In this document: piece by piece, positions 1 to 64,000 of the stretch | Position numbering within the stretch: the first letter of the stretch is position 1 | Layout of the letters: each line of letters begins with the position of its first letter | Source of the DNA: Escherichia coli | GTDB taxonomy: Bacteria > Pseudomonadota > Gammaproteobacteria > Enterobacterales > Enterobacteriaceae | Strand: one strand, 5' to 3' | Assembly: GCF_003334355.1 (NCBI RefSeq) | Contig: NZ_QOWP01000007.1 | DNA length: 64,000 nt | Translations under genes and position numbers: made by a program | The notes under the pieces: model-generated | Databases searched by the model: none | What the model saw: only the letters and a program-made list of their open reading frames with translations | Told to the model about the DNA's origin: nothing

Positions 1-535
<535 letters not shown>

Positions 536-542
536 TTACCCC

Positions 543-2138
<1,596 letters not shown>

Positions 2139-2598
2139 TCATGTACGAGCTAAATGTTACTCCGTTAAAATAAATTAGTAACAAACGCCCTATAACGTAC
2201 TGAAAATTATGCCTGTGATCTAGCGCCAAAAATCAGTATTTCGGCGTGAACTCGCAAAATATTAACGATTCAGCCGTGATAGTGGGATAAACACCTTAGA
2301 ACGCCGGATAAAGACTGATAATTGTCTTCGACGGTCGGGTAAAACGAGACATCGCCCCGGCACGAATCACTACTTAACATTAAATTAACTTATACAATTC
2401 AGTTGCTTCAGTAGTAATGATGCTGATACGGCTGTTTTTTAAGCATAGACGGTCATTTGAGCAGGATTAAAATTGGCTTAAGGAATGTGATATGAAAAAT
2501 GACGCAGACAGTTACACCGTTTAAATGCAATAATCAGCCACGTTTCTCGTTAATAACAATACCAGTACCTGGTTTGCGCAAGGCGAAGGATTATTTTT

Positions 2599-3543
2599 AT
2601 GAAGCTTAAGAACACCCTCCTGGCGTCGGCACTGCTTTCTGCTACGGCATTCTCCGTTAACGCAGCAACAGAACTGACACCGGAGCAAGCGGCAGCGGTT
2701 AAACCTTTTGACCGTGTAGTGGTTACCGGTCGTTTTAATGCTATTGGCGAAGCGGTGAAAGCCGTTTCTCGTCGCGCAGATAAAGAAGGTGCCGCCTCTT
2801 TTTATGTTGTCGACACTTCTGATTTTGGTAACAGCGGTAACTGGCGTGTGGTCGCTGACCTCTATAAAGCCGATGCTGAAAAAGCAGAAGAAACAAGTAA
2901 TCGCGTAATTAACGGTGTTGTCGAACTGCCGAAAGATCAGGCTGTTCTGATTGAACCGTTTGACACGGTCACCGTCCAGGGCTTCTATCGTAGCCAGCCA
3001 GAAGTCAATGATGCCATCACCAAAGCGGCAAAAGCGAAAGGTGCCTACTCTTTCTACATCGTTCGTCAAATCGATGCCAACCAGGGCGGCAACCAGCGTA
3101 TTACTGCATTCATCTATAAAAAAGATGCTAAGAAACGTATCGTCCAGAGCCCGGATGTGATCCCGGCAGATTCCGAAGCAGGACGTGCAGCTCTGGCTGC
3201 CGGTGGCGAAGCCGCGAAGAAAGTTGAGATCCCGGGTGTTGCGACTACCGCATCACCAAGTTCTGAAGTCGGTCGCTTCTTTGAAACCCAGTCATCAAAA
3301 GGCGGGCGTTACACCGTCACGCTCCCGGATGGCACTAAAGTCGAAGAACTGAACAAAGCGACCGCAGCGATGATGGTCCCGTTCGACAGCATCAAATTCT
3401 CTGGCAACTACGGCAACATGACCGAAGTCTCCTATCAGGTTGCGAAACGTGCCGCGAAGAAAGGTGCTAAGTATTACCACATCACCCGCCAGTGGCAGGA
3501 ACGTGGTAATAACCTGACCGTCAGCGCAGATCTGTATAAATAA
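2599..3543 (+). CDS. ydgH: periplasmic DUF1471-family protein YdgH, signal peptide present
   Basis: ORF track 314 aa; N-terminal signal peptide MKLKNTLLASALLSATAFSVNA; matches E. coli YdgH. Confidence 0.9.
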   Translation: MKLKNTLLASALLSATAFSVNAATELTPEQAAAVKPFDRVVVTGRFNAIGEAVKAVSRRADKEGAASFYVVDTSDFGNSGNWRVVADLYKADAEKAEETSNRVINGVVELPKDQAVLIEPFDTVTVQGFYRSQPEVNDAITKAAKAKGAYSFYIVRQIDANQGGNQRITAFIYKKDAKKRIVQSPDVIPADSEAGRAALAAGGEAAKKVEIPGVATTASPSSEVGRFFETQSSKGGRYTVTLPDGTKVEELNKATAAMMVPFDSIKFSGNYGNMTEVSYQVAKRAAKKGAKYYHITRQWQERGNNLTVSADLYK

Positions 3544-3728
3544 CTATTCAGTTACTCCTATAAGGCGGCTTGATGCCGCCTTTCGCATTTTTAGTCACAA
3601 ATTTCCCCGCGACCATTGCATGCAGACACATCTCTTCGTAAAATCCCGCGCTTCAGTGGCAAACTCCATTTTTATGCGTTTTGCCCTAATATTTATTCTT
3701 CTTATCACGTTTTAATCACTGGATATCG

Positions 3729-5111
3729 ATGGAAAAGAAACTGGGACTGAGCGCACTCACCGCGCTGGTATTAAGCTCAATGCTGGGCGCGGGTGTTTTC
3801 AGTCTGCCGCAAAATATGGCGGCAGTTGCCAGCCCGGCAGCACTGCTCATCGGCTGGGGTATTACTGGCGCTGGCATTTTATTGCTGGCCTTTGCCATGC
3901 TGATCCTCACGCGCATTCGTCCCGAACTTGACGGCGGTATCTTTACCTATGCCCGCGAAGGGTTTGGCGAGCTAATCGGCTTTTGTTCCGCATGGGGATA
4001 CTGGCTGTGCGCAGTCATCGCCAACGTCTCCTATCTGGTGATCGTTTTTTCCGCGTTAAGCTTTTTTACGGACACGCCGGAATTGCGCCTGTTTGGCGAT
4101 GGTAATACCTGGCAATCGATAGTCGGTGCATCGGCTTTATTGTGGATTGTTCACTTTTTGATCCTGCGCGGGGTGCAAACCGCTGCCAGCATTAACCTGG
4201 TGGCGACACTGGCAAAATTGTTGCCGCTGGGTCTGTTTGTTGTGCTGGCGATGATGATGTTCAAACTGGATACCTTCAAGCTCGACTTCACCGGACTTGC
4301 ACTTGGCGTACCCGTTTGGGAACAGGTGAAAAACACCATGCTGATCACCCTGTGGGTTTTCATTGGTGTGGAAGGTGCCGTGGTTGTTTCTGCGCGTGCG
4401 CGTAATAAACGTGATGTTGGCAAAGCGACACTGCTGGCGGTTCTCTCCGCTCTGGGCGTTTACTTGCTGGTAACGCTGCTTTCGCTGGGTGTGGTGGCAC
4501 GTCCTGAACTGGCTGAAATTCGTAACCCGTCAATGGCCGGTCTGATGGTGGAAATGATGGGACCATGGGGCGAAATCATCATCGCTGCCGGTTTGATCGT
4601 TTCCGTTTGCGGCGCGTACTTAAGCTGGACCATCATGGCAGCAGAAGTACCGTTCCTGGCCGCCACTCATAAAGCATTCCCGCGCATTTTTGCGCGCCAG
4701 AACGCACAAGCTGCGCCATCCGCCTCACTGTGGTTGACCAACATCTGCGTGCAAATTTGTCTGGTACTCATCTGGCTGACCGGTTCCGATTACAACACGT
4801 TGCTGACCATCGCCTCAGAAATGATTCTGGTGCCCTATTTCCTGGTCGGCGCGTTCTTGCTGAAAATCGCAACCCGTCCACTGCATAAAGCGGTAGGTGT
4901 CGGTGCCTGCATTTATGGCTTATGGTTATTGTACGCCTCTGGTCCAATGCACTTGCTGTTATCCGTTGTTCTGTATGCACCGGGGCTGCTGGTTTTCCTG
5001 TACGCGCGCAAAACGCATACCCATGATAATGTACTGAACCGTCAGGAAATGGTGCTGATTGGCATGCTGTTAATTGCCTCAGTTCCGGCGACCTGGATGC
5101 TGGTGGGATAA
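3729..5111 (+). CDS. ydgI: APC-family putative arginine:ornithine antiporter (ArcD homolog)
   Basis: ORF track 460 aa; polytopic membrane protein matching E. coli YdgI. Confidence 0.9.
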   Translation: MEKKLGLSALTALVLSSMLGAGVFSLPQNMAAVASPAALLIGWGITGAGILLLAFAMLILTRIRPELDGGIFTYAREGFGELIGFCSAWGYWLCAVIANVSYLVIVFSALSFFTDTPELRLFGDGNTWQSIVGASALLWIVHFLILRGVQTAASINLVATLAKLLPLGLFVVLAMMMFKLDTFKLDFTGLALGVPVWEQVKNTMLITLWVFIGVEGAVVVSARARNKRDVGKATLLAVLSALGVYLLVTLLSLGVVARPELAEIRNPSMAGLMVEMMGPWGEIIIAAGLIVSVCGAYLSWTIMAAEVPFLAATHKAFPRIFARQNAQAAPSASLWLTNICVQICLVLIWLTGSDYNTLLTIASEMILVPYFLVGAFLLKIATRPLHKAVGVGACIYGLWLLYASGPMHLLLSVVLYAPGLLVFLYARKTHTHDNVLNRQEMVLIGMLLIASVPATWMLVG

Positions 5112-5147
5112 CGTTCATCCCATCGTTGGATAGCAAAGGAGATAACG

Positions 5148-5870
5148 ATGGGTAAAACCCAGCCCTTGCCAATATTAATTACTGGCGGAGGTCGTCGCAT
5201 CGGCCTCGCCCTCGCATGGCATTTCATTAATCAAAAGCAACCGGTGATTGTCAGCTATCGGACACACTATCCAGCCATTGATGGACTGATTAATGCAGGT
5301 GCGCAGTGTATTCAGGCTGATTTTTCGACCAACGACGGTGTGATGGCGTTTGCCGATGAAGTACTAAAAAGCACCCATGGTCTGCGTGCTATTTTGCATA
5401 ACGCCAGTGCGTGGATGGCGGAAAAACCGGGTGCGCCACTGGCCGACGTACTGGCTTGCATGATGCAGATCCACGTTAATACCCCATACCTGCTCAACCA
5501 TGCGCTGGAAAGATTACTGCGTGGGCACGGACACGCCGCCAGCGATATCATTCACTTTACCGATTATGTGGTGGAGCGCGGTAGCGACAAACATATTGCG
5601 TATGCTGCAAGCAAAGCGGCACTGGATAATATGACCCGCTCGTTTGCCCGCAAGCTGGCACCGGAAGTGAAAGTGAATTCTATTGCGCCATCGCTGATCC
5701 TGTTTAATGAACATGATGATGCCGAATATCGACAACAGGCGCTGAATAAATCACTGATGAAAACCGCGCCTGGCGAGAAAGAAGTGATCGACCTGGTCGA
5801 TTACTTACTTACCAGTTGCTTTGTCACCGGACGCAGTTTCCCACTTGATGGCGGTCGTCATCTGCGTTAA
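5148..5870 (+). CDS. folM: dihydromonapterin reductase / alternative dihydrofolate reductase (SDR family)
   Basis: ORF track 240 aa; N-terminal ILITGGGRRIG Rossmann motif; matches FolM. Confidence 0.93.
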   Translation: MGKTQPLPILITGGGRRIGLALAWHFINQKQPVIVSYRTHYPAIDGLINAGAQCIQADFSTNDGVMAFADEVLKSTHGLRAILHNASAWMAEKPGAPLADVLACMMQIHVNTPYLLNHALERLLRGHGHAASDIIHFTDYVVERGSDKHIAYAASKAALDNMTRSFARKLAPEVKVNSIAPSLILFNEHDDAEYRQQALNKSLMKTAPGEKEVIDLVDYLLTSCFVTGRSFPLDGGRHLR

Positions 5871-6202
5871 TGCAGCTTTATCCAGCATATAATCAACACC
5901 CATGCGCTTATCCCCCAACACGCAACAGAACCAACAAAAGCGGCGGGCAAGCGCATCATTCCGGTGAAATACCACAGCGACACCAGGTAAACAAAATAGG
6001 GAATAATCGACCACATACTAAAAATGATGGTTGCGCGTAAGGCTTCAATGCCGCGTTCGCTGGCAACAATATAATGCGCGATAAGCGCAAAGGTCGGGAA
6101 AAGTGGAATCAGCCCGGCGATATAATAATTTTTCGTTTTTGCTAAAACACCAATCAACAGCACTACCAGCGCACCGAGCGCGGCTTTGATTACCAGCCCC
6201 AT
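5867..6202 (-). CDS. ydgC: GlpM-family inner membrane protein
   Basis: ORF track 111 aa, hydrophobic; overlaps the folM stop by 4 nt on the opposite strand. Confidence 0.88.
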   Translation of the reverse strand: MGLVIKAALGALVVLLIGVLAKTKNYYIAGLIPLFPTFALIAHYIVASERGIEALRATIIFSMWSIIPYFVYLVSLWYFTGMMRLPAAFVGSVACWGISAWVLIICWIKLH

Positions 6203-6257
6203 CTTTTTACCTTAACACTTCCATAACAAGTCATCAGTAGAATACCTGATGAAAACT

Positions 6258-6274
6258 TGTTTAGAAACGATTGA
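6258..6274 (+). promoter_or_regulatory. possible PhoP box (TGTTTA-N5-GATTGA) upstream of rstA
   Basis: Direct-repeat-like motif tgtttagaaacgattga about 60 nt upstream of the rstA start; rstA is a known PhoP-activated gene; second half-site is a weak match. Confidence 0.35.
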
Positions 6275-6330
6275 TAGTAAGTAAAAACAGCGCGGTGTAT
6301 TGTGACGTTTTTATATCTACCGTGAATGTT

Positions 6331-7050
6331 ATGAACACTATCGTATTTGTGGAAGATGATGCGGAAGTCGGTTCACTGATTGCCGCGTACCTGGCAAAAC
6401 ATGATATGCAGGTTACCGTAGAGCCGCGCGGCGACCAGGCCGAAGAAACCATTTTGCGAGAAAATCCGGATTTGGTGTTACTCGACATCATGCTACCAGG
6501 CAAGGACGGCATGACCATTTGTCGTGATTTACGCGCAAAGTGGTCTGGACCGATTGTTCTTCTAACCTCTCTCGATAGCGATATGAACCACATCCTGGCA
6601 CTGGAAATGGGTGCCTGCGACTATATTCTCAAAACGACGCCCCCTGCTGTTTTGCTAGCGCGTTTACGTTTGCATTTGCGTCAGAATGAGCAAGCCACAC
6701 TGACCAAAGGTCTTCAGGAAACGTCTCTGACTCCCTACAAAGCCCTGCATTTCGGCACGTTGACCATCGATCCCATCAACCGCGTAGTCACCCTGGCTAA
6801 CACTGAAATCTCGCTCTCGACAGCTGATTTCGAATTATTGTGGGAATTAGCTACCCATGCCGGGCAAATCATGGACCGCGATGCATTGCTGAAAAATTTA
6901 CGCGGCGTCAGTTATGACGGACTGGATCGTAGCGTGGACGTGGCTATTTCGCGGTTAAGAAAAAAACTACTCGATAACGCCGCAGAACCTTATCGCATTA
7001 AAACCGTGCGTAACAAAGGCTATCTTTTTGCGCCTCATGCATGGGAATAA
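6331..7050 (+). CDS. rstA: two-component response regulator RstA (OmpR family)
   Basis: ORF track 6271..7050; recognised start MNTIVFVEDD is 20 codons in, giving 239 aa; receiver plus winged-helix domains. Confidence 0.95.
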   Translation: MNTIVFVEDDAEVGSLIAAYLAKHDMQVTVEPRGDQAEETILRENPDLVLLDIMLPGKDGMTICRDLRAKWSGPIVLLTSLDSDMNHILALEMGACDYILKTTPPAVLLARLRLHLRQNEQATLTKGLQETSLTPYKALHFGTLTIDPINRVVTLANTEISLSTADFELLWELATHAGQIMDRDALLKNLRGVSYDGLDRSVDVAISRLRKKLLDNAAEPYRIKTVRNKGYLFAPHAWE

Positions 7051-7053
7051 GCG

Positions 7054-8355
7054 ATGAAAAAATTGTTTATCCAGTTTTACCTGTTATTGTTTGTCTGCTT
7101 CCTTGTGATGTCTCTGCTGGTTGGGCTGGTGTACAAATTTACCGCCGAACGCGCGGGCAAACAGTCGCTGGATGATTTGATGAACAGTTCGCTGTATCTG
7201 ATGCGCAGCGAATTGCGTGAGATCCCCCCACACGACTGGGGTAAGACGCTGAAAGAGATGGATTTAAATCTCTCTTTCGATCTGCGTGTCGAGCCACTGA
7301 GTAAATACCATCTTGATGATATTTCCATGCACCGACTGCGTGGCGGCGAAATTGTCGCCCTGGACGATCAGTACACGTTTTTGCAGCGTATCCCGCGCAG
7401 CCACTACGTGCTGGCAGTTGGTCCTGTTCCTTATCTTTATTACCTCCATCAAATGCGATTGCTGGATATCGCCCTGATCGCTTTTATTGCTATTTCCCTC
7501 GCCTTTCCGGTGTTTATCTGGATGCGTCCGCACTGGCAGGATATGTTAAAACTGGAAGCAGCGGCGCAACGATTTGGCGATGGGCATCTCAATGAACGTA
7601 TCCACTTTGATGAGGGTTCGAGCTTTGAACGACTTGGCGTCGCATTTAACCAGATGGCGGACAATATCAACGCCTTAATTGCCAGCAAAAAACAGCTTAT
7701 TGACGGTATCGCTCACGAACTGCGAACACCGTTAGTGCGCCTGCGTTATCGACTGGAGATGAGCGATAACCTGAGCGCCGCCGAATCCCAGGCGTTGAAT
7801 CGTGATATCAGTCAACTTGAAGCTTTAATTGAAGAGCTGCTGACTTATGCCCGACTCGATCGCCCACAAAACGAGCTTCATCTTAGCGAACCAGACCTGC
7901 CGTTGTGGCTGTCAACGCATCTGGCAGATATTCAGGCAGTAACGCCCGATAAAACGGTACGGATAAAAACGCTCATGCAAGGCCATTATGCGGCGTTGGA
8001 TATGCGCTTAATGGAGCGCGTGCTGGATAATTTGCTCAATAACGCCCTGCGCTACTGCCATTCAACGGTTGAAACCAGCCTGCTACTGTCGGGGAATAAA
8101 GCGACATTAATTGTTGAGGATGATGGCTCAGGGATTGCCCCAGAAAACCGCGAACATATCTTTGAACCTTTTGTTCGCCTCGATCCCAGCCGGGGTCGCT
8201 CAACCGGCGGCTGCGGGCTGGGACTGGCAATTGTCCACTCTATAGCACTGGCAATGGGCGGTACGGTTAATTGTGGCACCAGCGAACTGGGTGGTGCCCG
8301 CTTCTCGTTTAGCTGGCCGTTATGGCATAACATCCCGCAATTTACCTCTGCTTGA
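7054..8355 (+). CDS. rstB: two-component sensor histidine kinase RstB
   Basis: ORF track 433 aa; H-box GIAHELRTPL and the HATPase G-boxes are present; 3 nt after rstA. Confidence 0.95.
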   Translation: MKKLFIQFYLLLFVCFLVMSLLVGLVYKFTAERAGKQSLDDLMNSSLYLMRSELREIPPHDWGKTLKEMDLNLSFDLRVEPLSKYHLDDISMHRLRGGEIVALDDQYTFLQRIPRSHYVLAVGPVPYLYYLHQMRLLDIALIAFIAISLAFPVFIWMRPHWQDMLKLEAAAQRFGDGHLNERIHFDEGSSFERLGVAFNQMADNINALIASKKQLIDGIAHELRTPLVRLRYRLEMSDNLSAAESQALNRDISQLEALIEELLTYARLDRPQNELHLSEPDLPLWLSTHLADIQAVTPDKTVRIKTLMQGHYAALDMRLMERVLDNLLNNALRYCHSTVETSLLLSGNKATLIVEDDGSGIAPENREHIFEPFVRLDPSRGRSTGGCGLGLAIVHSIALAMGGTVNCGTSELGGARFSFSWPLWHNIPQFTSA

Positions 8356-8397
8356 CACTACGCGCACGGTGGTCAAGTCACCACCACTGTGCTATAA

Positions 8398-10760
<2,363 letters not shown>

Positions 10761-10873
10761 GACCTGCTCCTCACCTGATTAATTTTTTCTTTCTGTTTTG
10801 CTTTCGTTAAGCAACTTTTAGCTCACTTATTATTTACCATTTGATAACAAATGTTTGGTCTTTCGTGCCATGT

Positions 10874-10902
10874 AAAAAAACCGCCCCGAAGGGCGGCTCT
10901 GT
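10874..10902 (-). terminator. rho-independent terminator downstream of fumA
   Basis: GC hairpin ccgccccgaagggcgg; on the minus strand it is followed by a run of 7 U. Confidence 0.7.
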
Positions 10903-12549
10903 TTATTTCACACAGCGGGTGCATTGTGTGAGTTGTATCTGCTGGAAGAAGTCATTTCCTTTATCATCCACAAGGATAAACGCCGGGAAATCTTCCACTT
11001 CAATTTTCCAGATGGCTTCCATTCCCAGTTCCGGATATTCAACACATTCCAGGCTCTTAATACTTCCCTGCGCCAATACAGCGGCCGGACCACCGATACT
11101 GCCAAGGTAGAAGCCGCCGTGTTTTTTACAGGCATCCGTCACCTGCTGGCTGCGGTTGCCTTTCGCCAGCATGATCATACTTCCGCCCTGCGCTTGCAGT
11201 TGATCGACATAAGAATCCATCCGTCCGGCGGTCGTTGGGCCAAGAGAACCGGAGGCATAACCTTCCGGCGTTTTGGCCGGACCCGCGTAGTAAATCGGAT
11301 GATCTTTGATGTACTGCGGCAGCCCTTCACCGTTATCCATCCGCTCTTTCAGTTTGGCGTGAGCAATATCACGACCGACGATAATCGTGCCGTTAAGCGA
11401 TAAGCGTGTAGAAACGGGATACTGCGACAACTGTGCGAGGATCTCTTTCATCGGACGGTTAAGGTCAACGCGCACCGCTTCGCCTTCTCCCGCTTTGCGC
11501 AGCTCTTCCGGGATATATTTGCCTGGATTATGTTCCAGTTTTTCGATCCAGATCCCCTGACGGTTGATCTTCGCTTTGATATTACGGTCAGCAGAGCAGG
11601 AGACGCCCATACCGACCGGGCAGGATGCGCCGTGACGTGGCAGGCGAATCACGCGGATGTCGTGAGCGAAGTATTTACCACCAAACTGCGCACCCAGACC
11701 AAGATTTTGCGCTTCGATCAGCAATTCTTTTTCCAGTTCCACATCGCGGAACGCCTGACCGTGCTCATTCCCTTCCGTTGGCAGTTCATCATAGTATTTC
11801 GCGGAAGCCAGTTTCACCGTTTTAAGGTTCATTTCTGCAGAAGTTCCACCAATAACGAACGCAATATGATACGGAGGACAGGCCGCCGTACCCAGCGTGC
11901 GCATCTTCTCAACCAGGTAATTTTTCAGTTTCCCCGGCGTCAGTAACGCTTTGGTTTCCTGATAGAGATACGTCTTGTTTGCCGAACCACCACCTTTGGC
12001 GATACAGAGGAATTTGTATTCGTCGCCATCAACGGCATAAAGATCGATCTGCGCTGGCAGATTGGTGCCGGTATTCACTTCTTTATACATATCCAGCGGC
12101 GCGTTTTGCGAGTAGCGCAGATTATCTTCGATATAAGTGTTATAGACACCGCGCGCCAGCGCCGCTTCATCACCACCACCGGTCCATACACGCTGCCCTT
12201 TTTTACCAACAATAATCGCGGTGCCGGTATCCTGACAGGTTGGCAGAACGCCTTTCGCCGCGATGTCGGAGTTACGCAGGAATTGCAGCGCCACATATTT
12301 ATCATTTTCGCTGGCCTCCGGGTCACGCAGAATGTCGGCCACCTGTTGTTGGTGCGCCGGACGCAGCATGAACGACGCATCATGAAACGCCTGGCGCGCC
12401 AACAGAGTTAACGCTTCGGGTGCGACTTTCAAAATCTCCTGCCCTTCAAATTCAGATACGCTAACGTGTTCGCTGGTTAGCAGGTAATACTCAGTATCAT
12501 CTTTTTTGAGTGGAAAAGGAGCCTGATAATGAAAGGGTTTGTTTGACAT
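10903..12549 (-). CDS. fumA: fumarate hydratase class I, Fe-S dependent (fumarase A)
   Basis: ORF track 548 aa; full-length match to FumA. Confidence 0.96.
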
Positions 12550-12747
12550 TGTTCTCTCACTTACTGCCTGGTTTGGTTATGCTCTGGGCGGGTGTTCCGT
12601 TGCCCTGTTAAAAGCGAGTAACAATATCCTACACACTTTTTTAACAAAAACTGAGACTAGTACGACTTTTTGCGGCTCCAGGTTACTTCCCGTAGGATTC
12701 TTGCTTTAATAGTGGGATTAATTTCCACATTAAAACAGGGATTGATC

Positions 12748-13923
12748 ATGCAAAAACTCATTAACTCAGTGCAAAACTATGCCTGGGGCAGCAAAACGGC
12801 GTTGACTGAACTTTATGGTATGGAAAATCCGTCCAGCCAGCCGATGGCCGAGCTGTGGATGGGCGCACATCCGAAAAGCAGTTCACGAGTGCAGAATGCC
12901 GCCGGAGATATCGTTTCACTGCGTGATGTGATTGAGAGTGATAAATCGACTCTGCTCGGAGAGGCCGTTGCCAAACGCTTTGGCGAACTGCCTTTCCTGT
13001 TCAAAGTATTATGCGCAGCACAGCCACTCTCCATTCAGGTTCATCCAAACAAACACAATTCTGAAATCGGTTTTGCCAAAGAAAATGCCGCAGGTATCCC
13101 GATGGATGCCGCCGAGCGTAACTATAAAGATCCTAACCACAAGCCGGAGCTGGTTTTTGCGCTGACGCCTTTCCTTGCGATGAACGCGTTTCGTGAATTT
13201 TCCGAGATTGTCTCCCTACTCCAGCCGGTCGCAGGTGCACATCCGGCGATTGCTCACTTTTTACAACAGCCTGATGCCGAACGTTTAAGCGAACTGTTCG
13301 CCAGCCTGTTGAATATGCAGGGTGAAGAAAAATCCCGCGCGCTGGCGATTTTAAAATCGGCCCTCGATAGCCAGCAGGGTGAACCGTGGCAAACGATTCG
13401 TTTAATTTCTGAATTTTACCCGGAAGACAGCGGTCTGTTCTCCCCGCTATTGCTGAATGTGGTGAAATTGAACCCTGGCGAAGCGATGTTCCTGTTCGCT
13501 GAAACACCGCACGCTTACCTGCAAGGCGTGGCGCTGGAAGTGATGGCAAACTCCGATAACGTGCTGCGTGCGGGTCTGACGCCTAAATACATTGATATTC
13601 CGGAACTGGTTGCCAATGTGAAATTCGAAGCCAAACCGGCTAACCAGTTGTTGACCCAGCCGGTGAAACAAGGTGCAGAACTGGACTTCCCGATTCCAGT
13701 GGATGATTTTGCCTTCTCGCTGCATGACCTTAGTGATAAAGAAACCACCATTAGCCAGCAGAGTGCCGCCATTTTGTTCTGCGTCGAAGGCGATGCAACG
13801 TTGTGGAAAGGTTCTCAGCAGTTACAGCTTAAACCGGGTGAATCAGCGTTTATTGCCGCCAACGAATCACCGGTGACTGTCAAAGGCCACGGCCGTTTAG
13901 CGCGTGTTTACAACAAGCTGTAA
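12748..13923 (+). CDS. manA: mannose-6-phosphate isomerase
   Basis: ORF track 12670..13923; recognised start MQKLINSVQNYAWGS is 26 codons in, giving 391 aa. Confidence 0.96.
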   Translation: MQKLINSVQNYAWGSKTALTELYGMENPSSQPMAELWMGAHPKSSSRVQNAAGDIVSLRDVIESDKSTLLGEAVAKRFGELPFLFKVLCAAQPLSIQVHPNKHNSEIGFAKENAAGIPMDAAERNYKDPNHKPELVFALTPFLAMNAFREFSEIVSLLQPVAGAHPAIAHFLQQPDAERLSELFASLLNMQGEEKSRALAILKSALDSQQGEPWQTIRLISEFYPEDSGLFSPLLLNVVKLNPGEAMFLFAETPHAYLQGVALEVMANSDNVLRAGLTPKYIDIPELVANVKFEAKPANQLLTQPVKQGAELDFPIPVDDFAFSLHDLSDKETTISQQSAAILFCVEGDATLWKGSQQLQLKPGESAFIAANESPVTVKGHGRLARVYNKL

Positions 13924-13981
13924 GAGCTTACTGAAAAAATTAACATCTCTTGCTAAGCTTATTAAAGGCTTATAACACCTT

Positions 13982-14010
13982 CAGGCGGCCAGTCCGCCTG
14001 ATTTCATTTT
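13982..14010 (+). terminator. putative rho-independent terminator after manA
   Basis: Hairpin caggcgg-ccagt-ccgcctg followed by the T-rich stretch atttcatttt. Confidence 0.5.
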
Positions 14011-14023
14011 ATGGATAATCATT

Positions 14024-15532
14024 ATGAATAAATCGCTGGTAGCGGTAGGCGTCATTGTTGCGCTAGGCGTAGTCTGGACAGGCGGCGCATGGTATACAGG
14101 CAAGAAGATTGAAACCCATCTCGAAGACATGGTCGCGCAGGCGAACGCGCAACTCAAACTGACAGCTCCTGAATCCAACCTGGAAGTGAGTTATCAAAAC
14201 TATCATCGCGGCGTATTCAGCAGCCAGTTGCAACTGTTGGTGAAACCCATTGCCGGGAAAGAAAATCCGTGGATTAAAAGCGGTCAGAGCGTCATCTTCA
14301 ACGAATCGGTTGATCATGGTCCCTTCCCGCTTGCCCAGCTTAAAAAACTGAACCTGATCCCGTCGATGGCATCAATTCAAACCACGCTGGTTAATAACGA
14401 AGTAAGCAAACCACTGTTTGATATGGCAAAAGGTGAAACGCCTTTTGAGATTAACTCGCGCATTGGTTACAGCGGTGATTCCAGTTCCGATATTTCGCTC
14501 AAGCCACTGAATTACGAGCAAAAGGATGAAAAAGTCGCCTTTAGCGGCGGCGAGTTCCAGTTAAATGCTGACAGAGACGGCAAAGCCATCTCCCTTTCCG
14601 GGGAGGCGCAAAGTGGTCGGATAGACGCAGTTAACGAATACAACCAGAAAGTGCAGTTGACCTTTAATAATCTGAAAACCGACGGTTCCAGCACGCTGGC
14701 AAGTTTTGGTGAGCGTGTAGGAAATCAAAAACTGTCACTGGAAAAAATGACCATTTCAGTGGAAGGCAAAGAACTGGCACTGCTGGAAGGCATGGAGATC
14801 AGCGGTAAATCGGATCTGGTCAATGACGGTAAAACGATCAATAGCCAACTGGATTACTCGCTAAACAGCCTGAAGGTACAGAATCAGGATCTGGGCAGCG
14901 GCAAGCTGACTTTAAAAGTCGGCCAGATTGATGGTGAAGCCTGGCATCAGTTTAGCCAGCAATATAACGCGCAAACTCAGGCGCTGCTGGCACAGCCAGA
15001 AATTGCCAACAACCCCGAACTTTATCAGGAGAAAGTGACGGAAGCCTTCTTTAGCGCCCTGCCGCTGATGCTGAAAGGCGATCCGGTGATTACTATCGCG
15101 CCGCTAAGCTGGAAAAACAGTCAGGGTGAAAGTGCCCTGAATCTGTCGCTGTTCCTGAAAGATCCGGCAACGACTAAAGAAGCGCCGCAAACGCTGGCGC
15201 AGGAAGTAGATCGTTCGGTTAAATCTCTGGATGCGAAACTGACCATTCCGGTGGATATGGCAACTGAGTTTATGACTCAGGTAGCGAAGCTGGAAGGTTA
15301 TCAGGAAGATCAAGCGAAAAAACTGGCGAAACAGCAAGTTGAAGGTGCATCAGCAATGGGGCAGATGTTCCGTCTGACCACCTTGCAGGACAATACCATC
15401 ACCACCAGCCTGCAATATGCTAACGGTCAGATAACGTTAAATGGGCAGAAAATGTCGTTAGAAGATTTTGTTGGCATGTTTGCGATGCCAGCTCTTAACG
15501 TTCCGGCTGTACCGGCAATTCCGCAGCAGTAA
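14024..15532 (+). CDS. ydgA: DUF945-family protein YdgA, N-terminal membrane anchor/signal
   Basis: ORF track 502 aa; matches E. coli YdgA. Confidence 0.9.
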   Translation: MNKSLVAVGVIVALGVVWTGGAWYTGKKIETHLEDMVAQANAQLKLTAPESNLEVSYQNYHRGVFSSQLQLLVKPIAGKENPWIKSGQSVIFNESVDHGPFPLAQLKKLNLIPSMASIQTTLVNNEVSKPLFDMAKGETPFEINSRIGYSGDSSSDISLKPLNYEQKDEKVAFSGGEFQLNADRDGKAISLSGEAQSGRIDAVNEYNQKVQLTFNNLKTDGSSTLASFGERVGNQKLSLEKMTISVEGKELALLEGMEISGKSDLVNDGKTINSQLDYSLNSLKVQNQDLGSGKLTLKVGQIDGEAWHQFSQQYNAQTQALLAQPEIANNPELYQEKVTEAFFSALPLMLKGDPVITIAPLSWKNSQGESALNLSLFLKDPATTKEAPQTLAQEVDRSVKSLDAKLTIPVDMATEFMTQVAKLEGYQEDQAKKLAKQQVEGASAMGQMFRLTTLQDNTITTSLQYANGQITLNGQKMSLEDFVGMFAMPALNVPAVPAIPQQ

Positions 15533-15543
15533 TTCACGGCCAA

Positions 15544-15573
15544 AACGCCGGAGAATTTTCACTCCGGCGTTTT
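15544..15573 (+). terminator. rho-independent terminator after ydgA
   Basis: Hairpin cgccggag-aattttca-ctccggcg followed by ttttc. Confidence 0.65.
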
Positions 15574-15596
15574 CATCTGAAAACAAACCAGAGATT

Positions 15597-15694
15597 GCCT
15601 GATGCGCTACGCTTATCAGGCCTACCTTTTCCTGCAACACTTTGAATTTATGAGTTTTTGTAGGCTGGATAAGGCGTTTACGCCGCATCCGGCA
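15597..15694. repeat. REP (repetitive extragenic palindromic) element pair
   Basis: Canonical REP units gcctgatgcgctacgcttatcaggcctac and gtaggctggataaggcgtttacgccgcatccggca in opposite orientation between ydgA and uidC. Confidence 0.85.
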
Positions 15695-15723
15695 TAAAAA
15701 ACGCGCACTTTGTCAACAATCTG

Positions 15724-15755
15724 AAACGCCGGAGGTTTTTCTCTCCGGCGTTATT
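15724..15755 (-). terminator. putative stem-loop terminator downstream of uidC
   Basis: Hairpin cgccggag-gtttttct-ctccggcg immediately 3' of uidC; the U-tract on the minus strand is short. Confidence 0.4.
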
Positions 15756-15757
15756 TC

Positions 15758-17023
15758 TTACTTCAGCATAAAGTCATATTGAATACTCATTTTCACATCC
15801 CAGTAATTCAGGCGATCGCCCAGCGCACTGCCATCGCGCTTTTCCCGCCCTTTATCGGCAGCAAGAAAGAAATTCATCCCTTGTAACGGCCCTTCGCTGA
15901 CCCGATAGTTCATACCACCTAAGATACCCGCGCCTTCAATCCGCACATCTCGTTTACTGGATTCATAGCCGCGAGTCACAATCGGTGCAAATGTCAGTGT
16001 AAATTGCGGCGTTAAACGATAGTTGACGCCCAATTGCCAGGACTGCATTCCTTCACGGTTACGATCAAGACTTAATGAAAAGGGATAGCCAATGTCGGTA
16101 TCCACCACGGCACCATTCATTGCATGGCGCAAATAACCACCACTGCCAAATACGCTTCCCCACGGCGCATTCCAGGTCAATTGTCCACTAACCAACGCCG
16201 TTTCATTGGGCTGGCTGGTATTACGACTTAAACCTTCGAGCTGCGCGTAAAAGCCGAGCAACTCCCCTTTCAACGTATAATTCGGGTCGAGCGGTATGCT
16301 TTTCTCGAGAATACTTTGTATCTGATTGGAAACATCTTTCTGTACCGATCCCCCCAGAGAATAGCGACTGGTATCATCATGCCAACTGGCGGCTAAAAAA
16401 GAACGTGCGCGATGTTTATCGTATTTTCCCGTCTGGCTGTTATACACCCCTTCATCACGAATACCGGTTGTTGAATCAGTCCATAAAAATACTCGTGAAC
16501 GCCACATTCCCCACAGATCAATATTTGGTGTTAAAGCCCAATAACCTAATGCTCCTTCAGAAACTGTCGGTAATGTACGTTGCGAACTGCCAGCCATTAA
16601 CGGAATACGATAAGGTAAGCTACCATAACTATAATACGTCCCGAAGCGACCTAATTTAAGCAGGCTATTTTCACTGGGTTTTATTTTTACTGCCCCCAGG
16701 GCAAAGCCAAAACTTTTATCACCATCAAGATACCACCGGGTACTCATATCAGCACGAGCACCTAATTTATAAACATAATACGCCCCGCCTTCAACGCCAA
16801 TAATATTGGAATAATAACCACTATTGAAATCGAGCAATCCTCCCTGTACCCATGCGTAAATATCTCTTCCCGCGCCAGCACTGGGCTTATCCGCCCTGCG
16901 CAATTCGTTTTTCAGTCTGATGCGTAGTCCCGCTTCATCGTCAGCCAGTTGCGCCGCATAAGCAGAGGTAAGGCCAGAGGCAGCTGTCAGGCAAATAACG
17001 GCCATGGCCACTATTTTTCTCAT
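15758..17023 (-). CDS. uidC: outer membrane protein for glucuronide uptake
   Basis: ORF track 421 aa; signal peptide and beta-barrel-like sequence matching UidC. Confidence 0.93.
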   Translation of the reverse strand: MRKIVAMAVICLTAASGLTSAYAAQLADDEAGLRIRLKNELRRADKPSAGAGRDIYAWVQGGLLDFNSGYYSNIIGVEGGAYYVYKLGARADMSTRWYLDGDKSFGFALGAVKIKPSENSLLKLGRFGTYYSYGSLPYRIPLMAGSSQRTLPTVSEGALGYWALTPNIDLWGMWRSRVFLWTDSTTGIRDEGVYNSQTGKYDKHRARSFLAASWHDDTSRYSLGGSVQKDVSNQIQSILEKSIPLDPNYTLKGELLGFYAQLEGLSRNTSQPNETALVSGQLTWNAPWGSVFGSGGYLRHAMNGAVVDTDIGYPFSLSLDRNREGMQSWQLGVNYRLTPQFTLTFAPIVTRGYESSKRDVRIEGAGILGGMNYRVSEGPLQGMNFFLAADKGREKRDGSALGDRLNYWDVKMSIQYDFMLK

Positions 17024-17061
17024 AGTTGCACCTTTGATGTTCTGATTATTTTTATTGAATA

Positions 17062-20633
<3,572 letters not shown>

Positions 20634-21224
20634 TCAGGATGCGGTTAAGATACCGCCAATCATCGCGCGTAATCCCTGAGCAAACGACGCTTCACGCGCC
20701 AGGTCTTCCGCTTCGATATCGGCCAGTACACCGTAGGTCAGATCCAGCAGTAAACGTGAAGTCATTGCCGTGTTGATGTCTGGGCTTATCTCGCCTTTTT
20801 GCTGGGCATCACGCATCCGCTGGGCAACAAATTCCGTGATCGTCATATGCTTATTTTTAAGCATGGCGGCGACCTGTGGGTTACGCATCCCTTCCGCCAT
20901 AATTTCAACCACCAGCGCCCGTTGTCCAAAGGCTTCATGGGTGAGAGAGACAATGGACTCGACCATATAGTCAACGAAATGAATCCCTTCAATCGGTTCC
21001 CGGAAACGGGCCAGCGCCCTCTCCTGGTCCTGTAAGATAATCGCCTGAATCAAGGCTTCTTTGGAGATGAAATGGTGATAGAGCGTCCCGGGACTAATGG
21101 CGCAAGATTTACAGATGGCTTTCATCGAGGCACTGTGAAATCCATTTTCTGAAAAAATCTCTCTGGCAGCATTGAGGATCCGGGTCCGTGTCGGTTGTGC
21201 TTCAGTCTGCATGTTATCCATCAT
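20634..21224 (-). CDS. uidR: TetR-family repressor of the uid operon
   Basis: ORF track 196 aa; N-terminal TetR helix-turn-helix; matches UidR. Confidence 0.94.
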   Translation of the reverse strand: MMDNMQTEAQPTRTRILNAAREIFSENGFHSASMKAICKSCAISPGTLYHHFISKEALIQAIILQDQERALARFREPIEGIHFVDYMVESIVSLTHEAFGQRALVVEIMAEGMRNPQVAAMLKNKHMTITEFVAQRMRDAQQKGEISPDINTAMTSRLLLDLTYGVLADIEAEDLAREASFAQGLRAMIGGILTAS

Positions 21225-21444
21225 TAAACCATTATAGTTAGCGTGAATAACTAGTTTACCGCGTTGTCAGGTGAGCGCCTATCATTGCTGTTGAATAGTG
21301 CGAAGGCACACTCTATTCGTATACTTTTCACTCTGAAATTGGTTAACCAATAGCCGTGATTTGGCTGCCAGTTATTTAGCAGAGACGTTGATGAGTTTAT
21401 CCCGGTAAACAACACGCACGGTTGTTTACCGGTCCGTTAGTGTA

Positions 21445-22212
21445 TTAATTGAGCTCCTGTACCCCACCACCGGAGACGGTGAGAATTTGTCCGCTTACCC
21501 AGCTCGCAGCAGGCGAGCAAAGGAACAGCGCTGCGTTAGCAATATCTTGCGGTTGGCCCAGACGTCTGATCGGCGTGTGCTGTAACATTTTTTGTTCAAT
21601 TTCTGGTGTAATAACGGATTTCAGGGCATCGGTTAATATTGCCCCCGGCGCAATGCCATTTACCCGAATATTTTTTTCACCCAGGTCAAACGCCATATTT
21701 CTGACCAGATGACTGGCCGCAGCTTTAGATGATGCATAGGAAGTCATGTTTATATTTTTATTTTCTGCCGCCATAGAAGTGATGGTCAGAATAACGCCAC
21801 CGCCATTTTTTTCCATTTCTGGCGCAACAAGTTGTGACAGATGGAAAAAAGAAAACACATTCAGTTCATAAGCACGGCGAAAATCCGCCATTGGCATATC
21901 AAACGGTTTAGGTCCACCGCCACCGGCGTTGTTAACCAGAATATCAACTTTACCCAGCTTACTGATAGCAAAGTCTGCCAGTGCAGAGAGTTCCTGTTCG
22001 GAAGTAATATCACAACGGCAGGCAAATGCCTGACCACCCAGTTGTTGAATTTCGTCTACAACATGGTTAGCTGCGTCGGCGTTAATATCACTGACCACCA
22101 CAGATGCGCCAGCTGTCGCGAATGTAATGGCGATTTCTTTACCAATACCTGCACCCGCACCTGTGATGATGGCGCATTTTCCGTCGAGTCTCAGGTTGTC
22201 AGAATTAAACAC
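21445..22212 (-). CDS. hdhA: 7-alpha-hydroxysteroid dehydrogenase (SDR family)
   Basis: ORF track 255 aa; TGAGAGIG cofactor motif and Y-x3-K catalytic pair. Confidence 0.94.
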   Translation of the reverse strand: MFNSDNLRLDGKCAIITGAGAGIGKEIAITFATAGASVVVSDINADAANHVVDEIQQLGGQAFACRCDITSEQELSALADFAISKLGKVDILVNNAGGGGPKPFDMPMADFRRAYELNVFSFFHLSQLVAPEMEKNGGGVILTITSMAAENKNINMTSYASSKAAASHLVRNMAFDLGEKNIRVNGIAPGAILTDALKSVITPEIEQKMLQHTPIRRLGQPQDIANAALFLCSPAASWVSGQILTVSGGGVQELN

Positions 22213-22323
22213 ATAAACCTCCTGTGAACTTCAGTAAAAATAAAAGGCACCGCCTGTGTGCCACATTTTTTATCATTAACCTTGAGGAAAGGACACTACC
22301 AGGTATAGCAGATAAAGAGAGGA

Positions 22324-23445
<1,122 letters not shown>

Positions 23446-23446
23446 A

Positions 23447-25119
<1,673 letters not shown>

Positions 25120-25128
25120 GGATAAGAT

Positions 25129-26301
25129 ATGTTCGATTTTTCAAAGGTCGTGGATCGTCATGGCACATGGTGTACACAGTGGGATTATGTCGCTGACCGT
25201 TTCGGCACTGCTGACCTGTTACCGTTCACGATTTCAGACATGGATTTTGCCACTGCCCCCTGCATTATCGAGGCGCTGAATCAGCGCCTGATGCACGGCG
25301 TATTTGGCTACAGCCGCTGGAAAAACGATGAGTTTCTCGCGGCTATTGCCCACTGGTTTTCCACCCAGCATTACACCGCCATCGATTCTCAGACGGTGGT
25401 GTATGGCCCTTCTGTCATCTATATGGTTTCAGAACTGATTCGTCAGTGGTCTGAAACAGGTGAAGGCGTGGTGATCCACACACCCGCCTATGACGCATTT
25501 TACAAGGCCATTGAAGGTAACCAGCGCACAGTAATGCCCGTTGCTTTAGAGAAGCAGGCTGATGGTTGGTTTTGCGATATGGGCAAGTTGGAAGCCGTGT
25601 TGGCGAAACCAGAATGTAAAATTATGCTCCTGTGTAGCCCACAGAATCCTACCGGGAAAGTGTGGACGTGCGATGAGCTGGAGATCATGGCTGACCTGTG
25701 CGAGCGTCATGGTGTGCGGGTTATTTCCGATGAAATCCATATGGATATGGTTTGGGGCGAGCAGCCGCATATTCCCTGGAGTAATGTGGCTCGCGGAGAC
25801 TGGGCGTTGCTAACGTCGGGCTCGAAAAGTTTCAATATTCCCGCCCTGACCGGTGCTTACGGGATTATAGAAAATAGCAGTAGCCGCGATGCCTATTTAT
25901 CGGCACTGAAAGGCCGTGATGGGCTTTCTTCCCCTTCGGTACTGGCGTTAACTGCCCATATCGCCGCCTATCAGCAAGGCGCGCCGTGGCTGGATGCCTT
26001 ACGCATCTATCTGAAAGATAACCTGACGTATATCGCAGATAAAATGAACGCCGCGTTTCCTGAACTCAACTGGCAGATCCCACAATCCACTTATCTGGCA
26101 TGGCTTGATTTACGTCCGTTGAATATTGACGACAACGCGTTGCAAAAAGCACTTATCGAACAAGAAAAAGTCGCGATCATGCCGGGGTATACCTACGGTG
26201 AAGAAGGTCGTGGTTTTGTCCGTCTCAATGCCGGCTGCCCACGTTCGAAACTGGAAAAAGGTGTGGCTGGATTAATTAACGCCATCCGCGCTGTTCGTTA
26301 A
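25129..26301 (+). CDS. malY: PLP-dependent cystathionine beta-lyase / maltose regulon modulator
   Basis: ORF track 390 aa; aminotransferase class I/II fold with the lysine motif SGSKSFNIP. Confidence 0.95.
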   Translation: MFDFSKVVDRHGTWCTQWDYVADRFGTADLLPFTISDMDFATAPCIIEALNQRLMHGVFGYSRWKNDEFLAAIAHWFSTQHYTAIDSQTVVYGPSVIYMVSELIRQWSETGEGVVIHTPAYDAFYKAIEGNQRTVMPVALEKQADGWFCDMGKLEAVLAKPECKIMLLCSPQNPTGKVWTCDELEIMADLCERHGVRVISDEIHMDMVWGEQPHIPWSNVARGDWALLTSGSKSFNIPALTGAYGIIENSSSRDAYLSALKGRDGLSSPSVLALTAHIAAYQQGAPWLDALRIYLKDNLTYIADKMNAAFPELNWQIPQSTYLAWLDLRPLNIDDNALQKALIEQEKVAIMPGYTYGEEGRGFVRLNAGCPRSKLEKGVAGLINAIRAVR

Positions 26302-26306
26302 CCCCA

Positions 26307-26345
26307 ATTGCGCAACGTAAAAAATCGTTGCGCAATCGTGGATTT
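26307..26345 (+). terminator. putative terminator after malY
   Basis: Hairpin ttgcgcaacg-taaaaaat-cgttgcgcaa followed by tcgtggattttta. Confidence 0.5.
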
Positions 26346-26404
26346 TTACCCTGCTTTGTTTTTATAATGGTGCGCACTTTTATATCCAGAAAAAGAGTGC
26401 GACC

Positions 26405-27406
26405 ATGATTGATACCACCCTGCCATTAACTGATATCCATCGCCACCTTGATGGCAACATTCGTCCCCAGACCATTCTTGAACTTGGCCGCCAGTATAAT
26501 ATCTCGCTTCCTGCACAATCCCTGGAAACACTGATTCCCCACGTTCAGGTCATTGCCAACGAACCCGATCTGGTGAGCTTTCTGACCAAACTTGACTGGG
26601 GCGTTAAAGTTCTCGCCTCTCTTGATGCCTGTCGCCGCGTGGCATTTGAAAACATTGAAGATGCAGCCCGTCACGGCCTGCACTATGTCGAGCTGCGTTT
26701 TTCACCAGGCTACATGGCAATGGCACATCAGCTGCCTGTAGCGGGTGTTGTCGAAGCGGTGATCGATGGCGTACGTGAAGGTTGCCGCACCTTTGGTGTG
26801 CAGGCGAAGCTTATCGGCATTATGAGCCGGACCTTCGGCGAAGCCGCCTGTCAGCAAGAGCTGGAGGCCTTTTTAGCCCACCGTGACCAGATTACCGCAC
26901 TTGATTTAGCCGGTGATGAACTTGGTTTCCCGGGAAGTCTGTTCCTTTCTCACTTCAACCGCGCGCGTGATGCGGGCTGGCATATTACCGTCCATGCAGG
27001 CGAAGCTGCCGGGCCGGAAAGCATCTGGCAGGCGATTCGTGAACTGGGTGCGGAGCGTATTGGACATGGCGTAAAAGCCATTGAAGATCGGGCGCTGATG
27101 GATTTTCTCGCCGAGCAACAAATTGGTATTGAATCCTGTCTGACCTCCAATATTCAGACCAGCACCGTAGCAGAGCTGGCTGCACATCCGCTGAAAACGT
27201 TCCTTGAGCATGGCATTCGTGCCAGCATTAACACTGACGATCCCGGCGTACAGGGAGTGGATATCATTCACGAATATACCGTTGCCGCGCCAGCTGCTGG
27301 GTTATCCCGCGAGCAAATCCGCCAGGCACAGATTAATGGTCTGGAAATGGCTTTCCTCAGCGCTGAGGAAAAACGCGCACTGCGAGAAAAAGTCGCCGCG
27401 AAGTAA
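26405..27406 (+). CDS. add: adenosine deaminase
   Basis: ORF track 333 aa; metal-binding HRHLDG motif near the N-terminus and SINTDDP near the C-terminus. Confidence 0.96.
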
Positions 27407-27407
27407 C

Positions 27408-27441
27408 AAAATGGATGGTGCAAATGCACCATCCATTTTTC
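27408..27441. terminator. bidirectional rho-independent terminator between convergent add and ydgJ
   Basis: aaaatggatggtgca-aa-tgcaccatccattttt: perfect 12-bp stem flanked by an A-tract and a T-tract. Confidence 0.7.
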
Positions 27442-28480
27442 ATGCAAGGCACAAAGTCGCGCGATGTTTGGCGGATTCGATGCCCAGCTCAATCAACTCC
27501 ATTACCTGGATTGCCTGGCTTGCCGGAACCGGATTTTCACCATCGCCATTTAACGCATCACGAATAGCCGCATAGTAAGCCGGATAATTCCCAGGCACCG
27601 TCAACAGCGTTTCTTCGACACGTTCCTCACCTTCCACGCGGGTAAGTACGCCATCACGCATATCGTAGCCCCAGTCTTCCTGCGGTAGACGCTCGCCATT
27701 TTTCAGACGTTCTTCCTGTGGATCGAGGCCATATTTCACATAACTGCCTCGGGATCCATGCACGATATACCGTGCTGACTCAGCGGCTGCCAGCATGGTA
27801 CCGTGTAAAATGACTCGCCGCTGTGGATAGGACAAGATGGCGTGGAAATAATCGGTCGACTGCGCTCCGGGCCGTAACTGTGCCAAATCTACCGTCATGC
27901 TGACCGGTAAACCAAAAAGCGTAATGGCCTGATCAAGAAGATGTGGTGCTAAATCGTACCAGATACCGCTGCCTGGGCCGCCCTGTTCACGCCAACGATC
28001 GCGCACCTGCGGACGGAAGCGGTCAAAATGAGACTCAAAGTAAGCAACTTCACCCAGCACGCCTTCCGCGAGTAAACCTTTTAGCGTCAAGAAATCGCTA
28101 TCCCAGCGACGGTTATGGAATACAGACAGCACACGCCCCAGGCTTTTTGCCAGCGCATCCAGCTCTCGCGCTTGTGACAGTGTCACGGTAAAGGGTTTAT
28201 CAACGACCACATGTTTACCCGCCTCAAGCGCCGCTTTGGCTAACGGGAAATGGGTATCGTTGGGTGTAGGAATGACAATCAGGTCTATGTTGGGATCGTT
28301 AAACAGATGCTTCGGCTCAGAGACAACCGTAACCGTTGGCCAGTCGGCTTTTACTTTTGTTTCATCACTGCTGGAGATTACCGCCAGTTCCAGCCCGGGC
28401 GTGCCCGCAATCAGGGGCGCATGGAAGGTTTTGCTCGCATAACCATACCCAATCAACCCAACACGGATGTTGTCGCTCAT
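27440..28480 (-). CDS. ydgJ: Gfo/Idh/MocA-family NAD(P)-dependent oxidoreductase
   Basis: ORF track 27440..28519; recognised start MSDNIRVGLIGYGYASKTFH is 13 codons in, giving 346 aa. Confidence 0.9.
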   Translation of the reverse strand: MSDNIRVGLIGYGYASKTFHAPLIAGTPGLELAVISSSDETKVKADWPTVTVVSEPKHLFNDPNIDLIVIPTPNDTHFPLAKAALEAGKHVVVDKPFTVTLSQARELDALAKSLGRVLSVFHNRRWDSDFLTLKGLLAEGVLGEVAYFESHFDRFRPQVRDRWREQGGPGSGIWYDLAPHLLDQAITLFGLPVSMTVDLAQLRPGAQSTDYFHAILSYPQRRVILHGTMLAAAESARYIVHGSRGSYVKYGLDPQEERLKNGERLPQEDWGYDMRDGVLTRVEGEERVEETLLTVPGNYPAYYAAIRDALNGDGENPVPASQAIQVMELIELGIESAKHRATLCLA

Positions 28481-28722
28481 GTCATTGCCTCTCATTGAAG
28501 TATGATGGCTATTTGACACTATCCTTTACCCACGCTCAACAGTTTAATAACCTGCCAGCAATAAGGGATGTTGTTTAACTTAAGTCAAAAAAATAGCGAA
28601 TTTTCCAACGACAAAAGCTAAATATCGCAAAAACCTCAGTAAAAATCTTGCTGGAGCTATTATTGCTAAGTAACATTTACCCCCTGAAGTTAATGGATCA
28701 ATCAAGAGAGATGTGGGCTGTA

Positions 28723-28848
28723 ATGAATCGTCTTATTGAATTAACAGGTTGGATCGTTCTTGTCGTTTCAGTCATTCTTCTTGGCGTGGCGAGTCACATT
28801 GACAACTATCAGCCACCTGAACAGAGTGCTTCGGTACAACACAAGTAA
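28723..28848 (+). CDS. blr: small membrane protein Blr (41 aa; beta-lactam resistance / divisome-associated)
   Basis: Within ORF track 28648..28848; MNRLIELTGWIVLVVSVILLGVASHIDNYQPPEQSASVQHK matches Blr; single transmembrane helix. Confidence 0.8.
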   Translation: MNRLIELTGWIVLVVSVILLGVASHIDNYQPPEQSASVQHK

Positions 28849-29120
28849 GCTCTGCACTTGTGGAGCGACATGCTGCCCGTCCGGGTGCATGTTTTCACTT
28901 GTCGGATATTAAACCAGGAATTTATTATCTTGTTCGATGTTGTTGGTGATTGTCAGGGATAGTAAAGCGCGTTACTCTTTTCAGAGCAGTTTTTCATCCC
29001 TGAATATTTGCCATCAGCGCATTCTTATTATTGTAATAACACAAGCGTTCACTTTTGGTGAAATTTTATCATCACTAATAATACCTACCCCTTTGGTATT
29101 AATTATTTTATGGACCTTTT

Positions 29121-29336
29121 ATGACTGTTCAGGACTACTTATTAAAATTTCGCAAAATCAGTTCACTCGAAAGTCTGGAAAAACTCTACGACCATCTTAA
29201 TTACACCCTGACGGACGATCAGGAACTGATCAATATGTATCGTGCTGCCGATCACCGTCGCGCAGAGCTGGTTTCTGGCGGGCGTTTGTTTGACCTCGGC
29301 CAGGTACCGAAGTCCGTCTGGCACTATGTCCAATAA
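29121..29336 (+). CDS. cnu: Hha/YmoA-family nucleoid-associated protein Cnu (YdgT)
   Basis: ORF track 71 aa; matches Cnu. Confidence 0.93.
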
Positions 29337-29421
29337 AGAAAGTAGCGATCGGTTATAAAAGCCTTATAATAACGCCCCTAAAATTAGATTTGCCTGTTTG
29401 CGTCGCTATTCTGGAGAACCT

Positions 29422-29862
29422 ATGACCACCACAACGCCACAACGTATTGGAGGCTGGTTGCTTGGCCCGTTGGCCTGGCTTTTAGTCGCTCTGTTGAGTA
29501 CGACGCTGGCGTTGTTGCTGTATACCGCTGCGTTATCTTCTCCGCAAACATTTCAAACGCTCGGCGGACAAGCACTGACGACACAAATCTTATGGGGCGT
29601 TTCTTTTATTACCGCTATCGCCTTGTGGTATTACACACTGTGGTTGACCATCGCTTTCTTTAAACGTCGGCGTTGTGTTCCTAAACACTATATTATCTGG
29701 CTGCTTATTTCCGTATTGCTGGCAGTAAAAGCATTCGCTTTTTCACCCGTGGAAGATGGCATAGCCGTTCGCCAGTTGCTGTTTACTTTGTTGGCAACCG
29801 CATTGATCGTCCCCTATTTCAAACGCTCGTCGCGGGTAAAAGCGACGTTTGTGAATCCGTAA
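29422..29862 (+). CDS. ydgK: DUF2569-type inner membrane protein YdgK
   Basis: ORF track 29398..29862; recognised start MTTTTPQRIGGW is 8 codons in, giving 146 aa; hydrophobic. Confidence 0.85.
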   Translation: MTTTTPQRIGGWLLGPLAWLLVALLSTTLALLLYTAALSSPQTFQTLGGQALTTQILWGVSFITAIALWYYTLWLTIAFFKRRRCVPKHYIIWLLISVLLAVKAFAFSPVEDGIAVRQLLFTLLATALIVPYFKRSSRVKATFVNP

Positions 29863-29938
29863 TAACCTTACAGTTAACCTGTTGTCGCCTGCTCTGGATT
29901 AACGGATAATAGGCGGCTTTTTTATTTCAGGCCGAAAA

Positions 29939-30519
29939 ATGACTGACTACCTGTTACTGTTTGTCGGAACTGTACTGGTCAATAACTTTGTACTGGTCAA
30001 GTTTCTCGGTCTCTGTCCGTTTATGGGGGTTTCCAAAAAACTGGAAACCGCGATGGGCATGGGGCTGGCAACAACGTTTGTGATGACGCTGGCGTCTATT
30101 TGCGCCTGGCTTATCGATACGTGGATTTTGATCCCACTTAATCTGATTTACCTGCGCACCCTGGCATTTATTCTGGTGATTGCTGTGGTCGTGCAGTTCA
30201 CCGAGATGGTGGTGCGCAAAACCAGCCCGGTGCTTTACCGTCTGCTGGGGATTTTTTTGCCGCTTATCACCACCAACTGTGCAGTGCTCGGCGTGGCGTT
30301 GCTGAATATCAATCTCGGGCACAATTTCTTGCAGTCGGCGCTGTACGGTTTTTCCGCCGCTGTCGGTTTCTCGCTGGTGATGGTGCTCTTCGCCGCCATC
30401 CGCGAACGCCTTGCTGTGGCTGATGTCCCGGCACCTTTTCGCGGTAATGCCATTGCGTTAATTACCGCAGGTCTTATGTCTCTGGCCTTTATGGGCTTTA
30501 GTGGTTTGGTGAAGTTGTA

Positions 30520-30520
<1 letters not shown>
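29939..30520 (+). CDS. rsxA: Rnf/Rsx ion-translocating oxidoreductase complex subunit A
   Basis: ORF track 193 aa, polytopic membrane protein; first gene of the rsxABCDGE operon. Confidence 0.95.
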
Positions 30521-33121
<2,601 letters not shown>

Positions 33122-34180
33122 ATGGTATTCAGAATAGCTAGCTCCCCTTATACCCATAACCAGCGCCAGACATCGCGCATTATGCTGTTGGTGTTGCTCG
33201 CAGCCGTGCCAGGAATCGCAGCGCAACTGTGGTTTTTTGGTTGGGGTACTCTCGTTCAGATCCTGTTGGCATCGGTTAGTGCTCTGTTAGCCGAAGCTCT
33301 CGTACTCAAACTACGCAAGCAGTCGGTAGCCGCAACGTTGAAAGATAACTCAGCATTGCTGACAGGCTTATTGCTGGCGGTAAGTATTCCCCCCCTCGCG
33401 CCATGGTGGATGGTCGTGCTGGGTACGGTGTTTGCGGTGATCATCGCTAAACAGTTGTATGGCGGTCTGGGACAAAACCCGTTTAATCCGGCAATGATTG
33501 GTTATGTGGTCTTACTGATCTCCTTCCCCGTGCAGATGACCAGCTGGTTACCGCCACATGAAATTGCGGTCAACATCCCTGGTTTTATCGACGCCATCCA
33601 GGTTATTTTTAGCGGTCATACCGCCAGTGGTGGTGATATGAACACACTACGCTTAGGTATTGATGGCATTAGTCAGGCGACACCGCTGGATACATTTAAA
33701 ACCTCTGTCCGTGCCGGTCATTCGGTTGAACAGATTATGCAATATCCGATCTACAGCGGTATTCTGGCGGGCGCTGGTTGGCAATGGGTAAATCTCGCCT
33801 GGCTGGCTGGCGGCGTATGGTTGCTATGGCAGAAAGCGATTCGCTGGCATATTCCCCTCAGCTTCTTAGTAACGCTGGCGTTATGCGCAATGTTGGGCTG
33901 GTTGTTCTCACCAGAAACACTGGCAGCACCGCAAATTCATCTGCTGTCTGGAGCGACCATGCTCGGCGCATTCTTTATTTTGACTGACCCGGTTACCGCT
34001 TCTACGACCAATCGTGGTCGTCTTATTTTCGGCGCGCTTGCGGGCTTATTAGTCTGGTTGATCCGCAGTTTCGGCGGCTATCCTGACGGCGTGGCTTTTG
34101 CCGTCCTGCTGGCGAACATCACGGTTCCTCTGATCGATTACTACACGCGTCCGCGCGTCTACGGCCATCGCAAAGGGTAA
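33122..34180 (+). CDS. rsxD: Rsx complex subunit D
   Basis: ORF track 352 aa, polytopic membrane protein. Confidence 0.95.
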
Positions 34181-34183
34181 ACC

Positions 34184-34804
34184 ATGCTGAAAACTATCCG
34201 AAAACACGGCATTACGTTGGCGCTATTTGCAGCGGGTTCAACAGGGTTAACTGCGGCCATCAACCAGATGACCAAAACGACGATTGCTGAACAGGCCAGT
34301 CTGCAACAAAAGGCGTTATTTGATCAGGTGCTGCCAGCCGAACGCTATAACAATGCGCTGGCACAGAGTTGCTATCTGGTAACTGCGCCAGAGTTAGGTA
34401 AAGGTGAGCATCGGGTTTACATCGCCAAACAGGATGACAAACCGGTAGCCGCCGTTCTGGAAGCAACCGCGCCAGATGGCTATTCCGGTGCGATTCAGCT
34501 GCTGGTGGGAGCCGATTTTAACGGCACGGTACTTGGCACGCGCGTGACAGAGCACCACGAAACGCCAGGGCTTGGCGATAAAATCGAACTGCGCCTTTCT
34601 GACTGGATCACCCATTTTGCGGGTAAAAAAATCAGTGGTGCAGATGATGCGCACTGGGCGGTGAAGAAAGATGGTGGTGATTTCGACCAGTTCACCGGCG
34701 CGACGATTACTCCCCGCGCGGTGGTTAATGCGGTAAAACGCGCCGGATTGTACGCTCAGACGTTACCGGCACAACTTTCTCAACTTCCTGCCTGTGGAGA
34801 ATAA
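34184..34804 (+). CDS. rsxG: Rsx complex subunit G (FMN-binding)
   Basis: ORF track 206 aa. Confidence 0.95.
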
Positions 34805-34807
34805 AGC

Positions 34808-35503
34808 GTGAGCGAAATTAAAGACGTTATTGTTCAGGGGTTGTGGAAAAACAACTCTGCGCTGGTCCAGTTGCTCGGCCTTTGTCCTCTGTTGGCGGTC
34901 ACGTCCACTGCCACTAACGCTCTGGGTTTAGGACTTGCGACTACGCTGGTACTGACGCTGACCAACCTGACCATTTCGACGCTGCGTCACTGGACGCCAG
35001 CCGAGATCCGCATTCCCATTTACGTGATGATCATCGCCTCGGTGGTCAGCGCTGTACAGATGCTGATCAACGCCTACGCCTTTGGCCTGTATCAATCATT
35101 AGGGATTTTTATTCCGCTGATTGTCACTAACTGTATCGTTGTGGGCCGCGCTGAAGCCTTCGCCGCCAAAAAAGGTCCGGCGCTTTCGGCACTGGACGGC
35201 TTTTCAATTGGTATGGGCGCAACCTGCGCCATGTTCGTGCTGGGTTCACTACGCGAAATTATCGGCAATGGCACATTGTTTGACGGTGCAGATGCGCTGT
35301 TAGGTAGCTGGGCAAAAGTATTACGCGTGGAGATTTTCCACACCGACTCCCCTTTCCTGCTGGCGATGCTGCCACCAGGTGCATTTATTGGCCTGGGACT
35401 GATGCTGGCAGGAAAATACCTGATTGATGAAAGAATGAAAAAGCGCCGTGCTGAAGCAGCTGCAGAACGTGCATTGCCAAACGGTGAAACAGGGAATGTC
35501 TGA
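34808..35503 (+). CDS. rsxE: Rsx complex subunit E
   Basis: ORF track 231 aa; apparent GTG start; paralogous to RsxA. Confidence 0.94.
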
Positions 35504-36138
35504 TGAATAAAGCAAAACGCCTGGAGATCCTCACTCGCCTGCGTGAGAACAATCCTCATCCCACCACCGAGCTTAATTTCAGTTCGCCTTTTGAATTGCT
35601 GATTGCCGTACTGCTTTCCGCTCAGGCGACCGATGTCAGTGTTAATAAGGCGACGGCGAAACTCTACCCGGTGGCGAATACGCCTGCAGCGATGCTTGAA
35701 CTGGGCGTTGAAGGGGTGAAAACCTATATCAAAACGATTGGGCTTTATAACAGCAAAGCAGAAAATATCATCAAAACCTGCCGTATCTTGCTGGAGCAGC
35801 ATAATGGCGAGGTTCCGGAAGATCGTGCTGCGCTTGAAGCCCTGCCCGGCGTAGGTCGTAAAACAGCCAACGTCGTATTAAACACTGCATTCGGCTGGCC
35901 GACTATTGCTGTCGACACGCACATTTTCCGCGTTTGTAATCGTACTCAATTTGCGCCGGGGAAAAACGTCGAACAGGTAGAAGAAAAGCTACTGAAAGTG
36001 GTTCCGGCAGAGTTTAAAGTCGACTGCCACCATTGGTTGATCCTGCACGGGCGTTATACCTGCATTGCCCGCAAGCCCCGCTGTGGCTCTTGTATTATTG
36101 AAGATCTTTGTGAATACAAAGAGAAAGTTGACATCTGA
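35503..36138 (+). CDS. nth: endonuclease III (DNA glycosylase/AP lyase, 4Fe-4S)
   Basis: ORF track 211 aa; C-terminal Cys cluster CIARKPRCGSC; start overlaps the rsxE stop by 1 nt. Confidence 0.96.
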   Translation: MNKAKRLEILTRLRENNPHPTTELNFSSPFELLIAVLLSAQATDVSVNKATAKLYPVANTPAAMLELGVEGVKTYIKTIGLYNSKAENIIKTCRILLEQHNGEVPEDRAALEALPGVGRKTANVVLNTAFGWPTIAVDTHIFRVCNRTQFAPGKNVEQVEEKLLKVVPAEFKVDCHHWLILHGRYTCIARKPRCGSCIIEDLCEYKEKVDI

Positions 36139-36144
36139 AGAAAA

Positions 36145-36175
36145 GGGGTAACACCGATTACCCCATTGATAACCT
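36145..36175 (+). terminator. putative terminator of the rsx-nth operon
   Basis: Hairpin ggggtaa-caccgat-tacccc immediately after the nth stop, followed by a moderately T-rich stretch. Confidence 0.45.
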
Positions 36176-36748
36176 TTCTTTATCCTCTTTTAAAACATCT
36201 TTTTAACGTCAATGATGCCATTGCTTAGCGTTATCATCAGGTAATCCGTTTGCGGATAACCAAAAATGCAGGTTAATTGTTTTTTTAATAGCGAAATTTT
36301 CTATTCATTCGTGATCAAGATCACGATGCTGTCGCAATGTAAAAACATTGCAAGAATCAGGTTAAAATCATTTAAATTTACACACGCAACAAATATTGAC
36401 CTACAAAACATTACACTGGCTATTTTTCAGAAACTGGACTATCTCACTAGTAAAAACGCTAAATAGCAGAACATATCGCCGTTAAGCCATCCCCCCCCTC
36501 TCAGTGCAGTGAAAAAATCTGCCGTTACGTTTTTTGAAAAATTTAACGCTGGATAACATTTCCCGGAATGGTTGAATTCCCCGCCTCAGTTATATGTAAC
36601 AGATTATTACAAAGGACTTGTCTGAAAGTGCAAGATAGTGAACATTACCTGCCGTTTCCCCTCCCACTATAACAATTGCGCGTATGTTTTTTATACATAA
36701 CGCGAGAAAGCACCCCCGTTAATATGGGATGTAAAAAAAGAGGTAAAA

Positions 36749-38251
36749 GTGTCCACTGCAAACCAAAAACCAACTGAAAGCGTCAGTTTGAACGCTTTCA
36801 AACAACCGAAGGCGTTCTATCTCATCTTCTCGATTGAGTTATGGGAACGTTTTGGTTATTACGGCCTACAAGGAATTATGGCTGTTTACCTGGTTAAACA
36901 ACTGGGTATGTCTGAAGCGGATTCAATCACCCTTTTCTCTTCCTTTAGTGCCCTGGTTTATGGTCTGGTCGCTATCGGCGGCTGGTTAGGTGACAAGGTA
37001 CTGGGTACTAAACGCGTAATTATGCTCGGCGCTATTGTGCTGGCGATTGGTTATGCTCTGGTTGCCTGGTCTGGTCACGACGCCGGTATCGTTTATATGG
37101 GTATGGCGGCTATTGCGGTCGGTAACGGCCTGTTTAAAGCTAACCCGTCTTCTCTGCTTTCTACATGCTATGAGAAAAACGACCCGCGTCTGGACGGTGC
37201 ATTCACCATGTACTACATGTCCGTCAACATCGGCTCTTTCTTCTCTATGATTGCTACGCCGTGGCTGGCCGCGAAATACGGCTGGAGTGTTGCGTTTGCG
37301 TTGAGCGTTGTAGGCCTGCTGATCACTATCGTTAACTTCGCCTTCTGCCAACGCTGGGTTAAACAGTACGGTTCAAAACCAGACTTCGAGCCTATCAACT
37401 ACCGTAACCTGCTGCTGACCATTATTGGTGTTGTGGCACTGATCGCTATCGCCACCTGGCTGCTGCACAATCAGGAAGTTGCGCGTATGGCGCTGGGCGT
37501 TGTTGCCTTCGGTATCGTGGTTATCTTCGGTAAAGAAGCCTTCGCGATGAAAGGTGCTGCGCGTCGTAAAATGATCGTTGCCTTCATCCTGATGCTCGAA
37601 GCCATTATCTTCTTCGTGCTGTACAGCCAGATGCCAACGTCACTGAACTTCTTTGCGATTCGTAACGTTGAGCACTCCATTCTGGGTCTGGCCGTAGAAC
37701 CTGAGCAGTATCAGGCACTGAACCCGTTCTGGATCATCATCGGTAGTCCGATTCTGGCCGCTATCTATAACAAGATGGGCGATACCCTGCCGATGCCAAC
37801 CAAGTTTGCAATCGGCATGGTGATGTGTTCTGGTGCGTTCCTGATTCTGCCGCTGGGTGCGAAATTCGCGTCTGACGCTGGTATCGTGTCTGTAAGCTGG
37901 CTGGTCGCAAGCTATGGCCTGCAGAGCATCGGGGAACTGATGATCTCTGGTCTGGGTCTGGCAATGGTTGCTCAACTCGTTCCGCAGCGTCTGATGGGCT
38001 TCATTATGGGTAGCTGGTTCCTGACCACTGCCGGTGCAAACCTGATTGGTGGTTATGTTGCGGGTATGATGGCTGTGCCGGATAACGTTACCGATCCGCT
38101 GATGTCACTGGAAGTCTATGGTCGCGTATTCTTGCAGATTGGTGTCGCTACTGCCGTTATTGCAGTACTGATGCTGCTGACCGCGCCGAAACTGCACCGC
38201 ATGACGCAGGATGACGCTGCAGACAAAGCGGCGAAAGCAGCCGTAGCGTAA
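36749..38251 (+). CDS. dtpA: proton-dependent di/tripeptide permease (POT family)
   Basis: ORF track 500 aa; apparent GTG start preceded by the RBS aaagagg; matches DtpA (TppB/YdgR). Confidence 0.95.
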
Positions 38252-38272
38252 AATTCAGGGAAACTCTTTTAC

Positions 38273-38306
38273 AAGCCGCTAACTTTTCGTTAGCGGCTTT
38301 TTTTTT
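38273..38306 (+). terminator. rho-independent terminator after dtpA
   Basis: Hairpin agccgctaac-ttttcg-ttagcggct followed by 9 T. Confidence 0.8.
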
Positions 38307-38356
38307 GTTCAGCAACGCACTACCATACTTTAAACCACAGACAAAAGGAGTTACCG

Positions 38357-38962
38357 ATGAAATTGTTCTACAAACCGGGTGCCTGCTCTCTCGCTTCCCA
38401 TATCACCCTGCGTGAGAGCGGAAAGGATTTTACCCTCGTCAGTGTGGATTTAATGAAAAAACGTCTCGAAAACGGTGACGATTACTTTGCCGTTAACCCT
38501 AAGGGGCAGGTGCCTGCATTGCTGCTGGATGACGGTACTTTGCTGACGGAAGGCGTAGCGATTATGCAGTATCTTGCCGACAGCGTCCCCGACCGCCAGT
38601 TGCTGGCACCGGTAAACAGTATTTCCCGCTATAAAACCATCGAATGGCTGAATTACATCGCCACCGAGCTGCATAAAGGTTTCACACCTCTGTTTCGCCC
38701 TGATACACCGGAAGAGTACAAACCGACAGTTCGCGCGCAGCTGGAGAAGAAGCTGCAATATGTGAACGAGGCACTGAAGGATGAGCACTGGATCTGCGGG
38801 CAAAGATTTACAATTGCTGATGCCTATCTGTTTACGGTTCTGCGCTGGGCATACGCGGTGAAACTGAATCTGGAAGGGTTAGAGCACATTGCAGCATTTA
38901 TGCAACGTATGGCTGAACGTCCGGAAGTACAAGACGCGCTGTCAGCGGAAGGCTTAAAGTAA
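38357..38962 (+). CDS. gstA: glutathione S-transferase
   Basis: ORF track 201 aa; matches GstA. Confidence 0.95.
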
Positions 38963-38967
38963 TAGCC

Positions 38968-38993
38968 ATCGGCCCACAGGTCGTTGTGGGCCG
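38968..38993. terminator. putative stem-loop between convergent gstA and pdxY
   Basis: Hairpin ggcccaca-ggtcgt-tgtgggcc; flanking U-tracts are weak on both strands. Confidence 0.35.
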
Positions 38994-39005
38994 AAATGAG
39001 ATATT

Positions 39006-39869
39006 TCAGAGCTTTGTTGCGCTGAAGTAATGTTCTGGTTTGGCAATACGATCCTGAGCAGCCACCACTTGCAGCTCATATTCCTGCATTGCTTTGGTGG
39101 TCACCATGATTTCGTAGACTGCAGCGGTCACATGTTCCAGCGCCTCCTGCAGCGTTGCCCCCTGAAGCAGTTTCACCAGCAGTAAACCGCTCGTCACATC
39201 ACCAACACCTACCGGCTGGCGCATACCAAAATCCACCAGCGGACGGCTGATATGCCAGGCTTCATCGGCGGTGACCAGCAGCATTTCAAAACGGTCACGG
39301 CTGTAGCCAGCTCGCGCCAGGTGTTTAACCAACACAATTTGTGGCCCTTGCGCAATGAGTTCGCGCGCTGCCAGAACCGCTTCTTCGACGTTATTTACCG
39401 CATGCTCACAGAGTATTTCCAGCTCAACCAGATTTGGCGCAATGATATCGCTGGCAGGCAAACCGTGCCGCACATGAAACTCTGCGACACCCGGTGCAAC
39501 GATACAGCCTTTTTCCGGATGCCCCATTACCGGATCGCAAAAATATTTCGCCTGCGGATTCGCGGCTTTCACCTGACGGACGATACCGAGGATATGTTCA
39601 CCCTGCTCCGCCGATCCCAGATAGCCACTTAATACGGCATCACAGGTGTGTAATTTATCAATGGCGGCAATGCCTTGCACAATTTCGGTTAAATGGCTGG
39701 GCGGCATCACGCAGCCAGTCCATTTGCCGTATTGGGTGTGATTAGAAAATTGAACGGTGTTCAGCGGCCAGACGTTCGCGCCCAGGCGGCGCATCGGAAA
39801 CTCTGCCGCACTGTTACCCGCATGACCATAAACAACGTGAGACTGGATAGCGAGAATATTTTTCATCAT
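39006..39869 (-). CDS. pdxY: pyridoxal kinase 2
   Basis: ORF track 287 aa; matches PdxY; last gene of the pdxH-tyrS-pdxY cluster. Confidence 0.95.
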
Positions 39870-39927
39870 GTTCCCTGTATAAAAACCAGGGGGAGTGATT
39901 TCTCACTCCCCCTTTCCACTTAATGCA

Positions 39928-41202
39928 TTATTTCCAGCAAATCAGACAGTAATTCTTTTTACCGCGACGCAGTAAGGTAAAACGACCAAATAGACGATCT
40001 TCTTCTTTAAAGAAGTATTCAGGATCGGACTGTTTTTCACCGTTAATGGTGATGGCATTGGAGGCGATAGTTTTACGTGCCTGACCACGGGAAGGTTGCA
40101 GTTCAGAATCGACCAGTGCCTGCATCAGGTCTGCGCCCTTTTCCATCTCAACCATCGGTACGCCGTCCTGCGCCAGCTGTTCGAAGTCCGCTTCACTCAG
40201 CGCACTCAAAGAACCGCTGAACAGGCATTCGGTAATACGTTTTGCCGCCTGTAAACCTTCTTCACCGTGAACCAGACGAGTCACCTGCTCCGCCAGTACA
40301 TACTGGGCGCGCGGTGCTTTACCGCTGTTTTTATCTTCTTCTTCCAGGGCGTTGATCTCTTCAATGCTCATAAAGGTGAAGAACTTCAGGAAGCGGTAAA
40401 CGTCGGCATCCGCAGTGTTGATCCAGAACTGGTAGAATTTGTACGGGCTGGTTTTCTTCGGATCCAACCAGACTGCGCCGCCTTCAGTTTTACCAAATTT
40501 GGTGCCATCTGCTTTAGTGATCAGCGGAACGGTCAGGCCAAACACCTGATTCTGATGCAGACGACGGGTCAGGTCGATACCAGAAGTGATGTTACCCCAC
40601 TGGTCAGAACCACCAATTTGCAGCACCACACCGTACTGTTTGTTCAGACAGGCGAAGTCATAACCCTGCAACAGGTTGTAGGAAAACTCAGTGAACGAAA
40701 TCCCCTGATCTTCACGGTTGAGACGCTGCTTAACCGCTTCTTTGTTGATCATCTGGTTAACGGAGAAGTGTTTGCCAATATCGCGCAGGAAGGTCAGCAC
40801 ATTCATATTGCCGAACCAGTCATAGTTGTTCGCCGCGATAGCAGAGTTTTCTCCACAGTCGAAATCGAGGAACGGGGCAACCTGCTTACGGATTTTGTCC
40901 ACCCACTCCTGAACAGTTTCTTCGGTGTTCAGCTTACGCTCGGCAGCTTTGAAGCTCGGGTCGCCAATCAGACCCGTCGCGCCGCCTACCAGCGCAACCG
41001 GCTTGTGGCCCGCCTGCTGGAAGCGTTTCAGGCATAACAATGGAACAAGATGCCCCAAATGCAAGCTGTCAGCGGTAGGATCGAAGCCGCAATAGAGCGC
41101 GATCGGGCCTTGCGCCAGTCGCTCTGCTAACGCTTCCTCGTCCGTCACCTGGGCTACCAGCCCCCGCTCTTGCAATTGTTTAATCAAGTTACTGCTTGCC
41201 AT
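39928..41202 (-). CDS. tyrS: tyrosine--tRNA ligase
   Basis: ORF track 39928..41214; recognised start [14 protein letters not shown] is 4 codons in, giving 424 aa; class I HLGH (HIGH-type) motif and KFGKT (KMSKS-type) motif. Confidence 0.97.
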
Positions 41203-41330
41203 CAAAATCTCCATGTATATAACGACTGCACCTTTGCCGGTACACGACTTTTCGCCAGATGCGAAAGAGACATAGAATAAAGTGCCAGAATCAGGAGTAC
41301 CAGCGATTAAAGCAAGATTTTTGCATCTTT

Positions 41331-41987
41331 TCAGGGTGCAAGACGATCAATCTTCCACGCATCATTTTCACGCTGGTACAAAAAGCGGTCATGCAGGCGA
41401 TGCTCACCACCCTGCCAGAACTCAATCTGTTCAAGGCTGACGCGAAAACCGCCCCAAAAGCTCGGCAATGGCACTTCGCCCTGTTGAAACTTCTGCTTCA
41501 GCTCCAGGAATTTACTTTCAAGGATACCGCGGGCAGAAATGCGACTGGACTGCTTCGAAACCCATGCACCAATCTGGCTATCACGCGGGCGGCTATGAAA
41601 ATATTTCATCACTTCGAGAGTCGAAAGTCGTTCTGCTTTACCGATCACCATCACCTGGCGCTCAAGGGTATGCCACGGGAACAGCAGGCTAACGCGCGGA
41701 TTATTTTCGATTTGATGTGCTTTACGGCTGCCGAGGTTGGTGTAAAACACCATGCCTTTTTCGTCGTAATGTTTGAGTAAAACGATGCGCTGATAAGGCT
41801 GACCATGTTCATCCACGGTAGCGACCACCATCGCGGTAGGGTCCGCCAGTTTGGCTTCACAAGCCTGAGAGAGCCAACGTTCAAAAAGGGTTAATGGATC
41901 GGCGGGAAGATCGCGGCGGCGTAACCCGCCTTTGGTGTATTCACGGCGCAGATGCGCGATTTGCTGCAATTCGTCGTTATCAGACAT
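41331..41987 (-). CDS. pdxH: pyridoxine/pyridoxamine 5'-phosphate oxidase
   Basis: ORF track 218 aa; matches PdxH. Confidence 0.96.
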
Positions 41988-42045
41988 GGTTTTCTTTACG
42001 GATTGTCAGTGGGTGACGCTATTGTGCGCCGCCCCTGGAAAAATC

Positions 42046-42375
42046 TCAACGCTGTGGATTTTGTAACTGACAGTTATTCAAGACGATGCGGTCGCGTTTA
42101 TAGACAGTCGCTTCATCGCCTTTCGACCAGAAAACATAGATTCCGTCAGTGTAACGCGCGCCAGAGGCTGAAATGCCCTGTTTGAGATGCAGTAGTTGAT
42201 TATCGTAAACAAAACTGACCTCCTGGCGCGGATTATTCAGTTTGACCGTCAACGGTTTTTCATCACACTGGTATTCCAGCGTATCGGTTTGCATGCGCTC
42301 AACCAGCTGATTAAAGGCGCTACAGCCGGAGAGAAGGACCGGCAAAATGATAATTAACAGTTTTTTCATAGTCAT
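42046..42375 (-). CDS. mliC: membrane-bound lysozyme inhibitor of C-type lysozyme (lipoprotein)
   Basis: ORF track 109 aa; lipobox LLSGCS; matches MliC (YdhA). Confidence 0.92.
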
Positions 42376-42472
42376 ATCCCGAAGACTTTCCTGGTCTGGA
42401 GGGCAATACGCCCTCCCTAACGTTCCAAGTGTAACGGCAGACGCGGTAAGAAAAATTCAGTTAACTCTGATA

Positions 42473-43582
42473 TCACGGGTTAGCGGGGAAAATAGCCCCC
42501 AGTACCGTCTCCTGGCTTGCGCCAGTGACGGAAGGCAGATTTCCTGGTAATCCCGCCAGCGTCCGCCAGGCAAGCCAGGCGAAAGCCAATGCTTCCATGT
42601 CATCGCCACTAATGCCAACGGCATCGGTGGTGGTGACTTCTGTGCCTGGCAGTAATGCCGCCAGACGCGCCATGAGTAGCGGATTACGACTACCTCCACC
42701 ACATACCATCAATCGTTCGCAGCCACCGCTCAACAAAACTTGTTCAGAAATGGTCACGGCGGTGAGTTCTGCCAGTGTCGCCTGCACATCTCGGGGATCA
42801 ACACCCGGAAAATGGCGCAAATGGCGCTCCAGCCAACCATAGTTAAAGTATTCGCGTCCGGTGCTTTTCGGTGCAGGTTGCGAGAAATACGGGTCGCTGA
42901 GCATATTTTGCAGCAGTGGGAGAATAACTTTACCCGCCCGTGCCCACTCGGCATCTTTATCGTAAGGTTTACCGGCCTGACGCCAGATCCAGGCATCCAT
43001 CAGCATGTTACCAGGACCGGTATCGTAGCCCCCAACCGGCTGCCCAGGAATGAGCAGTGACAGATTGGCGATGCCGCCAATATTGAGCACCATTCGTCGC
43101 TCGGTTGGGTGAGCCAGCAGCGCATGATGGAACGCAGGTACCAGCGGTGCGCCTTGTCCTCCCAAGGCAATATCGCGACGGCGAAAATCACCGACAACCG
43201 TAATTCCGGTGCGTGCCACAATTTGATTGTTATCGCCAATCTGTAAAGTGTGTGGTGCCACGCCCGTCGGTTCATGCCAGACGGTTTGACCGTGACAACC
43301 GATCGCAACTATATCTCTTGCCTGCAGATTTTGTTCCTTAAGCAAGGCATTGACCGCATCAGCAAAAAGTCGCCCGAGTTGAGTATCAAGCTGTCCAAAC
43401 TGCGAAAGTGTAAGCTGCTGGCCCTGGCAAATATCCAGTACAGCCTGTTTCAGAGATACCGGGATCGGCCAACTCAAACTTGCCAGCTGTGCGACCCGGT
43501 GTTCATCAATTGTCGCCAACACAACATCAACACCATCAAGGCTGGTGCCTGACATAACGCCAATAAAGCGGCCCGATTTCAT
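42473..43582 (-). CDS. anmK: anhydro-N-acetylmuramic acid kinase
   Basis: ORF track 369 aa; N-terminal [12 protein letters not shown] motif; matches AnmK. Confidence 0.95.
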
Positions 43583-43715
43583 AGTTCATCCTTTTTCAAT
43601 CTGACGTTTGCGCACCACTCAAACATAAACTTTTCGTGAATACCATGCGGAATGACCGATTTTTACCGTTGGTAGTAAAACATTATCTTCAAATCAATAA
43701 TCATCATGAATGTTT

Positions 43716-43732
43716 TGTTTATAATTGGTTGA
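43716..43732 (+). promoter_or_regulatory. probable PhoP box (TGTTTA-N5-GGTTGA) in the slyB promoter
   Basis: tgtttataattggttga about 125 nt upstream of the slyB start; slyB is a known PhoP-activated gene. Confidence 0.5.
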
Positions 43733-43855
43733 TCCTACTTTCATTATGATTTGCTCATATTTGGTAGAACATGTAACCATGGATTCACATATGCCATATA
43801 CTTTGACCATGAGGGATGCTTGCGTGGCGTTTCATGGTGAACAGGAGATTTTTCA

Positions 43856-44323
43856 ATGATTAAACGCGTATTGGTTGTTTCAATGGTAGGTCTGTCTCTT
43901 GTCGGTTGTGTTAATAACGACACCCTGTCAGGGGATGTTTATACCGCTTCTGAAGCGAAACAAGTACAGAATGTCAGCTATGGCACCATCGTTAACGTAC
44001 GTCCGGTACAGATTCAGGGCGGTGATGATTCCAACGTTATCGGTGCAATTGGCGGTGCTGTTCTTGGTGGTTTCCTGGGGAATACTGTTGGTGGCGGAAC
44101 CGGGCGTTCTCTGGCTACTGCAGCAGGCGCTGTTGCAGGTGGCGTAGCTGGTCAGGGCGTACAGAGTGCAATGAACAAAACGCAGGGTGTCGAGCTGGAA
44201 ATTCGTAAAGACGATGGTAATACCATCATGGTGGTACAGAAACAAGGCAACACTCGTTTCTCTCCGGGCCAACGTGTCGTACTGGCCAGCAATGGCAGTC
44301 AGGTGACCGTTTCTCCGCGCTAA
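43856..44323 (+). CDS. slyB: outer membrane lipoprotein SlyB (glycine-zipper)
   Basis: ORF track 155 aa; lipobox LVGC; Gly-rich segment. Confidence 0.95.
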   Translation: MIKRVLVVSMVGLSLVGCVNNDTLSGDVYTASEAKQVQNVSYGTIVNVRPVQIQGGDDSNVIGAIGGAVLGGFLGNTVGGGTGRSLATAAGAVAGGVAGQGVQSAMNKTQGVELEIRKDDGNTIMVVQKQGNTRFSPGQRVVLASNGSQVTVSPR

Positions 44324-44331
44324 ATAAGTTT

Positions 44332-44360
44332 GCGTGTGGTCAGGTTACTGACCACACGCC
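44332..44360. terminator. putative stem-loop between convergent slyB and slyA
   Basis: Hairpin gcgtgtggtcag-gttact-gaccacacgc; no strong U-tract on either strand. Confidence 0.4.
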
Positions 44361-44369
44361 CCCTTCATT

Positions 44370-44810
44370 TCACCCTTTGGCCTGTAACTCAATGATATTA
44401 TGCTCAAGTTTTGCGATGAGCGTAATCAGTTGCTCCAGTTCCTCTGCGGAGATGCCATGTAATATTTCCGCGCGGGTTTTGTTAATAACAGCTTCCATTT
44501 CGCTGATCAGCGGCTCTGCCTTTTCCGTCAGTTTAATACGTTTAGCCCGACGATCGCTGGCACAAGTTTGACGCGAAATTAACCCTTTTTCTTCCAGTTG
44601 GTCCAGAGTACGGACCAGTGATGGCTGCTCGATGCCAATCGCTTTTGCCAGTTGAATTTGCGACTGGTCTGGAGGTAACTGATGGATATTGTGTAACGTA
44701 ACCCAATGGGTTTGTGTTAACTCCAGCGGTTTCAGGCGATGGTCTATCAGAGCACGCCATATGCGCACCAACCGTGCCAGATCAGAACCTAGTGGCGATT
44801 CCAATTTCAT
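44370..44810 (-). CDS. slyA: MarR-family transcriptional regulator SlyA
   Basis: ORF track 146 aa from an ATG ([10 protein letters not shown]...); the start often given for this protein is 2 codons downstream (TTG), so the true start could be 44804. Confidence 0.93.
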
Positions 44811-45013
44811 CTCCTTATAATTAGCTTGCTAAGATATTATGCGGCTTTTAGAATAGTGTGCAGCAATTGTATTGCTAAAACAAATGTATTGCTGCATTTG
44901 GTTACCGTCAGACATATTTTTCAGAAATTGCGCGTAAATTTTTCGCACTTAAAGAATATTTATTAATCTAACGCAATATATTCGGTCGTAAAGGAATCTA
45001 CTTTGTAAAGTTT

Positions 45014-45241
45014 ATGCTCAATGCAACAGGATTGCCCTTACAAGATCTGGTGTTCGGTGCGTCCGTCTACTTTCCTCCGTTTTTCAAAGCCTTCGCGTTT
45101 GGATTCGTCATCTGGCTTGTCGTACACCGCCTGCTTCGTGGCTGGATCTACGCCGGTGACATCTGGCATCCCTTGTTAATGGATTTATCGCTGTTTGCGA
45201 TTTGCGTTTGCCTTGCTCTGGCAATACTGATTGCGTGGTAA
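45014..45241 (+). CDS. ydhI: DUF1656 small inner membrane protein (AaeX paralog)
   Basis: ORF track 75 aa; hydrophobic; start-codon choice is uncertain (I recall the annotated protein as slightly longer). Confidence 0.8.
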
Positions 45242-45243
45242 CT

Positions 45244-46101
45244 ATGTCAATTAAAACAATTAAGTATTTCTCAACAATCATTGTAGCGGTAGTTGCGGTT
45301 CTTGCCGGATGGTGGCTGTGGAATTATTACATGCAATCTCCGTGGACACGCGACGGGAAAATACGCGCAGAACAGGTTTCTATCACCCCACAGGTGTCGG
45401 GACGTATTGTTGAGCTGAATATAAAAGACAACCAGCTGGTTAACGCGGGGGATCTTCTGCTCACGATCGATAAAACGCCCTTTCAGATCGCCGAGCTGAA
45501 CGCACAGGCTCAGCTGGCGAAAGCGCAATCTGACCTCGCAAAAGCCAATAACGAAGCGAATCGTCGTCGTCATCTCTCACAAAATTTTATTTCTGCCGAA
45601 GAACTCGATACCGCTAACCTCAATGTTAAAGCGATGCAGGCCAGTGTTGATGCCGCACAGGCGACGCTGAAACAGGCACAATGGCAACTGGCGCAAACGG
45701 AAATTCGCGCTCCGGTGAGTGGATGGGTGACTAACCTTACTACCCGCATCGGCGATTACGCTGATACCGGGAAACCGCTGTTTGCCCTTGTCGACAGCCA
45801 CTCGTTTTACGTCATTGGTTATTTTGAAGAAACCAAGTTGCGCCATATCCGCGAAGGTGCACCAGCACAAATTACCCTCTATAGTGATAACAAAACGTTA
45901 CACGGTCACGTTTCCAGTATCGGTCGGGCGATTTATGATCAGAGCGTTGAAAGTGACTCAAGCCTTATTCCGGATGTTAAACCTAACGTCCCCTGGGTTC
46001 GACTCGCCCAACGCGTTCCCGTCCGCTTTGCGCTGGATAAAGTCCCAGGCGATGTCACGTTGGTGTCGGGCACCACCTGTAGCATTGCCGTAGGTCAATA
46101 A
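45244..46101 (+). CDS. ydhJ: HlyD-family membrane fusion protein (AaeA paralog)
   Basis: ORF track 45202..46101; recognised start [20 protein letters not shown] is 14 codons in, giving 285 aa; start lies 2 nt after the ydhI stop. Confidence 0.9.
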
Positions 46102-48113
46102 TGAACGCATCGTCATGGTCCTTGCGCAATTTGCCCTGGTTCAGGGCCACGCTGGCGCAATGGCGTTATGCGTTACGCAATACCATTGCCATGTGTCTGG
46201 CGCTGACGGTTGCCTATTATTTAAATCTGGATGAACCCTATTGGGCGATGACCTCGGCTGCAGTGGTTAGCTTTCCCACCGTTGGCGGTGTTATCAGCAA
46301 AAGCCTCGGACGCATCGCTGGCAGTTTGCTCGGAGCCATTGCGGCACTGCTTCTTGCCGGGCATACGCTCAATGAGCCGTGGTTTTTTCTATTGAGCATG
46401 TCGGCGTGGCTTGGCTTTTGTACCTGGGCCTGTGCGCACTTCACGAATAACGTCGCGTATGCATTTCAACTGGCGGGCTACACGGCTGCCATCATCGCCT
46501 TTCCGATGGTTAATATTACTGAGGCCAGCCAGCTGTGGGATATCGCTCAGGCGCGCGTTTGCGAGGTGATTGTCGGCATTTTGTGCGGCGGCATGATGAT
46601 GATGATCCTGCCTAGCAGTTCCGATGCTACAGCCCTTTTAACCGCATTGAAAAACATGCACGCCCGACTACTTGAACATGCCAGTTTACTCTGGCAGCCT
46701 GAAACAACCGATGCCATTCGTGCAGCACATGAAGGGGTGATTGGACAGATACTGACCATGAATTTGCTGCGTATCCAGGCTTTCTGGAGCCACTATCGTT
46801 TTCGCCAGCAAAACGCGCGCCTTAATGCGCTGCTCCACCAGCAATTACGTATGACCAGTGTCATCTCCAGCCTGCGACGTATGTTGCTCAACTGGCCCTC
46901 ACCGCCAGGTGCCACACGAGAAATTCTCGAACAGTTGCTGACGGCGCTCGCCAGTTCGCAAACAGATGTTTACACCGTCGCACGTATTATCGCCCCGCTA
47001 CGCCCGACCAACGTCGCCGACTATCGGCACGTCGCCTTCTGGCAGCGACTACGTTATTTTTGCCACCTTTATCTGCAAAGTAGTCAGGAATTACATCGTC
47101 TGCAAAGCGGTGTAGATGATCATACCAGACTCCCACGGACATCCGGCCTGGCTCGTCATACCGATAACGCCGAAGCTATGTGGAGCGGGCTGCGTACATT
47201 TTGTACGTTGATGATGATTGGCGCATGGAGTATTGCTTCGCAATGGGATGCCGGTGCCAATGCATTAACGCTGGCAGCAATTAGCTGCGTACTCTACTCC
47301 GCCGTCGCAGCACCGTTTAAGTCGTTGTCACTTCTGATGCGCACGCTGGTGTTACTTTCGCTATTCAGCTTTGTGGTCAAATTTGGTCTGATGGTCCAGA
47401 TTAGCGATCTGTGGCAATTTTTACTGTTTCTCTTTCCACTGCTGGCGACAATGCAGCTTCTTAAATTGCAGATGCCAAAATTTGCCGCATTGTGGGGGCA
47501 ACTGATTGTTTTTATGGGTTCTTTTATCGCTGTCACTAATCCCCCGGTGTATGATTTTGCTGATTTTCTTAACGATAATCTGGCAAAAATCGTTGGCGTC
47601 GCGTTGGCGTGGTTAGCGTTCGCCATTCTGCGTCCAGGATCGGATGCTCGTAAAAGCCGCCGCCATATTCGCGCGCTGCGCCGGGATTTTGTCGATCAGC
47701 TAAGCCGCCATCCAACACTGAGTGAAAGCGAATTTGAATCGCTCACTTATCATCACGTCAGTCAGTTGAGTAACAGCCAGGATGCGCTGGCTCGCCGTTG
47801 GTTATTACGCTGGGGTGTAGTGCTGCTGAACTGTTCTCATGTTGTCTGGCAATTGCGCGACTGGGAATCGCGTTCCGATCCGTTATCGCGAGTACGGGAT
47901 AACTGTATTTCACTGTTGCGGGGAGTGATGAGTGAGCGTGGCGTTCAGCAAAAATCACTGGCGGCCACACTTGAAGAATTACAGCGGATTTGCGACAGCC
48001 TTGCCCGTCATCATCAACCTGCCGCCCGTGAGCTGGCGGCAATTGTCTGGCGGCTGTACTGCTCGCTTTCGCAACTTGAGCAAGCACCACCGCAAGGTAC
48101 GCTGGCCTCTTAA
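46101..48113 (+). CDS. ydhK: FUSC/AaeB-family putative efflux transporter
   Basis: ORF track 670 aa; start overlaps the ydhJ stop; matches YdhK. Confidence 0.9.
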
Positions 48114-48635
48114 TTACTTAATTACACCACAGGCATAGCGTTCACCGCCACCGCCCAGCGGTTTAGGTTGATCGGACATATTATCGCCGCCAACGTGGAC
48201 CATCAGCGCTTTGTCTTTGATTTCATCCAGTGATTTCAGACGAGGCGCGATGACGGCATCGGTAGCTTTGCCGTCATTATTGACGACCAGTGCAGGCAGA
48301 TCGCCTAAATGCCCGGCACCTTCTGGCCCTTCATGTTTACCGGTATTTTGTGGATCAAGATGCCCGCCTGCGGATTCCGCGGCGCTGGCTTTGCCATCTT
48401 TGGTGGCTGGCTGGCAGCTTCCTTTGGCATGAATATGGAAGCCATGTTCACCGGGGGGTAATGCTTTCAGATCGGGCGAAAACTCCAGACCTTTATCGGT
48501 TTCAGTAATGGTGACGCTACCAATTGACTGCCCTACCCCTTGCGACGTGACGAGGTTCATCTCGACTTTTTCACTGGCAGCTTGTGCGCCGGTTGCAACA
48601 ACCAGCGCCAGAATAGCCAGACTAAAACGTTTCAT
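48114..48635 (-). CDS. sodC: periplasmic Cu/Zn superoxide dismutase
   Basis: ORF track 48114..48686; recognised start MKRFSLAILALVVATGAQA (signal peptide) is 17 codons in, giving 173 aa; Cu/Zn-SOD motif GGGGERYACGVI. Confidence 0.95.
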   Translation of the reverse strand: MKRFSLAILALVVATGAQAASEKVEMNLVTSQGVGQSIGSVTITETDKGLEFSPDLKALPPGEHGFHIHAKGSCQPATKDGKASAAESAGGHLDPQNTGKHEGPEGAGHLGDLPALVVNNDGKATDAVIAPRLKSLDEIKDKALMVHVGGDNMSDQPKPLGGGGERYACGVIK

Positions 48636-48715
48636 AGGACCTCCGTTCATTGTGCATTCCTGAATAAGTGTAAACCAGTGACACATTTTTGAACGGCGGC
48701 TATTCCTAAAAGTGC

Positions 48716-49612
48716 TTACGGTACGTCGTACCCCAGTGCCGCTTTACGGATACGAAACCATTGTTGACGGGTCATTTTCAGTGTTTCTGCTTCGACAGCT
48801 GCCCGTACGCGCTCAATTTTACCTGAACCGATAATTGGCAGCGGCTGCGATGGTAAACGTAATACCCAGGCGTAAACCACCTGTTCAATCGAGCCCGCGT
48901 TTAACTCCTCTGCCACCACAGCCAGTTCATCACGCAGCGGCTGGAAATAATCATCATTAAACAGACGACCACCACCAAGGCAGGACCACGCCATCGGACG
49001 AACACGCAGTTGTTGTAGTTGGTCGAGCGTGCCATCCAGCAGTAACGGCTGATGCACCGGGGATATTTCCACCTGATTAGTGGCAAGGGTAAACGGCAGA
49101 CGTGATTGCAACAGGGCAAATTGCGCAGGCGTAAAGTTCGATACGCCAAAATGACGCACTTTGCCGCTCTGATGCAGATGTTTGAACGCGTCCGCCACTT
49201 CATCGGCATCCATTAACGGGTCTGGTCGGTGGATTAACAGCAAATCCAGATGATCGGTCGCGAGATTAATTAGCGACTGTTCGGCGCTCTTAATGATGTG
49301 ATCGCGGTCAGTGATGTAATGACCAATGACGTTTTCTTCACGCGCGGTCGTCGCGATACCGCATTTACTGACGATTTCCATCCGTTCACGCAGGTGAGAT
49401 GCCAGTTTCAGTGCCTCGCCAAACGCCGCTTCGCACTGATAGCCACCATAAATATCAGCATGGTCCACGGTGGTCACGCCGAGATCCAGATGCTCTTCAA
49501 TAAAACTGACCAGCTGGCGGGCGGACATATTCCAGTCCATCAATCGCCAGTAGCCCATCACAAAACGGGAAAACTCCGGGCCTTGCGGCGCAATAGTAAT
49601 ACGCTGAACCAT
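48716..49612 (-). CDS. ydhF: aldo/keto reductase family oxidoreductase
   Basis: ORF track 298 aa; matches YdhF. Confidence 0.9.
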   Translation of the reverse strand: MVQRITIAPQGPEFSRFVMGYWRLMDWNMSARQLVSFIEEHLDLGVTTVDHADIYGGYQCEAAFGEALKLASHLRERMEIVSKCGIATTAREENVIGHYITDRDHIIKSAEQSLINLATDHLDLLLIHRPDPLMDADEVADAFKHLHQSGKVRHFGVSNFTPAQFALLQSRLPFTLATNQVEISPVHQPLLLDGTLDQLQQLRVRPMAWSCLGGGRLFNDDYFQPLRDELAVVAEELNAGSIEQVVYAWVLRLPSQPLPIIGSGKIERVRAAVEAETLKMTRQQWFRIRKAALGYDVP

Positions 49613-49660
49613 AATCGCTTCCTCTTATCAGATATGAGAGGAGTATACGCAAGATTAGGT

Positions 49661-49900
49661 TCAAAAGAGTGATGGTTGCTCCGGTTCGTCTGATGACGCT
49701 GGCTTATTTGCGCGTAATTTGCGCATTAATCGCTGCCGACAAAGGCGCAGCACCTCTTGTTTTTCGCCATCGCTCATTTTATTCCAGTTAAAACGCTCAT
49801 CACGACTACGAAAACAGCCGCGACAAAACCCGCGTTCGTCAGACTGGCAAATTCCCCGGCACGGGCTCTGGACGGGAAAGAACTCTAATTGCTCCGCCAC
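49661..49900 (-). CDS. ydhL: DUF1289 cysteine-rich small protein
   Basis: Within ORF track 49661..50071; apparent GTG start preceded by the RBS gaggagg, giving the 79-aa VAEQLEFFPVQSPCRGICQSDERGFCRGCFRSRDERFNW... Confidence 0.8.
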   Translation of the reverse strand: MAEQLEFFPVQSPCRGICQSDERGFCRGCFRSRDERFNWNKMSDGEKQEVLRLCRQRLMRKLRANKPASSDEPEQPSLF

Positions 49901-49972
49901 TTCGCCCTCCTCAGATAAGATTATTACCATTATTGAAGCTGTTAATGTCCAAAGTAGCAACTTTGCTTGCAC

Positions 49973-49988
49973 TAGACCGACTGGTCTA
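49973..49988. promoter_or_regulatory. NemR operator, perfect 16-bp palindrome
   Basis: TAGACCGACTGGTCTA about 15 nt upstream of the nemR start codon. Confidence 0.7.
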
Positions 49989-50002
49989 CTACACTCCAAC
50001 GC

Positions 50003-50602
50003 ATGAACAAACACACCGAACATGATACTCGCGAACATCTCCTGGCGACGGGCGAGCAACTTTGCCTGCAACGTGGATTCACCGGGATGGGGCTAAGCGA
50101 ATTACTAAAAACCGCTGAAGTGCCGAAAGGGTCCTTCTATCACTACTTTCGCTCTAAAGAAGCGTTTGGCGTTGCCATGCTTGAGCGTCATTACGCCGCA
50201 TATCACCAGCGACTGACTGAGTTGCTGCAATCTGGCGAAGGTAACTACCGCGACCGCATACTGGCTTATTACCAGCAAACACTGAACCAGTTTTGCCAAC
50301 ATGGAACCATCAGTGGTTGCCTGACAGTAAAACTCTCTGCCGAAGTGTGCGATCTGTCAGAAGATATGCGCAGCGCGATGGATAAAGGTGCTCGCGGCGT
50401 GATCGCCCTGCTCTCTCAGGCGCTGGAAAATGGCCGTGAGAACCATTGTTTAACCTTTTGTGGCGAACCGCTGCAACAGGCACAAGTGCTTTACGCACTG
50501 TGGCTTGGCGCGAATCTGCAGGCCAAAATTTCGCGCAGTTTCGAGCCACTGGAAAACGCGCTGGCCCATGTAAAAAACATTATTGCGACGCCTGCCGTTT
50601 AG
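50003..50602 (+). CDS. nemR: TetR-family electrophile-sensing repressor NemR
   Basis: ORF track 199 aa; matches NemR. Confidence 0.95.
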   Translation: MNKHTEHDTREHLLATGEQLCLQRGFTGMGLSELLKTAEVPKGSFYHYFRSKEAFGVAMLERHYAAYHQRLTELLQSGEGNYRDRILAYYQQTLNQFCQHGTISGCLTVKLSAEVCDLSEDMRSAMDKGARGVIALLSQALENGRENHCLTFCGEPLQQAQVLYALWLGANLQAKISRSFEPLENALAHVKNIIATPAV

Positions 50603-50638
50603 CAGGCATTTTTTATCACCAGACGACCGGGAGCCTTT

Positions 50639-51736
50639 ATGTCATCTGAAAAACTGTATTCCCCACTGAAAGTGGGCGCGATCACGGCGGCAAACCGTAT
50701 TTTTATGGCACCGCTGACGCGTCTGCGCAGTATTGAACCGGGTGACATTCCTACCCCGTTGATGGCGGAATACTATCGCCAACGTGCCAGTGCCGGTTTG
50801 ATTATTAGTGAAGCCACGCAAATTTCTGCCCAGGCAAAAGGATATGCAGGTGCGCCTGGCATCCATAGTCCGGAGCAAATTGCCGCATGGAAAAAAATCA
50901 CCGCTGGCGTTCATGCTGAAAATGGTCATATGGCCGTGCAGCTGTGGCACACCGGACGCATTTCTCACGCCAGCCTGCAACCTGGCGGTCAGGCACCGGT
51001 AGCGCCTTCAGCACTTAGCGCGGGAACACGTACTTCTCTGCGCGATGAAAATGGTCAGGCGATCCGTGTTGAAACATCCATGCCGCGTGCGCTTGAACTG
51101 GAAGAGATTCCAGGTATCGTCAATGATTTCCGTCAGGCCATTGCTAACGCGCGTGAAGCCGGTTTTGATCTGGTAGAGCTCCACTCTGCTCACGGTTATT
51201 TGCTGCATCAGTTCCTTTCTCCTTCTTCAAACCATCGTACCGATCAGTACGGCGGCAGCGTGGAAAATCGCGCACGTTTGGTACTGGAAGTGGTCGATGC
51301 CGGGATTGAAGAATGGGGTGCCGATCGCATTGGCATTCGCGTTTCGCCAATCGGTACTTTCCAGAACACAGATAACGGCCCGAATGAAGAAGCCGATGCA
51401 CTGTATCTGATTGAACAACTGGGTAAACGCGGCATTGCTTATCTGCATATGTCAGAACCAGATTGGGCGGGGGGTGAACCGTATACTGATGCGTTCCGCG
51501 AAAAAGTACGCGCCCGTTTCCACGGTCCGATTATCGGCGCAGGTGCATACACAGTAGAAAAAGCTGAAACGCTGATCGGCAAAGGGTTAATTGATGCGGT
51601 GGCATTTGGTCGTGACTGGATTGCGAACCCGGATCTGGTCGCCCGCTTGCAGCGCAAAGCTGAGCTTAACCCACAGCGTGCCGAAAGTTTCTACGGTGGC
51701 GGCGCGGAAGGCTATACCGATTACCCGACGTTGTAA
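50639..51736 (+). CDS. nemA: N-ethylmaleimide reductase (Old Yellow Enzyme family, FMN)
   Basis: ORF track 365 aa; matches NemA. Confidence 0.96.
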
Positions 51737-51816
51737 TCCAACATTGCGAGCGGCGTAAAGCCGCCGCTATACTAAAACAACATTTTGAATCTGTTAGCCA
51801 TTTTGAGGATAAAAAG

Positions 51817-52224
51817 ATGCGTCTTCTTCATACCATGCTGCGCGTTGGCGATTTGCAACGCTCCATCGATTTTTATACCAAAGTGCTGGGCATGAAACTG
51901 CTGCGTACCAGCGAAAACCCGGAATACAAATACTCACTGGCGTTTGTTGGCTACGGCCCGGAAACCGAAGAAGCGGTGATTGAACTGACCTACAACTGGG
52001 GCGTGGATAAATACGAACTCGGCACTGCTTATGGTCACATCGCGCTTAGCGTAGATAACGCCGCTGAAGCGTGCGAAAAAATCCGTCAAAACGGGGGTAA
52101 CGTGACCCGTGAAGCGGGTCCGGTAAAAGGCGGTACTACGGTTATCGCGTTTGTGGAAGATCCGGACGGTTACAAAATTGAGTTAATCGAAGAGAAAGAC
52201 GCCGGTCGCGGTCTGGGCAACTAA
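51817..52224 (+). CDS. gloA: glyoxalase I (lactoylglutathione lyase)
   Basis: ORF track 135 aa; [26 protein letters not shown] matches GloA. Confidence 0.97.
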
Positions 52225-52326
52225 TCTCCTGCCGGGCGTGAACTCATCGCGCCCGCATCTTTACTGCATCGACAAGTAATATTTGTCATAATGCGCGCTG
52301 CAATTTATCCGTATTAAGAGAATCAG

Positions 52327-52974
52327 ATGTCCGATAACGCTCAACTTACCGGTCTGTGCGACCGTTTTCGTGGTTTTTATCCTGTTGTGATCGATGTTGA
52401 AACAGCCGGATTTAACGCCAAAACCGATGCGCTGCTTGAGATTGCCGCCATCACCCTGAAAATGGATGAACAAGGCTGGCTGATGCCGGACACCACATTA
52501 CATTTCCACGTCGAACCATTTGTCGGCGCAAATTTGCAACCAGAAGCCCTCGCCTTCAACGGCATTGACCCGAACGATCCCGATCGCGGCGCGGTCAGCG
52601 AATACGAGGCGCTGCACGAAATTTTTAAAGTTGTACGTAAAGGTATTAAAGCGAGCGGCTGTAACCGCGCCATTATGGTGGCGCACAATGCCAATTTTGA
52701 TCACAGCTTTATGATGGCCGCCGCAGAACGCGCCTCACTGAAACGTAACCCGTTCCACCCTTTCGCCACTTTTGACACTGCTGCACTGGCCGGGCTGGCA
52801 CTCGGACAAACCGTATTGTCAAAGGCTTGCCAGACCGCTGGCATGGACTTCGACAGCACCCAGGCGCACTCCGCGCTGTACGACACCGAACGCACTGCTG
52901 TGCTGTTTTGTGAAATCGTCAACCGCTGGAAACGTCTGGGAGGCTGGCCGCTACCTGCCGCCGAAGAGGTGTAA
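52327..52974 (+). CDS. rnt: ribonuclease T (DEDDh 3'-5' exoribonuclease)
   Basis: ORF track 215 aa; DEDD motif region [10 protein letters not shown]. Confidence 0.96.
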
Positions 52975-53066
52975 TCGAGTCGATGCCTGATGACATGCAA
53001 TGATTAAGGCATCTATAGTGAGGCTATTCCACGCATCCTGCATGATATTCACGGGGAATAGCGTTA

Positions 53067-56000
53067 ATGGCAGATAATCCAGACCCTTCATCGCTCCTGC
53101 CGGACGTGTTTTCACCGGCGACCCGCGACTGGTTTCTTCGCGCCTTTAAACAGCCGACCGCTGTCCAGCCGCAAACCTGGCATGTGGCGGCGCGAAGCGA
53201 ACATGCGCTGGTGATTGCACCGACCGGCTCCGGGAAAACGCTGGCAGCATTTCTCTACGCCCTCGATCGGCTCTTCCGCGAAGGCGGCGAAGATACCCGC
53301 GAGGCGCATAAGCGTAAAACCTCACGCATCCTCTATATTTCACCGATAAAAGCCCTGGGCACCGACGTTCAGCGCAACTTGCAGATCCCGTTGAAGGGTA
53401 TTGCCGATGAACGGCGGCGGCGCGGCGAAACGGAAGTCAATCTTCGCGTAGGGATCCGTACTGGCGATACGCCTGCACAGGAACGCAGCAAACTCACCCG
53501 TAATCCGCCGGATATTCTGATCACCACACCCGAATCACTCTATCTGATGCTGACCTCCCGCGCGCGCGAAACGCTACGCGGCGTCGAAACGGTAATTATT
53601 GATGAAGTCCACGCGGTAGCGGGCAGTAAACGTGGTGCGCATCTGGCGTTAAGTCTGGAGCGGCTCGATGCGCTGCTCCACACCTCAGCACAGCGAATTG
53701 GCCTTTCTGCCACTGTGCGCTCAGCCAGCGATGTGGCAGCATTTCTTGGTGGCGATCGCCCGGTTACGGTAGTCAACCCGCCCGCAATGCGCCATCCGCA
53801 GATACGAATTGTCGTACCGGTCGCCAATATGGATGATGTCTCATCGGTCGCCAGCGGCACCGGCGAAGACAGCCATGCCGGCCGGGAAGGCTCCATCTGG
53901 CCATATATTGAAACGGGTATCCTTGATGAAGTGTTGCGCCATCGCTCGACCATTGTCTTTACTAATTCACGCGGGCTGGCGGAAAAACTGACGGCACGAT
54001 TAAATGAGCTTTACGCCGCACGCTTACAGCGTTCCCCGTCTATCGCCGTTGATGCGGCCCATTTCGAGTCGACCTCCGGCGCAACCTCTAACCGTGTACA
54101 AAGTAGCGACGTTTTTATTGCCCGCTCACACCACGGCTCCGTCTCTAAAGAACAACGAGCAATCACCGAACAGGCGCTGAAATCGGGTGAATTACGCTGC
54201 GTGGTCGCAACCTCCAGTCTTGAACTGGGGATTGATATGGGCGCGGTGGATCTGGTGATTCAGGTGGCAACGCCGCTTTCTGTTGCCAGTGGGTTACAAC
54301 GCATTGGTCGCGCCGGACATCAGGTTGGCGGTGTATCTAAAGGGCTGTTTTTCCCCCGTACCCGGCGTGATTTAGTCGATTCCGCAGTCATTGTAGAGTG
54401 TATGTTCGCAGGCAGGCTGGAAAACCTGACACCACCGCATAATCCTCTCGACGTCCTTGCGCAGCAAACCGTTGCCGCCGCGGCGATGGATGCATTACAG
54501 GTAGACGAATGGTACTCCCGCGTACGCCGTGCCGCACCGTGGAAAGATCTGCCAAGACGTGTTTTTGACGCCACGCTGGATATGCTTTCCGGGCGCTATC
54601 CCTCTGGCGATTTTTCTGCTTTTCGCCCCAAACTGGTCTGGAACAGGGAGACCGGGATATTGACCGCCCGACCTGGCGCTCAATTGTTGGCGGTTACCAG
54701 CGGCGGCACCATTCCGGATCGTGGCATGTATAGCGTGTTATTACCCGAAGGTGAAGAAAAGGCCGGTTCGCGGCGGGTGGGTGAACTGGATGAGGAGATG
54801 GTATATGAGTCGCGGGTGAACGACATTATCACTCTCGGCGCTACCTCATGGCGGATCCAGCAAATCACCCGCGATCAGGTGATTGTGACTCCTGCTCCGG
54901 GTCGTTCTGCCCGGCTCCCCTTCTGGCGTGGTGAAGGTAACGGACGTCCGGCTGAATTAGGCGAGATGATCGGCGATTTTCTTCATTTGCTGGCGGATGG
55001 CGCGTTCTTTTCCGGGACTATTCCCCCGTGGCTGGCAGAAGAAAATACGATCGCCAATATTCAGGGGTTGATTGAGGAGCAGCGCAACGCAACGGGCATC
55101 GTTCCGGGGAGTCGCCATCTGGTCCTCGAACAGTGCCGTGATGAAATTGGTGACTGGCGTATTATTTTGCACTCTCCCTATGGAAGACGGGTGCATGAAC
55201 CCTGGGCGCTGGCGATTGCCGGGCGAATACATGCGCTATGGGGCGCTGACGCGTCGGTGGTCGCCAGTGATGACGGCATTGTTGCACGTATTCCTGACAC
55301 CGATGGTAAATTGCCCGATGCCGCGATTTTTTTGTTTGAACCAGAAAAGTTGCTGCAAATTGTCCGCGAGGCGGTAGGCAGCTCGGCACTTTTCGCCGCC
55401 CGTTTTCGCGAATGCACCGCGCGGGCATTATTAATGCCGGGGCGCACTCCGGGCCATCGCACCCCGCTTTGGCAACAACGGCTGCGCGCCAGTCAGTTGC
55501 TGGAAATCGCTCAGGGATATCCGGATTTTCCGGTCATTCTCGAAACCCTACGCGAATGTCTGCAAGATGTTTATGATCTTCCCGCACTGGAACGTTTGAT
55601 GCGTCGCCTGAACGGTGGCGAAATTCAAATATCCGATGTAACGACCACTACGCCCTCGCCTTTCGCCACAAGTTTATTGTTCGGCTATGTCGCGGAATTT
55701 ATGTACCAGAGCGACGCCCCGCTGGCAGAGCGCCGGGCATCCGTACTGTCGCTGGACAGCGAGTTACTGCGCAATCTACTCGGACAGGTCGATCCGGGGG
55801 AATTACTCGACCCGCAGGTCATTCGCCAGGTGGAAGAAGAGTTGCAACGACTGGCTCCTGGCAGAAGAGCGAAAGGTGAAGAAGGATTGTTCGACCTGCT
55901 GCGCGAACTGGGGCCAATGACCGTTGAAGACCTGGCGCAACGGCATACAGGCAGCAGTGAAGAGGTTGCGTCGTATCTGGAAAATCTTCTTGCAGTAAAA

Positions 56001-57683
56001 CGAATCTTCCCAGCGATGATTAGCGGACAGGAGCGTCTTGCCTGTATGGATGATGCCGCCAGGCTGCGTGATGCCCTCGGCGTACGACTACCAGAGTCAT
56101 TGCCAGAGATTTATTTACATAGAGTCAGTTACCCGCTTCGCGACCTCTTTCTGCGCTATCTCCGGGCTCATGCTCTGGTCACGGCTGAACAACTGGCTCA
56201 TGAGTTTAGTCTCGGTATTGCCATTGTCGAAGAGCAGCTTCAGCAACTGCGTGAACAGGGTCTGGTGATGAATCTGCAACAAGACATCTGGGTGAGCGAT
56301 GAAGTATTTCGTCGTCTGCGTTTGCGCTCGCTGCAAGCCGCCAGAGAAGCGACGCGTCCCGTTGCAGCCACGACCTATGCGCGATTGCTGCTGGAACGTC
56401 AGGGCGTATTACCCGCCACCGATGGTAGCCCGGCGCTCTTTGCCTCAACATCGCCAGGCGTTTATGAGGGCGTAGATGGCGTGATGCGGGTGATCGAACA
56501 GCTTGCCGGAGTCGGTTTACCCGCCTCACTCTGGGAAAGCCAGATCCTGCCTGCCCGCGTACGCGACTATTCGTCAGAAATGCTCGATGAATTACTGGCA
56601 ACCGGTGCGGTTATCTGGTCGGGGCAAAAAAAACTGGGTGAAGATGACGGCCTGGTGGCACTGCATCTACAGGAATATGCTGCAGAATCGTTCACTCCCG
56701 CCGAAGCGGATCAGGCGAATCGTTCGGCGCTGCAACAAGCGATAGTCGCTGTTCTGGCTGACGGAGGAGCCTGGTTTGCACAACAAATCAGCCAACGGAT
56801 ACGCGACAAAATCGGCGAATCGGTTGATCTCTCTGCCCTGCAAGAGGCGTTATGGGCGCTGGTCTGGCAAGGCGTCATCACCAGCGACATTTGGGCACCG
56901 TTACGCGCCCTCACCCGCAGCAGTTCCAACGCACGCACCTCAACTCGCCGCAGTCACCGGGCTCGTCGTGGACGTCCTGTCTATGCGCAACCCGTCTCGC
57001 CGCGGGTATCTTACAACACACCAAATCTGGCTGGACGCTGGTCGTTATTGCAGGTGGAGCCACTAAACGATACCGAAAGGATGCTGGCGCTGGCGGAAAA
57101 TATGCTCGACCGCTACGGCATCATCAGTCGTCAGACGGTGATAGCCGAAAATATCCCTGGCGGGTTTCCATCGATGCAAACGCTTTGTCGAAGTATGGAA
57201 GACTCCGGGCGAATTATGCGAGGTCGTTTTGTAGAAGGTCTGGGTGGCGCGCAATTCGCTGAACGTCTGACTATTGACCGATTGCGCGATCTGGCGACAC
57301 AAGCTACGCAAACGCGCCACTATACACCAGTGGCGCTCTCTGCCAACGATCCGGCTAATGTGTGGGGAAATCTTCTGCCCTGGCCTGCACATCCGGCAAC
57401 GCTGGTTCCAACGCGTCGGGCGGGTGCGCTGGTGGTCGTTTCTGGCGGCAAATTGTTACTCTATCTGGCGCAAGGTGGCAAAAAAATGCTGGTCTGGCAG
57501 GAAAAAGAGGAATTACTCGCCCCAGAGGTTTTCCACGCGCTGACTACCGCACTGCGTCGCGAACCACGGCTGCGCTTTACGCTAACAGAAGTGAATGATC
57601 TACCGGTCCGGCAAACGCCGATGTTTACGCTGCTGCGTGAGGCGGGATTTTCAAGTTCGCCACAAGGGCTGGATTGGGGATAG
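53067..57683 (+). CDS. lhr: large ATP-dependent helicase Lhr (superfamily 2)
   Basis: ORF track 1538 aa; Walker A APTGSGKT, DEVH box and motif VI QRIGRAGH in the N-terminal half, followed by a long C-terminal extension. Confidence 0.96.
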   Translation: MADNPDPSSLLPDVFSPATRDWFLRAFKQPTAVQPQTWHVAARSEHALVIAPTGSGKTLAAFLYALDRLFREGGEDTREAHKRKTSRILYISPIKALGTDVQRNLQIPLKGIADERRRRGETEVNLRVGIRTGDTPAQERSKLTRNPPDILITTPESLYLMLTSRARETLRGVETVIIDEVHAVAGSKRGAHLALSLERLDALLHTSAQRIGLSATVRSASDVAAFLGGDRPVTVVNPPAMRHPQIRIVVPVANMDDVSSVASGTGEDSHAGREGSIWPYIETGILDEVLRHRSTIVFTNSRGLAEKLTARLNELYAARLQRSPSIAVDAAHFESTSGATSNRVQSSDVFIARSHHGSVSKEQRAITEQALKSGELRCVVATSSLELGIDMGAVDLVIQVATPLSVASGLQRIGRAGHQVGGVSKGLFFPRTRRDLVDSAVIVECMFAGRLENLTPPHNPLDVLAQQTVAAAAMDALQVDEWYSRVRRAAPWKDLPRRVFDATLDMLSGRYPSGDFSAFRPKLVWNRETGILTARPGAQLLAVTSGGTIPDRGMYSVLLPEGEEKAGSRRVGELDEEMVYESRVNDIITLGATSWRIQQITRDQVIVTPAPGRSARLPFWRGEGNGRPAELGEMIGDFLHLLADGAFFSGTIPPWLAEENTIANIQGLIEEQRNATGIVPGSRHLVLEQCRDEIGDWRIILHSPYGRRVHEPWALAIAGRIHALWGADASVVASDDGIVARIPDTDGKLPDAAIFLFEPEKLLQIVREAVGSSALFAARFRECTARALLMPGRTPGHRTPLWQQRLRASQLLEIAQGYPDFPVILETLRECLQDVYDLPALERLMRRLNGGEIQISDVTTTTPSPFATSLLFGYVAEFMYQSDAPLAERRASVLSLDSELLRNLLGQVDPGELLDPQVIRQVEEELQRLAPGRRAKGEEGLFDLLRELGPMTVEDLAQRHTGSSEEVASYLENLLAVKRIFPAMISGQERLACMDDAARLRDALGVRLPESLPEIYLHRVSYPLRDLFLRYLRAHALVTAEQLAHEFSLGIAIVEEQLQQLREQGLVMNLQQDIWVSDEVFRRLRLRSLQAAREATRPVAATTYARLLLERQGVLPATDGSPALFASTSPGVYEGVDGVMRVIEQLAGVGLPASLWESQILPARVRDYSSEMLDELLATGAVIWSGQKKLGEDDGLVALHLQEYAAESFTPAEADQANRSALQQAIVAVLADGGAWFAQQISQRIRDKIGESVDLSALQEALWALVWQGVITSDIWAPLRALTRSSSNARTSTRRSHRARRGRPVYAQPVSPRVSYNTPNLAGRWSLLQVEPLNDTERMLALAENMLDRYGIISRQTVIAENIPGGFPSMQTLCRSMEDSGRIMRGRFVEGLGGAQFAERLTIDRLRDLATQATQTRHYTPVALSANDPANVWGNLLPWPAHPATLVPTRRAGALVVVSGGKLLLYLAQGGKKMLVWQEKEELLAPEVFHALTTALRREPRLRFTLTEVNDLPVRQTPMFTLLREAGFSSSPQGLDWG

Positions 57684-57691
57684 AGAAAGGA

Positions 57692-57720
57692 CTGACGGAT
57701 GCCCGTTCGCATCCGTCAGT
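57692..57720. terminator. putative stem-loop between convergent lhr and grxD
   Basis: Hairpin actgacggatgc-ccgttc-gcatccgtcagt. Confidence 0.45.
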
Positions 57721-57733
57721 ATTGCAGGACGGA

Positions 57734-58081
57734 TTATTCCGCGTCCGGCTCTTCAGACTTGTATTTAGCGGCAGTTTCTTTGATCAGCTGCTGCAGTTCG
57801 CCACGCTGATACATTTCGATCACGATATCACAACCGCCGACCAGCTCGCCGTCAACCCACAGTTGCGGGAAGGTCGGCCAGTTAGCATATTTCGGCAGTT
57901 CCGCACGAATGTCCGGATTCTGCAGAATATCAACATAGGCAAAACGTTCGCCACATGCGGCAAGCGCCTGGACTGCCTGGGCAGAGAAACCGCAGCTCGG
58001 CAGTTTCGGTGAACCTTTCATGTACAGCAGAATCGGGTTTTCAGCAATCTGGCGTTGGATTTTTTCGATAGTGGTGCTCAT
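57734..58081 (-). CDS. grxD: monothiol glutaredoxin 4
   Basis: ORF track 115 aa; CGFS active site (KLPSCGFSAQ). Confidence 0.96.
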   Translation of the reverse strand: MSTTIEKIQRQIAENPILLYMKGSPKLPSCGFSAQAVQALAACGERFAYVDILQNPDIRAELPKYANWPTFPQLWVDGELVGGCDIVIEMYQRGELQQLIKETAAKYKSEEPDAE

Positions 58082-58414
58082 TGTCTTGCTTCCTCAAACT
58101 TCTTTACGGCAGTAATCTGACATTGTAGCGGGTCAGTGCGGCATCGGAAAATAACATTTTCATCACGCTTTTGCTATTTTATTCCTTTGCTCTATTTGTT
58201 GCATTTCAAATATTCGTTTCTTCTCTGATGCCGGCAAACTGGCGTATTTATAACCATTTTTAGCTTTCACTGCTGCATTTTTTTGCGCTCGCCAACGAAA
58301 CGTATTTTTTAACAATAAAAGCTATTAACTTTCTCTTCTTCTATGCATTAGAATCATCAAGTTTTGTAAATCAGACGCAGGCATGATAGACCTGCCTTAA
58401 CAGAGGGACGCTCA

Positions 58415-59230
58415 GTGGCGCGGATAAACCGTATTTCGATCACGCTCTGTGCTTTACTTTTTACCACCCTGCCTTTAACGCCTATGGCCCATGCTTCAAA
58501 GCAAGCCAGGGAGAGTTCTGCTACCACTCATATCACCAAAAAAGCAGATAAAAAGAAAAGCACGGCAACCACCAAAAAGACCCAGAAAACAGCGAAAAAA
58601 GCCGCCAGTAAAAGTACGACCAAAAGCAAAACCGCTTCTTCCGTTAAAAAATCTTCCATTACCGCTTCTAAAAACGCCAAAACTCGCAGCAAACACGCCG
58701 TCAATAAAACGGCCTCAGCCAGCTTTACCGAAAAGTGTACCAAACGTAAGGGCTATAAATCGCATTGTGTGAAAGTCAAAAATGCCGCGTCAGGAACTCT
58801 TGCCGACGCGCACAAAGCGAAGGTGCAAAAAGCTACGAAAGTGGCAATGAATAAACTGATGCAGCAAATTGGTAAGCCATATCGTTGGGGTGGCAGCTCA
58901 CCGCGTACCGGTTTTGATTGCAGCGGCCTGGTTTATTACGCTTATAAAGATTTGGTGAAAATTCGTATTCCGCGTACGGCGAATGAAATGTATCACCTGC
59001 GTGATGCAGCGCCAATCGAACGTAGTGAACTGAAAAACGGCGACCTGGTCTTTTTCCGTACTCAGGGACGCGGCACAGCCGATCATGTCGGCGTGTATGT
59101 CGGCAACGGCAAATTTATTCAGTCACCGCGCACAGGTCAGGAAATTCAAATCACTTCTCTCAGTGAAGACTACTGGCAGCGCCACTATGTTGGCGCTCGT
59201 CGGGTAATGACCCCAAAAACACTTCGCTAA
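58415..59230 (+). CDS. mepH: NlpC/P60-family peptidoglycan DD-endopeptidase MepH (YdhO)
   Basis: ORF track 271 aa; signal peptide, Lys/Ser/Thr-rich linker, and a C-terminal NlpC/P60 domain with catalytic Cys in GFDCSGLV. Confidence 0.93.
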   Translation: MARINRISITLCALLFTTLPLTPMAHASKQARESSATTHITKKADKKKSTATTKKTQKTAKKAASKSTTKSKTASSVKKSSITASKNAKTRSKHAVNKTASASFTEKCTKRKGYKSHCVKVKNAASGTLADAHKAKVQKATKVAMNKLMQQIGKPYRWGGSSPRTGFDCSGLVYYAYKDLVKIRIPRTANEMYHLRDAAPIERSELKNGDLVFFRTQGRGTADHVGVYVGNGKFIQSPRTGQEIQITSLSEDYWQRHYVGARRVMTPKTLR

Positions 59231-59233
59231 AAC

Positions 59234-59270
59234 TTTACCCTGTTGTTACGGCAACAGGGTAAGTTCATCT
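59234..59270 (+). terminator. putative rho-independent terminator after mepH
   Basis: Hairpin ttaccctgttg-ttacg-gcaacagggtaa followed by gttcatcttttgt. Confidence 0.55.
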
Positions 59271-59357
59271 TTTGTCTCACCTTTTAATTTGCTACCCTAT
59301 CCATACGCACAATAAGGCTATTGTACGTATGCAAATTAATAATAAAGGAGAGTAGCA

Positions 59358-59939
59358 ATGTCATTCGAATTACCTGCACTACCATATGCTAAAGATGCTC
59401 TGGCACCGCACATTTCTGCGGAAACCATCGAGTATCACTACGGCAAGCACCATCAGACTTATGTCACTAACCTGAACAACCTGATTAAAGGTACCGCGTT
59501 TGAAGGTAAATCACTGGAAGAGATTATTCGCAGCTCTGAAGGTGGCGTATTCAACAACGCAGCTCAGGTCTGGAACCATACTTTCTACTGGAACTGCCTG
59601 GCACCGAACGCCGGTGGCGAACCGACTGGAAAAGTCGCTGAAGCTATCGCCGCATCTTTTGGCAGCTTTGCCGATTTCAAAGCGCAGTTTACTGATGCAG
59701 CGATCAAAAACTTTGGTTCTGGCTGGACCTGGCTGGTGAAAAACAGCGATGGCAAACTGGCTATCGTTTCAACCTCTAACGCGGGTACTCCGCTGACCAC
59801 CGATGCGACTCCGCTGCTGACCGTTGATGTCTGGGAACACGCTTATTACATCGACTATCGCAATGCACGTCCTGGCTATCTGGAGCACTTCTGGGCGCTG
59901 GTGAACTGGGAATTCGTAGCGAAAAATCTCGCTGCATAA
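59358..59939 (+). CDS. sodB: iron superoxide dismutase
   Basis: ORF track 193 aa; [32 protein letters not shown] matches SodB. Confidence 0.97.
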
Positions 59940-59960
59940 TAACTGATGGCAAATGCAGCA

Positions 59961-60110
59961 TTGCCTGAAGCGCTACGCTTATCAGGCCTACGCGGATCAT
60001 CGATGTAGGTCGGATAAGGCACTCGCCGCATCCGACAAGCGCTGCATGATACGACGCCTAACGCGTCTTTTCATGTCAACGCGGATGAGTCGTTAACACC
60101 GCATCCGGCA
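59961..60110. repeat. cluster of three REP elements downstream of sodB
   Basis: REP units gcctgaagcgctacgcttatcaggcctac, gtaggtcggataaggcactcgccgcatccgaca and gcggatgagtcgttaacaccgcatccggca. Confidence 0.85.
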
Positions 60111-60138
60111 AGATAAATCGCACGTTGTCAGCAACTGT

Positions 60139-60172
60139 AACGCAGAAGGTTATCCTTCTGCGTTTTTGTTTA
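60139..60172 (+). terminator. putative terminator after the sodB-REP region
   Basis: Hairpin aacgcagaagg-ttatc-cttctgcgtt followed by tttgtttaatt. Confidence 0.55.
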
Positions 60173-60173
60173 A

Positions 60174-61343
60174 TTAGCTGTTAGCAACGCAAACTGTTTC
60201 AGGTTGTTTTCTGGCTGACATAAACACCAGCAATAATGCCAGTCCCGCGACAATCGCTCCCATCACCGGCACAAAGCTGTATCCCAGCCCAGCGGAAATT
60301 ACCGCACCACCAGCAGCTGCTCCCAGCGCATTTCCAAGATTAAAGGCACCAATATTGACTGATGAAGACAGACCCGGCGCTTCACTGGCGACACGCATCA
60401 CGCGCATCTGTAACGGCGGTACGACCGCAAAGGTTGCTGCGCCCCACACCACCATGCTAATAGCTGCGCCGAACTCATTGCGGGCCAGGAACGGGATTGC
60501 CAGCATAATCACCATCAGCAGCAACAAAAAGCCTTTCAACGTGCCGTTAACTGAACGATCTGCCAGTTTGCCGCCGAGATAGTTACCGATAGAGAATCCG
60601 ACACCAATCAGCACCAGCATTGCCGTGACGAACACCGGTGTTGCGTGGGTAATACTTTGCAGTACCGGAGAGATATAGGTGTAGAGAGTAAACATTGCAC
60701 CAGCTCCCAGTACCGTCGTCAGCAATGCAGACAGCACCTGCGGACGCATTAATACCGCCAGCTCTTTTTTCACTTCAGGTCGTGCCCCTGCACCACCTTT
60801 AGGTAATGAGAAGAACAGACTTACCATTGAAATCACTCCCAGCCCCGCCGTTGCCAGAAATGACATCCGCCAGCCGATGGTTTCACCCAACCAGGTCGCC
60901 GCCGGCACGCCACCGATATTTGCCAGGGTTAACCCCATAAACATAGTGGCAACTGCGCTGGCCTGTTTATGTTTTGGCACCACGCTTGCGGCCACGACTG
61001 AACCCAAACCAAAAAATGCTCCGTGATTCAGGCTGGTCAAAATGCGTGAAAGCATCAGGGTCATATAATCCGGCGCGATGGCGGAAAGAACGTTGCCTAG
61101 CGTGAAAATTGCCATCAGGAAAATCAACGCACTGCGGCGGGCACGATGAGAAAGTAGAAGCGTCATCAGCGGCGCGCCCACCATTACGCCAACTGCATAG
61201 GCACTGATTAACATTCCGGCAGCGGGAATCGAGACATCCACACCGCGCGCAATGACGGGCAACAAGCCCATTGGCGAGAACTCCGTTGTCCCGATACCAA
61301 ACGCGCCAATCGCCAGCGCCAGCAACGGATAGTTAATTTTCAT
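60174..61343 (-). CDS. ydhP: MFS-family transporter YdhP
   Basis: ORF track 389 aa; 12-TM-like hydrophobic profile; matches YdhP. Confidence 0.9.
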   Translation of the reverse strand: MKINYPLLALAIGAFGIGTTEFSPMGLLPVIARGVDVSIPAAGMLISAYAVGVMVGAPLMTLLLSHRARRSALIFLMAIFTLGNVLSAIAPDYMTLMLSRILTSLNHGAFFGLGSVVAASVVPKHKQASAVATMFMGLTLANIGGVPAATWLGETIGWRMSFLATAGLGVISMVSLFFSLPKGGAGARPEVKKELAVLMRPQVLSALLTTVLGAGAMFTLYTYISPVLQSITHATPVFVTAMLVLIGVGFSIGNYLGGKLADRSVNGTLKGFLLLLMVIMLAIPFLARNEFGAAISMVVWGAATFAVVPPLQMRVMRVASEAPGLSSSVNIGAFNLGNALGAAAGGAVISAGLGYSFVPVMGAIVAGLALLLVFMSARKQPETVCVANS

Positions 61344-61508
61344 GCCTTATCTCCACCTCTTCGCGTCATTACGCGATATTCATTAAAGTGGCGAAAGCAT
61401 GACAGCAATCACAAAAAAATGAAAATAACAAAAAGAGAAAACACTTTTGCCATTTTGCTAACAAACAGGAAGGAGATGCGAGGGAGAACGCGCTCCCTCG
61501 AGAGGAAA

Positions 61509-61598
61509 TCAGTGCAGCGCGGCAGTCAAACCCACGGCTACGATCAAACCGAGGACGATAATCGTTGTTACCAGTGAAAATTTAAGGTCGGTGCTCAT
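61509..61598 (-). CDS. ynhF: small membrane protein YnhF (29 aa)
   Basis: Not in the ORF track (too short); manual minus-strand translation gives MSTDLKFSLVTTIIVLGLIVAVGLTAALH, with RBS ggagaaaa upstream; matches YnhF. Confidence 0.7.
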   Translation of the reverse strand: MSTDLKFSLVTTIIVLGLIVAVGLTAALH

Positions 61599-61836
61599 CA
61601 AGTTTTCTCCTTTTTTATTACCACACAAAAAGTGATATTACGCATTTTTACACACTGTGATGAAAAAATCTCCCGTCATTTATAATGATAAGTGTTTTTA
61701 CCACTTCCCCTTTTCGTCAAGATCGGCCAAAATTCCACGCTTACACTATTTGCGTACTGGCCATTGACCCCTTCCTGACGCTCCGTGTCGTTTTTCCGGC
61801 GTACCGCAACACTTTTGTTGTGCGTAAGGTGTGTAA

Positions 61837-61852
61837 AGGCAAACGTTTACCT
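61837..61852. promoter_or_regulatory. PurR box (autoregulatory operator 1)
   Basis: aggCAAACGTTTacct matches the PurR consensus aCGCAAACGTTTgCGT, in the purR 5' untranslated region. Confidence 0.6.
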
Positions 61853-61896
61853 TGCGATTTTGCAGGAGCTGAAGTTAGGGTCTGGAGTGAAATGGA

Positions 61897-62922
61897 ATGG
61901 CAACAATAAAAGATGTAGCGAAACGAGCAAACGTTTCCACTACAACTGTGTCACACGTGATCAACAAAACACGTTTCGTCGCTGAAGAAACGCGCAACGC
62001 CGTGTGGGCAGCGATTAAAGAATTACACTACTCCCCTAGCGCGGTGGCGCGTAGCCTGAAGGTTAACCACACCAAGTCTATCGGTTTGCTGGCGACCAGC
62101 AGCGAAGCGGCCTATTTTGCCGAGATCATTGAAGCGGTTGAAAAAAATTGCTTCCAGAAAGGTTACACCCTGATTCTGGGTAATGCGTGGAACAATCTTG
62201 AGAAACAGCGGGCTTATCTGTCGATGATGGCGCAAAAACGCGTCGATGGTCTGCTGGTGATGTGTTCTGAGTACCCAGAGCCGTTGCTGGCGATGCTGGA
62301 AGAGTATCGCCATATCCCAATGGTGGTGATGGACTGGGGTGAAGCAAAAGCTGACTTCACCGATGCGGTCATTGATAACGCGTTTGAAGGCGGCTACATG
62401 GCCGGGCGTTATCTGATTGAACGCGGTCACCGCGAAATCGGCGTTATCCCCGGCCCGCTGGAACGTAACACTGGCGCAGGCCGCCTTGCCGGTTTTATGA
62501 AGGCGATGGAAGAAGCAATGATCAAGGTGCCGGAAAGCTGGATTGTGCAGGGTGATTTTGAACCTGAATCCGGTTATCGCGCCATGCAGCAAATCCTGTC
62601 GCAGCCGCATCGCCCTACTGCCGTCTTCTGTGGTGGCGATATCATGGCAATGGGCGCACTTTGTGCTGCTGATGAAATGGGCCTGCGCGTCCCGCAGGAT
62701 GTTTCGCTGATCGGTTATGATAACGTGCGCAACGCCCGCTATTTTACGCCGGCGCTGACCACGATCCATCAGCCAAAAGACTCGCTGGGTGAAACAGCGT
62801 TCAACATGCTGTTGGATCGTATCGTCAACAAACGTGAAGAACCGCAGTCCATTGAAGTGCATCCGCGCTTGATTGAACGCCGCTCCGTGGCTGACGGCCC
62901 GTTCCGCGACTATCGTCGTTAA
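61897..62922 (+). CDS. purR: purine repressor (LacI family)
   Basis: ORF track 341 aa; [33 protein letters not shown] matches PurR. Confidence 0.97.
61925..61940. promoter_or_regulatory. PurR box (autoregulatory operator 2, inside the purR coding sequence)
   Basis: gagCAAACGTTTccac about 30 nt into the purR ORF; purR is known to be autoregulated from operators downstream of its promoter. Confidence 0.55.
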
Positions 62923-63851
62923 TCACCCGTTGCGGGAGTCTCTTCCGGCTCCCGCAGCCACTCCTTATTCAGCGTCTCACTATCGCCGAGATACTCAAGC
63001 AACCAGGTTAACGCAGGCGACATATCATTTTGCTGCCATGTCAGACAACATGCCGAATCCGGAAAGGGGTTTTCCAGTTCTAATGCTACCCACTTCCCCT
63101 CATTAAGCCACGGTTTGGCGAAATGTGTTGGCACCATCCCTATGCATAATCCTGCCGAGATACAGGTTGCCGATGATTCCCAGTCAGGCACGACAAGTCT
63201 TTTTTGGTTATCCAGCAACCAGGTAATACGCTTAGGTAGCGTTCGCGAGGTGTCTTCGCGCACCAACGACGGCCAGTTGCGCAACGTATCATCGCTGAAT
63301 GGGCCATCCATCAACGCCAGCGGGTGGTGGCTGGCAACAACGCAACTCCAGCTTAGCATCCCCATATCCCGGAAGGCATAACGACCGCCTACCGGAATCG
63401 CGCGTGTTGCGCCAATCGCCAGTTCCACGCGCCCGTCGGAAAGCGCATCCCAGACACCGTTGAACACTTCCTGAAAGACAAGAAGTTCGACATCATCAAA
63501 ATGGCGATAAAAATCAACGATCATCTGCCGTGTACGTTCTGGCCTGACAATATTATCCACTGCGATAGCTAACTGACCGCGCCAGCCGTTCGCTATCTGC
63601 TGACATTGCTGGCGGGTGATCTGCATTTTTTTGACAACAGAGCGCCCTTCTTTGAGAAACCACGCTCCAGCAGCGGTCAGCTCCACATCACGGTGCCGTC
63701 GTTCAAAGAGCGGCACCGCCAGCCACTCTTCCAGCTGACGCACGGTATAGCTGACCGCAGAAGGAACGCGATGCAGCTCCTGTGCCGCAGCGCTAAAACT
63801 ACCATTACGCGCTACCGCATCAACAACTTCGAGTGAATATTCTGACCACAT
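62919..63851 (-). CDS. punR: LysR-family transcriptional regulator PunR (YdhB)
   Basis: ORF track 310 aa; N-terminal LysR HTH; 3' end overlaps the purR stop by 4 nt. Confidence 0.92.
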
Positions 63852-63963
63852 AGTCTGCCTACAAAATTTTTGAAACCAGTCATCAAATATTACCGTTTCA
63901 CAACACTAATTTCACTCCCTACACTTTGCGGCGGTGTTTAATTGAGAGATTTAGAGAATATAC

Positions 63964-64000
63964 ATGCAACCTGGGAAAAGATTTTTAGTCTGGCTGGCGG
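63964..64000 (+). CDS. punC: MFS transporter PunC (YdhC), first 12 codons only; continues past the window end
   Basis: ATG at ~63964 followed by MQPGKRFLVWLA; divergent from punR as expected. Confidence 0.6.
   Translation, partial: MQPGKRFLVWLA

Follow-up and report, generated by a model that had tools for sequence, protein, structure and literature searches.

YdgI of Escherichia coli, a core APA-family transporter and ArcD paralogue without linkage to the arginine deiminase pathway

ArcD, AdiC and related transporters

The prototype of the ArcD transporters that are encoded in arc operons and belong to the basic amino acid/polyamine antiporter (APA) family is ArcD of Pseudomonas aeruginosa. 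The arc-operon ArcDs used for the comparisons made here are those of Mesorhizobium, Rhizobium, Azospirillum, Staphylococcus haemolyticus and Cedecea. These proteins share with YdgI of Escherichia coli the family model TIGR00905, the 12-helix AdiC-like fold, 42–50% identity over the full length and the residues that contact arginine. In contrast to YdgI, they score approximately 100 bits higher on the model TIGR03810, lie outside of the clade formed by YdgI and carry Gly, Ser and Gly at three positions adjacent to the substrate pocket at which YdgI has S16, C94 and A98. The closest solved structure to YdgI is the E. coli and Salmonella antiporter AdiC, which exchanges arginine for agmatine (PDB 3L1L, 3OB6, 5J4I/5J4N, 3NCY). 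The G-x-G motif in TM1, the Trp gate, Glu208, the Trp293 platform and Asn101 of AdiC are conserved in YdgI, although the two proteins are only 26–27% identical and no decarboxylase gene accompanies ydgI. Alanine replaces S26, S289 and S357 of AdiC in YdgI, and tyrosine replaces M104, as in the ArcDs. A further transporter that carries the name arcD is encoded by the arc operon of E. coli. It belongs to the YfcC family, is presumed to be the arginine/ornithine exchanger of the E. coli arginine deiminase (ADI) pathway and shares the gene name with YdgI without being homologous to it. In E. coli Nissle the arc operon is functional, and its transporter is called "arcD" in the Nissle literature (PMC10659395). 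Lactococcus ArcD1 and ArcD2 were considered as YfcC-like proteins as well, which was wrong, as ArcD2 belongs to the APC superfamily (PMC7818446).

By whole sequence, the nearest relatives of YdgI are APA transporters encoded directly downstream of a gene of the homocysteine S-methyltransferase (HMT) family, PF02574. They occur in Acinetobacter, Aeromonas, Pseudoalteromonas and Pasteurellaceae (Rodentibacter), are 53–59% identical to YdgI and have the "SSM" motif in TM1 and C94 in common with it. Their genes are tightly paired with the methyltransferase gene, whereas the ydgI loci of Enterobacterales contain no methyltransferase gene. These transporters would be functional analogues of MmuP/MmuM. 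For YdgI itself, a study from 2025 describes the physiological function as still unestablished (PMC12003319); the orphan status of ydgI is already documented, and the gene counts among those E. coli core genes whose function is still to be proven.

The ydgI locus and its transcription

The window analysed here is a 64 kb stretch of E. coli DNA that is 99.4–99.9% identical to a K-12-derived chromosome over its full length, except for one small region (blr). An apparent 388-bp insertion relative to this reference is merely the blr region, which is missing from the reference. The ydgI gene lies at 3729..5111 on the plus strand, where it starts with ATG and encodes 460 amino acids, the end coordinate including the stop codon. 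It is 100% identical to the gene that numerous E. coli genomes annotate as "ydgI: amino acid permease". Upstream, ydgH (DUF1471 family; 2599..3543, plus strand) forms a separate transcription unit; downstream follow folM, encoding dihydromonapterin reductase (5148..5870, plus strand), ydgC (5867-6202, minus strand) and then rstAB and tus, according to the annotation of the identical region. Neither arginine deiminase nor catabolic ornithine carbamoyltransferase nor carbamate kinase is annotated anywhere in the 64 kb window. Hence the sequence-only reading of this DNA was right about the open reading frame, about the neighbours ydgH, folM and ydgC, and about the absence of arcA, arcB and arcC near ydgI. 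The gene is present in 5,424 of 5,426 complete E. coli genomes and therewith is a core gene; its dN/dS of 0.008–0.06 against other Enterobacteriaceae shows that it is a functional gene under strong purifying selection. The order pntA-ydgH-ydgI is conserved over the Enterobacterales in a synteny scan. The gene appears to have been inherited vertically at a fixed chromosomal site (pntA-ydgH-ydgI-...-rstAB), as a core and strongly constrained component.

An intrinsic terminator of ydgH was predicted by a terminator scan at 3562..3592 on the plus strand, where a run of T comes after a GC-rich stem of 8 bp (AAGGCGGCTTGATGCCGCCTT then TCGCATTTTT), and it is expected to part the transcription of ydgH from that of ydgI. 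The same arrangement of ydgH and ydgI, with separate promoters, was described in Serratia (bioRxiv 10.1101/2021.04.16.440252). The promoter and the 5' UTR of ydgI are presumed to lie in the upstream region at 3593..3728 (plus strand), in which no match to the sigma-70 consensus was found. An Rfam scan of positions 2400-6400 (E<=1) returned no relevant riboswitch upstream of ydgI, which rules out a lysine or arginine riboswitch as its leader. The whole window was moreover searched for the ARG-box core TGAATWWWWATTCA with up to three mismatches allowed. The 20 matches do not exceed the number in shuffled sequences (mean 25.8); three of them, with 2–3 mismatches each, lie in or at the edge of the ydgH-ydgI spacer, and these do not show the tandem 21-bp geometry. 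Upstream of ydgI, the weak ARG-box-like 14-mers are located at 3584-3597 and 3686-3699. In the literature, ydgI is part of the ArgR regulon as defined by binding sites, yet it is absent from the Arginine iModulon (PMC13401006). The listing in the ArgR regulon is a hint in favour of basic amino acid transport by YdgI; against it count that ydgI expression does not follow this iModulon and that the upstream sites are weak.

Downstream, the spacer between ydgI and folM (5112..5147, plus strand) comprises 36 nt with the Shine-Dalgarno sequence AAAGGAG, and the terminator scan found no terminator-like site in it. Because of this short spacer with a Shine-Dalgarno sequence and without a terminator, ydgI and folM are likely co-transcribed in Enterobacteriaceae, where folM follows approximately 40–60 nt 3' of ydgI at most orthologous loci. 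In Yersiniaceae, Erwiniaceae and Morganellaceae folM is displaced or absent at the ydgI loci of the synteny scan, and the linkage is therefore limited to certain lineages. Despite the probable shared transcript, no functional connection between both genes is drawn here.

Family, pathway linkage and substrate pocket

YdgI scores 613.7 bits on TIGR00905 (cut-off 409.05) with residues 3–459 covered, which places it in the APA family (TC 2.A.3.2). Its best sequence match in the PDB is AdiC (E 1e-31). The AlphaFold2 model is all-helical (pLDDT 86.5, pTM 0.86), and the best Foldseek matches to this model are AdiC, BasC, GkApcT and ApcT with TM-scores of 0.73–0.89, AdiC being matched with a TM-score of 0.83–0.89 and an rmsd of 2.7–3.0 Å. 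The predicted structure is that of a 12-helix transporter with LeuT/APC fold and assigns YdgI to the APC superfamily, whose hallmarks are about 12 transmembrane helices, a 5+5 inverted-repeat architecture and unwound stretches in TM1 and TM6. On TIGR03810, the equivalog model for arginine-ornithine antiporters, YdgI reaches 507.7 bits and remains below the cut-off of 591, a strict threshold that many other representative homologues also miss. The scores on this model form a gradient from the arc-linked proteins (609.4 and 610.5) over Vibrio (561) and YdgI (508) to the methyltransferase-linked proteins (478–481). The close resemblance to ArcD seen in the sequence-only reading accordingly stands as far as the 42–50% identity to the arc-operon ArcDs is concerned, while the equivalog cut-off is not reached.

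The arc operon is present in 918 of the 5,426 complete E. coli genomes, so that approximately 83% of the genomes are devoid of it. A tblastn search of plasmids and a subsequent megablast search located it, whereas a distant blastn search with arcD-arcA DNA of Serratia fonticola gave no match to it. It resides either on plasmids or in a chromosomal island between argI/yjgK and pyrL, and both variants have the order arcA-arcC-arcB-YfcC family-ArgR-like. The transporter of these operons matches NF008611 ("putative basic amino acid antiporter YfcC") and is not homologous to YdgI; it is accessory in the species, while YdgI is core. At all 43 Enterobacterales loci sampled, the roughly 10 kb around the ydgI orthologue are free of arcA, arcB and arcC. 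The same neighbourhood scan detected ArcD-arcABC linkage at seven other loci and is therefore able to show such a linkage. A single assembly of Cedecea sulfonylureivorans contains both a YdgI orthologue (87% identical to YdgI) and an APA-type ArcD embedded in an arc operon (49% identical). Because of the core distribution of ydgI as opposed to the accessory arc operon, the YfcC-family transporter that the operon brings along, the absence of arc genes from all 43 loci, the two Cedecea proteins and the position of YdgI in the tree described below, YdgI is a paralogue of the pathway-linked ArcDs and not the antiporter of an ADI pathway. This supports the suggestion of the sequence-only reading that the role of YdgI differs from what the name ArcD implies.

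In a neighbour-joining tree (100 bootstraps; deep branches poorly resolved), the YdgI proteins of Enterobacterales form a clade with 100% bootstrap support. This clade groups with the HMT-linked clade (79%), also when the Vibrionaceae clade is added (79%), and the arc-linked ArcD clades fall outside of this grouping. A gammaproteobacterial paralogue lineage comprising Enterobacterales YdgI, the Vibrionaceae clade and the HMT-linked clade has probably split from the ADI-operon ArcDs. Other members of the family are linked to genes for dimethylargininase, histidine decarboxylase or Orn/Lys/Arg decarboxylase. The neighbours of the Vibrionaceae proteins and of paralogue 2 in Aeromonas (RarD, a response regulator, SulA-like and valine-catabolism-type genes) are uninformative. 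The homologue of V. metschnikovii is flanked by mdh and ispB, with no arc genes; a V. fluvialis contig has the same upstream genes and stops directly after the homologue. The ArcD studied in V. fluvialis was considered as the Vibrionaceae homologue of YdgI and was dropped, as the published gene order does not fit either.

The substrate pocket was compared at 21 positions around the substrate site of AdiC, using an alignment to AdiC at 26–27% identity. The positions include A96, C97 and S357 of AdiC as pocket residues. The arginine-contacting residues of AdiC were taken from PMC4970712. In this alignment the pocket of YdgI matches that of the arc-linked ArcDs at 17 of the 21 positions, that of the HMT-linked clade at 14–15 and that of HdcC at 12. 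N99 (N101 in AdiC), W209 (W202), I212 (I205), E215 (E208), W300 (W293) and A362 of YdgI are the residues found in operon-linked ArcDs. The HMT-linked clade carries four changes, N99 to Ile/Val, I212 to Thr/Ser, A296 to Ser and A362 to Ser, none of which occurs in YdgI. The HMT-linked clade probably transports a different substrate, whereas YdgI, as judged from the alignment, retains an ArcD-type arginine pocket. A different substrate pair, considered probable from the DNA sequence at first, thereby does not find support: at the level of aligned residues, the pocket of YdgI corresponds to that of the arc-linked ArcDs and differs from that of its HMT-linked sisters.

Proposed function of YdgI and its significance

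The family and fold of YdgI, its paralogy to the ADI-operon ArcDs without pathway linkage, the purifying selection and the aligned pocket residues are established here, while we infer, with about even confidence, that YdgI is a carrier for pathway-independent exchange or uptake of basic amino acids. As the ArcD-type pocket is kept, binding of L-arginine and related basic amino acids such as ornithine and lysine would be most likely. Transport might proceed as substrate:substrate exchange or as facilitated uptake and might serve the general traffic of basic amino acids apart from any ADI pathway, and YdgI might also act weakly on neutral amino acids, for instance threonine. We know of no pathway in E. 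coli K-12 that leads from imported arginine to exportable ornithine, and a strict 1:1 arginine/ornithine exchange would therefore lack an obvious metabolic driver. Among the fitness genes listed from transposon-insertion screens, ydgI appears for Salmonella grown in egg white (PMC11250598) and, as a candidate, for uropathogenic E. coli during systemic infection (PMC3855560). A ydgI mutant of Proteus mirabilis had no arginine-related phenotype, which counts against a role in arginine transport (PMC4234256). So do the three pocket-adjacent differences from the arc-linked ArcDs, the probably different substrate of the HMT-linked relatives and the low identity of the AdiC alignment behind the pocket comparison.

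Alternatively, YdgI could carry another cationic amino acid derivative, such as S-methylmethionine, which its HMT-linked sister clade probably transports, or else citrulline, a precursor of polyamines or a methylated arginine; the name ArcD would then mislead on both the substrate and the role. This is suggested by the PF02574 gene next to its closest non-enterobacterial relatives, by its grouping with these in the tree, by the linkage of other relatives to dimethylargininase and decarboxylase genes, which indicates shifts of specificity within the family, and by the three lineage-specific changes near the pocket. However, the pocket of the HMT-linked proteins is derived at four positions, at all of which YdgI has the ArcD residues, and no methyltransferase or other travelling enzyme gene was found at any Enterobacterales ydgI locus examined. 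We consider this alternative unlikely. The same doubt applies to its wider form, according to which YdgI and its Vibrionaceae relatives would constitute a distinct APA subfamily for a cationic derivative other than arginine and ornithine, with the HMT-linked sister clade as S-methylmethionine-type importers.

That YdgI is physiologically a carrier of neutral amino acids (threonine, serine or alanine) appears quite improbable. In multicopy, ydgI compensates for a defect in threonine uptake, and the resulting uptake of threonine, a neutral amino acid, was directly measured and is the only measured activity of YdgI (PMC12003319). Moreover, how strongly alanine and further amino acids are bound varies widely among the ArcD-type exchangers of Lactococcus lactis (PMC7818446). 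On the other hand, the uptake was assayed at 800 μM threonine with a multicopy plasmid, the authors termed the route "non-physiological" and the deletion of ydgI had no phenotype (PMC12003319), and the Asn that contacts the guanidinium group is conserved along with the Trp platform, as in AdiC and ArcD.

We regard it as highly improbable that YdgI is a genuine arginine:ornithine antiporter of an ADI pathway encoded elsewhere in the genome. The ArcD-type pocket, the identity to operon-linked ArcDs and the approximately 17% of E. coli genomes that bear an arc operon at another site would be in line with such a role. Nevertheless, these operons supply their own YfcC-family transporter, ydgI is maintained under strong purifying selection also in the arc-less genomes, the arc-linked copy of the coexisting Cedecea paralogues is the one that is not YdgI, and YdgI falls outside of the arc-linked clades and below the TIGR03810 cut-off.

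A tie of YdgI to folM and tetrahydromonapterin metabolism, for example by a pterin-related or aromatic amino acid substrate, has a next to negligible probability: although the terminator-free 36-nt spacer and its retention in most Enterobacteriaceae would fit, other open reading frames displace folM in Serratia, Hafnia and Edwardsiella, folM is missing from the locus in Yersinia, Erwinia, Pantoea, Photorhabdus and Xenorhabdus, the sister clades of YdgI do not have this linkage, and pterin transport is not known in the APA family.

The lack of linkage to the ADI pathway bears on how the gene is annotated. Today, ydgI is widely annotated as the arginine:ornithine antiporter "arcD", including in KEGG-style pathway calls, and the KO K03758 was one of four arc markers in a microbiome survey (PMC10659395). 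The presumed transporter of the E. coli ADI pathway is a different protein of the YfcC family, and the label "arcD" on ydgI should not count as evidence of an ADI pathway. If YdgI carried another cationic derivative after all, a whole gammaproteobacterial lineage would be mis-named "ArcD" in the databases, and the HMT-coupled sister clade would be a previously unrecognised S-methylmethionine-type importer. For ydgI, the outcome refines the annotation and does not overturn current knowledge; YdgI remains plausible as a carrier of basic amino acids, and such a function may explain the fitness hits in Salmonella in egg white and in uropathogenic E. coli.

The ydgI gene and its chromosomal setting

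The gene ydgI (3729–5111, plus strand) is a single open reading frame of 460 codons with an ATG start, and it lies in the collinear order pntBA, ydgH, ydgI, folM, ydgC (opposite strand), rstAB, tus, fumCB, manA ... purR, punC, in which the class I gene of fumCB carries the name fumB in the reference annotation. Aligned over its whole length, the window is 99.4–99.9% identical to the K-12-derived strain ER1709 and thus represents Escherichia coli chromosome, though not K-12 itself. By collinear annotation, arginine deiminase, catabolic ornithine carbamoyltransferase and carbamate kinase are all absent from the 64-kb window. The sequence-only reading, which described ydgI as an ArcD-like gene without arc genes nearby, was therefore correct as to reading frame, neighbours and arc-free surroundings. 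By megablast, ydgI was found in 5,424 of 5,426 complete E. coli genomes, always at ≥95% identity and in many at 100%, annotated as 'ydgI: amino acid permease'. Its dN/dS of 0.008–0.06 against other Enterobacteriaceae shows that the gene is constrained and functional.

Some differences from ER1709 lie elsewhere in the window. ER1709 lacks the blr region (28522–28909), which 5401 of 5426 genomes contain; the deletion therefore belongs to the reference. A second stretch missing from ER1709, of about 59 bp (about 60040–60098), lies between sodB and ydhP. The interior of rsxC (32747–33075) can be aligned with the reference in more than one register (230–329 bp at 89–91% identity), which indicates a tandem repeat differing between strains in copy number or phase.

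A strong intrinsic terminator 3' of ydgH (3562–3582 followed by a T run), detected by terminator scan, implies that ydgI has its own promoter region, as was likewise concluded for Serratia ydgI (bioRxiv 10.1101/2021.04.16.440252). The spacer between ydgI and folM measures only 36 nt and holds a Shine-Dalgarno sequence; the scan found no terminator in it, and read-through from ydgI into folM is likely judging by this arrangement. A gSELEX peak of RpoN holoenzyme was reported in the same spacer (PMC8743547). The convergent 3' ends of folM (plus strand) and ydgC (minus strand) overlap by 4 nt (5867–5870), which leaves neither gene terminator space outside the coding sequence of its partner. Upstream of ydgI no riboswitch was found, and ARG-box-like sequences in the ydgH–ydgI spacer are weak; a 2026 study places ydgI in the ArgR regulon as defined by binding sites, yet outside the Arginine iModulon (PMC13401006).

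Arginine deiminase operons and ydgI-like genes

The arginine deiminase (ADI) pathway, searched for with an arginine deiminase query in tblastn and then by megablast over 5,426 genomes, is encoded in 918 of these E. coli genomes by two operon variants about 77% identical in DNA across arcA–arcC. The plasmid type (≥99% identical to the query; L014 6995–12237) is carried on IncF-type plasmids with IS66 and IS1 elements on its flanks, and the chromosomal type (about 77% identical; L015 7001–12255, UM146 chromosome) sits between argI/yjgK and pyrL. Both share the order arcA, arcC, arcB, a YfcC-family transporter and an ArgR-like regulator; the same operon has been shown to work in E. coli Nissle, whose transporter gene goes by the name 'arcD' (PMC10659395). 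This YfcC-family transporter is no relative of YdgI. Hence the pathway brings a carrier of its own, and ydgI is kept in the about 83% of E. coli genomes from which the pathway is absent.

A pattern scan, in which each GTDB species was represented by a single genome, gave 80 loci with flanks of up to 10 kb on each side, which were scanned with reference ArcA, ArcB, ArcC and other proteins. None of the 43 Enterobacterales orthologues (67–99% identity to YdgI) has arc genes within these flanks, and where the flanks allow, they share the pntA-ydgH-ydgI-...-rstAB context, Budvicia excepted. The orthologue of Morganella psychrotolerans (L069 10001–11387) matches in two frames (query residues 1–113 and 112–459), indicating a frameshift that may reflect a pseudogene or an assembly error. 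Arc-linked homologues are found in six alphaproteobacterial arcD-arcA-arcB-arcC operons (49–51% identity) and in Cedecea sulfonylureivorans, where an ArcD of the basic amino acid/polyamine antiporter (APA) type (49%) lies within arcB-arcA-arcC-arcB-[ArcD]-argR (L087); the same assembly also has a true YdgI orthologue (L025, 87% identical). This Cedecea cluster (L087 4401–12034) is of enterobacterial type, with an ArcA 90% identical to E. coli plasmid ArcA, two ornithine carbamoyltransferase genes and the APA-type ArcD where the E. coli operons have their YfcC-family transporter.

Ten Vibrionaceae loci (50–58%) are free of arc genes. The YdgI-like gene of V. metschnikovii is flanked by mdh and ispB, at a distance of two genes from argR (L099 7426–12686), and a 47-codon reading frame ends directly 5' of it; a V. 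fluvialis contig (L098) has the same upstream genes and stops right after the YdgI-like gene. Five loci of a second Aeromonas paralogue (50–51%) also have no arc genes, and in the three with enough upstream sequence (L079, L083, L092, about 4700–11430) the paralogue directly follows, on the same strand, a gene set resembling valine catabolism: an acyl-CoA dehydrogenase, a pair of enoyl-CoA hydratases, a 3-hydroxyisobutyrate dehydrogenase and an SDR. Three Pasteurellaceae loci without a methyltransferase gene (49–50%) have uninformative neighbours. Matches in a plasmid database comprise arcD-arcABC operons in Mesorhizobium, Rhizobium and Azospirillum, arcA-arcD in Staphylococcus haemolyticus, arcD-arcA in Serratia fonticola (L010 6983–9802), an APA member after dimethylargininase on a Photobacterium plasmid (L013 5167–7404), the histidine decarboxylase-linked HdcC, and two APA members flanking an Orn/Lys/Arg decarboxylase on a Providencia plasmid (L102 972–6446). 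In Metapseudomonas resinovorans (L096 4099–8428) and, going by its annotated genes, on the Serratia fonticola plasmid, an APA member is paired with an ADI-family enzyme while ornithine carbamoyltransferase and carbamate kinase are missing. The enzyme-paired APA members suggest several uncharacterised substrate/product exchange modules.

Relationship to ArcD and the substrate pocket

On the APA-family model TIGR00905 YdgI scores 613.7 bits, above the cut-off of 409; on TIGR03810, the equivalog model for arginine-ornithine antiporters, it scores 507.7 bits, below the cut-off of 591. Its best solved relative is the arginine:agmatine antiporter AdiC, both by sequence (E 1e-31 across residues 4–426) and by fold (Foldseek TM-score 0.83–0.89, AlphaFold2 model, pLDDT 86.5). 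In a neighbour-joining tree (448 well-occupied columns, 100 bootstraps, AdiC outgroup) the Enterobacterales YdgI clade received 100% bootstrap support, its union with a methyltransferase-linked sister clade 79%, and the group further including Vibrionaceae 79%; all arc-linked sequences fall outside this group, with deeper nodes lacking resolution. The ranking of TIGR03810 scores parallels the tree order (arc-linked 609–610, second Aeromonas paralogue 602, Vibrio 561, YdgI 508, methyltransferase-linked 478–481 bits), and together they identify YdgI as a paralogue, not an orthologue, of pathway ArcD. The second Aeromonas paralogue, though not near arc genes, clears the TIGR03810 cut-off.

The sister clade (12 loci in Acinetobacter, Aeromonas, Pseudoalteromonas and Rodentibacter, 53–59% identity) lies directly 3' of a homocysteine S-methyltransferase family gene assigned to PF02574 and scoring under the MmuM equivalog cut-off. 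This two-gene unit (L007 6105–8323; L063, L064, L067, L070–L073, L078, L080, L086, L093, L095, about 9100–11400 in most) is conserved across the four genera with a gap of 6–13 nt in most loci and about 650 nt in Rodentibacter, and its transporter has a changed pocket. By analogy, it looks like an MmuP/MmuM-type unit for uptake of S-methylmethionine or a similar methyl donor, using another transporter family. No description of this pairing was met in the papers cited here, which were read with other questions in view.

Substrate-site residues of AdiC were transferred to the homologues through the alignment, and 21 positions were compared. A96, C97 and S357 of AdiC were included in this site on the basis of its crystal structures. 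In AdiC, Trp293 forms a cation-pi platform, Asn101 hydrogen-bonds the side chain, and Asn22, Ile23, Ser26, Gly27, Trp202 and Ile205 make backbone contacts, with Glu208 and Tyr93 also involved (PMC4970712). YdgI presents Y91, N99 (AdiC N101), Y102, W209 (W202), I212 (I205), E215 (E208), A296, W300 (W293), T301, A304, Y355, A362 (S357) and Y370, all invariant across 18 Enterobacterales sequences. Its pocket matches Vibrionaceae at 19/21 positions, operon-linked ArcDs at 17/21, the methyltransferase-linked clade at 14–15/21 and HdcC at 12/21. It differs from operon ArcDs solely at S16 (G), C94 (S), A98 (G) and variable position 21, whereas in the sister clade N is replaced by I/V, I by T/S, and both A296 and A362 by S. 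Most parsimoniously, YdgI would have kept the ancestral ArcD-type specificity, which would have been altered in the sister clade.

Role and substrate of YdgI

The earlier proposal of a different substrate pair or role holds for the role: YdgI is very probably not the antiporter of the ADI pathway. It receives no support from the pocket as to the substrate, for which arginine or other basic amino acids would be the best guess. No published transport assay of YdgI with basic amino acids was found in the literature. In a 2025 study a defect in threonine uptake was suppressed by multicopy ydgI, one of eight such suppressors, and the uptake of threonine was measurable; the physiological function of ydgI was described as not established, similarity to P. 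aeruginosa ArcD being the sole clue (PMC12003319). A Proteus mirabilis ydgI mutant was unimpaired in arginine-dependent survival (PMC4234256). In transposon-insertion screens, Salmonella was reported to need ydgI in egg white (PMC11250598), ydgI was listed among candidate genes for fitness of uropathogenic E. coli during systemic infection (PMC3855560), and a Klebsiella screen gave it as a hit associated with the capsule (PMC6247091). Since the literature already documents ydgI as an orphan, the gene poses an ordinary, known question of annotation and does not represent a new system. The best combined explanation, to which we assign an even chance, is that YdgI carries basic amino acids, arginine among them, independently of the ADI pathway.

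Follow-up and report, generated by a model that had tools for sequence, protein, structure and literature searches.

The 610 bp that separate nth from dtpA in this Escherichia coli DNA (analysed as a window of 64,000 nucleotides, which is the whole stretch considered here) probably constitute the cis-regulatory region of dtpA together with the 3' end of nth, with a distal array of protein-binding sites that modulates a single promoter. The OmpR-dependent core promoter of tppB/dtpA is already known. What is new is descriptive: out to -381 the upstream DNA is AT-rich and invariant in length, and it has motifs, a CRP-type box among them, that are conserved across the Enterobacteriaceae and into the Erwiniaceae. 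Taken as a whole, the gap is an elaborate yet ordinary cis-regulatory region, another complex enterobacterial promoter region. Its parts, listed from nth towards dtpA with negative offsets counted from the transcription start site (TSS), are:

36145 to 36164, no strand assigned: GC-rich hairpin GGGGTAA-N6-TTACCCC just 3' of nth (inverted-repeat and terminator scans, alignment).
36165 to 36268, no strand assigned: length-variable spacer without conservation, including ATCCG-TTTG-CGGAT (alignment).
36269 to 36286 and 36294 to 36305, no strand assigned: blocks A1 (CAGGTTAATnnTTTTTTT) and A2 (AAAATTTCTAT), -383 to -347, with a conservation of 90% or more over 73 sequences.
36307 to 36328, no strand assigned: CRP-type box ATTCGTGATCAAGATCACGATG, core GTGA-N6-TCAC at 36311-36324, centre at 36317.5 (about -334.5), holding both GATC sites.
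36334 to 36351, no strand assigned: palindrome GCAATGTAAAAACATTGC (GCAATGT-AAAA-ACATTGC), Escherichia-specific.
36422 to 36448 and 36464 to 36480, no strand assigned: blocks B1 (ATTTTTCAGA..TGGnCTATATCACTG) and B2 (TAGCAGAACATATCGCC), -230 to -172 (alignment).
36490 to 36521, no strand assigned: GadX ChIP-exo peak (36490-36510, repressor, -151; PMC4918353 supplement, converted from U00096.2) and the adjacent conserved block AGTGAAAAAAtCtG at 36507-36521 (in the alignment AGTGAAAAAA).
36538 to 36562, no strand assigned: block C (GAAATTTAACGCTGGATAACATTT), -114 to -90, conserved, with two xTAAC half-sites 10 bp apart.
36577 to 36636, plus strand: OmpR operator, published ChIP-exo peak (PMC5438342 supplement), with tandem half-sites TGTAACAGAT/TATTACAAAG at 36595-36614 (-58 to -39).
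36618 to 36653, plus strand: core promoter dtpAp, with -35 TTGTCT at 36618-36623, -10 AACATT at 36641-36646 and TSS at about 36651-36653.
36653 to 36748, plus strand: 5'UTR of dtpA, about 96 nt, with a conserved 5' end CCGTTTCCCCTCCCAcTATAACaAT, a hairpin at 36715-36728, the Shine-Dalgarno GAGG at 36740-36743 and the GTG start at 36749.

The open reading frames and the annotation give the gene order rsxG-rsxE-nth, then the gap, then dtpA-gstA. The product of dtpA (alternative names tppB and ydgR) is the main proton-coupled importer of di- and tripeptides, and of peptidomimetic drugs, in E. coli. The gap runs from 36139 to 36748, bounded by the TGA of nth (end at 36138) and the GTG of dtpA. A preceding sequence-only reading had described it as AT-rich and far longer than a simple promoter needs. 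Indeed, its GC content of 37.0% compares with 51.0% over the whole window, and among the 48 intergenic gaps in 50 kb of MG1655 it ranks first in length, the runner-up measuring 390 bp. The sequence differs from that of MG1655 by a single base (window positions convert to NC_000913.3 by adding 1,676,020 and to U00096.2 by adding 1,674,044). Of the 5,426 complete E. coli genomes, 5,424 contain it with an identity of 95-100%, and 5,423 retain at least 80% of its length. RefSeq holds no feature inside the gap in MG1655, nor beneath the match in 25 genomes listed of the 5,424.

The TSS of dtpA lies close to the gene, at about 36651-36653, which leaves a 5'UTR of about 96-98 nt, and three lines of evidence agree on this. 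First, the OmpR ChIP-exo peak (U00096.2 1710621-1710680) has its centre at -46.5 from the TSS (PMC5438342 supplement) and the GadX peak (U00096.2 1710534-54) is tabulated at -151 (PMC4918353 supplement); both offsets imply a TSS within that same range. Second, an experimentally selected promoter-up change from A to T at 36641, described as adjacent to the -10, was reported to raise dtpA mRNA about 23-fold, and promoter-up mutations of dtpA made repeated sweeps in starving cultures (PMC7858067). More specifically, the change lies 108 nt before the start codon and turns AACATT into TACATT, by which the consensus T at -12 is restored. Third, a phylogenetic sigma-70 scan, with scores averaged over 34 diverse Enterobacteriaceae, had a single standout on the plus strand, a -10 starting at 36641 with a mean score of 6.9, versus at most 2.6 elsewhere in the gap. 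A simple promoter scan returned nothing in the gap at its threshold. The -10 hexamer AACATT is invariant in all 74 aligned sequences, and the dtpA promoter is a weak, activator-dependent sigma-70 promoter with an invariant sub-optimal -10. In the available portions of the supplement text of Adams 2021 and Yan 2018 there is no dtpA entry.

Because the ChIP-exo offsets, the mutation and the scan all place the promoter near the gene, the 5'UTR measures about 97 nt and not several hundred. The sequence-only reading had allowed for a long 5'UTR, a suggestion that is not supported, given the proximal TSS and the lack of conserved leader structure upstream of it. Nor is there support for a riboswitch, the only conserved structure within the UTR being a 5-bp hairpin (36715-36728), one pair of which occurs as GU (19 sequences), GC (6) or AU (6); the fold of the UTR has a z of -0.95.

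OmpR activates the dtpA promoter from the tandem half-sites at -58 to -39. These two GTTACA-type half-sites lie 10 bp apart, abut the -35 and are near-invariant across genera. The tandem repeat GTAACAgattATTACA (GTAACA/ATTACA) at 36596-36611, with 2 mismatches to the GTTACA-type motif, falls within the ChIP-exo peak; the published OmpR motif is KWWGTTACAT. A fusion carrying -201 to +15 of dtpA (tppB) showed strong OmpR dependence, and excess OmpR represses (PMC5175337); OmpR-dependent expression of dtpA has also been reported in PMC5438342, the ChIP-exo table of which gives a single OmpR peak at dtpA (supplement). The expectation of the sequence-only reading that the gap contains OmpR operator DNA is therefore borne out by the peak, but the operator lies about 280 bp from the palindromes that had been flagged and not at them. 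Since the fusion from -201 to +15 gives OmpR-dependent expression, basal activity in the laboratory does not require the DNA beyond -201, an observation that speaks against a role for the distal part.

Further regulators may act upstream of the operator. Binding of YdcI upstream of dtpA has been reported from ChIP-exo. On its minus strand, block C (consensus AAATTTAACGCTGrATAACATTT, 36538-62, from the alignment) matches GTTACA-N4-GTTACA with 3 mismatches, which makes it a candidate second OmpR-type site, and the positions 36400-36415 are a candidate for an additional one.

The distal part of the gap was delimited by comparison between species. We fetched the locus from 80 Enterobacteriaceae species and aligned 74 sequences from more than 20 genera with MAFFT. 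The gap measures 554-620 bp in 73 of the 80 species. From A1 (36269) to the TSS, 73 of the 74 sequences measure 380±1 bp, whereas the flanks vary (92 to 144 bp from nth to A1, and 58 to 64 bp from the TSS to the UTR hairpin). Within this stretch there are about eight conserved blocks, and the distances between them are identical in 72-74 of the 74 sequences, except for that from the CRP-type box to B1, where 67 sequences have 121 bp, 6 have 122 and one has 116. For instance, A1 and A2 are 25 bp apart in 72 of the 74, and the spacings B1-B2 (24 bp), B2-C (76 bp) and C-O1 (54 bp) each hold in all 74. Over the whole interval from A1 to the TSS, 32% of the positions have a conservation of 90% or more and 38% one of 50% or less. 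We infer that fixed distances and helical faces are required, because the length between the blocks is invariant while the sequence of the spacers drifts. When the conservation profile was subjected to a Fourier test, peaks appeared near 21 and 41 bp, nominal only (p ~0.03, uncorrected). The GC content of the module is 32-42% in every genus, versus 49-57% for the surrounding loci, and that of its variable columns alone is about 40%.

The module belongs to dtpA and not to nth. Kosakonia has an additional gene, on the minus strand, inserted after nth, yet the distance of the module from dtpA is unchanged. In the Erwiniaceae Erwinia billingiae and Paramixta the upstream neighbour is not nth but a TetR or a BCCT gene, and one can still recognise, with unchanged offsets, the CRP-type box (degenerate in Erwinia), block C, the -35/-10 region and the elements of the UTR. 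Since the module is retained in both situations, it goes with dtpA. The conservation profile among Enterobacteriaceae, which the sequence-only reading had named as a check, thus shows strongly conserved blocks between A1 and the TSS. That reading had also stated beforehand that a TSS close to dtpA together with no conserved block elsewhere in the gap would count against it; the TSS is indeed proximal, yet several strongly conserved blocks occupy the rest of the gap. The literature that we found on the dtpA promoter covers the proximal ~200 bp and makes no mention of the module from -381 to -200 or of the CRP-type box. Blocks B1 and B2 were also compared by eye with promoters of other sigma factors. 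As a sigma-54 promoter they were rejected, since they have GG-N11-GC instead of N10 and the motif is absent in E. coli; as a sigma-28 promoter they lack a -35.

One of the palindromes flagged in the gap, GTGATCAAGATCAC at 36311-36324, lies in this module. In its full form it reads TCGTGATC-AA-GATCACGA (36309-36326, arms of 8 nt). The gap has only two GATC sites, at 36313 and 36319, and both are inside GTGATC-AA-GATCAC, in agreement with the two Dam sites noted in the sequence-only reading. Both of the palindromes that it listed exist, the second being ATCCGTTTGCGGAT (ATCCG-TTTG-CGGAT) at 36244-36257, but their true coordinates are one base rightward of those it gave.

Judged by its sequence pattern, the GATC palindrome appears to be a CRP-type box to which CRP would bind. 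Both arms are present in 52 of the 74 Enterobacteriaceae sequences, whereas the central 6 bp vary, a pattern that indicates selection for a dimer site of the CRP family and not for the GATC sites as such. Of the latter, the right-hand GATCA is conserved at ~99% and the left-hand one at ~60-80%. The box is found as TGTGATCnnGATCAC in most other genera, a better match to the consensus than the CGTGATC of E. coli. Among the Erwiniaceae, Paramixta keeps both arms and Erwinia billingiae has a degenerate copy, with a degenerate right arm (GTGATCTAAATCGC). The box is absent in some lineages, e.g. Kluyvera and Kosakonia. GTGA-N6-TCAC occurs twice in the 64-kb window.

In comparison with known cAMP-CRP sites (consensus AAATGTGATCTAGATCACATTT), the dtpA box matches GTGATC-NN-GATCAC exactly and shares the two-fold symmetry of the 22-bp site TGTGA-N6-TCACA with its selected arms and free centre. 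It differs in that the E. coli copy has CGTGA and not TGTGA, and in its position, 334.5 bp upstream of the sole supported TSS instead of at -41.5, -61.5 or similar. Classical activating CRP sites are located from -41.5 to about -93. The centre at -334.5 is far outside these positions, which speaks against a role of CRP. The GATC palindrome was also compared with matS, the site of MatP in the Ter macrodomain (GTGACRNYGTCAC, 13 bp with a 5-bp centre); the gap contains no match to it at up to 2 mismatches, and the centre of the dtpA box is 6 bp.

A rival explanation is a second, CRP-dependent promoter (P2) directly downstream of the box, with a TSS near 36359 and a leader of ~390 nt that reads through the known promoter P1, so that the blocks would act partly as RNA. 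We consider this unlikely, though it is the best of the rival explanations. The conservation of the box is in line with it, as is the conserved TGTT at the spot where the -10 of a class II (-41.5) promoter would be; in some genera a -10-like hexamer was read by eye from the alignments at that spot (TAAAAT in Erwinia billingiae, TATGTT in Trabulsiella and Kluyvera). However, the E. coli hexamer there is CATTGC, with 2 of 6 consensus bases, and the sigma-70 scan of the 34 Enterobacteriaceae finds no conserved promoter adjoining the box, nor any on the plus strand besides P1. Moreover, in RNAalifold sliding windows over 34 diverse sequences the consensus energy was zero in every window of 36260-36580 on both strands, and no structure was found upstream of 36580. 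In addition, the strict constraint on length extends to A1 and A2, upstream of the box, which a leader RNA does not explain.

Besides the two palindromes flagged earlier the gap has the inverted repeats GGGGTAA-N6-TTACCCC (36145-36164) and GCAATGT-AAAA-ACATTGC (36334-36351). For arms of at least 7 nt there are 4 matches, being nested registers of 3 distinct repeats, versus 0.59 in dinucleotide shuffles, 1.8% of which reach 4. The palindrome ATCCG-TTTG-CGGAT is probably a chance feature, because it is not conserved, is broken as near as E. albertii, and sits in an unconserved segment (36165-36268) with a conservation of ~10-40%. In the place of the palindrome at 36334-36351, 38 of the 74 sequences have a direct repeat TGTT-N7-TGTT, which resembles the consensus of an ArcA site. 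Salmonella tppB is reportedly induced anaerobically, according to older literature. The ArcA-like reading of the repeat is offered as a lead only.

The hairpin next to nth is the basis of a second rival explanation, namely an Escherichia-specific sRNA of ~150 nt on the minus strand that starts near 36289, ends at the hairpin/T-run 36164-36137 and is convergent with nth. In E. coli the T-run of this hairpin is on the minus strand, giving a terminator-like site with an 8-bp stem followed by TTTTCTTC; such sites occur in the gap on the minus strand only, and there is no intrinsic terminator on the plus strand. The 154-nt RNA folds better than its shuffles (z = -2.1, with 2 of 200 shuffles as good), and a -10-like hexamer GAAAAT lies at 36301-36296, with a genus-averaged minus-strand score of 3.7; this hexamer is outside the top eight minus-strand positions of E. 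coli itself, and a convincing promoter is lacking. Neither MG1655 nor the 25 genomes listed has a RefSeq RNA there, and an Rfam scan of 35900-37000 in E-value mode gave sub-threshold chance matches only, none of them near the gathering score. Moreover, conservation of the segment 36139-36268 does not extend beyond Escherichia, and its T-run and second palindrome are lost already in E. albertii. A GC-rich hairpin follows nth in every genus, with sequences that are unrelated between genera, so that the hairpin is more simply, and probably, the 3' end or terminator hairpin of nth. An sRNA at this site is thus very improbable. The sequence-only reading had proposed that the gap could hold an sRNA, which finds no backing in the Rfam scan, the search for plus-strand terminators or the consensus structures upstream of 36580.

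It is just as hard to believe that the upstream 450 bp are a neutral spacer with palindromes that arose by chance in AT-rich DNA. Two of the palindromes, ATCCG-TTTG-CGGAT and GCAATGT-AAAA-ACATTGC, are indeed not conserved, and the nth-ydgR gap is a routine landing pad that is treated as neutral and in which engineered insertions are tolerated. Nevertheless, the conservation of the positions from A1 to the TSS across more than 20 genera, the confinement of indels to the flanks and the retention of the gap in nearly all E. coli genomes (figures above) are at odds with neutrality.

A small protein encoded in the gap, by the 66-codon frame 36266-36466 or a shorter minus-strand frame, has next to no probability, because the former, although present in E. 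coli, has no Shine-Dalgarno before its ATG (as the sequence-only reading had suspected) and no ATG in the alignment of other genera, a search for open frames of 45 codons or more common to half of the species was negative, and the gap lacks the third-position relaxation of conservation that its nth and dtpA flanks show clearly. The proposal of a small ORF goes with it, and for an sRNA, a small ORF or a long leader there is no support. The distal module would thus be neither transcript nor coding sequence, to judge from its pattern of conservation.

A distal set of protein-binding sites acting on one promoter, the explanation that we prefer, can be compared with several known systems. The tppB promoter of E. 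coli and Salmonella is the same locus, with OmpR bound just upstream of the -35. Goh, Siino & Igo in 2004 and Gibson et al. in 1987 are said to have described tppB as an OmpR-activated gene. The papers that we found on this promoter cover the proximal ~200 bp, whereas the module from -381 to -200 lies beyond. The closest relative in architecture may be ompF, which has the proximal OmpR sites F1-F3 and a distal site F4 at about -380 to -350, connected by an IHF-assisted loop. In ompF and dtpA alike, tandem OmpR sites lie beside a weak -35, low OmpR activates and high OmpR represses, and conserved elements lie similarly far upstream in a long AT-rich region. The difference is that dtpA has a single OmpR peak, that its distal elements would be a CRP-type box and other motifs and not F4, and that a loop at dtpA is a proposal. 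Finally, tppB has been listed among the R1 targets of GcvB, verified in Salmonella (PMC9299463, PMC4474525). GcvB represses mRNAs of peptide and amino-acid transporters such as oppA and dppA. The early codons of dtpA are C/A-rich, and they are conserved even at silent positions. GcvB, however, concerns the 5'UTR and the first codons and not the upstream 500 bp. A scan for R1 duplexes in the 5'UTR and early coding sequence did not discriminate a site, as untranscribed upstream DNA scored better.

In the proximal part, OmpR at -58 to -39 activates the weak sigma-70 promoter, which yields an mRNA with a 5'UTR of ~97 nt. For the distal part the following mechanism is proposed. The ~330 bp further upstream (-381 to about -60) would be an AT-rich array of protein-binding sites in a fixed geometry that modulates dtpAp, composed of the CRP-type box at -334.5, A1/A2, B1/B2, C, the GadX site at about -151 and OmpR-like AACAT half-sites. 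Candidate regulators of the distal part are CRP, OmpR (at C and 36400-15), YdcI and possibly Lrp or ArcA. The bound factors may keep their distances and helical faces by way of a loop or a wrapped nucleoprotein complex, and this complex would bring together signals relating to carbon, acid and the envelope, possibly also to anaerobiosis or leucine. Several observations speak against such an array: the tolerated insertions in the gap, an IS66-family insertion at ~36351 in one natural E. coli strain (1 of 5,424 genomes), the weak periodicity and the loss of the CRP-type box in some lineages.

A stronger form of this proposal, tentative and on balance doubtful, is that the 380-bp module is a single higher-order nucleoprotein switch, in which looping or wrapping brings the CRP-type box and A1/A2 to the OmpR-bound promoter and indels between the blocks are counter-selected. 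Occupancy might then register in the Dam methylation of the two GATC sites; pap and agn43 are epigenetic switches based on Dam methylation of GATC.

The results contain a caution for the many laboratories in which constructs are integrated into the nth-ydgR gap as a "neutral" site. Moreover, the map of the module provides a concrete and testable frame for the way in which peptide uptake could respond jointly to signals of carbon, acid and envelope. If the 380-bp module were indeed a single switch, dtpA would be a natural and deeply conserved case of rigid long-range promoter geometry in the enterobacteria.

Within the nth-dtpA intergenic region (36139-36748), the first ~24 nucleotides of the dtpA mRNA (36652-36675, CCGTTTCCCCTCCCAcTATAACaAT) showed a conservation nearly equal to that of the promoter itself. 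Further downstream, the 5'UTR contains one small conserved structure:

36715-36728, dtpA 5'UTR, 11 nt 5' of the Shine-Dalgarno sequence: small hairpin CCCGU-UAAU-AUGGG

One pair of this hairpin is found as GU in 19 sequences, as GC in 6 and as AU in 6, and double changes were observed at two pairs. The structure could influence translation or mRNA stability. In the protein databases, several DtpA entries of Klebsiella and relatives (P0021, P0022, P0078, P0079 and others) count 553 residues and have an N-terminus that is ~52 residues longer. In these entries the reading frame was apparently stretched back across the 5'UTR by the gene callers.

The intergenic region has six copies of the pentamer AACAT on the + strand and a single one on the minus strand. 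Of the six, four (at 36407, 36470, 36555 and 36641) are located within conserved blocks and share the orientation of the OmpR half-sites. In 32 of the 74 aligned Enterobacteriaceae sequences a perfect TATAAT is present on the minus strand between conserved block C and the OmpR site, at the position equivalent to 36575-36580. The motif is absent from Escherichia, Salmonella and Citrobacter; in the genera that have it, it might constitute a divergent promoter.

In Kosakonia and relatives (loci L053, L055, L069, L070, L074 and L075) a minus-strand ORF of ~145 codons, the product of which looks like a membrane protein, has been inserted directly 3' of nth and accounts for an nth-dtpA distance of ~1175 bp. 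These loci have kept the conserved module upstream of dtpA, with a degenerate CRP-type box, and carry an additional TGTGATAACGCTCACG farther upstream. In E. coli GZ2408C (locus L087) the IS66-family element ISCro1 (tnpA, tnpB and the transposase gene) resides at the equivalent of ~36351, with the promoter on one side of it and blocks A1 and A2 and the CRP-type box on the other. It is the sole IS66-family insertion in this region among 5,424 genomes.

A GC-rich hairpin follows nth in every genus compared, and its sequences are unrelated between genera. In the window (36145-36164) it is associated with a T-run on the minus strand (TTTTCTTC); a promoter/terminator scan of the region yielded no T-run on the + strand of the hairpin.

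Elsewhere in the window, within the ydgJ region, the sequence at 28174-28186 agrees with the matS consensus (GTGACAGTGTCAC) at every position, consistent with the location of the locus in the Ter macrodomain.

Finally, a GcvB R1 duplex scan of the dtpA 5'UTR and early coding sequence did not discriminate the early codons, and untranscribed upstream DNA scored better. The first codons (36749-36775, GTG TCn ACT GCA AAC AAt AAA CCA AC) are C/A-rich and conserved at the silent positions as well. Since tppB (dtpA) is a published target of GcvB (PMC9299463, PMC4474525), these sequence features make the early codons a candidate for base-pairing with region R1 of this sRNA.

Follow-up and report, generated by a model that had tools for sequence, protein, structure and literature searches.

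The slyA-ydhIJK locus of Escherichia coli: a conserved divergent pairing of a MarR-family regulator gene with an operon paralogous to aaeXAB

The three genes ydhI, ydhJ and ydhK of Escherichia coli lie head to head with slyA, the gene for a MarR-family regulator, which raises the question of whether they form an efflux system controlled by their neighbor and, if so, how that system would operate. A reading of the letters alone of one stretch of E. coli DNA (64,000 nucleotides; the whole stretch is called the window here, and all coordinates refer to it) had suggested a regulated efflux system. The observation is correct and was already known, and nearly all of the checks proposed with it are in the literature: SlyA binding, repression, relief by salicylate, a fusaric-acid phenotype and a huge de-repression of YdhJ in Klebsiella have been shown by others. 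The present analysis adds the anatomy of the genes, their paralogy to aaeXAB, the uniqueness and conservation of the main operator, the persistence of the arrangement in 79 of 80 species, a rare change from GTG to GTA at the conserved start of ydhI in this strain and, from structure models, a predicted duplicated ALMT-like fold for YdhK and a predicted short-hairpin adaptor in YdhJ. It makes nothing newly testable; the obvious experiments have been done or framed in the literature. We think it likely that slyA and ydhIJK make up a classical local circuit of the MarR type, the operon being an AaeXAB-paralogous exporter of aromatic and heteroaromatic carboxylates.

Gene arrangement and kinship with AaeXAB

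The slyA gene occupies 44370..44804 on the minus strand, with its stop codon at 44370, and encodes a MarR-family regulator of 144 aa that scores 277 bits with the NCBIfam SlyA equivalog NF002926, for which the cutoff is 120. An ATG-initiated reading frame reaches 44810, two codons longer than the gene that begins at TTG 44804, but the TTG start is the one used in the RefSeq annotation of E. coli HS and K-12 and is cited as UUG in PMC5797941, and so the slyA start taken from the letters alone needs correcting. The open reading frame list and the sequence place ydhI-ydhJ-ydhK (45005..48113, plus strand) divergent from slyA across a true intergenic region of 44805..45004, which at 200 bp (32% GC) agrees with the separation of about 200 bp noted before. 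On its other side slyA converges with slyB, and the GC-rich hairpin between the two (44332..44359; 8 GC among its 12 pairs, with a T-run after it on the minus strand) is likely a bidirectional terminator that closes the slyA transcript. At the far end of the locus sodC is convergent with ydhK, and the two stop codons abut.

The operon is tightly packed. The first gene, ydhI (45005..45241), encodes a small protein with two TM helices, 78 aa long in other strains, and its TAA is separated by a 2-nt gap from the ATG of ydhJ (45244..46101), which encodes a periplasmic adaptor, or membrane fusion protein, of 285 aa; ydhJ and ydhK (46101..48113, 670 aa) overlap by 1 nt in the sequence TAATG. In Pfam, residues 19-70 of the 78-aa form of YdhI are a DUF1656 domain (E=1.8e-14), YdhJ matches HlyD_D23, Biotin_lipoyl_2 and HlyD_3 as well as the precomputed families HH_AAEA_pHBA and Beta-barrel_AAEA, and YdhK, a FUSC/ArAE (TC 2.A.85) inner-membrane protein, matches FUSC (PF04632) over residues 20-661 at E=4e-140, with FUSC_2 and a weak ArAE_1 as its only other domains. 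The Pfam and NCBIfam matches thus bear out the original description of a DUF1656 small protein, an HlyD-type adaptor and an FUSC/AaeB-type transporter.

The same description had placed the three coupled genes in the order of aaeXAB, and the junctions, domain matches and paralogy are all in accord with it. The best NCBIfam matches of YdhI, YdhJ and YdhK are AaeX, AaeA and AaeB, at 21.3, 244.7 and 120.2 bits against equivalog cutoffs of 82, 400 and 870. In BLASTP searches against the K-12 proteins the identities are 33%, 41% and 24% (E values of 1.5e-5, 6.5e-68 and 5e-27). YdhIJK are therefore not the AaeXAB orthologues, since the scores fall far below the cutoffs and the true aaeXAB is found elsewhere in the E. 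coli chromosome. They are paralogues, with the gene and domain make-up of an AaeXAB-type module: a full-length two-repeat FUSC protein, a co-directional adaptor of the AaeA-type HlyD family and an upstream DUF1656 protein.

The arrangement is a real, conserved one and not a chance pattern. The locus was found in all 5426 complete E. coli genomes, and among the loci of 80 Enterobacteriaceae species ydhI, ydhJ and ydhK are contiguous in every case, slyA is divergent in 79 and sodC lies on the ydhK side in 65.

At one position this strain departs from the conserved pattern. The annotated and conserved start of ydhI is at 45005 (78 aa), rather than at the ATG 45014 (75 aa) first proposed, and it lies 9 nt downstream of a Shine-Dalgarno sequence, AAGGA (44991..44995, plus strand), of which AGGA is present in 80/80 sequences and the first A in 76/80. 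The start codon is GTG in 78 of 79 other species and TTG in the remaining one, while in this window it is GTA, and a 61-mer carrying the GTA is matched by none of the 5426 complete E. coli genomes. Because this start codon is mutated, the operon may be under-expressed in this strain. A stronger proposal is that loss of the GTG cuts the synthesis of YdhI and, through the 2-nt coupling, of YdhJ and YdhK, leaving the operon of this lineage partly disabled and the module on its way to loss, a fate that has befallen it repeatedly in other Enterobacterales. The variant is a true feature of the draft genome GCA_003334355.1 and is present in independent assemblies, the change is seen in this sequence alone, and the invariant Shine-Dalgarno sequence lies 18 nt from the next in-frame start, the ATG at 45014. 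Repeated loss of ydhIJK in Yersinia and in plant pathogens has been documented (Will 2019, PMC6401476), and a comparison with the nearest complete genome over 24 kb shows 16 differences, 5 of them in the ydhIJK genes, an enrichment based on very small numbers. However, all three reading frames are intact, with neither frameshift nor stop, the ATG three codons on could start a 75-aa YdhI that keeps the whole DUF1656 domain, and ydhJ has an ATG of its own. Partial disablement is thus a very doubtful outcome.

The shared control region

A search of the intergenic fragment for SlyA-type palindromes, one of the checks proposed with the original observation, did find them. The main operator is the perfect palindrome TTAGCAAGCTAA at 44821..44832, 22 bp upstream of slyA, which is the only zero-mismatch match to the SlyA consensus in the window and is kept in 79 of 80 sequences (the window and 79 species loci); Table 3 of PMC5797941 lists it as the PslyA site. 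When up to 3 mismatches are allowed, 36 SlyA-like sites occur in the window, and the 200-bp intergenic region holds 3 of them where about 0.1 would be expected. One lies at 44867..44878 (9/12, hence 3 mismatches), within the first of two direct copies of CAAWTGTATTGCT, 17 bp apart, that were detected by a repeat search (44864..44893); the half-site TTGCT(AA) occurs three times when counted together with the main operator. Another 9/12 match, TTATTAATCTAA (TTAGATTAATAA on the other strand), is found at 44960..44971, at distances of 161 bp from slyA and about 40 bp from ydhI, upstream of both, and is likewise in Table 3 of PMC5797941.

The two halves of the region differ in their conservation. 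In a MAFFT alignment of 80 intergenic regions from Enterobacteriaceae species, scored column by column, most columns of the slyA-proximal half (44805..44890) are at least 95% conserved. This block carries the slyA Shine-Dalgarno sequence and the main operator, and probably also the slyA promoter elements. Among E. coli, Salmonella and Klebsiella the operator and the bases around it hardly differ, whereas conservation between E. coli and Salmonella is lacking in the ydhI-proximal half, which includes the SlyA-like site at 44960..44971. By hand comparison, the Salmonella operator that matches 9/12 at its inferred ydhI -35 matches only 6/12 in E. coli, and therefore the Salmonella results may not transfer directly.

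The promoter positions proposed here for E. coli come from consensus matches and are putative. The only promoter-like match of a sigma-70 consensus scan is TTGCTA, 17 nt, TAGAAT (44826..44854, plus strand, 9/12), which points toward ydhI. Both hexamers of this candidate are in the conserved block and its -35 lies inside the SlyA palindrome, but its position disagrees with that of the Salmonella ydhI promoter implied by PMC6401476. A second candidate would respond to sigma-E: the transcription start of ydhIJK is reported to be sigma-E dependent in E. coli, with RNA rising 20-fold upon sigma-E induction (PMC7075262), and the best match of a crude scan for the class GGAACTT, 16 nt, TCTAA is CGCACTT, 16 nt, TCTAA (44944..44971, plus strand, 10/12). 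Matches of this kind number 17 per 64-kb strand, about 0.05 being expected by chance in 200 bp, and this one is not conserved outside E. coli. Its -10 overlaps the SlyA-like site at 44960..44971, and a start near 44978 would give a leader of about 27 nt that contains the ydhI Shine-Dalgarno sequence.

The published data speak directly to regulation. E. coli SlyA binds exactly this fragment in EMSA (Curran 2017, PMC5797941), and in vitro transcription shows that SlyA represses ydhI about 19-fold, with relief by salicylate (Will 2019, PMC6401476). Deletion of ydhIJK in Salmonella delays growth in 30 ug/ml fusaric acid, which is a growth phenotype and not measured flux, and a slyA mutant grows better in fusaric acid (both PMC6401476). 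Repression of ydhIJK by SlyA is also seen in Salmonella RNA-seq (PMC12506092), in kvrA mutants of Klebsiella YdhJ is up 45-fold and more than 100-fold (bioRxiv 10.1101/845925), and vanillin raises YdhJ 3.5-fold (PMC6561319). The efflux proposal is upheld by the EMSA, the in vitro repression, the salicylate relief and the Salmonella phenotype, so that two of the experiments suggested with it, EMSA and a deletion phenotype with an aromatic acid, were already in print. The accompanying statement that substrate and role are undefined holds in part: fusaric acid resistance is known, but a 2025 paper from the laboratory that reported it finds no clear function and leaves the physiological substrate to be found (PMC12506092).

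The K-12 data have a different look. Deletion of slyA caused no transcript changes in chemostats, and over-production of SlyA raised ydhIJK 2.2-fold rather than lowering it; the authors name slyA-ydhIJK a SlyA-activated divergent pair (PMC5797941). These results raise the alternative that E. coli SlyA acts mainly as an anti-H-NS activator, with H-NS silencing the AT-rich region and SlyA opening it, so that the operon would be co-induced with slyA instead of being de-repressed by SlyA ligands as in Salmonella and Klebsiella. The low GC content of the intergenic region, the divergence of its ydhI-proximal half from Salmonella and the flagging of the operon as H-NS-associated in the Oshima data set are all compatible with such a role. 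Nonetheless, a 2.2-fold change is small for a multicopy over-producer, and the lack of an effect of the deletion is explained by SlyA being below detection in that setting; SlyA is barely expressed in K-12, and a local circuit would therefore be hard to see. Repression is strong in three independent data sets from two sister genera, which share a nearly identical main operator and flanks with E. coli. We consider mainly anti-H-NS activation unlikely.

Under the favored local circuit, SlyA dimers would occupy the perfect palindrome close to slyA together with weaker sites of the TTGCT(AA) type across the AT-rich 200 bp, keeping down both slyA and the divergent ydhIJK. Aromatic carboxylates such as salicylate and benzoate would bind SlyA and release it, and envelope stress, acting through sigma-E, would be a second input in E. 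coli. The induced YdhIJK would then export aromatic or heteroaromatic carboxylates, fusaric acid resistance being the one demonstrated phenotype. YdhK would be the inner-membrane conduit, a single chain whose anion-binding residues K67, R71 and R152 come from the first repeat only; YdhJ would be a periplasmic adaptor of the EmrA/AcrA kind, with one TM helix as its anchor; and YdhI, whose translation just precedes that of YdhJ and is probably coupled to it, would be a two-helix accessory subunit. The parts of this scheme that we infer are how transport is energized, how the outer membrane is crossed, what YdhI does and what the native substrate is.

The YdhK fold and the route of export

A review table places AaeAB under the MFS, but YdhK does not show a 12/14-TM MFS fold: it has no MFS Pfam domain, and in a Foldseek search of its model against the PDB no MFS chain scores a probability above 0.21, with TM-scores near 0.1. 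The AF2 model of YdhK (pLDDT 93, pTM 0.90) instead predicts a tandem duplication of an ALMT-like unit, in which each copy combines 6 TM helices with a helical cytosolic domain. The two halves align with each other in hhalign (probability 95%, E=1.9e-8), and the top 9 Foldseek matches in the PDB are all ALMT1 or ALMT9, with probability 1.0. A YdhK profile finds ALMT9 in the PDB at E=4.5e-7 and matches ALMT9, ALMT12 and ALMT1 over TM2-TM6, conserved K/R positions included. Residues K67, R71 and R152 vary little or not at all among 90 diverse homologues. The basic pore residues are confined to the N-terminal repeat, and the two repeats are asymmetric. Homology to ALMT is supported at the superfamily level; YdhK does not belong to the ALMT family proper (PF11744), since it is a fused two-repeat chain without the Pfam ALMT domain.

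The model of YdhJ has an N-terminal TM helix, a lipoyl domain, an alpha-hairpin of only about 2x32 residues (helices 78-109 and 118-150) and a beta-barrel, with no membrane-proximal domain, and its top Foldseek matches are EmrA, AcrA and MacA. No gene for an outer-membrane factor (OMF) is present in the operon or beside it, the flanks being sodC and slyA/slyB here and the same in most of the 80 loci, and an OMF-containing tripartite efflux operon is accordingly rejected.

These features allow a different view of export, in which YdhK would act as a channel and not as a pump, conducting organic anions down the membrane potential without proton antiport in the manner of its ALMT structural relatives and the mycobacterial FUSC protein Rv2571c, with YdhJ and YdhI gating YdhK or funneling its output into the periplasm rather than into a dedicated outer-membrane duct. 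The only solved structures that resemble the confident YdhK model are ALMT anion channels, other carriers like the MFS staying at or below 0.21, and the near-invariant basic residues and the profile match across the ALMT K/R positions also speak for a channel. A 2026 preprint argues that an FUSC-domain protein is an ALMT-like channel exporting alpha-ketoglutarate, and the short YdhJ hairpin and the missing OMF gene, with slyB/slyA on one side and sodC on the other in 65/80 loci, also fit. On the other hand, similarity of fold does not fix the mode of transport, partnership with an EmrA-like adaptor is a hallmark of trans-envelope pumps, the related FUSC systems FuaABC, Bucl8-FusCDE and MdtNOP carry an OMF gene in their operons, and the YdhK repeats are asymmetric where the ALMT dimer is symmetric. 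We put the channel forward tentatively, as a possibility with the odds against it. In its full form, YdhK, and by extension AaeB/FusC-type proteins, would be a pseudo-dimer of the ALMT fold, asymmetric and fused, with one set of pore K/R residues, from the first repeat, through which aromatic monocarboxylate anions would leave the cytoplasm electrophoretically; the DUF1656 protein and the short-hairpin adaptor would be a gate or funnel and not a TolC bridge. Enterobacterial "metabolic relief valves" would then be bacterial cousins of plant malate channels.

Whether YdhIJK is a pump or a channel, its native substrate, energy coupling and outer-membrane route matter for aromatic-acid tolerance in bioproduction strains. 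The same questions bear on which endogenous metabolite SlyA senses and on the whole FUSC/ArAE family.

Comparison with known systems

The plant ALMT anion channels (AtALMT1, AtALMT9 and GmALMT12/QUAC1) and the mycobacterial FUSC-domain channel Rv2571c resemble each half of the YdhK model in uniting 6 TM helices with a cytosolic domain of helices, and share with YdhK the Pfam FUSC_2 core and conserved basic residues, K and R in TM3 and an R in TM6. They are one-repeat homodimers, however, whereas YdhK fuses two diverged repeats of which only the first keeps the basic pore residues, and it differs further in having a periplasmic adaptor and a DUF1656 partner and no match to the Pfam ALMT domain.

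FuaABC of Stenotrophomonas and Bucl8-FusCDE of Burkholderia, both of which confer fusaric acid resistance, likewise combine an FUSC inner-membrane protein with an HlyD-type adaptor, and the Burkholderia system includes a small "DUF" polypeptide as a fourth component and is also induced at the transcript level by pHBA. Unlike ydhIJK, which lacks an OMF gene and uses SlyA, these operons encode their own OMF and are served by LysR regulators, and their gene order (OMF, FusC, FusD, FusE) is different.

A close parallel is aaeR-aaeXAB of E. coli, in which a DUF1656 gene, an HlyD-family adaptor gene and an FUSC/ArAE transporter gene follow one another with the same tight coupling, divergent from a regulator gene and with no OMF gene in the operon; one literature listing writes the outer-membrane partner as "AaeAB-?". 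Both systems are linked to aromatic carboxylates, pHBA and related compounds for AaeAB and fusaric acid for YdhIJK. They differ in their regulators, AaeR being a LysR-type activator and SlyA a MarR-type repressor, and in the additional sigma-E input reported for ydhIJK.

In its regulation the locus resembles the marR-marAB and emrR-emrAB circuits and those of SlyA/RovA/KvrA, with a winged-helix dimer, a palindrome in the shared region, auto-repression and release by aromatic carboxylates. SlyA differs from the other local MarR repressors in being also a global counter-silencer of H-NS. The locus can thus be viewed as a textbook case of ancestral MarR logic, a repressor beside the efflux operon that it controls, persisting in the SlyA/RovA/KvrA lineage that has since turned into a master counter-silencer of virulence genes.

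Genomic context and kinship to aaeXAB

The window is a stretch of E. coli chromosome with 99.9% identity to strain HS and to many other strains, and the slyA-ydhIJK locus was found in 5426 of 5426 complete E. coli genomes. The genes follow one another in the order slyB (+), slyA (-), ydhI, ydhJ and ydhK (+), and sodC (-). slyA occupies 44370..44804 on the minus strand, with the TTG (UUG) start at 44804 that is given by both RefSeq and the literature; an in-frame ATG at 44810, two codons upstream, leads ORF finders to over-extend the gene by 6 nt. On the plus strand lie ydhI (45005..45241, with a conserved start position at 45005..45007), ydhJ (45244..46101) and ydhK (46101..48113). Only 2 nt separate the ydhI stop from the ydhJ ATG, and ydhJ and ydhK overlap in the sequence TAATG. 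The intergenic DNA that separates slyA from ydhI (44805..45004) is 200 bp long and has a GC content of 32%, versus about 50% in the genes. The gene coordinates, the junctions and this spacer confirm the sequence-only reading, in which slyA diverges from a tightly coupled ydhIJK unit across about 200 bp. At the distal end, the stop codons of ydhK (TAA, 48111..48113) and of the convergent sodC gene (48114..48116) are immediate neighbours, with zero bases between them. This leaves no room for a terminator, and so the two transcripts must either overlap or end within each other's coding sequence.

The gene products were assigned by domain and family searches. SlyA scores 277 bits against its NCBIfam equivalog model (cutoff 120), YdhI is a DUF1656 protein, YdhJ has the domain set of a HlyD-family adaptor (lipoyl, hairpin and barrel), and YdhK matches FUSC over its full length (E=4e-140). 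The top NCBIfam matches of YdhI, YdhJ and YdhK are AaeX, AaeA and AaeB, respectively, every one far under the equivalog cutoff, and direct BLASTP gives identities to the K-12 AaeX, AaeA and AaeB proteins of 33%, 41% and 24%. These below-cutoff matches and identities argue that ydhIJK is paralogous to aaeXAB, whose gene order it shares. The sequence-only reading had assigned the three proteins to the DUF1656, HlyD-type and FUSC families, mirroring aaeXAB, and the domain, NCBIfam and BLASTP results bear it out. Its interpretation of the locus as an efflux module is likewise correct, with transport itself being something that we infer. Two database proteins, P0002 (845 aa) and P0048 (900 aa, from Salmonella), present YdhJ and YdhK as one polypeptide with the adaptor and FUSC Pfam domains together. 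These fused entries, which cause the 285-aa and 670-aa proteins to fall in one 90% cluster, probably arise from a frameshift of one base where the two genes overlap in TAATG.

The arrangement was compared across 80 loci, one genome per species, from about 20 genera of Enterobacteriaceae; the query was a close alignment of 8 sequences, which gave only Enterobacteriaceae orthologues. All 80 loci keep ydhI, ydhJ and ydhK contiguous, and 79 have slyA next to them in divergent orientation; in the remaining one a contig end truncates the locus. Compared with Escherichia, Citrobacter and Salmonella, the distance from slyB to slyA is about 1.5 kb greater in Enterobacter, Lelliottia, Klebsiella, Kluyvera and their relatives (L027, L030-L032 and some 30 further loci), which implies that an extra gene is inserted between slyB and slyA in those genera.

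The window itself differs from this pattern at the ydhI start codon. Position 45007 is an A, so that the start codon GTG reads GTA (45005..45007); the other 79 Enterobacteriaceae species have GTG in 78 cases and TTG in one. A 61-mer around the start has an exact match in 0 of the 5426 complete E. coli genomes. The GTA variant occurs in public draft assemblies such as GCA_003334355.1, which matches the window at 100% identity across 9 kb, and this identity argues that the variant is real. The possibility that the private SNPs are artefacts or synthetic sequence was rejected on the same grounds. A possible substitute start, the ATG at 45014, shows no conservation and stands 18 nt away from the Shine-Dalgarno sequence, and the GTA start may lower the translation of YdhI and, via coupling, that of YdhJ and YdhK. 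Relative to HS and K-12, the window also carries the non-synonymous changes Q220H in YdhJ (window 45903) and R322H in YdhK (47065), the latter common to other E. coli lineages. Over 24 kb, 5 of the 16 SNPs between the window and the nearest complete genome sit in ydhIJK.

The shared control region

The sequence-only reading had proposed a search for SlyA-type palindromes between slyA and ydhI, and these were found: the window's only perfect consensus, at 44821..44832, and two sites with 3 mismatches at 44867..44878 and 44960..44971. The 200-bp region thereby holds 3 of the 36 SlyA sites in the window, where about 0.1 would be expected. Curran et al. 2017 list the first and third sites for PslyA, at 22 and 161 bp upstream of slyA, and their EMSA shows binding of purified E. 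coli SlyA to this 200-bp fragment (PMC5797941). In the 80 aligned intergenic regions, most columns of the slyA-proximal 85 bp (44805..44890) show conservation of 95% or more, and 79 of the 80 sequences have the palindrome at 44821..44832. The ydhI-proximal approximately 100 bp are essentially unconserved up to the ydhI Shine-Dalgarno sequence (AAGGA, 44991..44995), which is reported as invariant across the aligned loci. The same division of the region was given by Will et al. 2019 (PMC6401476) and is reproduced independently here.

The region contains further repeats. The TTGCT(AA) motif turns up again in two 13-nt direct repeats that are 17 bp apart, and a perfect 9-bp inverted repeat, TGCAGCAAT at 44859..44867 and ATTGCTGCA at 44888..44896, has its arms 20 bp apart. 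The inverted repeat (44859..44896) encloses two direct copies of CAAWTGTATTGCT inside the slyA-proximal conserved block, and sequence comparison shows that Salmonella lacks this inverted repeat. Neither the slyA-ydhIJK locus nor its surroundings gave a match to a known RNA in an Rfam scan. The sole Rfam match in the window is the enterobacterial sRNA STnc550 at 61506..61896 (-), which is full-length (396 bits, E=1e-101).

The published data on regulation come from several organisms. Salmonella SlyA represses slyA 5-fold and ydhI about 19-fold in vitro, and 2 mM salicylate relieves the repression of both; in fusaric acid, growth of Salmonella is slowed by deletion of ydhIJK and improved by mutation of slyA (PMC6401476). 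RNA-seq also found ydhIJK to be SlyA-repressed, in a study whose authors liken YdhIJK to AaeAB and consider its physiological function still to be determined (PMC12506092). When KvrA, the SlyA orthologue of Klebsiella, is disrupted, YdhJ protein goes up 45-fold and over 100-fold (bioRxiv 10.1101/845925), and E. coli exposed to vanillin has 3.5-fold more YdhJ (PMC6561319). SlyA binding and regulation of ydhIJK, on which the proposal of a regulated efflux system hinged, are thus documented by EMSA, in vitro repression and RNA-seq. The sole discordant result among the published data is that from E. coli K-12, in which deletion of slyA had no effect, because SlyA was undetectable, and over-production of SlyA increased ydhIJK 2.2-fold (PMC5797941). 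Published work already covers the system, SlyA binding, repression, the class of inducer and one phenotype for a substrate; the literature itself also names the points left to settle, namely which substrate is native, how export would be energised, how the outer membrane would be crossed, what YdhI does and whether SlyA activates or represses in E. coli.

The positions of the ydhI promoters in E. coli we infer only from consensus scans. One candidate sigma-70 promoter directed toward ydhI was found at 44826..44854 (+), with its -35 element inside the SlyA palindrome. In Salmonella, a SlyA operator with 75% identity was placed at the ydhI -35 (PMC6401476), a description that the sigma-70-like site mismatches, and the site is kept as a candidate only. 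The Salmonella operator (9/12) maps to about window 44897..44908, where the E. coli sequence, compared by hand, is degenerate and matches at only 6/12. A crude scan also gave a candidate sigma-E promoter (CGCACTT, 16 nt, TCTAA; 10/12) at 44944..44971 (+), which overlaps the SlyA site at 44960..44971, predicts a leader of about 27 nt and, in the cross-genus comparison, is specific to E. coli. PydhIJK has been listed as a sigma-E transcription start, with RNA increased 20-fold upon sigma-E induction (PMC7075262).

Predicted architecture of YdhK and YdhJ

An AlphaFold model of YdhK, built from an alignment of 90 diverse homologues, has a pLDDT of 93 and a pTM of 0.90. In a structure search of the PDB, plant anion channels, either ALMT1 or ALMT9, fill its nine top ranks with a probability of 1.0, each spanning about half of YdhK, and MFS, RND and ABC proteins gave no match. 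The 90-sequence family profile matches ALMT9, ALMT12 and ALMT1 sequences over the pore-forming helices (E=4.5e-7 to 2e-5); this profile is needed for significance, since the single YdhK sequence gave only E=0.4, to ALMT12, against PDB sequences. hhalign shows homology between the N and C halves of YdhK (probability 95%, E=1.9e-8), a duplication visible only by profile-profile comparison (best BLASTP E=0.2, not significant). The homology of the halves and the ALMT matches together argue that YdhK is a fused pseudo-dimer of the fold that ALMTs form as homodimers. K67, R71 and R152, which align with a conserved lysine and arginines of ALMTs, are present in 89, 89 and 90 of the 90 homologues. The second repeat has no conserved basic residue at the matching positions (N491 is found in 83/90 and D485 in 70/90), and the confinement of these conserved basic residues to the first repeat implies that the repeats are asymmetric. 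The FUSC-ALMT relationship is not new: it is found in an ALMT review of 2023 and in a preprint of 2026 about Rv2571c, a mycobacterial FUSC channel. A literature search found no paper tying it to AaeB or YdhK, and the predicted ALMT-like, asymmetric two-repeat architecture of YdhK is the only angle here that is even mildly fresh.

The YdhJ model is of moderate confidence (pLDDT 71) with a well-predicted hairpin, and only the hairpin and the domain order were used. In the predicted order of elements, a TM helix (3-31) comes first, followed by the two helices of the hairpin (78-109 and 118-150; about 48 Å) and then by the lipoyl and barrel domains; the model contains no membrane-proximal domain, and the nearest structures are EmrA, AcrA and MacA. 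On the evidence of the window and of the 80-locus comparison, no outer-membrane factor (OMF) gene is linked to ydhIJK, and a recent review gives the outer-membrane partner of AaeAB as unknown. For distant FUSC systems, OMF linkage was taken from the literature: unlike ydhIJK, the fusaric-acid systems of Stenotrophomonas and Burkholderia carry an OMF gene, and that of Burkholderia also has a small fourth subunit.

Follow-up and report, generated by a model that had tools for sequence, protein, structure and literature searches.

The C-terminal half of Escherichia coli Lhr is a winged-helix and beta-barrel region whose reported uracil-excision aspartate is confined to close relatives

Introduction

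The closest known system to the locus considered here is Lhr of M. smegmatis, for which structures of the helicase core (Lhr-Core, PDB 5V9X) and of the tetrameric C-terminal domain (Lhr-CTD, PDB 7LHL) have been solved, and whose CTD is about 35% identical to that of E. coli. The mycobacterial protein has no reported glycosylase activity, its AlkZ-like DNA site is described as buried in the tetramer, and CTD mutations that break the tetramer abolish repair in vivo (PMC9841417). The E. coli protein, EcoLhr, is reported to be an oligomeric, ssDNA-dependent ATPase with 3'-5' translocase/helicase activity, for which a Core boundary at residue 877 and a beta-barrel module in the CTD have been described (PMC8053096). 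A tryptophan, W620 in E. coli and W597 in M. smegmatis, stacks on the tracking strand and serves to couple translocation to ATP hydrolysis (PMC8053096, PMC9841417). The substitution D1536A abolishes uracil-glycosylase (UDG) activity, in the CTD fragment as well as in full-length Lhr, and leaves DNA binding and unwinding unaffected (PMC10953399), which argues against a contaminant as the source of the activity; the activity itself is documented by in vitro data from one laboratory.

Three further groups of proteins invite comparison. Lhr-Core, Hel308 and Ski2-like SF2 helicases (archaeal and bacterial Lhr-Core, Hel308, Brr2) share with Lhr an N-terminal RecA1-RecA2-WH motor and 3'-5' polarity, with PDB matches to Hel308 and Brr2 at E 1e-14 to 1e-19, but lack its 660-residue CTD; Lhr-Core genes, moreover, usually adjoin an MPE phosphoesterase gene, while E. 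coli lhr adjoins rnt (PMC7437997). AlkZ and YcaQ (AlkX), members of the HTH_42 superfamily (PDB 5UUJ, 9ZD6), are 13-15% identical to Lhr-CTD, which unlike them is helicase-fused and oligomeric, and has uracil rather than crosslinks as its reported substrate. Canonical UDGs (Ung, family 1-6 UDG fold) share with Lhr the reported uracil excision and its dependence on an Asp (PMC10953399), but their fold is unrelated to that of Lhr-CTD, in which the Asp is the third residue from the end and belongs to the beta-barrel.

The gene, its helicase core, the structure of the CTD and a glycosylase activity are thus already published. ATPase/translocase activity, oligomerisation, UDG activity and sensitivity to H2O2 and AZT are taken here from the literature; gene identity, domain architecture, fold and the presence of D1536 are established in the present analysis.

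Results

We analysed a window of 64,000 nt of E. coli DNA (contig NZ_QOWP01000007.1) that contains a long open reading frame downstream of rnt (Table 1). This frame is E. coli lhr, a known and well-studied gene: its product matches the NCBIfam equivalog NF007284 at 3408.6 bits (cut-off 1496) over residues 1-1538 of the 1538-position model, and RefSeq uses the names lhr, rnt and grxD in E. coli chromosomes that are 99.9% identical. A first-pass annotation of the window had identified the gene, its helicase motifs and its genomic context, all of which stand, and had described a C-terminal half to which no motif could be assigned, which does not (see below).

Table 1. Features of the lhr locus, with positions in the window and residues of the Lhr protein.
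Feature	Position	Strand	Residues	Description
rnt	52327..52974	+		RNase T, 215 aa; upstream same-strand ORF, RefSeq name
rnt-lhr spacer	52975..53066	+		92 nt; no intrinsic-terminator-like site; fold z -0.77
Spacer hairpin	about 52982-53013	+		7 bp
Putative promoter	52990-53019	+		sigma-70-like hexamer pair ATGACA-18-TATAGT, inside spacer
lhr	53067..57683	+	1-1538	ORF, ATG start, 1538 codons (1538 aa) and TAG stop
Lhr-Core	53067..55697	+	1 to ~877	SF2 motor; Pfam, PDB 5V9X match
DEAD/RecA1			31-218	Pfam E 2e-30
Helicase_C/RecA2			349-417	Pfam E 7e-13
WH_Lhr			446-616	Pfam E 2e-47
DEAD_assoc (domain 4)			679-867	Pfam E 8e-61
Lhr-CTD	55695..57680	+	877-1538	winged-helix array, then C-terminal beta-barrel
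WH2_Lhr	55800..56114	+	912-1016	Pfam PF23236, E 3.2e-19
WH3_Lhr	56454..56684	+	1130-1206	Pfam PF23235, E 1.6e-26
Arg/Ser-rich linker	56922..57014	+	1286-1316	predicted disordered; AF2 pLDDT <50, CTD residues 410-440
WH4_Lhr	57066..57314	+	1334-1416	Pfam PF23234, E 1e-27
Beta-barrel region	57324..57680	+	~1420-1538	AF2 strands, CTD residues 545-661; includes invariant D1428-P-A-N
Asp-1536	57672..57674	+	1536	GAT codon; protein ends ...P-Q-G-L-D1536-W-G-stop
3' hairpin	57691-57720			12-bp stem, between convergent lhr and grxD stop codons
grxD	57734..58081	-		monothiol glutaredoxin 4, 115 aa; convergent downstream ORF

The spacing of 92 nt between rnt and lhr given by the first-pass annotation is exact, and the stem-loop that it placed at the convergent ends of lhr and grxD is a strong hairpin, with a dG of -22.0 kcal/mol (z -4.0) as plus-strand RNA and -22.7 kcal/mol (z -4.7) as minus-strand RNA; none of 200 shuffles folded as well. 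Because its T-rich tail lies only on the minus (grxD) side, we rejected its interpretation as a canonical bidirectional intrinsic terminator. We also rejected a structured attenuator in the rnt-lhr spacer, since the spacer fold does not beat its shuffles, and a search of the spacer for an intrinsic-terminator-like site found none. We infer that rnt and lhr are co-transcribed, and the promoter-like site in the spacer suggests that lhr transcription may be independent of rnt. Mutants of rnt and of lhr are each reported to be sensitive to H2O2. An enteric relative at 73% identity, L010, keeps the order rnt-lhr-grxD, and no paper in the literature searched contains the term "rnt-lhr".

The N-terminal part of the protein is an SF2 motor, as had been proposed from its motifs: APTGSGKT (residues 51-58), DEVH (179-182) and QRIGRAGH (411-418) are all present; in full-length Lhr, motifs I, II and VI precede WH_Lhr and DEAD_assoc. 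It matches M. smegmatis Lhr-Core (5V9X) at E 1.5e-292, residue 620 is a Trp, and the NCBIfam models PRK13767 and DEXH_lig_assoc match too, but under their cut-offs.

Turning to the C-terminal half, the claim that its last ~700 aa contain no assignable motif falls because Pfam places three dedicated winged-helix families there (WH2_Lhr, WH3_Lhr and WH4_Lhr) and the orthologous M. smegmatis CTD has a solved structure (7LHL); domain and structure checks thus identified a known domain. The E. coli CTD contains five winged-helix modules and a beta-barrel, and its predicted disordered linker has a counterpart in the M. smegmatis cryo-EM map, in which loop 1251-1276 is disordered (PMC8053096). Modelling gives the CTD a winged-helix array and beta-barrel that are 7LHL-like and of AlkZ/YcaQ type. 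Several columns are invariant across homologues of about 40% identity, namely G-R1324-W, D1274, GGAQF (1393-1397), D1428-P-A-N and Gln-1145, the last being the invariant Q269 in CTD numbering. That this region is without a recognisable domain and possibly has a novel function, as the first-pass annotation read it, is a proposal that draws on the lack of a classical short catalytic motif visible by eye and on an empty single-sequence search (phmmer) of the PDB with the last 59 residues. It took the profile of our CTD alignment A1 to carry the match through to the C-terminus of 7LHL. In view of the Pfam families, the solved structure, a confident AF2 model with clear fold matches and published papers on structure and function, we consider this proposal refuted and scarcely credible. 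With these domains published and the entire protein covered by current Pfam and NCBIfam models, the first-pass finding is an ordinary one of little consequence.

Among the fold matches of the predicted CTD model, the crosslink glycosylases AlkZ and YcaQ/AlkX rank next after 7LHL, and Lhr-CTD shares their C-shaped fold, with three winged helices and a beta-barrel; no UDG family appeared among the Pfam matches or top fold matches of Lhr. At the sequence level the resemblance is slight. The Pfam AlkZ-like family PF06224, precomputed on many, not all, Lhr homologues, matches residues 927-1108 weakly (E 1.1e-3, 19 bits), and a PDB profile search with the CTD alignment found no AlkZ or YcaQ match. 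Aligning A1 to E. coli YcaQ with hhalign gave one 30-column match at a probability of 3%, and blastp of Lhr against YcaQ recovered the same segment (24 residues, E 0.05), on which grounds we rejected, for the CTD, a link to YcaQ at the level of sequence. Since this sole, weak local match (Lhr 1158-1187 with YcaQ 57-88) is usable only as an anchor, the placement of the catalytic motif is conditional on it: allowing for a one-residue insertion in Lhr, YcaQ Q45-I-D47 would lie opposite Lhr Q1145-L-A1147, so that the invariant Gln-1145, within WH3_Lhr, would fall at the Q-I-D position or at most one residue from it, where Lhr reads Q-L-A. The (Q/H)-phi-(Q/D) motif itself was sought in Lhr, and neither QxQ nor QxD occurs after residue 1071, in agreement with its stated absence (PMC10953399, PMC9040887).

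These fold matches raise the question of whether the CTD acts as AlkZ and YcaQ do, unhooking interstrand crosslinks or removing bulky alkyl-purines with uracil merely a surrogate substrate. The proximity of lhr to DNA glycosylase genes in other clades, of Fapy/H2TH nei2-like type in L004 and of Pur_DNA_glyco type in L008 and L009, would fit such a role, and mycobacterial lhr, in an operon with nei2 where E. coli lhr lies 3' of rnt, yields a crosslinker-sensitive mutant. The E. coli mutant, in contrast, is not crosslinker-sensitive (PMC9841417, PMC10953399), and specifically not sensitive to mitomycin C (PMC10953399); the missing catalytic motif, the presence of YcaQ in E. coli already and the lack of any reported crosslink-unhooking activity for any Lhr make this role improbable. 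More generally, lhr often adjoins base-excision genes (nei2, Mpg-like, rnt), which hints at a role in lesion recognition coupled to the helicase.

Uracil excision by the E. coli protein is reported to depend on Asp-1536, and we assessed how widely this residue is shared. The reported catalytic Asp is not conserved across the Lhr-CTD family: it occupies the equivalent position in 3 of the 35 sequences of alignment A1, in 14 of the 120 closest database matches (the 12 displayed all end ...P-x-G-L-D-W-G), and, with clustering at 50%, in 7 of 152 sequences, made up of 150 representatives and 2 re-listed matches. In this last set Arg is the commonest residue, and there are also examples of Ser, Thr, Tyr, Val and Lys. 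The relatives that carry Asp all share 66% identity or more with the E. coli CTD. The equivalent residue is Arg in M. smegmatis, which ends ...P-R-G-L-R-L-R against ...P-Q-G-L-D1536-W-G in E. coli. Most actinobacterial homologues have Arg there too, Stenotrophomonas has Ser and Erwinia has Tyr. This narrow spread suggests that uracil excision may not be the conserved function of the family.

A CTD that is mainly structural would accommodate this distribution: an oligomerisation scaffold and winged-helix array for binding DNA or protein, descended from an AlkZ/YcaQ glycosylase that lost its catalytic centre, with uracil excision as a weak, lineage-specific side activity. Consistent with such a scaffold, D1536 is not kept beyond close enteric relatives, the QxQ/QxD motif is missing, with Leu-Ala after the invariant Gln-1145, and many other CTD positions are invariant, including the interface-equivalent R1324 and D1274, which preserve the M. 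smegmatis pair R1286-D1237; in the mycobacterial protein, repair in vivo is abolished by tetramer-breaking CTD mutations, the cleft is described as buried and no glycosylase activity is on record (PMC9841417). Other M. smegmatis interface residues differ, however, with H1199, Y1203 and R1206 becoming D, W and Q in E. coli, and with H1199 and R1206 replaced by Asp and Gln the E. coli protein may assemble differently, in a way that could keep its cleft open. The specific loss of activity in D1536A, with binding and unwinding intact (PMC10953399), and the H2O2 sensitivity of delta-lhr strains also speak against a mainly structural CTD, which we regard as the less likely reading.

A single shared 4388-bp deletion, corresponding to window positions 53169-57556, removes lhr from 1040 of 5426 complete E. 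coli genomes (about 19%), including Nissle 1917, CFT073, ATCC 25922 and UTI89, so any role of Lhr is dispensable. The limited literature searched yielded no earlier report of lhr deletion in E. coli lineages, and one may exist elsewhere.

Discussion

We favour, with a probability of roughly 0.8, the reading of Lhr as a characterised two-part DNA-repair enzyme, in which an SF2 motor is joined to an oligomerising, uracil-removing CTD of AlkZ/YcaQ fold. In this reading Lhr-Core is a Ski2/Hel308-like motor built from RecA1 and RecA2 together with a winged helix and domain 4; it binds single-stranded DNA, moves 3'-to-5' with ATP, can unwind forked DNA as well as RNA:DNA hybrids, and supplies most of the DNA binding. 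The CTD, with its five winged-helix modules and beta-barrel, makes the protein oligomeric, and its last modules adopt the C shape of AlkZ/YcaQ glycosylases. In E. coli the CTD removes uracil, by a reaction that depends on Asp-1536, from DNA that is single-stranded or forked. Such an enzyme would probably survey single-stranded DNA for lesions where stalled forks or R-loops expose it, an in vivo context that we infer, and may serve as a non-essential back-up pathway.

We also entertain, at somewhat under even odds, the idea that Asp-1536-based uracil excision arose recently in the Escherichia-type enteric clade or is a side activity, in which case another function would have conserved the 660-residue CTD from Actinobacteria to Proteobacteria. 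The uropathogenic and probiotic strains that have lost lhr constitute natural knock-outs for studies of mutation avoidance and of tolerance to oxidative and replication stress. For the family as a whole, the restriction of Asp-1536 cautions against transferring a uracil-glycosylase function to its other members, mycobacterial Lhr included.

Gene identity and helicase core

Every sequence and fold criterion that we tested places the 1538-residue product in the Lhr family. It matches the NCBIfam equivalog NF007284 at 3408.6 bits over residues 1-1538 (cut-off 1496 bits), and its N-terminal half matches the Mycobacterium smegmatis Lhr-Core crystal structure 5V9X (E 1.5e-292), with Hel308, Brr2 and Ski2-type helicases as more distant matches. 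The reading frame and its position after rnt in the first-pass annotation hold, with a same-strand spacer of exactly 92 nt, as do the helicase motifs listed there (APTGSGKT at residues 51-58, DEVH at 179-182 and QRIGRAGH at 411-418). Also present is Trp-620, mutation of which uncouples ATP hydrolysis from translocation in E. coli Lhr (PMC8053096). The rnt, lhr and grxD genes are annotated at 99.9% identity in E. coli strains C, B and BL21-type, and each of the 5426 complete E. coli genomes has a match to the region (Megablast). The feature is thus real and correctly named, but the gene is already known.

Features of the lhr region (nucleotide positions in the window; domain positions in Lhr residues)
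Feature	Position	Strand	Details
rnt	52327-52974	+	215 aa; ORF preceding lhr
sigma-70-like hexamer pair	52990-53019	+	ATGACA-18-TATAGT; 10/12 matches; inside the 92-nt spacer
lhr	53067-57683	+	ATG start, 1538 codons plus TAG
segment deleted in other E. coli genomes	53169-57556		4388 bp
Asp-1536 codon	57672-57674	+	GAT
hairpin	57691-57720		12-bp stem; between lhr and grxD stops
grxD	57734-58081	-	convergent ORF
DEAD (Pfam)	residues 31-218
Helicase_C (Pfam)	residues 349-417
WH_Lhr (Pfam)	residues 446-616		E 2e-47
DEAD_assoc (Pfam)	residues 679-867		E 8e-61
WH2_Lhr (Pfam)	residues 912-1016		E 3e-19
WH3_Lhr (Pfam)	residues 1130-1206		E 2e-26
WH4_Lhr (Pfam)	residues 1334-1416		E 1e-27

Structure and activities of the C-terminal half

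The first-pass annotation had described the C-terminal half as lacking any assignable motif, a description overturned by the three dedicated Pfam families and the M. smegmatis Lhr structure 7LHL that match there. Residues 877-1538 (the C-terminal domain, CTD) alone match the full-length 7LHL chain with E 1.5e-115, and a profile of 35 CTD homologues (alignment A1, drawn from a database search yielding 2166 homologues at E ≤ 1e-5) aligns through the last residue of that chain (E 5.5e-279). An AlphaFold2 model of the CTD built from A1 has a mean pLDDT of 82.9 and a pTM of 0.74; confidence is low over a long stretch only in an Arg/Ser-rich linker (residues 1286-1316), and the corresponding loop is likewise disordered in the M. 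smegmatis cryo-EM map (PMC8053096). Dozens of CTD positions are invariant among homologues that are ~40% identical, including G-R1324-W, D1274, GGAQF 1393-1397 and D1428-P-A-N. The supposedly motif-less half is structurally and, in part, functionally characterised.

Published work describes E. coli Lhr as an ssDNA-dependent ATPase and 3'-to-5' translocase whose helicase activity prefers RNA:DNA hybrids, with a monomeric Core and an oligomeric full-length protein (PMC8053096). The E. coli CTD, like the full-length protein, removes uracil from ssDNA, and more efficiently from forked DNA, leaving 8-oxoG unexcised; the D1536A substitution abolishes excision with DNA binding and unwinding unaffected, and Δlhr cells are sensitive to H2O2, mildly sensitive to AZT and not sensitive to mitomycin (Buckley et al. 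2023, PMC10953399). Resistance of M. smegmatis to mitomycin C and cisplatin requires the CTD, the tetramer interface, and the ATPase and helicase activities (PMC9841417). Taken with these literature activities, the architecture seen in our analysis, a 3'-5' ssDNA motor joined to an oligomerising winged-helix/beta-barrel module of glycosylase fold, best supports a mechanism in which the motor binds DNA and carries the module to base damage on single-stranded or forked DNA; we infer that the setting in vivo is replication or transcription stress.

Relation to AlkZ/YcaQ glycosylases

The Lhr CTD belongs to the AlkZ/YcaQ (HTH_42) glycosylase family by fold only. The defining catalytic motif of that family, (Q/H)-phi-(Q/D) (PMC9040887), is absent, there being no QxQ or QxD in Lhr after residue 1071. 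The only local match to E. coli YcaQ pairs Lhr 1158-1187 with YcaQ 57-88 (hhalign E 0.015, probability 3%; blastp E 0.05). With a one-residue insertion in Lhr, this anchor sets YcaQ Q45-I-D47 opposite Lhr Q1145-L-A1147 (window 56499-56507); extended ungapped, it sets Q45 opposite L1146. Gln-1145 is invariant in A1, and Lhr has Ala in place of the second catalytic residue. From this weak anchor, Gln-1145 would coincide with the YcaQ catalytic position or lie one residue away from it, and Q1145-L-A would be a remnant of an ancestral glycosylase site.

Distribution of Asp-1536 and the role of the CTD

The E. coli protein ends D-W-G-stop, directly after a near-invariant P-x-G-L (residues 1532-1535). 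Asp occupies the position equivalent to 1536 in only 3 of the 35 sequences of A1, namely E. coli and relatives 89% and 68% identical in the alignment. Among the 120 best database hits it is found in 14 (Arg in 76); all 12 Asp cases among those listed end in P-x-G-L-D-W-G, and those with near-complete coverage are ≥66% identical (local BLASTP). Of the 152 sequences compared after clustering at 50% identity (150 representatives together with the database proteins P0022 and P0026), 7 have Asp, all of them E. coli-like; 52 have Arg, and Val, Ser, Thr, Tyr and others also occur. The residue is Arg in Micrococcus luteus and most actinobacterial homologues, Ser in Stenotrophomonas and Tyr in an Erwinia sequence, and M. 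smegmatis Lhr ends T-P-R-G-L-R-L-R, in contrast to the E. coli P-x-G-L-D-W-G. Because Asp is so rare outside the E. coli type while other CTD positions are invariant, the comparison leaves three readings: uracil excision is confined to the Escherichia-type clade, D1536 does not serve as catalytic base in general, or another residue takes its place in other clades.

The main competing explanation is that the CTD is conserved for oligomerisation and substrate handling. It is favoured by the restriction of the uracil-excision Asp to relatives whose identity to the E. coli CTD is ≥66%, and by M. smegmatis Lhr, for which no glycosylase activity is reported and whose tetramer buries the AlkZ-like cleft (PMC9841417). 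However, M. smegmatis interface residues are themselves not kept: H1199, Y1203 and R1206, the triple mutation of which together with R1286 breaks the tetramer, correspond to Asp, Trp and Gln in E. coli (residues 1199-1207, window 56661-56687, LADGGAWFAQQ region), whereas the M. smegmatis R1286-D1237 pair is retained as R1324-D1274. Since the main interface residues H1199 and R1206 are replaced, the E. coli assembly, and with it the oligomer interface, may differ from that of 7LHL. The residual question is the family-wide role of the CTD, given a clade-restricted uracil-excision Asp; it is legitimate, modest and not unique to this window.

Transcriptional context and neighbouring genes

No terminator-like site was found in the 92-nt rnt-lhr spacer, whose predicted fold is unremarkable (z -0.77). 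Co-transcription of rnt and lhr is plausible, and with the hexamer pair in the spacer lhr could have a transcript of its own as well as one shared with rnt; in the case of co-transcription, insertions in rnt may have polar effects on lhr. Downstream, the convergent stem-loop that the first-pass annotation had proposed as shared with grxD is borne out by a hairpin between both stop codons (RNA dG -22.0 kcal/mol, z -4.0, on the plus strand; -22.7, z -4.7, on the minus strand; 0/200 shuffles fold as well). A T-rich tail follows on the minus strand only, the lhr side then reading AUUGCAGG (window 57691-57733), which makes the hairpin a canonical intrinsic terminator on the grxD side; for lhr it can be no more than a stabiliser or a weak stop.

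Full-length lhr often adjoins rnt (Buckley et al. 2020, PMC7437997), and the order rnt-lhr-grxD-mepH-sodB is kept, with a 144-nt spacer, in a 73%-identical enteric relative (L010). In other clades lhr has base-excision genes as neighbours: in Stenotrophomonas-type contigs it lacks rnt and faces a convergent Pur_DNA_glyco (3-methyladenine glycosylase family) gene (L008:8819-9436, L009:8740-9483), and an actinobacterial contig has a Fapy_DNA_glyco/H2TH (nei2-type) gene directly after lhr (L004:9333-10127). In the enteric relative (L010:3457-8130), an in-frame TAG replaces a Gln codon at about Lhr residue 834, so that an 833-aa Core-like ORF is separated from a 709-aa CTD ORF. An identical 709-aa ORF is called in a second Logan assembly (L011:1691-3820), where the upstream part is broken differently. 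The split gene is likely a pseudogene or a strain-specific nonsense allele.

Loss of lhr in the E. coli population

Most of lhr is carried by 4383 of the 5426 complete E. coli genomes, including K-12, B, C, W (KO11FL), H10407, O157:H7 and O111:H8 strains. In another 1040, rnt and grxD flank one and the same 229-bp remnant, made up of 102 nt from the start of the gene and 127 nt from its end (L001:4001-4229 in Nissle 1917; L006:11249-11477 in UTI89). The breakpoints fall in an imperfect repeat, CGC-N-AACC (left C-CGC-A-AACC, right T-CGC-G-AACC), and a frameshift reduces the remnant, labelled in RefSeq as two pseudogene fragments, to a 47-codon ORF. Carriers include Nissle 1917, CFT073, ATCC 25922, clone D i2 and i14, UTI89, and O18:H1, O2:H1 and O6:K2:H1 strains; the named carriers belong to phylogroup B2 (ST73, ST95). 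The single junction common to carriers implies one ancestral event. The literature searched makes no mention of this deletion, which is weak evidence of novelty.

Separately, one of 5429 lhr matches in the E. coli genome collection belongs to a plasmid record, not to a chromosome, and several E. coli and Shigella database entries (P0003, P0011, P0016, P0023) represent Lhr fragments that are truncated or frameshifted and carry out-of-frame tails, such as a 464-aa 'DEAD/H associated family protein' cluster of 112 members, suggesting further independent lhr disruptions or assembly errors.

Loss of the gene throughout a large, successful lineage means that lhr is dispensable there, which fits the mild phenotypes of knock-outs, and the deletion carriers are natural null backgrounds.

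Follow-up and report, generated by a model that had tools for sequence, protein, structure and literature searches.

The mepH locus

The window, i.e. the whole stretch of 64,000 nucleotides of Escherichia coli DNA that we analyzed, contains an open reading frame (ORF; 58415..59230, plus strand) whose product opens MARINRISITLCALLFTTLPLTPMAHASKQ and includes the string quoted in an earlier note on this DNA, KKADKKKSTATTKKTQKTAKKAASKSTTKSKTASS. The DNA of this gene is 100% identical to RefSeq E. coli chromosomes in which it is annotated as 'peptidoglycan DD-endopeptidase MepH', and a match was found in 5426 of the 5426 complete E. coli genomes, which confirms the name MepH given to it in the earlier note. 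Its neighbors in the window are lhr, grxD and sodB, and the grxD-mepH-sodB synteny was also observed in another E. coli strain, Salmonella, Citrobacter and Enterobacter. On the basis of the RefSeq identity, the shared synteny, a Pfam NLPC_P60 match and sequence and fold matches in PDB (see below), we consider the assignment of this ORF to E. coli mepH secure. It is the same gene as that of the NlpC/P60 DD-endopeptidase MepH (YdhO) in E. coli K-12, with identical DNA, the same neighbors and the same 271-aa product. Downstream of it, a pattern scan detected a terminator-like hairpin with a 13-pair stem followed by TTCATCTTTT.

The gene is known, and the feature discussed here, a low-complexity tail on a known protein, is of an ordinary kind. 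MepH is redundantly essential with MepS and MepM, the three being the 'space-maker' endopeptidases that allow the E. coli cell wall to grow. To our knowledge, proteolysis involving Prc, NlpI and BipP is the only means described so far by which MepH activity is positioned or limited. In purified form, MepH cuts 4-3 cross-links, and 3-3 cross-links weakly (10.1101/2021.02.12.430937).

Table 1. Features of the mepH region, with positions in the 64-kb window
Feature	Position	Strand	Remarks
mepH (ydhO) CDS	58415..59230	+	GTG start, 271 aa plus stop; ORF list and RefSeq identity
Signal peptide	58415..58495	+	Residues 1-27, MARINR / ISITLCALLFTTLPL / TPMAHA; read from sequence
Alternative (+1) frame ORF	58491..58772	+	93 aa, ATG start; ORF list; compositional artefact
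Polycationic low-complexity tail, predicted disordered	58496..58720	+	Residues 28-102; composition, entropy, AlphaFold2
12-nt (QKAS) indel site	58582..58588	+	Window has the short 271-aa allele; alignments
A6 homopolymer inside the tail	58646..58651	+	Some isolates have A7 here, a frameshift allele
Basic CX8C element, predicted beta-hairpin	58721..58783	+	Residues 103-123, Cys108 and Cys117; conservation, AlphaFold2
Helix alpha-1 (predicted)	58799..58870	+	Residues 129-152, leads into the catalytic domain; AlphaFold2
NlpC/P60 catalytic domain	58871..59203	+	Residues 153-263; Pfam PF00877
Terminator-like hairpin and T-tract	59234..59273	+	After the mepH stop codon; pattern scan, consensus match only

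Signal peptide and mature N-terminus

In the MepH signal peptide, a positively charged n-region and a hydrophobic core precede a standard signal peptidase I site, A25-H26-A27|S28 (AHA|SK); the peptide is 63-100% identical in orthologs. On inspection of the sequence, a lipobox ([LVI][ASTVI][GAS]C) was absent from its end; its sole Cys (C12) follows I-T-L, so that Leu occupies -1, and lies inside the h-region, and the c-region ends in AHA|S. MepH is probably cleaved after A27. Because of the predicted signal peptidase I site and the absence of a lipobox, mature MepH should be a soluble periplasmic protein whose N-terminus is formed by the Lys-rich segment, as a free tail. The earlier note had described this segment as a linker. 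This label does not fit, since the predicted cleavage at AHA|SK would leave the N-terminal end free.

Composition of the Lys-rich tail

The interval discussed in the earlier note (58490..58790) corresponds to MepH residues 26-126. Residues 28-102 contain 26% Lys, and the remainder is mostly Ser, Thr and Ala. Counted over residues 28-105, the proportions are 25.6% K, 19.2% S, 19.2% T and 16.7% A, which together make up 81% of the tail, and 22 Lys and Arg residues against two Asp and Glu give a net charge of +20. The pI of the tail is 11.2, and only four of the 76 residues at positions 28-103 are hydrophobic (I40, V77, I82 and V96). Shannon entropy, calculated in 20-aa windows, is 2.0-2.3 bits at residues 36-85, compared with 3.4-3.8 bits in the catalytic domain.

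We also compared MepH with other frames of the 64-kb window, using all 72 stop-to-stop open frames of at least 150 aa. The MepH frame has the lowest 40-aa entropy among them (2.26 bits; the median is 3.33), and in net charge over any 60 aa it shares second place, with a maximum of +19. Thus, with the lowest entropy and a near-top charge, the composition of the tail is not a chance fluctuation. The highest 60-aa net charge in the window (+24) belongs to an Arg-rich open frame. Neither TRF nor a repeat finder detected tandem or direct DNA repeats in the tail region, and the spacing of Lys residues showed no clear periodicity. A repeat array was therefore ruled out as the source of the low complexity, and the tail is a segment of biased composition.

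These values agree with the description of the segment as highly basic and of low complexity in the earlier note. However, its length was overestimated. About 125 residues (28-152) lie between the signal peptide and the NLPC_P60 domain, and of the approximately 100 residues that had been assigned to the low-complexity segment, about 75 (28-102) are truly of this type, whereas residues 103-123 correspond to a conserved predicted hairpin.

Predicted disorder of the tail

AlphaFold2 was run with two alignments. With 48 sequences, the tail had pLDDT below 50 and no secondary structure; since the catalytic domain was also modelled weakly in this run (pLDDT 50-86), the prediction was repeated with 123 sequences, which yielded the same elements at higher confidence. 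In the second run, residues 1-100 had no secondary structure and pLDDT of 49-62, whereas the catalytic domain (residues 131-271) reached 94-98. Low pLDDT is only a proxy for disorder, and in this sense residues 28-102 are predicted to be intrinsically disordered, as had been suggested for the segment as a whole. The Uversky charge-hydropathy plot did not discriminate, since the catalytic domain, too, is placed marginally on its 'disordered' side; the tail lies far from the boundary. PDB sequence searches returned no structure that covers residues 28-126, and no biophysical data on disorder of these residues were found in the literature searched.

A conserved hairpin, a MepS-like helix and the catalytic domain

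Residues 103-123 (SFTEKCTKRKGYKSHCVKVKN) are conserved across Enterobacteriaceae and share the motif TEKCTxRKGxKxxCVK. For the Cys108/Cys117 pair, exactly two Cys residues were present in nearly all Enterobacteriaceae orthologs. In the 123-sequence model, strands are predicted at residues 103-109 and 117-123 with pLDDT of 72-80, and the hairpin was also seen in the 48-sequence run. A disulfide between Cys108 and Cys117 probably closes this hairpin. A folded element is therefore predicted in the segment that the earlier note took to be disordered, but for residues 103-123 only.

The hairpin is followed by a helix predicted at residues 129-149/152, over which pLDDT rises from 70 (residues 121-130) to 95-98 (residues 131-150). 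Within it, H133, A144, L148 and M149 are invariant or nearly so among 48 orthologs. The catalytic domain matches Pfam NLPC_P60 (PF00877, MEROPS C40) with an E-value of 2.3e-36, covering model positions 1-105 of 105. In the alignment, the catalytic Cys and His of MepS correspond to Cys169 (DCSG, 58919-58921) and His224 (DHVG) of MepH, and the third catalytic position is Gln236 in MepH and His in MepS; Cys169, His224 and Gln236 are all invariant in 48 orthologs. PDB sequence searches with MepH detected MepS/Spr and other NlpC/P60 hydrolases. The model is consistent with a papain-like alpha+beta fold, as Foldseek searches against PDB found MepS, Acd24020, LytE, RipA and others, with target TM-scores of 0.75-0.90 and a probability of 1.00 for NlpC/P60 matches. 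No peptidoglycan-binding domain (LysM, SPOR, SH3b, PG_binding or OmpA-like) was detected, a Pfam scan at E <= 0.001 having returned NLPC_P60 only, and matches in NCBIfam were restricted to NlpC/P60 families.

The best Foldseek matches of the MepH model were MepS chains in NlpI complexes (8xup and 8xud), with 140-146 aligned columns, and phmmer placed MepH residue 145 opposite MepS residue 45. Based on these matches and this register, the predicted MepH helix 129-152 appears to be the counterpart of the extended alpha-1 of MepS. MepS (Spr), a paralog, has the same catalytic fold and about 30-35% identity to MepH, both proteins have a disordered region (predicted in MepH) before alpha-1, and both are substrates of Prc/NlpI. 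However, MepS is a lipoprotein with a disordered region of 37 residues and hydrophobic NlpI determinants (PMC11211486), whereas MepH has no lipobox, a 75-residue tail with a charge of +20 and the extra CX8C hairpin.

This likeness raises the question of whether the Lys-rich tail is a docking element for NlpI or a degron for Prc, which would parallel the disordered N-terminus of MepS. Prc degrades MepH, partly via NlpI and modulated by BipP (PMC8996183; PMC11789061). In MepS, disordered residues 1-37 bind NlpI in a disorder-to-order transition in which the N-terminus folds into the extended alpha-1 helix (PMC11211486), and it was from such complexes that the best structural matches of the MepH model came. 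However, binding of MepS needs hydrophobic residues L24 and F31 and the segment that extends alpha-1 (PMC11211486), and according to the phmmer register and the predicted helix, the MepH counterpart of this segment is located at residues ~124-152, i.e., downstream of the Lys-rich part. A conserved hydrophobic segment N-terminal of alpha-1, as used by MepS, is not found in residues 28-102, whose only hydrophobic residues are the four listed above and which lack a conserved motif. In addition, Prc recognises C-termini. Much of MepH proteolysis is also independent of NlpI (PMC11789061). Because the MepS-equivalent segment is at 124-152 and the tail has no conserved hydrophobic motif, we rank docking by the tail below the electrostatic tethering proposed later in this work, and regard it as unlikely.

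Autoinhibitory N-terminal modules are known in peptidoglycan endopeptidases. Another conceivable role is that catalysis in MepH is controlled intramolecularly by the tail or by the 103-123 hairpin, which would occlude or position the active site in the manner of RipA and ShyA-type modules. The conservation of the hairpin and of helix 129-152, directly before the catalytic domain, is in line with such a role. On the other hand, the Lys-rich part has no confidently predicted structure, and purified MepH (in a construct whose boundaries were not found) is active on sacculi (10.1101/2021.02.12.430937). We consider intramolecular regulation very unlikely.

The alternative-frame ORF

A 93-codon ORF with an ATG start is open in the +1 frame, and there are two long ORFs on the minus strand. 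These could be taken to mean that the region has a second function at the nucleotide level, either as an overlapping gene (58491..58772) or as a structured or regulatory RNA. However, the DNA of the tail core is 45% A and 11% T, which makes stop codons rare, and the +1 ORF is thus a by-product of composition. Shuffling of codon order produced an open +1 frame at least as long (93 codons or more) in 51% of cases, and by the same test the minus-strand frames were unexceptional. Moreover, the +1 frame is interrupted by stops in Salmonella and C. koseri, no Rfam match was found in the region, and there are no repeats. The shuffles and the ortholog stops are in agreement with the earlier note, which had dismissed this ORF as spurious, and a nucleotide-level function appears extremely improbable. 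Gene callers use the start of the +1 ORF only in frameshifted alleles (P0030; see below). We also considered ribosome sliding on poly-A. Such sliding needs roughly 11 or more A, and it was discarded, as the longest A-runs are only 6 nt.

Variation within E. coli

Length variants of E. coli MepH all map to residues 56-142, most of them inside the tail and a few reaching residue 142. The major one is a 275-aa allele, which has four additional residues (QKAS) in the tail. A junction-specific query detected it in 1844 of the 5426 complete genomes, which corresponds to a 66:34 split between short and long alleles, and an evenly spaced sample of 60 genomes contained 39 short, 20 long and one partial sequence. 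The long allele has two copies of CCAGAAA at a distance of 12 nt. As E. albertii and Citrobacter carry the long form, the 271-aa allele of the window represents a 12-nt deletion between the CCAGAAA direct repeats. In-frame deletions of 10-61 residues in the tail region were also detected as rare E. coli alleles (1-2 sequences each). The existence of these natural alleles indicates that a full-length tail is not strictly required for a called ORF.

A second type of variation is frameshifts in homopolymers. The A7 allele was present in Logan short-read assemblies (L001-L004) and absent from the 5426 complete genomes, in a search with a valid positive control. In A7 isolates, gene callers start at the +1-frame ATG and report a 246-aa 'exported hydrolase' without a signal peptide (P0030). 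A double-frameshift allele (P0013) has a stretch of 50 residues in the +1 frame that is still basic. We rejected it as a real variant, because the same NCTC assembly has fragmented lhr and grxD genes; it is most likely a homopolymer assembly error.

Evolution of the tail across genera

We compared approximately 100 orthologs from Citrobacter, Salmonella, Enterobacter, Kosakonia, Leclercia and other genera. Identity to E. coli MepH was 85-95% in the catalytic domain, 55-80% in the 106-145 region and 26-55% in the tail. No conserved motif was found within the Lys-rich part. Tails of near-full-length orthologs are ~65-90 aa long and have a Lys fraction of 0.15-0.28 and a net charge of +15 to +23. 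Among the close orthologs examined, none had an acidic or neutral tail. More distant full-length relatives, chosen as representatives at 50% clustering, have a signal peptide followed by a basic low-complexity stretch of 100-200 residues, the helix and the domain; the net charge of this stretch is +19 to +38, and its sequence cannot be aligned to the MepH tail. In one distant relative, the basic stretch has (AAKKP/S) repeats. In a survey based on crude regular-expression heuristics, the N-terminal regions of relatives with a lipobox were short and near-neutral (median 36 aa, net +2), whereas long basic ones were found in the closest MepH-like relatives.

Selection therefore appears to act on bulk properties of the tail (length, positive charge and few hydrophobic residues) and not on its sequence, since length and charge persist while the sequence diverges. 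However, the charge could in part have been conserved through the mutational inertia that comes with a sequence rich in A and poor in T, and not by selection.

These data also bear on a simpler explanation, according to which the tail is a passive, largely neutral low-complexity insertion that is tolerated as harmless, drifts by replication slippage and point mutation and adds nothing specific to the function of MepH. The low identity of the tail relative to the catalytic domain would be expected under this model, as would the four-residue indel at 34% frequency in E. coli, the rare in-frame deletions and the homopolymer frameshift alleles. In addition, no phenotype or mention of the tail was found in the MepH literature searched in full text. 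However, drift alone should yield acidic or neutral tails, which were not seen among close orthologs, and no near-full-length Enterobacteriaceae ortholog examined had lost either the length or the strong positive charge. A basic stretch even recurs in relatives that are too distant to be aligned in this part. A neutral insertion is, in our view, unlikely.

A proposed electrostatic tether

We propose that MepH's N-terminal region has two parts, and that the tail serves as a non-specific electrostatic tether to anionic envelope material; we give this proposal about an even chance of being correct. Cleavage of the signal peptide at AHA|SK would free the N-terminal end of a disordered tail with a charge of +20. 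The tail might then hold soluble MepH on free carboxylates of peptidoglycan and/or on head groups of anionic phospholipids, and this would raise the local concentration of substrate for the enzyme. In the proposed architecture, the tail (28-102) would be followed by the Cys108/Cys117 hairpin (103-123), the MepS-like alpha-1 helix (129-152) and then the NlpC/P60 domain. MepM has a LysM domain and MepS a lipid anchor; the tail would stand in for these in MepH, which is without either module.

Several known systems resemble this arrangement in part. Polycationic regions rich in K, A, S and T are found in proteins that bind nucleic acids, such as histone H1-like tails and the Lys repeats of topoisomerase I (PMC6821194). 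By analogy, the composition of the MepH tail suggests non-specific electrostatic binding of polyanions. Unlike these proteins, however, MepH is exported, so DNA or RNA would not be expected as ligands, and its tail has no repeat unit. Its polyanion partners are likely to be peptidoglycan or lipids.

A further parallel is provided by LysC of Clostridium intestinale and the endolysin of Thermus phage Ts2631, which are peptidoglycan hydrolases with a basic unstructured N-terminal extension. Without its extension, LysC retained less than 10% of activity in zymograms (PMC7404271), and the Ts2631 extension is described as serving peptidoglycan binding in the account given there (PMC7404271, its reference 15). 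However, these extensions have about 20-23 residues, are Arg- or Lys-rich, are able to adopt an amphipathic helix and work from the cell exterior, whereas the MepH tail has ~75 residues, is Ser/Thr/Ala-rich and nearly devoid of hydrophobic residues, and would be located in the cell's own periplasm.

It is also possible, and we suggest this more tentatively, as well short of an even chance, that the tail is a charge-selected targeting module that sets where and how long MepH acts on the sacculus, while the hairpin would be a separate docking or redox-sensitive element. With both, the regulatory logic of MepH would differ from that of MepS (a lipid anchor and a disordered region that binds NlpI) and of MepM (a LysM domain). 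The module could operate, for instance, by attaching to anionic lipids or peptidoglycan carboxylates in a manner sensitive to salt or pH.

Implications

A practical gain of this analysis is the corrected anatomy of the MepH N-terminal region, in which the tail, the CX8C hairpin and the MepS-like helix can be told apart, the helix being outside the Lys-rich part. Annotators should also be aware that the A-rich mepH tail yields frameshift and mis-start artefacts. If the tail does tether MepH, this would account for the ability of a soluble hydrolase that has neither anchor nor binding domain to locate its substrate, and deletion of the tail or neutralisation of its charge would provide a handle for separating the roles of the three enzymes. 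If, in addition, the tail sets where and how long MepH acts, this could explain why E. coli retains three 'redundant' endopeptidases.

Variation of mepH among genomes

The short mepH allele, which lacks QKAS in the encoded tail, is the form in the window and in K-12. Among the 5426 complete E. coli genomes searched, 1844 have the long allele (275 aa). The deletion falls between CCAGAAA direct repeats. Because E. albertii and Citrobacter also carry the long form, this form looks ancestral.

A frameshift allele, in which the A6 homopolymer is extended to A7, was seen in several Logan short-read assemblies (L001-L004) and in none of the 5426 complete genomes. It cuts the true mepH frame short, and in these alleles gene callers pick the alternative-frame ATG at 58491, yielding a called protein (P0030) without a signal peptide.

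Damaged mepH genes were rare among complete genomes; examples are strain ST2747 (L006, NZ_CP007394.1), in which the gene is annotated as a pseudogene and its N-terminus is missing, and strain TUM2805 (H10, NZ_CP128950.1), in which only ~19% of the mepH query region is left. In GCA_900448615.1 (L005), two compensating homopolymer indels within mepH place 50 residues in the +1 frame, and this segment is still basic. However, lhr and grxD are fragmented in L005 as well, and the double-indel gene is therefore most likely an assembly error, not a real allele. In one E. coli genome, searches of ecoli_genomes matched the mepH region twice, with the additional copy on a plasmid-labelled record.

In the Salmonella ortholog (P0056; L007 1501-1533), an 11-residue upstream extension, MNRLPLTEDCS, precedes the conserved start (V)ARINKI. 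This extension is probably the product of a mis-called start codon.

Features of mepH and Arg-rich open frames of the window
Feature	Window position	Strand	Remarks
QKAS 12-nt indel, mepH tail	58582-58588, indel site after 58581		Common polymorphism
A6 homopolymer, A6 -> A7 mepH frameshift allele	58646-58651		Loci L001-L004
Conserved basic CX8C motif TEKCTxRKGxKxxCVK	58721-58783		Residues 103-123; predicted beta-hairpin
Gln236, third catalytic-triad position of MepH	59120-59122		
Arg-rich open frame	18162-18698	+	Net charge +24 per 60 aa
Arg-rich open frame	32628-33107	+	Net charge +19 per 60 aa

Other biased open frames

The second-lowest-entropy protein stretch of the window (40 residues, sequence not shown) lies in a 688-aa open frame at 31055-33118 (+), and is charged and rich in Ala, Glu, Arg and Lys. 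The two Arg-rich frames have a very high net charge and seem to be artefacts of reading GC-rich genes off frame.

Conserved elements of MepH

The third catalytic position of MepH, Gln236, is invariant, whereas the paralogous endopeptidase MepS has His at this position. The CX8C motif was not found in more distant MepH-like proteins, and the literature searched gave no description of it. Its hairpin was predicted with pLDDT of 72-80, and the element may be disulfide-bonded in MepH.

Follow-up and report, generated by a model that had tools for sequence, protein, structure and literature searches.

Does the short frame on the minus strand between ydhP and purR, at 61509..61598 of the window (the whole 64,000-nucleotide stretch of Escherichia coli DNA analysed here), encode a protein, and do the other long intergenic regions of the window hold small genes that a length-filtered ORF track passes over? 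The initial annotation had named this frame ynhF, a hydrophobic protein of 29 aa with a good ribosome-binding site (RBS), and had remarked that it was missing from the ORF track. This is indeed the case, as the 60-aa cut-off of the track lists only two plus-strand ORFs in the gap (74 and 66 aa), and with a cut-off of 20 aa the frame appears only as a 39-aa TTG-extended ORF. Below, we discuss the identity of the frame, its transcription, the search for further small genes, the overlapping match to an sRNA family, and the role of the encoded protein.

Identity and conservation of cydH

Read on the minus strand, the frame opens with an ATG at 61598 and closes with a TGA at 61509–61511, giving a hydrophobic product of 29 aa, MSTDLKFSLVTTIIVLGLIVAVGLTAALH. 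A Shine–Dalgarno (SD) sequence, AAGGAG, can be read at 61607..61612 on the same strand, 8 nt 5′ of the ATG. All 29 residues (29/29) are identical to chain H of PDB entry 6RKO, which is labelled 'Cytochrome bd-I ubiquinol oxidase CydH (Uncharacterized protein YnhF)', and the same sequence is present in eight PDB entries. The product also matches the NCBIfam equivalog NF033411 (CydH) with 50.2 bits against a cut-off of 30, residues 1–29 falling on profile positions 1–29 of 29. All 5426 complete E. coli genomes searched contain the 553-bp ydhP–purR gap, and the matches listed carry a cydH annotation at this place. There is practically no doubt that 61509..61598 (minus strand) is the already known gene cydH (formerly ynhF, also cydY), i.e., the gene for the single-transmembrane-helix subunit of cytochrome bd-I. 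Compared with CydH/CydY/YnhF of K-12, the protein sequence, its length, the location between ydhP and purR, the RBS and the promoter region are the same, and there are no differences at the protein level.

For the analysis of conservation, 80 purR-anchored loci were fetched, each from a different species of Enterobacteriaceae, the set including Escherichia, Citrobacter, Salmonella, Enterobacter, Klebsiella, Kosakonia, Raoultella and Franconibacter. A homologue opposite in strand to purR is present in every locus (80/80), always with a length of 29 aa, and the distance from the cydH start to the purR ATG is about 297 nt (294–301 nt in 79 loci and 287 nt in one). In the window as in all 80 loci, cydH is an orphan gene that diverges from purR and lies outside the cyd operon. 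In an alignment of 78 sequences, the frame is intact in 77 of the 77 others, and the differences are distributed over the three codon positions as 353:239:1286, which is a clear coding signature. Among the remaining ORFs of 10 aa or more in the ydhP–purR gap, none is intact in more than 20 of these 77 sequences. The SD columns of cydH are kept in at least 80–95% of 80 aligned sequences. On the far side of the gene, ydhP is missing between sodB and cydH in Salmonella enterica subsp. arizonae and in one Pluralibacter MAG and is kept in all other loci reaching that far, while the adjacency of cydH and purR is universal in the 80 species.

The window aligns to K-12 MG1655 (BLAST) in three collinear blocks with 99.4–99.8% identity. 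Around cydH, the host strain differs from K-12 by 0.2–0.6% of bases, a 73-bp REP-like insertion in the sodB–ydhP gap and a shorter rsxC repeat. The K-12 RefSeq annotation contains only two genes shorter than 50 aa in the matching stretch, blr (b4409) and cydH (b4602), and no RNA genes. The roughly 73 extra bp in the sodB–ydhP gap coincide with a match to the REP-derived Rfam family naRNA4 at 60008–60077, sub-threshold at 47.7 bits against a gathering score of 59.5; this segment probably represents a REP/BIME element that one strain has gained or another has lost. Two further differences concern annotated genes. Relative to K-12, the rsxC gene (about 32750–33075) lacks 192 bp (64 codons), in frame and within an internal tandem repeat, and its length varies between genera from 674 to 843 aa. 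In uidB (17062–18435, minus strand), a premature stop at 18211–18213 (W75* relative to K-12) is accompanied by L100P, and judged from the sequence this glucuronide transporter gene is probably a pseudogene in the host strain.

Transcription of cydH and flanking regulatory sites

Kim et al. (2012; PMC3415461, supplementary file 2) reported a transcription start site (TSS) at 1735607(−) of NC_000913.2, supported by 94 reads and assigned to ynhF. Via the printed 51-nt upstream sequence, this start maps to 61636 (minus strand) of the window, giving cydH a leader of 38 nt. A block upstream of the TSS, ACGCATTTTTACACAC on the plus strand, is at least 95% conserved in 80 sequences and reads TGTAAAAAT at −16 to −8; from its position relative to the published start, TGTAAAAAT (61644..61652, minus strand) is probably the extended −10 element of the cydH promoter. 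The purR start of the same study, 1735710(+) with 31 reads, lies at 61739 (plus strand) and gives a leader of 158 nt. The starts at 61636(−) and 61739(+) thus define back-to-back promoters, 103 bp apart. Within the purR leader, the palindromic PurR operator AGGCAAACGTTTACCT occupies 61838..61853, and its columns are invariant in the alignment; an operator sequence, AGGCAAACGTTTACC, has been given at 1737791 for ynhF/purR (PMC5110547).

On the 3′ side, a GC-rich hairpin, CGAGGGAG-CGCGUU-CUCCCUCG, lies at 61479..61500 (minus strand), 8 nt past the cydH stop, and is part of the centroid fold of the transcript. The terminator scan called no canonical terminator after cydH, and this hairpin is without a U-tract; it might act as a 3′ stabiliser or a weak terminator. 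Because a canonical terminator is absent 3′ of cydH, read-through into ydhP is possible. A 14-nt inverted repeat (61428–61441 versus 61599–61616), present in Escherichia species only, would pair the cydH SD region with a 3′ element if such read-through occurred. Pairing of the SD region with a complementary GUUUUCUCUUUUU element about 160 nt 3′ is striking in the fold of the window, but was rejected as a conserved feature: its z is about −3 in Escherichia, whereas over 78 species the median z is about 0, with values below −2 in 5 of the 78.

Between cydH and ydhP, at least 95% of 78 species keep a block at 61398–61450, which holds a CRP-like site, TGTGATTGCTGTCATG, at 61398..61413 (minus strand), itself conserved in at least 95% of sequences. 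This site probably belongs to the ydhP promoter region and would fit a CRP-dependent ydhP promoter; the TSS data of Kim et al. contain no ydhP start at 61398–61450.

The small membrane protein gene blr

The gene blr (28723..28848, plus strand; K-12 annotation b4409) encodes a 41-aa divisome-associated small membrane protein (MNRLIELTGW...QHK). It had been described as visible only as part of a longer, spurious ORF, and we find the same: blr sits inside a 66-aa TTG-started ORF (28648..28848, plus strand), and the frame from 28648 is spurious because its 5′ end lies outside the transcript that begins at 28684, the window position of the published blr TSS (Kim 2012, PMC3415461). The window ORF is K-12 blr and passes both family models, scoring 91.4 bits with NCBIfam NF033231 (cut-off 40) and E = 1.5e-25 with Pfam PF24673 (Blr_divisome). 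Homologues occur in eight of nine other genera, and the HIDNYQPPE motif, which follows the single TM helix, is conserved in eight genera.

The N-terminus of Blr is less uniform. In eight of the nine other genera, an in-frame ATG lies four codons before the annotated start, at the equivalent of 28711, and the other genera mostly start there. Five genera have Phe or Ile at the position of E. coli Met1 and therefore must start upstream, giving a Blr of 45 aa. The comparison suggests that the ancestral Blr was probably 45 aa long, and that the E. coli start is ambiguous, as the annotated N-terminus may be mis-set by four residues. Both the NCBIfam and the Pfam model start at or after the annotated Met. 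A minus-strand TSS inside the blr coding sequence, at 28751 (12 reads), was assigned to ydgJ with a 271-nt leader (Kim 2012, PMC3415461); since it lies within blr, its transcript is antisense to blr.

Search for further small genes

Every ATG, GTG or TTG ORF of 10–100 aa that starts in one of the 38 intergenic regions was taken as a candidate, 360 in number. Candidates were scored for an SD sequence and compared by tblastn with all fetched loci, an intact homologous frame being required. Comparators from other genera covered about 19–39 kb and 52–64 kb, including all four flagged gaps; elsewhere the RBS score alone was used. The top rank was taken by cydH, with 75 of 75 non-Escherichia matches intact, and blr was recovered, its 45-aa form being intact in six of eight. 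The remaining high counts belong to frames that overlap conserved genes or extend annotated ones. Such a scan on RBS and conservation had been put forward in the initial annotation as one way to check its suggestion that long gaps could hold further unannotated small ORFs or sRNAs; within the comparator range (about 19–39 and 52–64 kb), only cydH and blr were recovered, and no further intact, conserved intergenic ORF with coding substitutions was found.

The flagged gaps match the mapped K-12 gene ends, i.e., 28849..29120 for blr–cnu, 36139..36748 for nth–dtpA, 58082..58414 for grxD–mepH and 61344..61896 for ydhP–purR. That they contain at least one further unannotated functional small-protein gene or sRNA, outside cydH, is unlikely in our assessment. 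The current K-12 RefSeq annotates nothing further in these gaps, and a search against Rfam families at E ≤ 1 gave no credible match there, the sub-threshold matches to COG3860, the SodB thermometer and a trypanosomatid snoRNA being dismissed as chance. Kim 2012 lists no orphan TSS in them, the published starts all being assigned to flanking known genes. The suggestion of extra genes thus finds no conserved coding ORF to attach to, and the only Rfam family is STnc550, at the ynhF locus itself. The features that could still speak for such a gene are best weighed gap by gap.

The nth–dtpA gap is long in all 10 genera aligned (565–1171 nt by gene calls), and no conserved ORF was found in this alignment. 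SD-like sequences do precede some ORFs, e.g., a 46-aa ATG ORF with a 6-nt SD at 36326..36466 (plus strand), but this candidate was rejected, as the frame is intact in 0 of 9 other genera. The gap also contains strongly conserved nucleotide blocks that are otherwise unexplained and could favour a hidden gene; they include TATATGTAACAGATTATTACAAA and GATAGTGAACATTACCTGCCGTTTCCCCTCCCACTATAAC, which we take to resemble OmpR-type sites and a −10 element. A leader hairpin follows these blocks, and its sequence differs between genera. No start for this gap is contained in the TSS data of Kim 2012. In its distal half (36265–36565), several blocks are kept in 10 genera, without an ORF, an Rfam match or a listed TSS; a near-perfect CRP-like palindrome, CGTGATCAAGATCACG, is found at 36310–36325, with repeated [AG]AACAT motifs nearby. 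These distal blocks are probably extra dtpA regulatory sites. Finally, a hairpin 3′ of nth (36145–36164) has its U-tract on the minus strand (GGGGTAATCGGTGTTACCCC TTTTCTTC) and poorly conserved flanks, and this U-tract gives it the orientation of a terminator for a leftward transcript from the nth–dtpA gap, which is a further point in favour of an unannotated gene.

In the grxD–mepH gap, aligned over 70 species, the only frequently intact frame is an ORF of 17 aa near the grxD leader (58104..58157, minus strand), which has an SD-like sequence and is intact in 51 of 69 species. However, its differences (145:198:151) are without a coding signature, and its ATG lies 5′ of the two grxD starts, which map to 58113 and 58139 in the data of Kim 2012 (PMC3415461), those of mepH mapping to 58361 and 58400. 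On both grounds the candidate was rejected. At 58140–58165, the conserved block GAAAATAACATTTTCATC resembles a Fur box and overlaps the upstream grxD promoter, and the apparent conservation of a 17–20-aa frame near these positions is more simply explained by the promoter and this block.

The blr–cnu gap shows low nucleotide conservation and no conserved ORF in the cross-genus comparison. An 87-aa ORF (28937..29200, plus strand) that opens the cnu mRNA, beginning 1 nt after the cnu TSS, was rejected because the frame is closed in all nine other genera (9/9). The cnu start at 28936 gives a leader of 185 nt, and a promoter-like site at 28899–28928 fits it. In the rest of the ydhP–purR gap, a 52-aa plus-strand ORF antisense to cydH (61419..61577) was rejected, being intact in 2 of 77 sequences, as were the two plus-strand ORFs of at least 60 aa, those of 74 and 66 aa, which are intact in 2/77 and 0/77, respectively. 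The sequence of all four gaps resembles promoter, operator and leader DNA of the genes on either side, although strain- or condition-specific translated ORFs could still occur in them.

The match to the sRNA family STnc550

A second question is whether the cydH locus is, or also is, the regulatory sRNA STnc550, a 388-nt RNA that would begin beside the purR start codon and run antisense through the purR leader, with the ORF being incidental or part of a dual-function RNA. We consider this very improbable, even though the match to Rfam RF02081 (STnc550) at 61506..61896 (minus strand) is strong: with 396.5 bits against a gathering score of 48, it is the sole Rfam family at gathering score in the 64 kb, and the same full-length match with the same ends recurs in Salmonella, Enterobacter, Klebsiella and Franconibacter. 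The match covers the cydH coding sequence and the entire cydH–purR spacer, extending from a point 3 nt beyond the cydH stop up to the last base ahead of the purR ATG, and these limits are those of the gap and do not derive from RNA end mapping. No separate non-coding transcript bounded as in STnc550 was found, the E. coli TSS lying 260 nt inside the model and 38 nt before the cydH ATG, and Kim 2012 has no minus-strand TSS near the purR ATG. The last 90 positions of the model are the cydH codons; they are unstructured, and the variable (lower-case) consensus letters stand at wobble positions.

The family goes back to Sittka et al. (2008; Table S3), where a candidate in the purR/sodB gap was represented by 6 control and 10 Hfq co-IP reads. 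These cDNAs show that RNA from the cydH–purR gap was recovered, which would be in keeping with an sRNA; however, the Northern result was given as 'nd', and the enrichment with Hfq was only 1.7-fold. The Northern probe, JVO-3266, maps within the Salmonella cydH ORF and is complementary to the cydH mRNA. When the Rfam structure is placed on the 78-species alignment, only 71% of pair cells are canonical, several pairs being mostly AG, TC or GA, and no convincing covariation was found. The long-range helices are invariant, and what the model draws as a stable 'hairpin' is the operator palindrome of PurR (61838..61853). Our conclusion is that STnc550 corresponds to the mRNA of cydH together with the control region that cydH and purR share, and not to an sRNA in its own right. 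The window matches the whole model of this 'enterobacterial sRNA' family, but in contrast to a true sRNA, the model describes an intergenic stretch with the cydH coding sequence and the purR control region, without validated ends, a Northern signal or covariation.

A related proposal is that a long cydH isoform starts near 61896 under MarA/SoxS/RamA-type stress and runs antisense through the purR leader and promoter; this, too, we hold to be highly doubtful. Its promoter would overlap a marbox inside the first purR codons. The proposal is compatible with the data in that a ChIP peak in Salmonella and a weak −10 are in the right place. The peak, of MarA/RamA, is named 'purR<>ynhF', with a marbox at purR codons 6–10 (PMC10268841), and its counterpart in the window is GCTCGTTTCGCTACA at 61914–61928 (minus strand), inside the same codons. 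The weak −10, TATTGT, can be read after this marbox, directed towards cydH and just 5′ of the 5′ end of the STnc550 model, so that peak and −10-like sequence would equally suit the sRNA reading. Set beside this proposal is the nearly invariant cydH–purR spacing in the 80 species. If true, the long isoform would make control of the purine regulon responsive to respiratory or oxidative stress, or would itself be a dual-function RNA.

By comparison with cydH as a coding gene, a chance ORF in a promoter region has a negligible probability: the frame is extremely short, and chance yields 360 ORFs of 10 aa or more in the intergenic DNA of the window, but the solved structure, the 80/80 conservation, the third-position bias, the conserved SD and the mapped TSS argue that this one is not due to chance.

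Role of CydH in cytochrome bd-I

Cryo-EM and mass spectrometry of purified E. coli bd-I revealed YnhF as its fourth subunit; YnhF is produced at low oxygen, retains its formyl-methionine, and is encoded between ydhP and purR, outside the cydABX operon (PMC6853902). CydH binds between TM helices 1 and 9 of CydA, where it blocks the oxygen access to heme b595 that is used by the Geobacillus enzyme and occupies the site that holds menaquinone in mycobacterial bd (PMC8951039, PMC12648545). Annotation also long overlooked CydX, AppX and CydS, the other single-helix subunits of bd oxidases, which have about 30–37 aa and are likewise partners of CydA. CydX comes from the cydABX operon, binds CydA on its opposite face and is required for assembly, whereas CydH is the product of an orphan gene beside purR and sits at the b595-side oxygen or quinone access site (PMC8951039, PMC12648545).

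Taken together, cydH has a promoter of its own (start at 61636, 38-nt leader, probable extended −10 TGTAAAAAT), which stands back-to-back with that of purR, and translation begins at the ATG behind the strong AAGGAG site. The 29-residue product is a single TM helix; the solved structures place it in the cleft between CydA helices 1 and 9 of cytochrome bd-I, where it closes the oxygen entry route to heme b595, so that O2 reaches heme d via a narrower channel. The identity, conservation, coding signature and RBS in this scheme come from the present analysis, and the TSS and the place in the enzyme from published papers; we infer the promoter element and the function of the hairpin 3′ of the gene, and cydAB lies outside the 64-kb window.

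Implications

Both cydH and blr are known, annotated and characterised genes, and their presence in the window is no new biology. The names ynhF and blr in the initial annotation were correct, and so was its point that a length cut-off hides small genes, as both were missed at 60 aa. The locus serves as a methodological reminder in two respects. First, a 60-aa ORF filter hides two real genes, while the ORFs that it shows in the same gaps are spurious. Second, what is curated as an 'sRNA' family, STnc550, is in reality the mRNA of a small-protein gene together with its control region.
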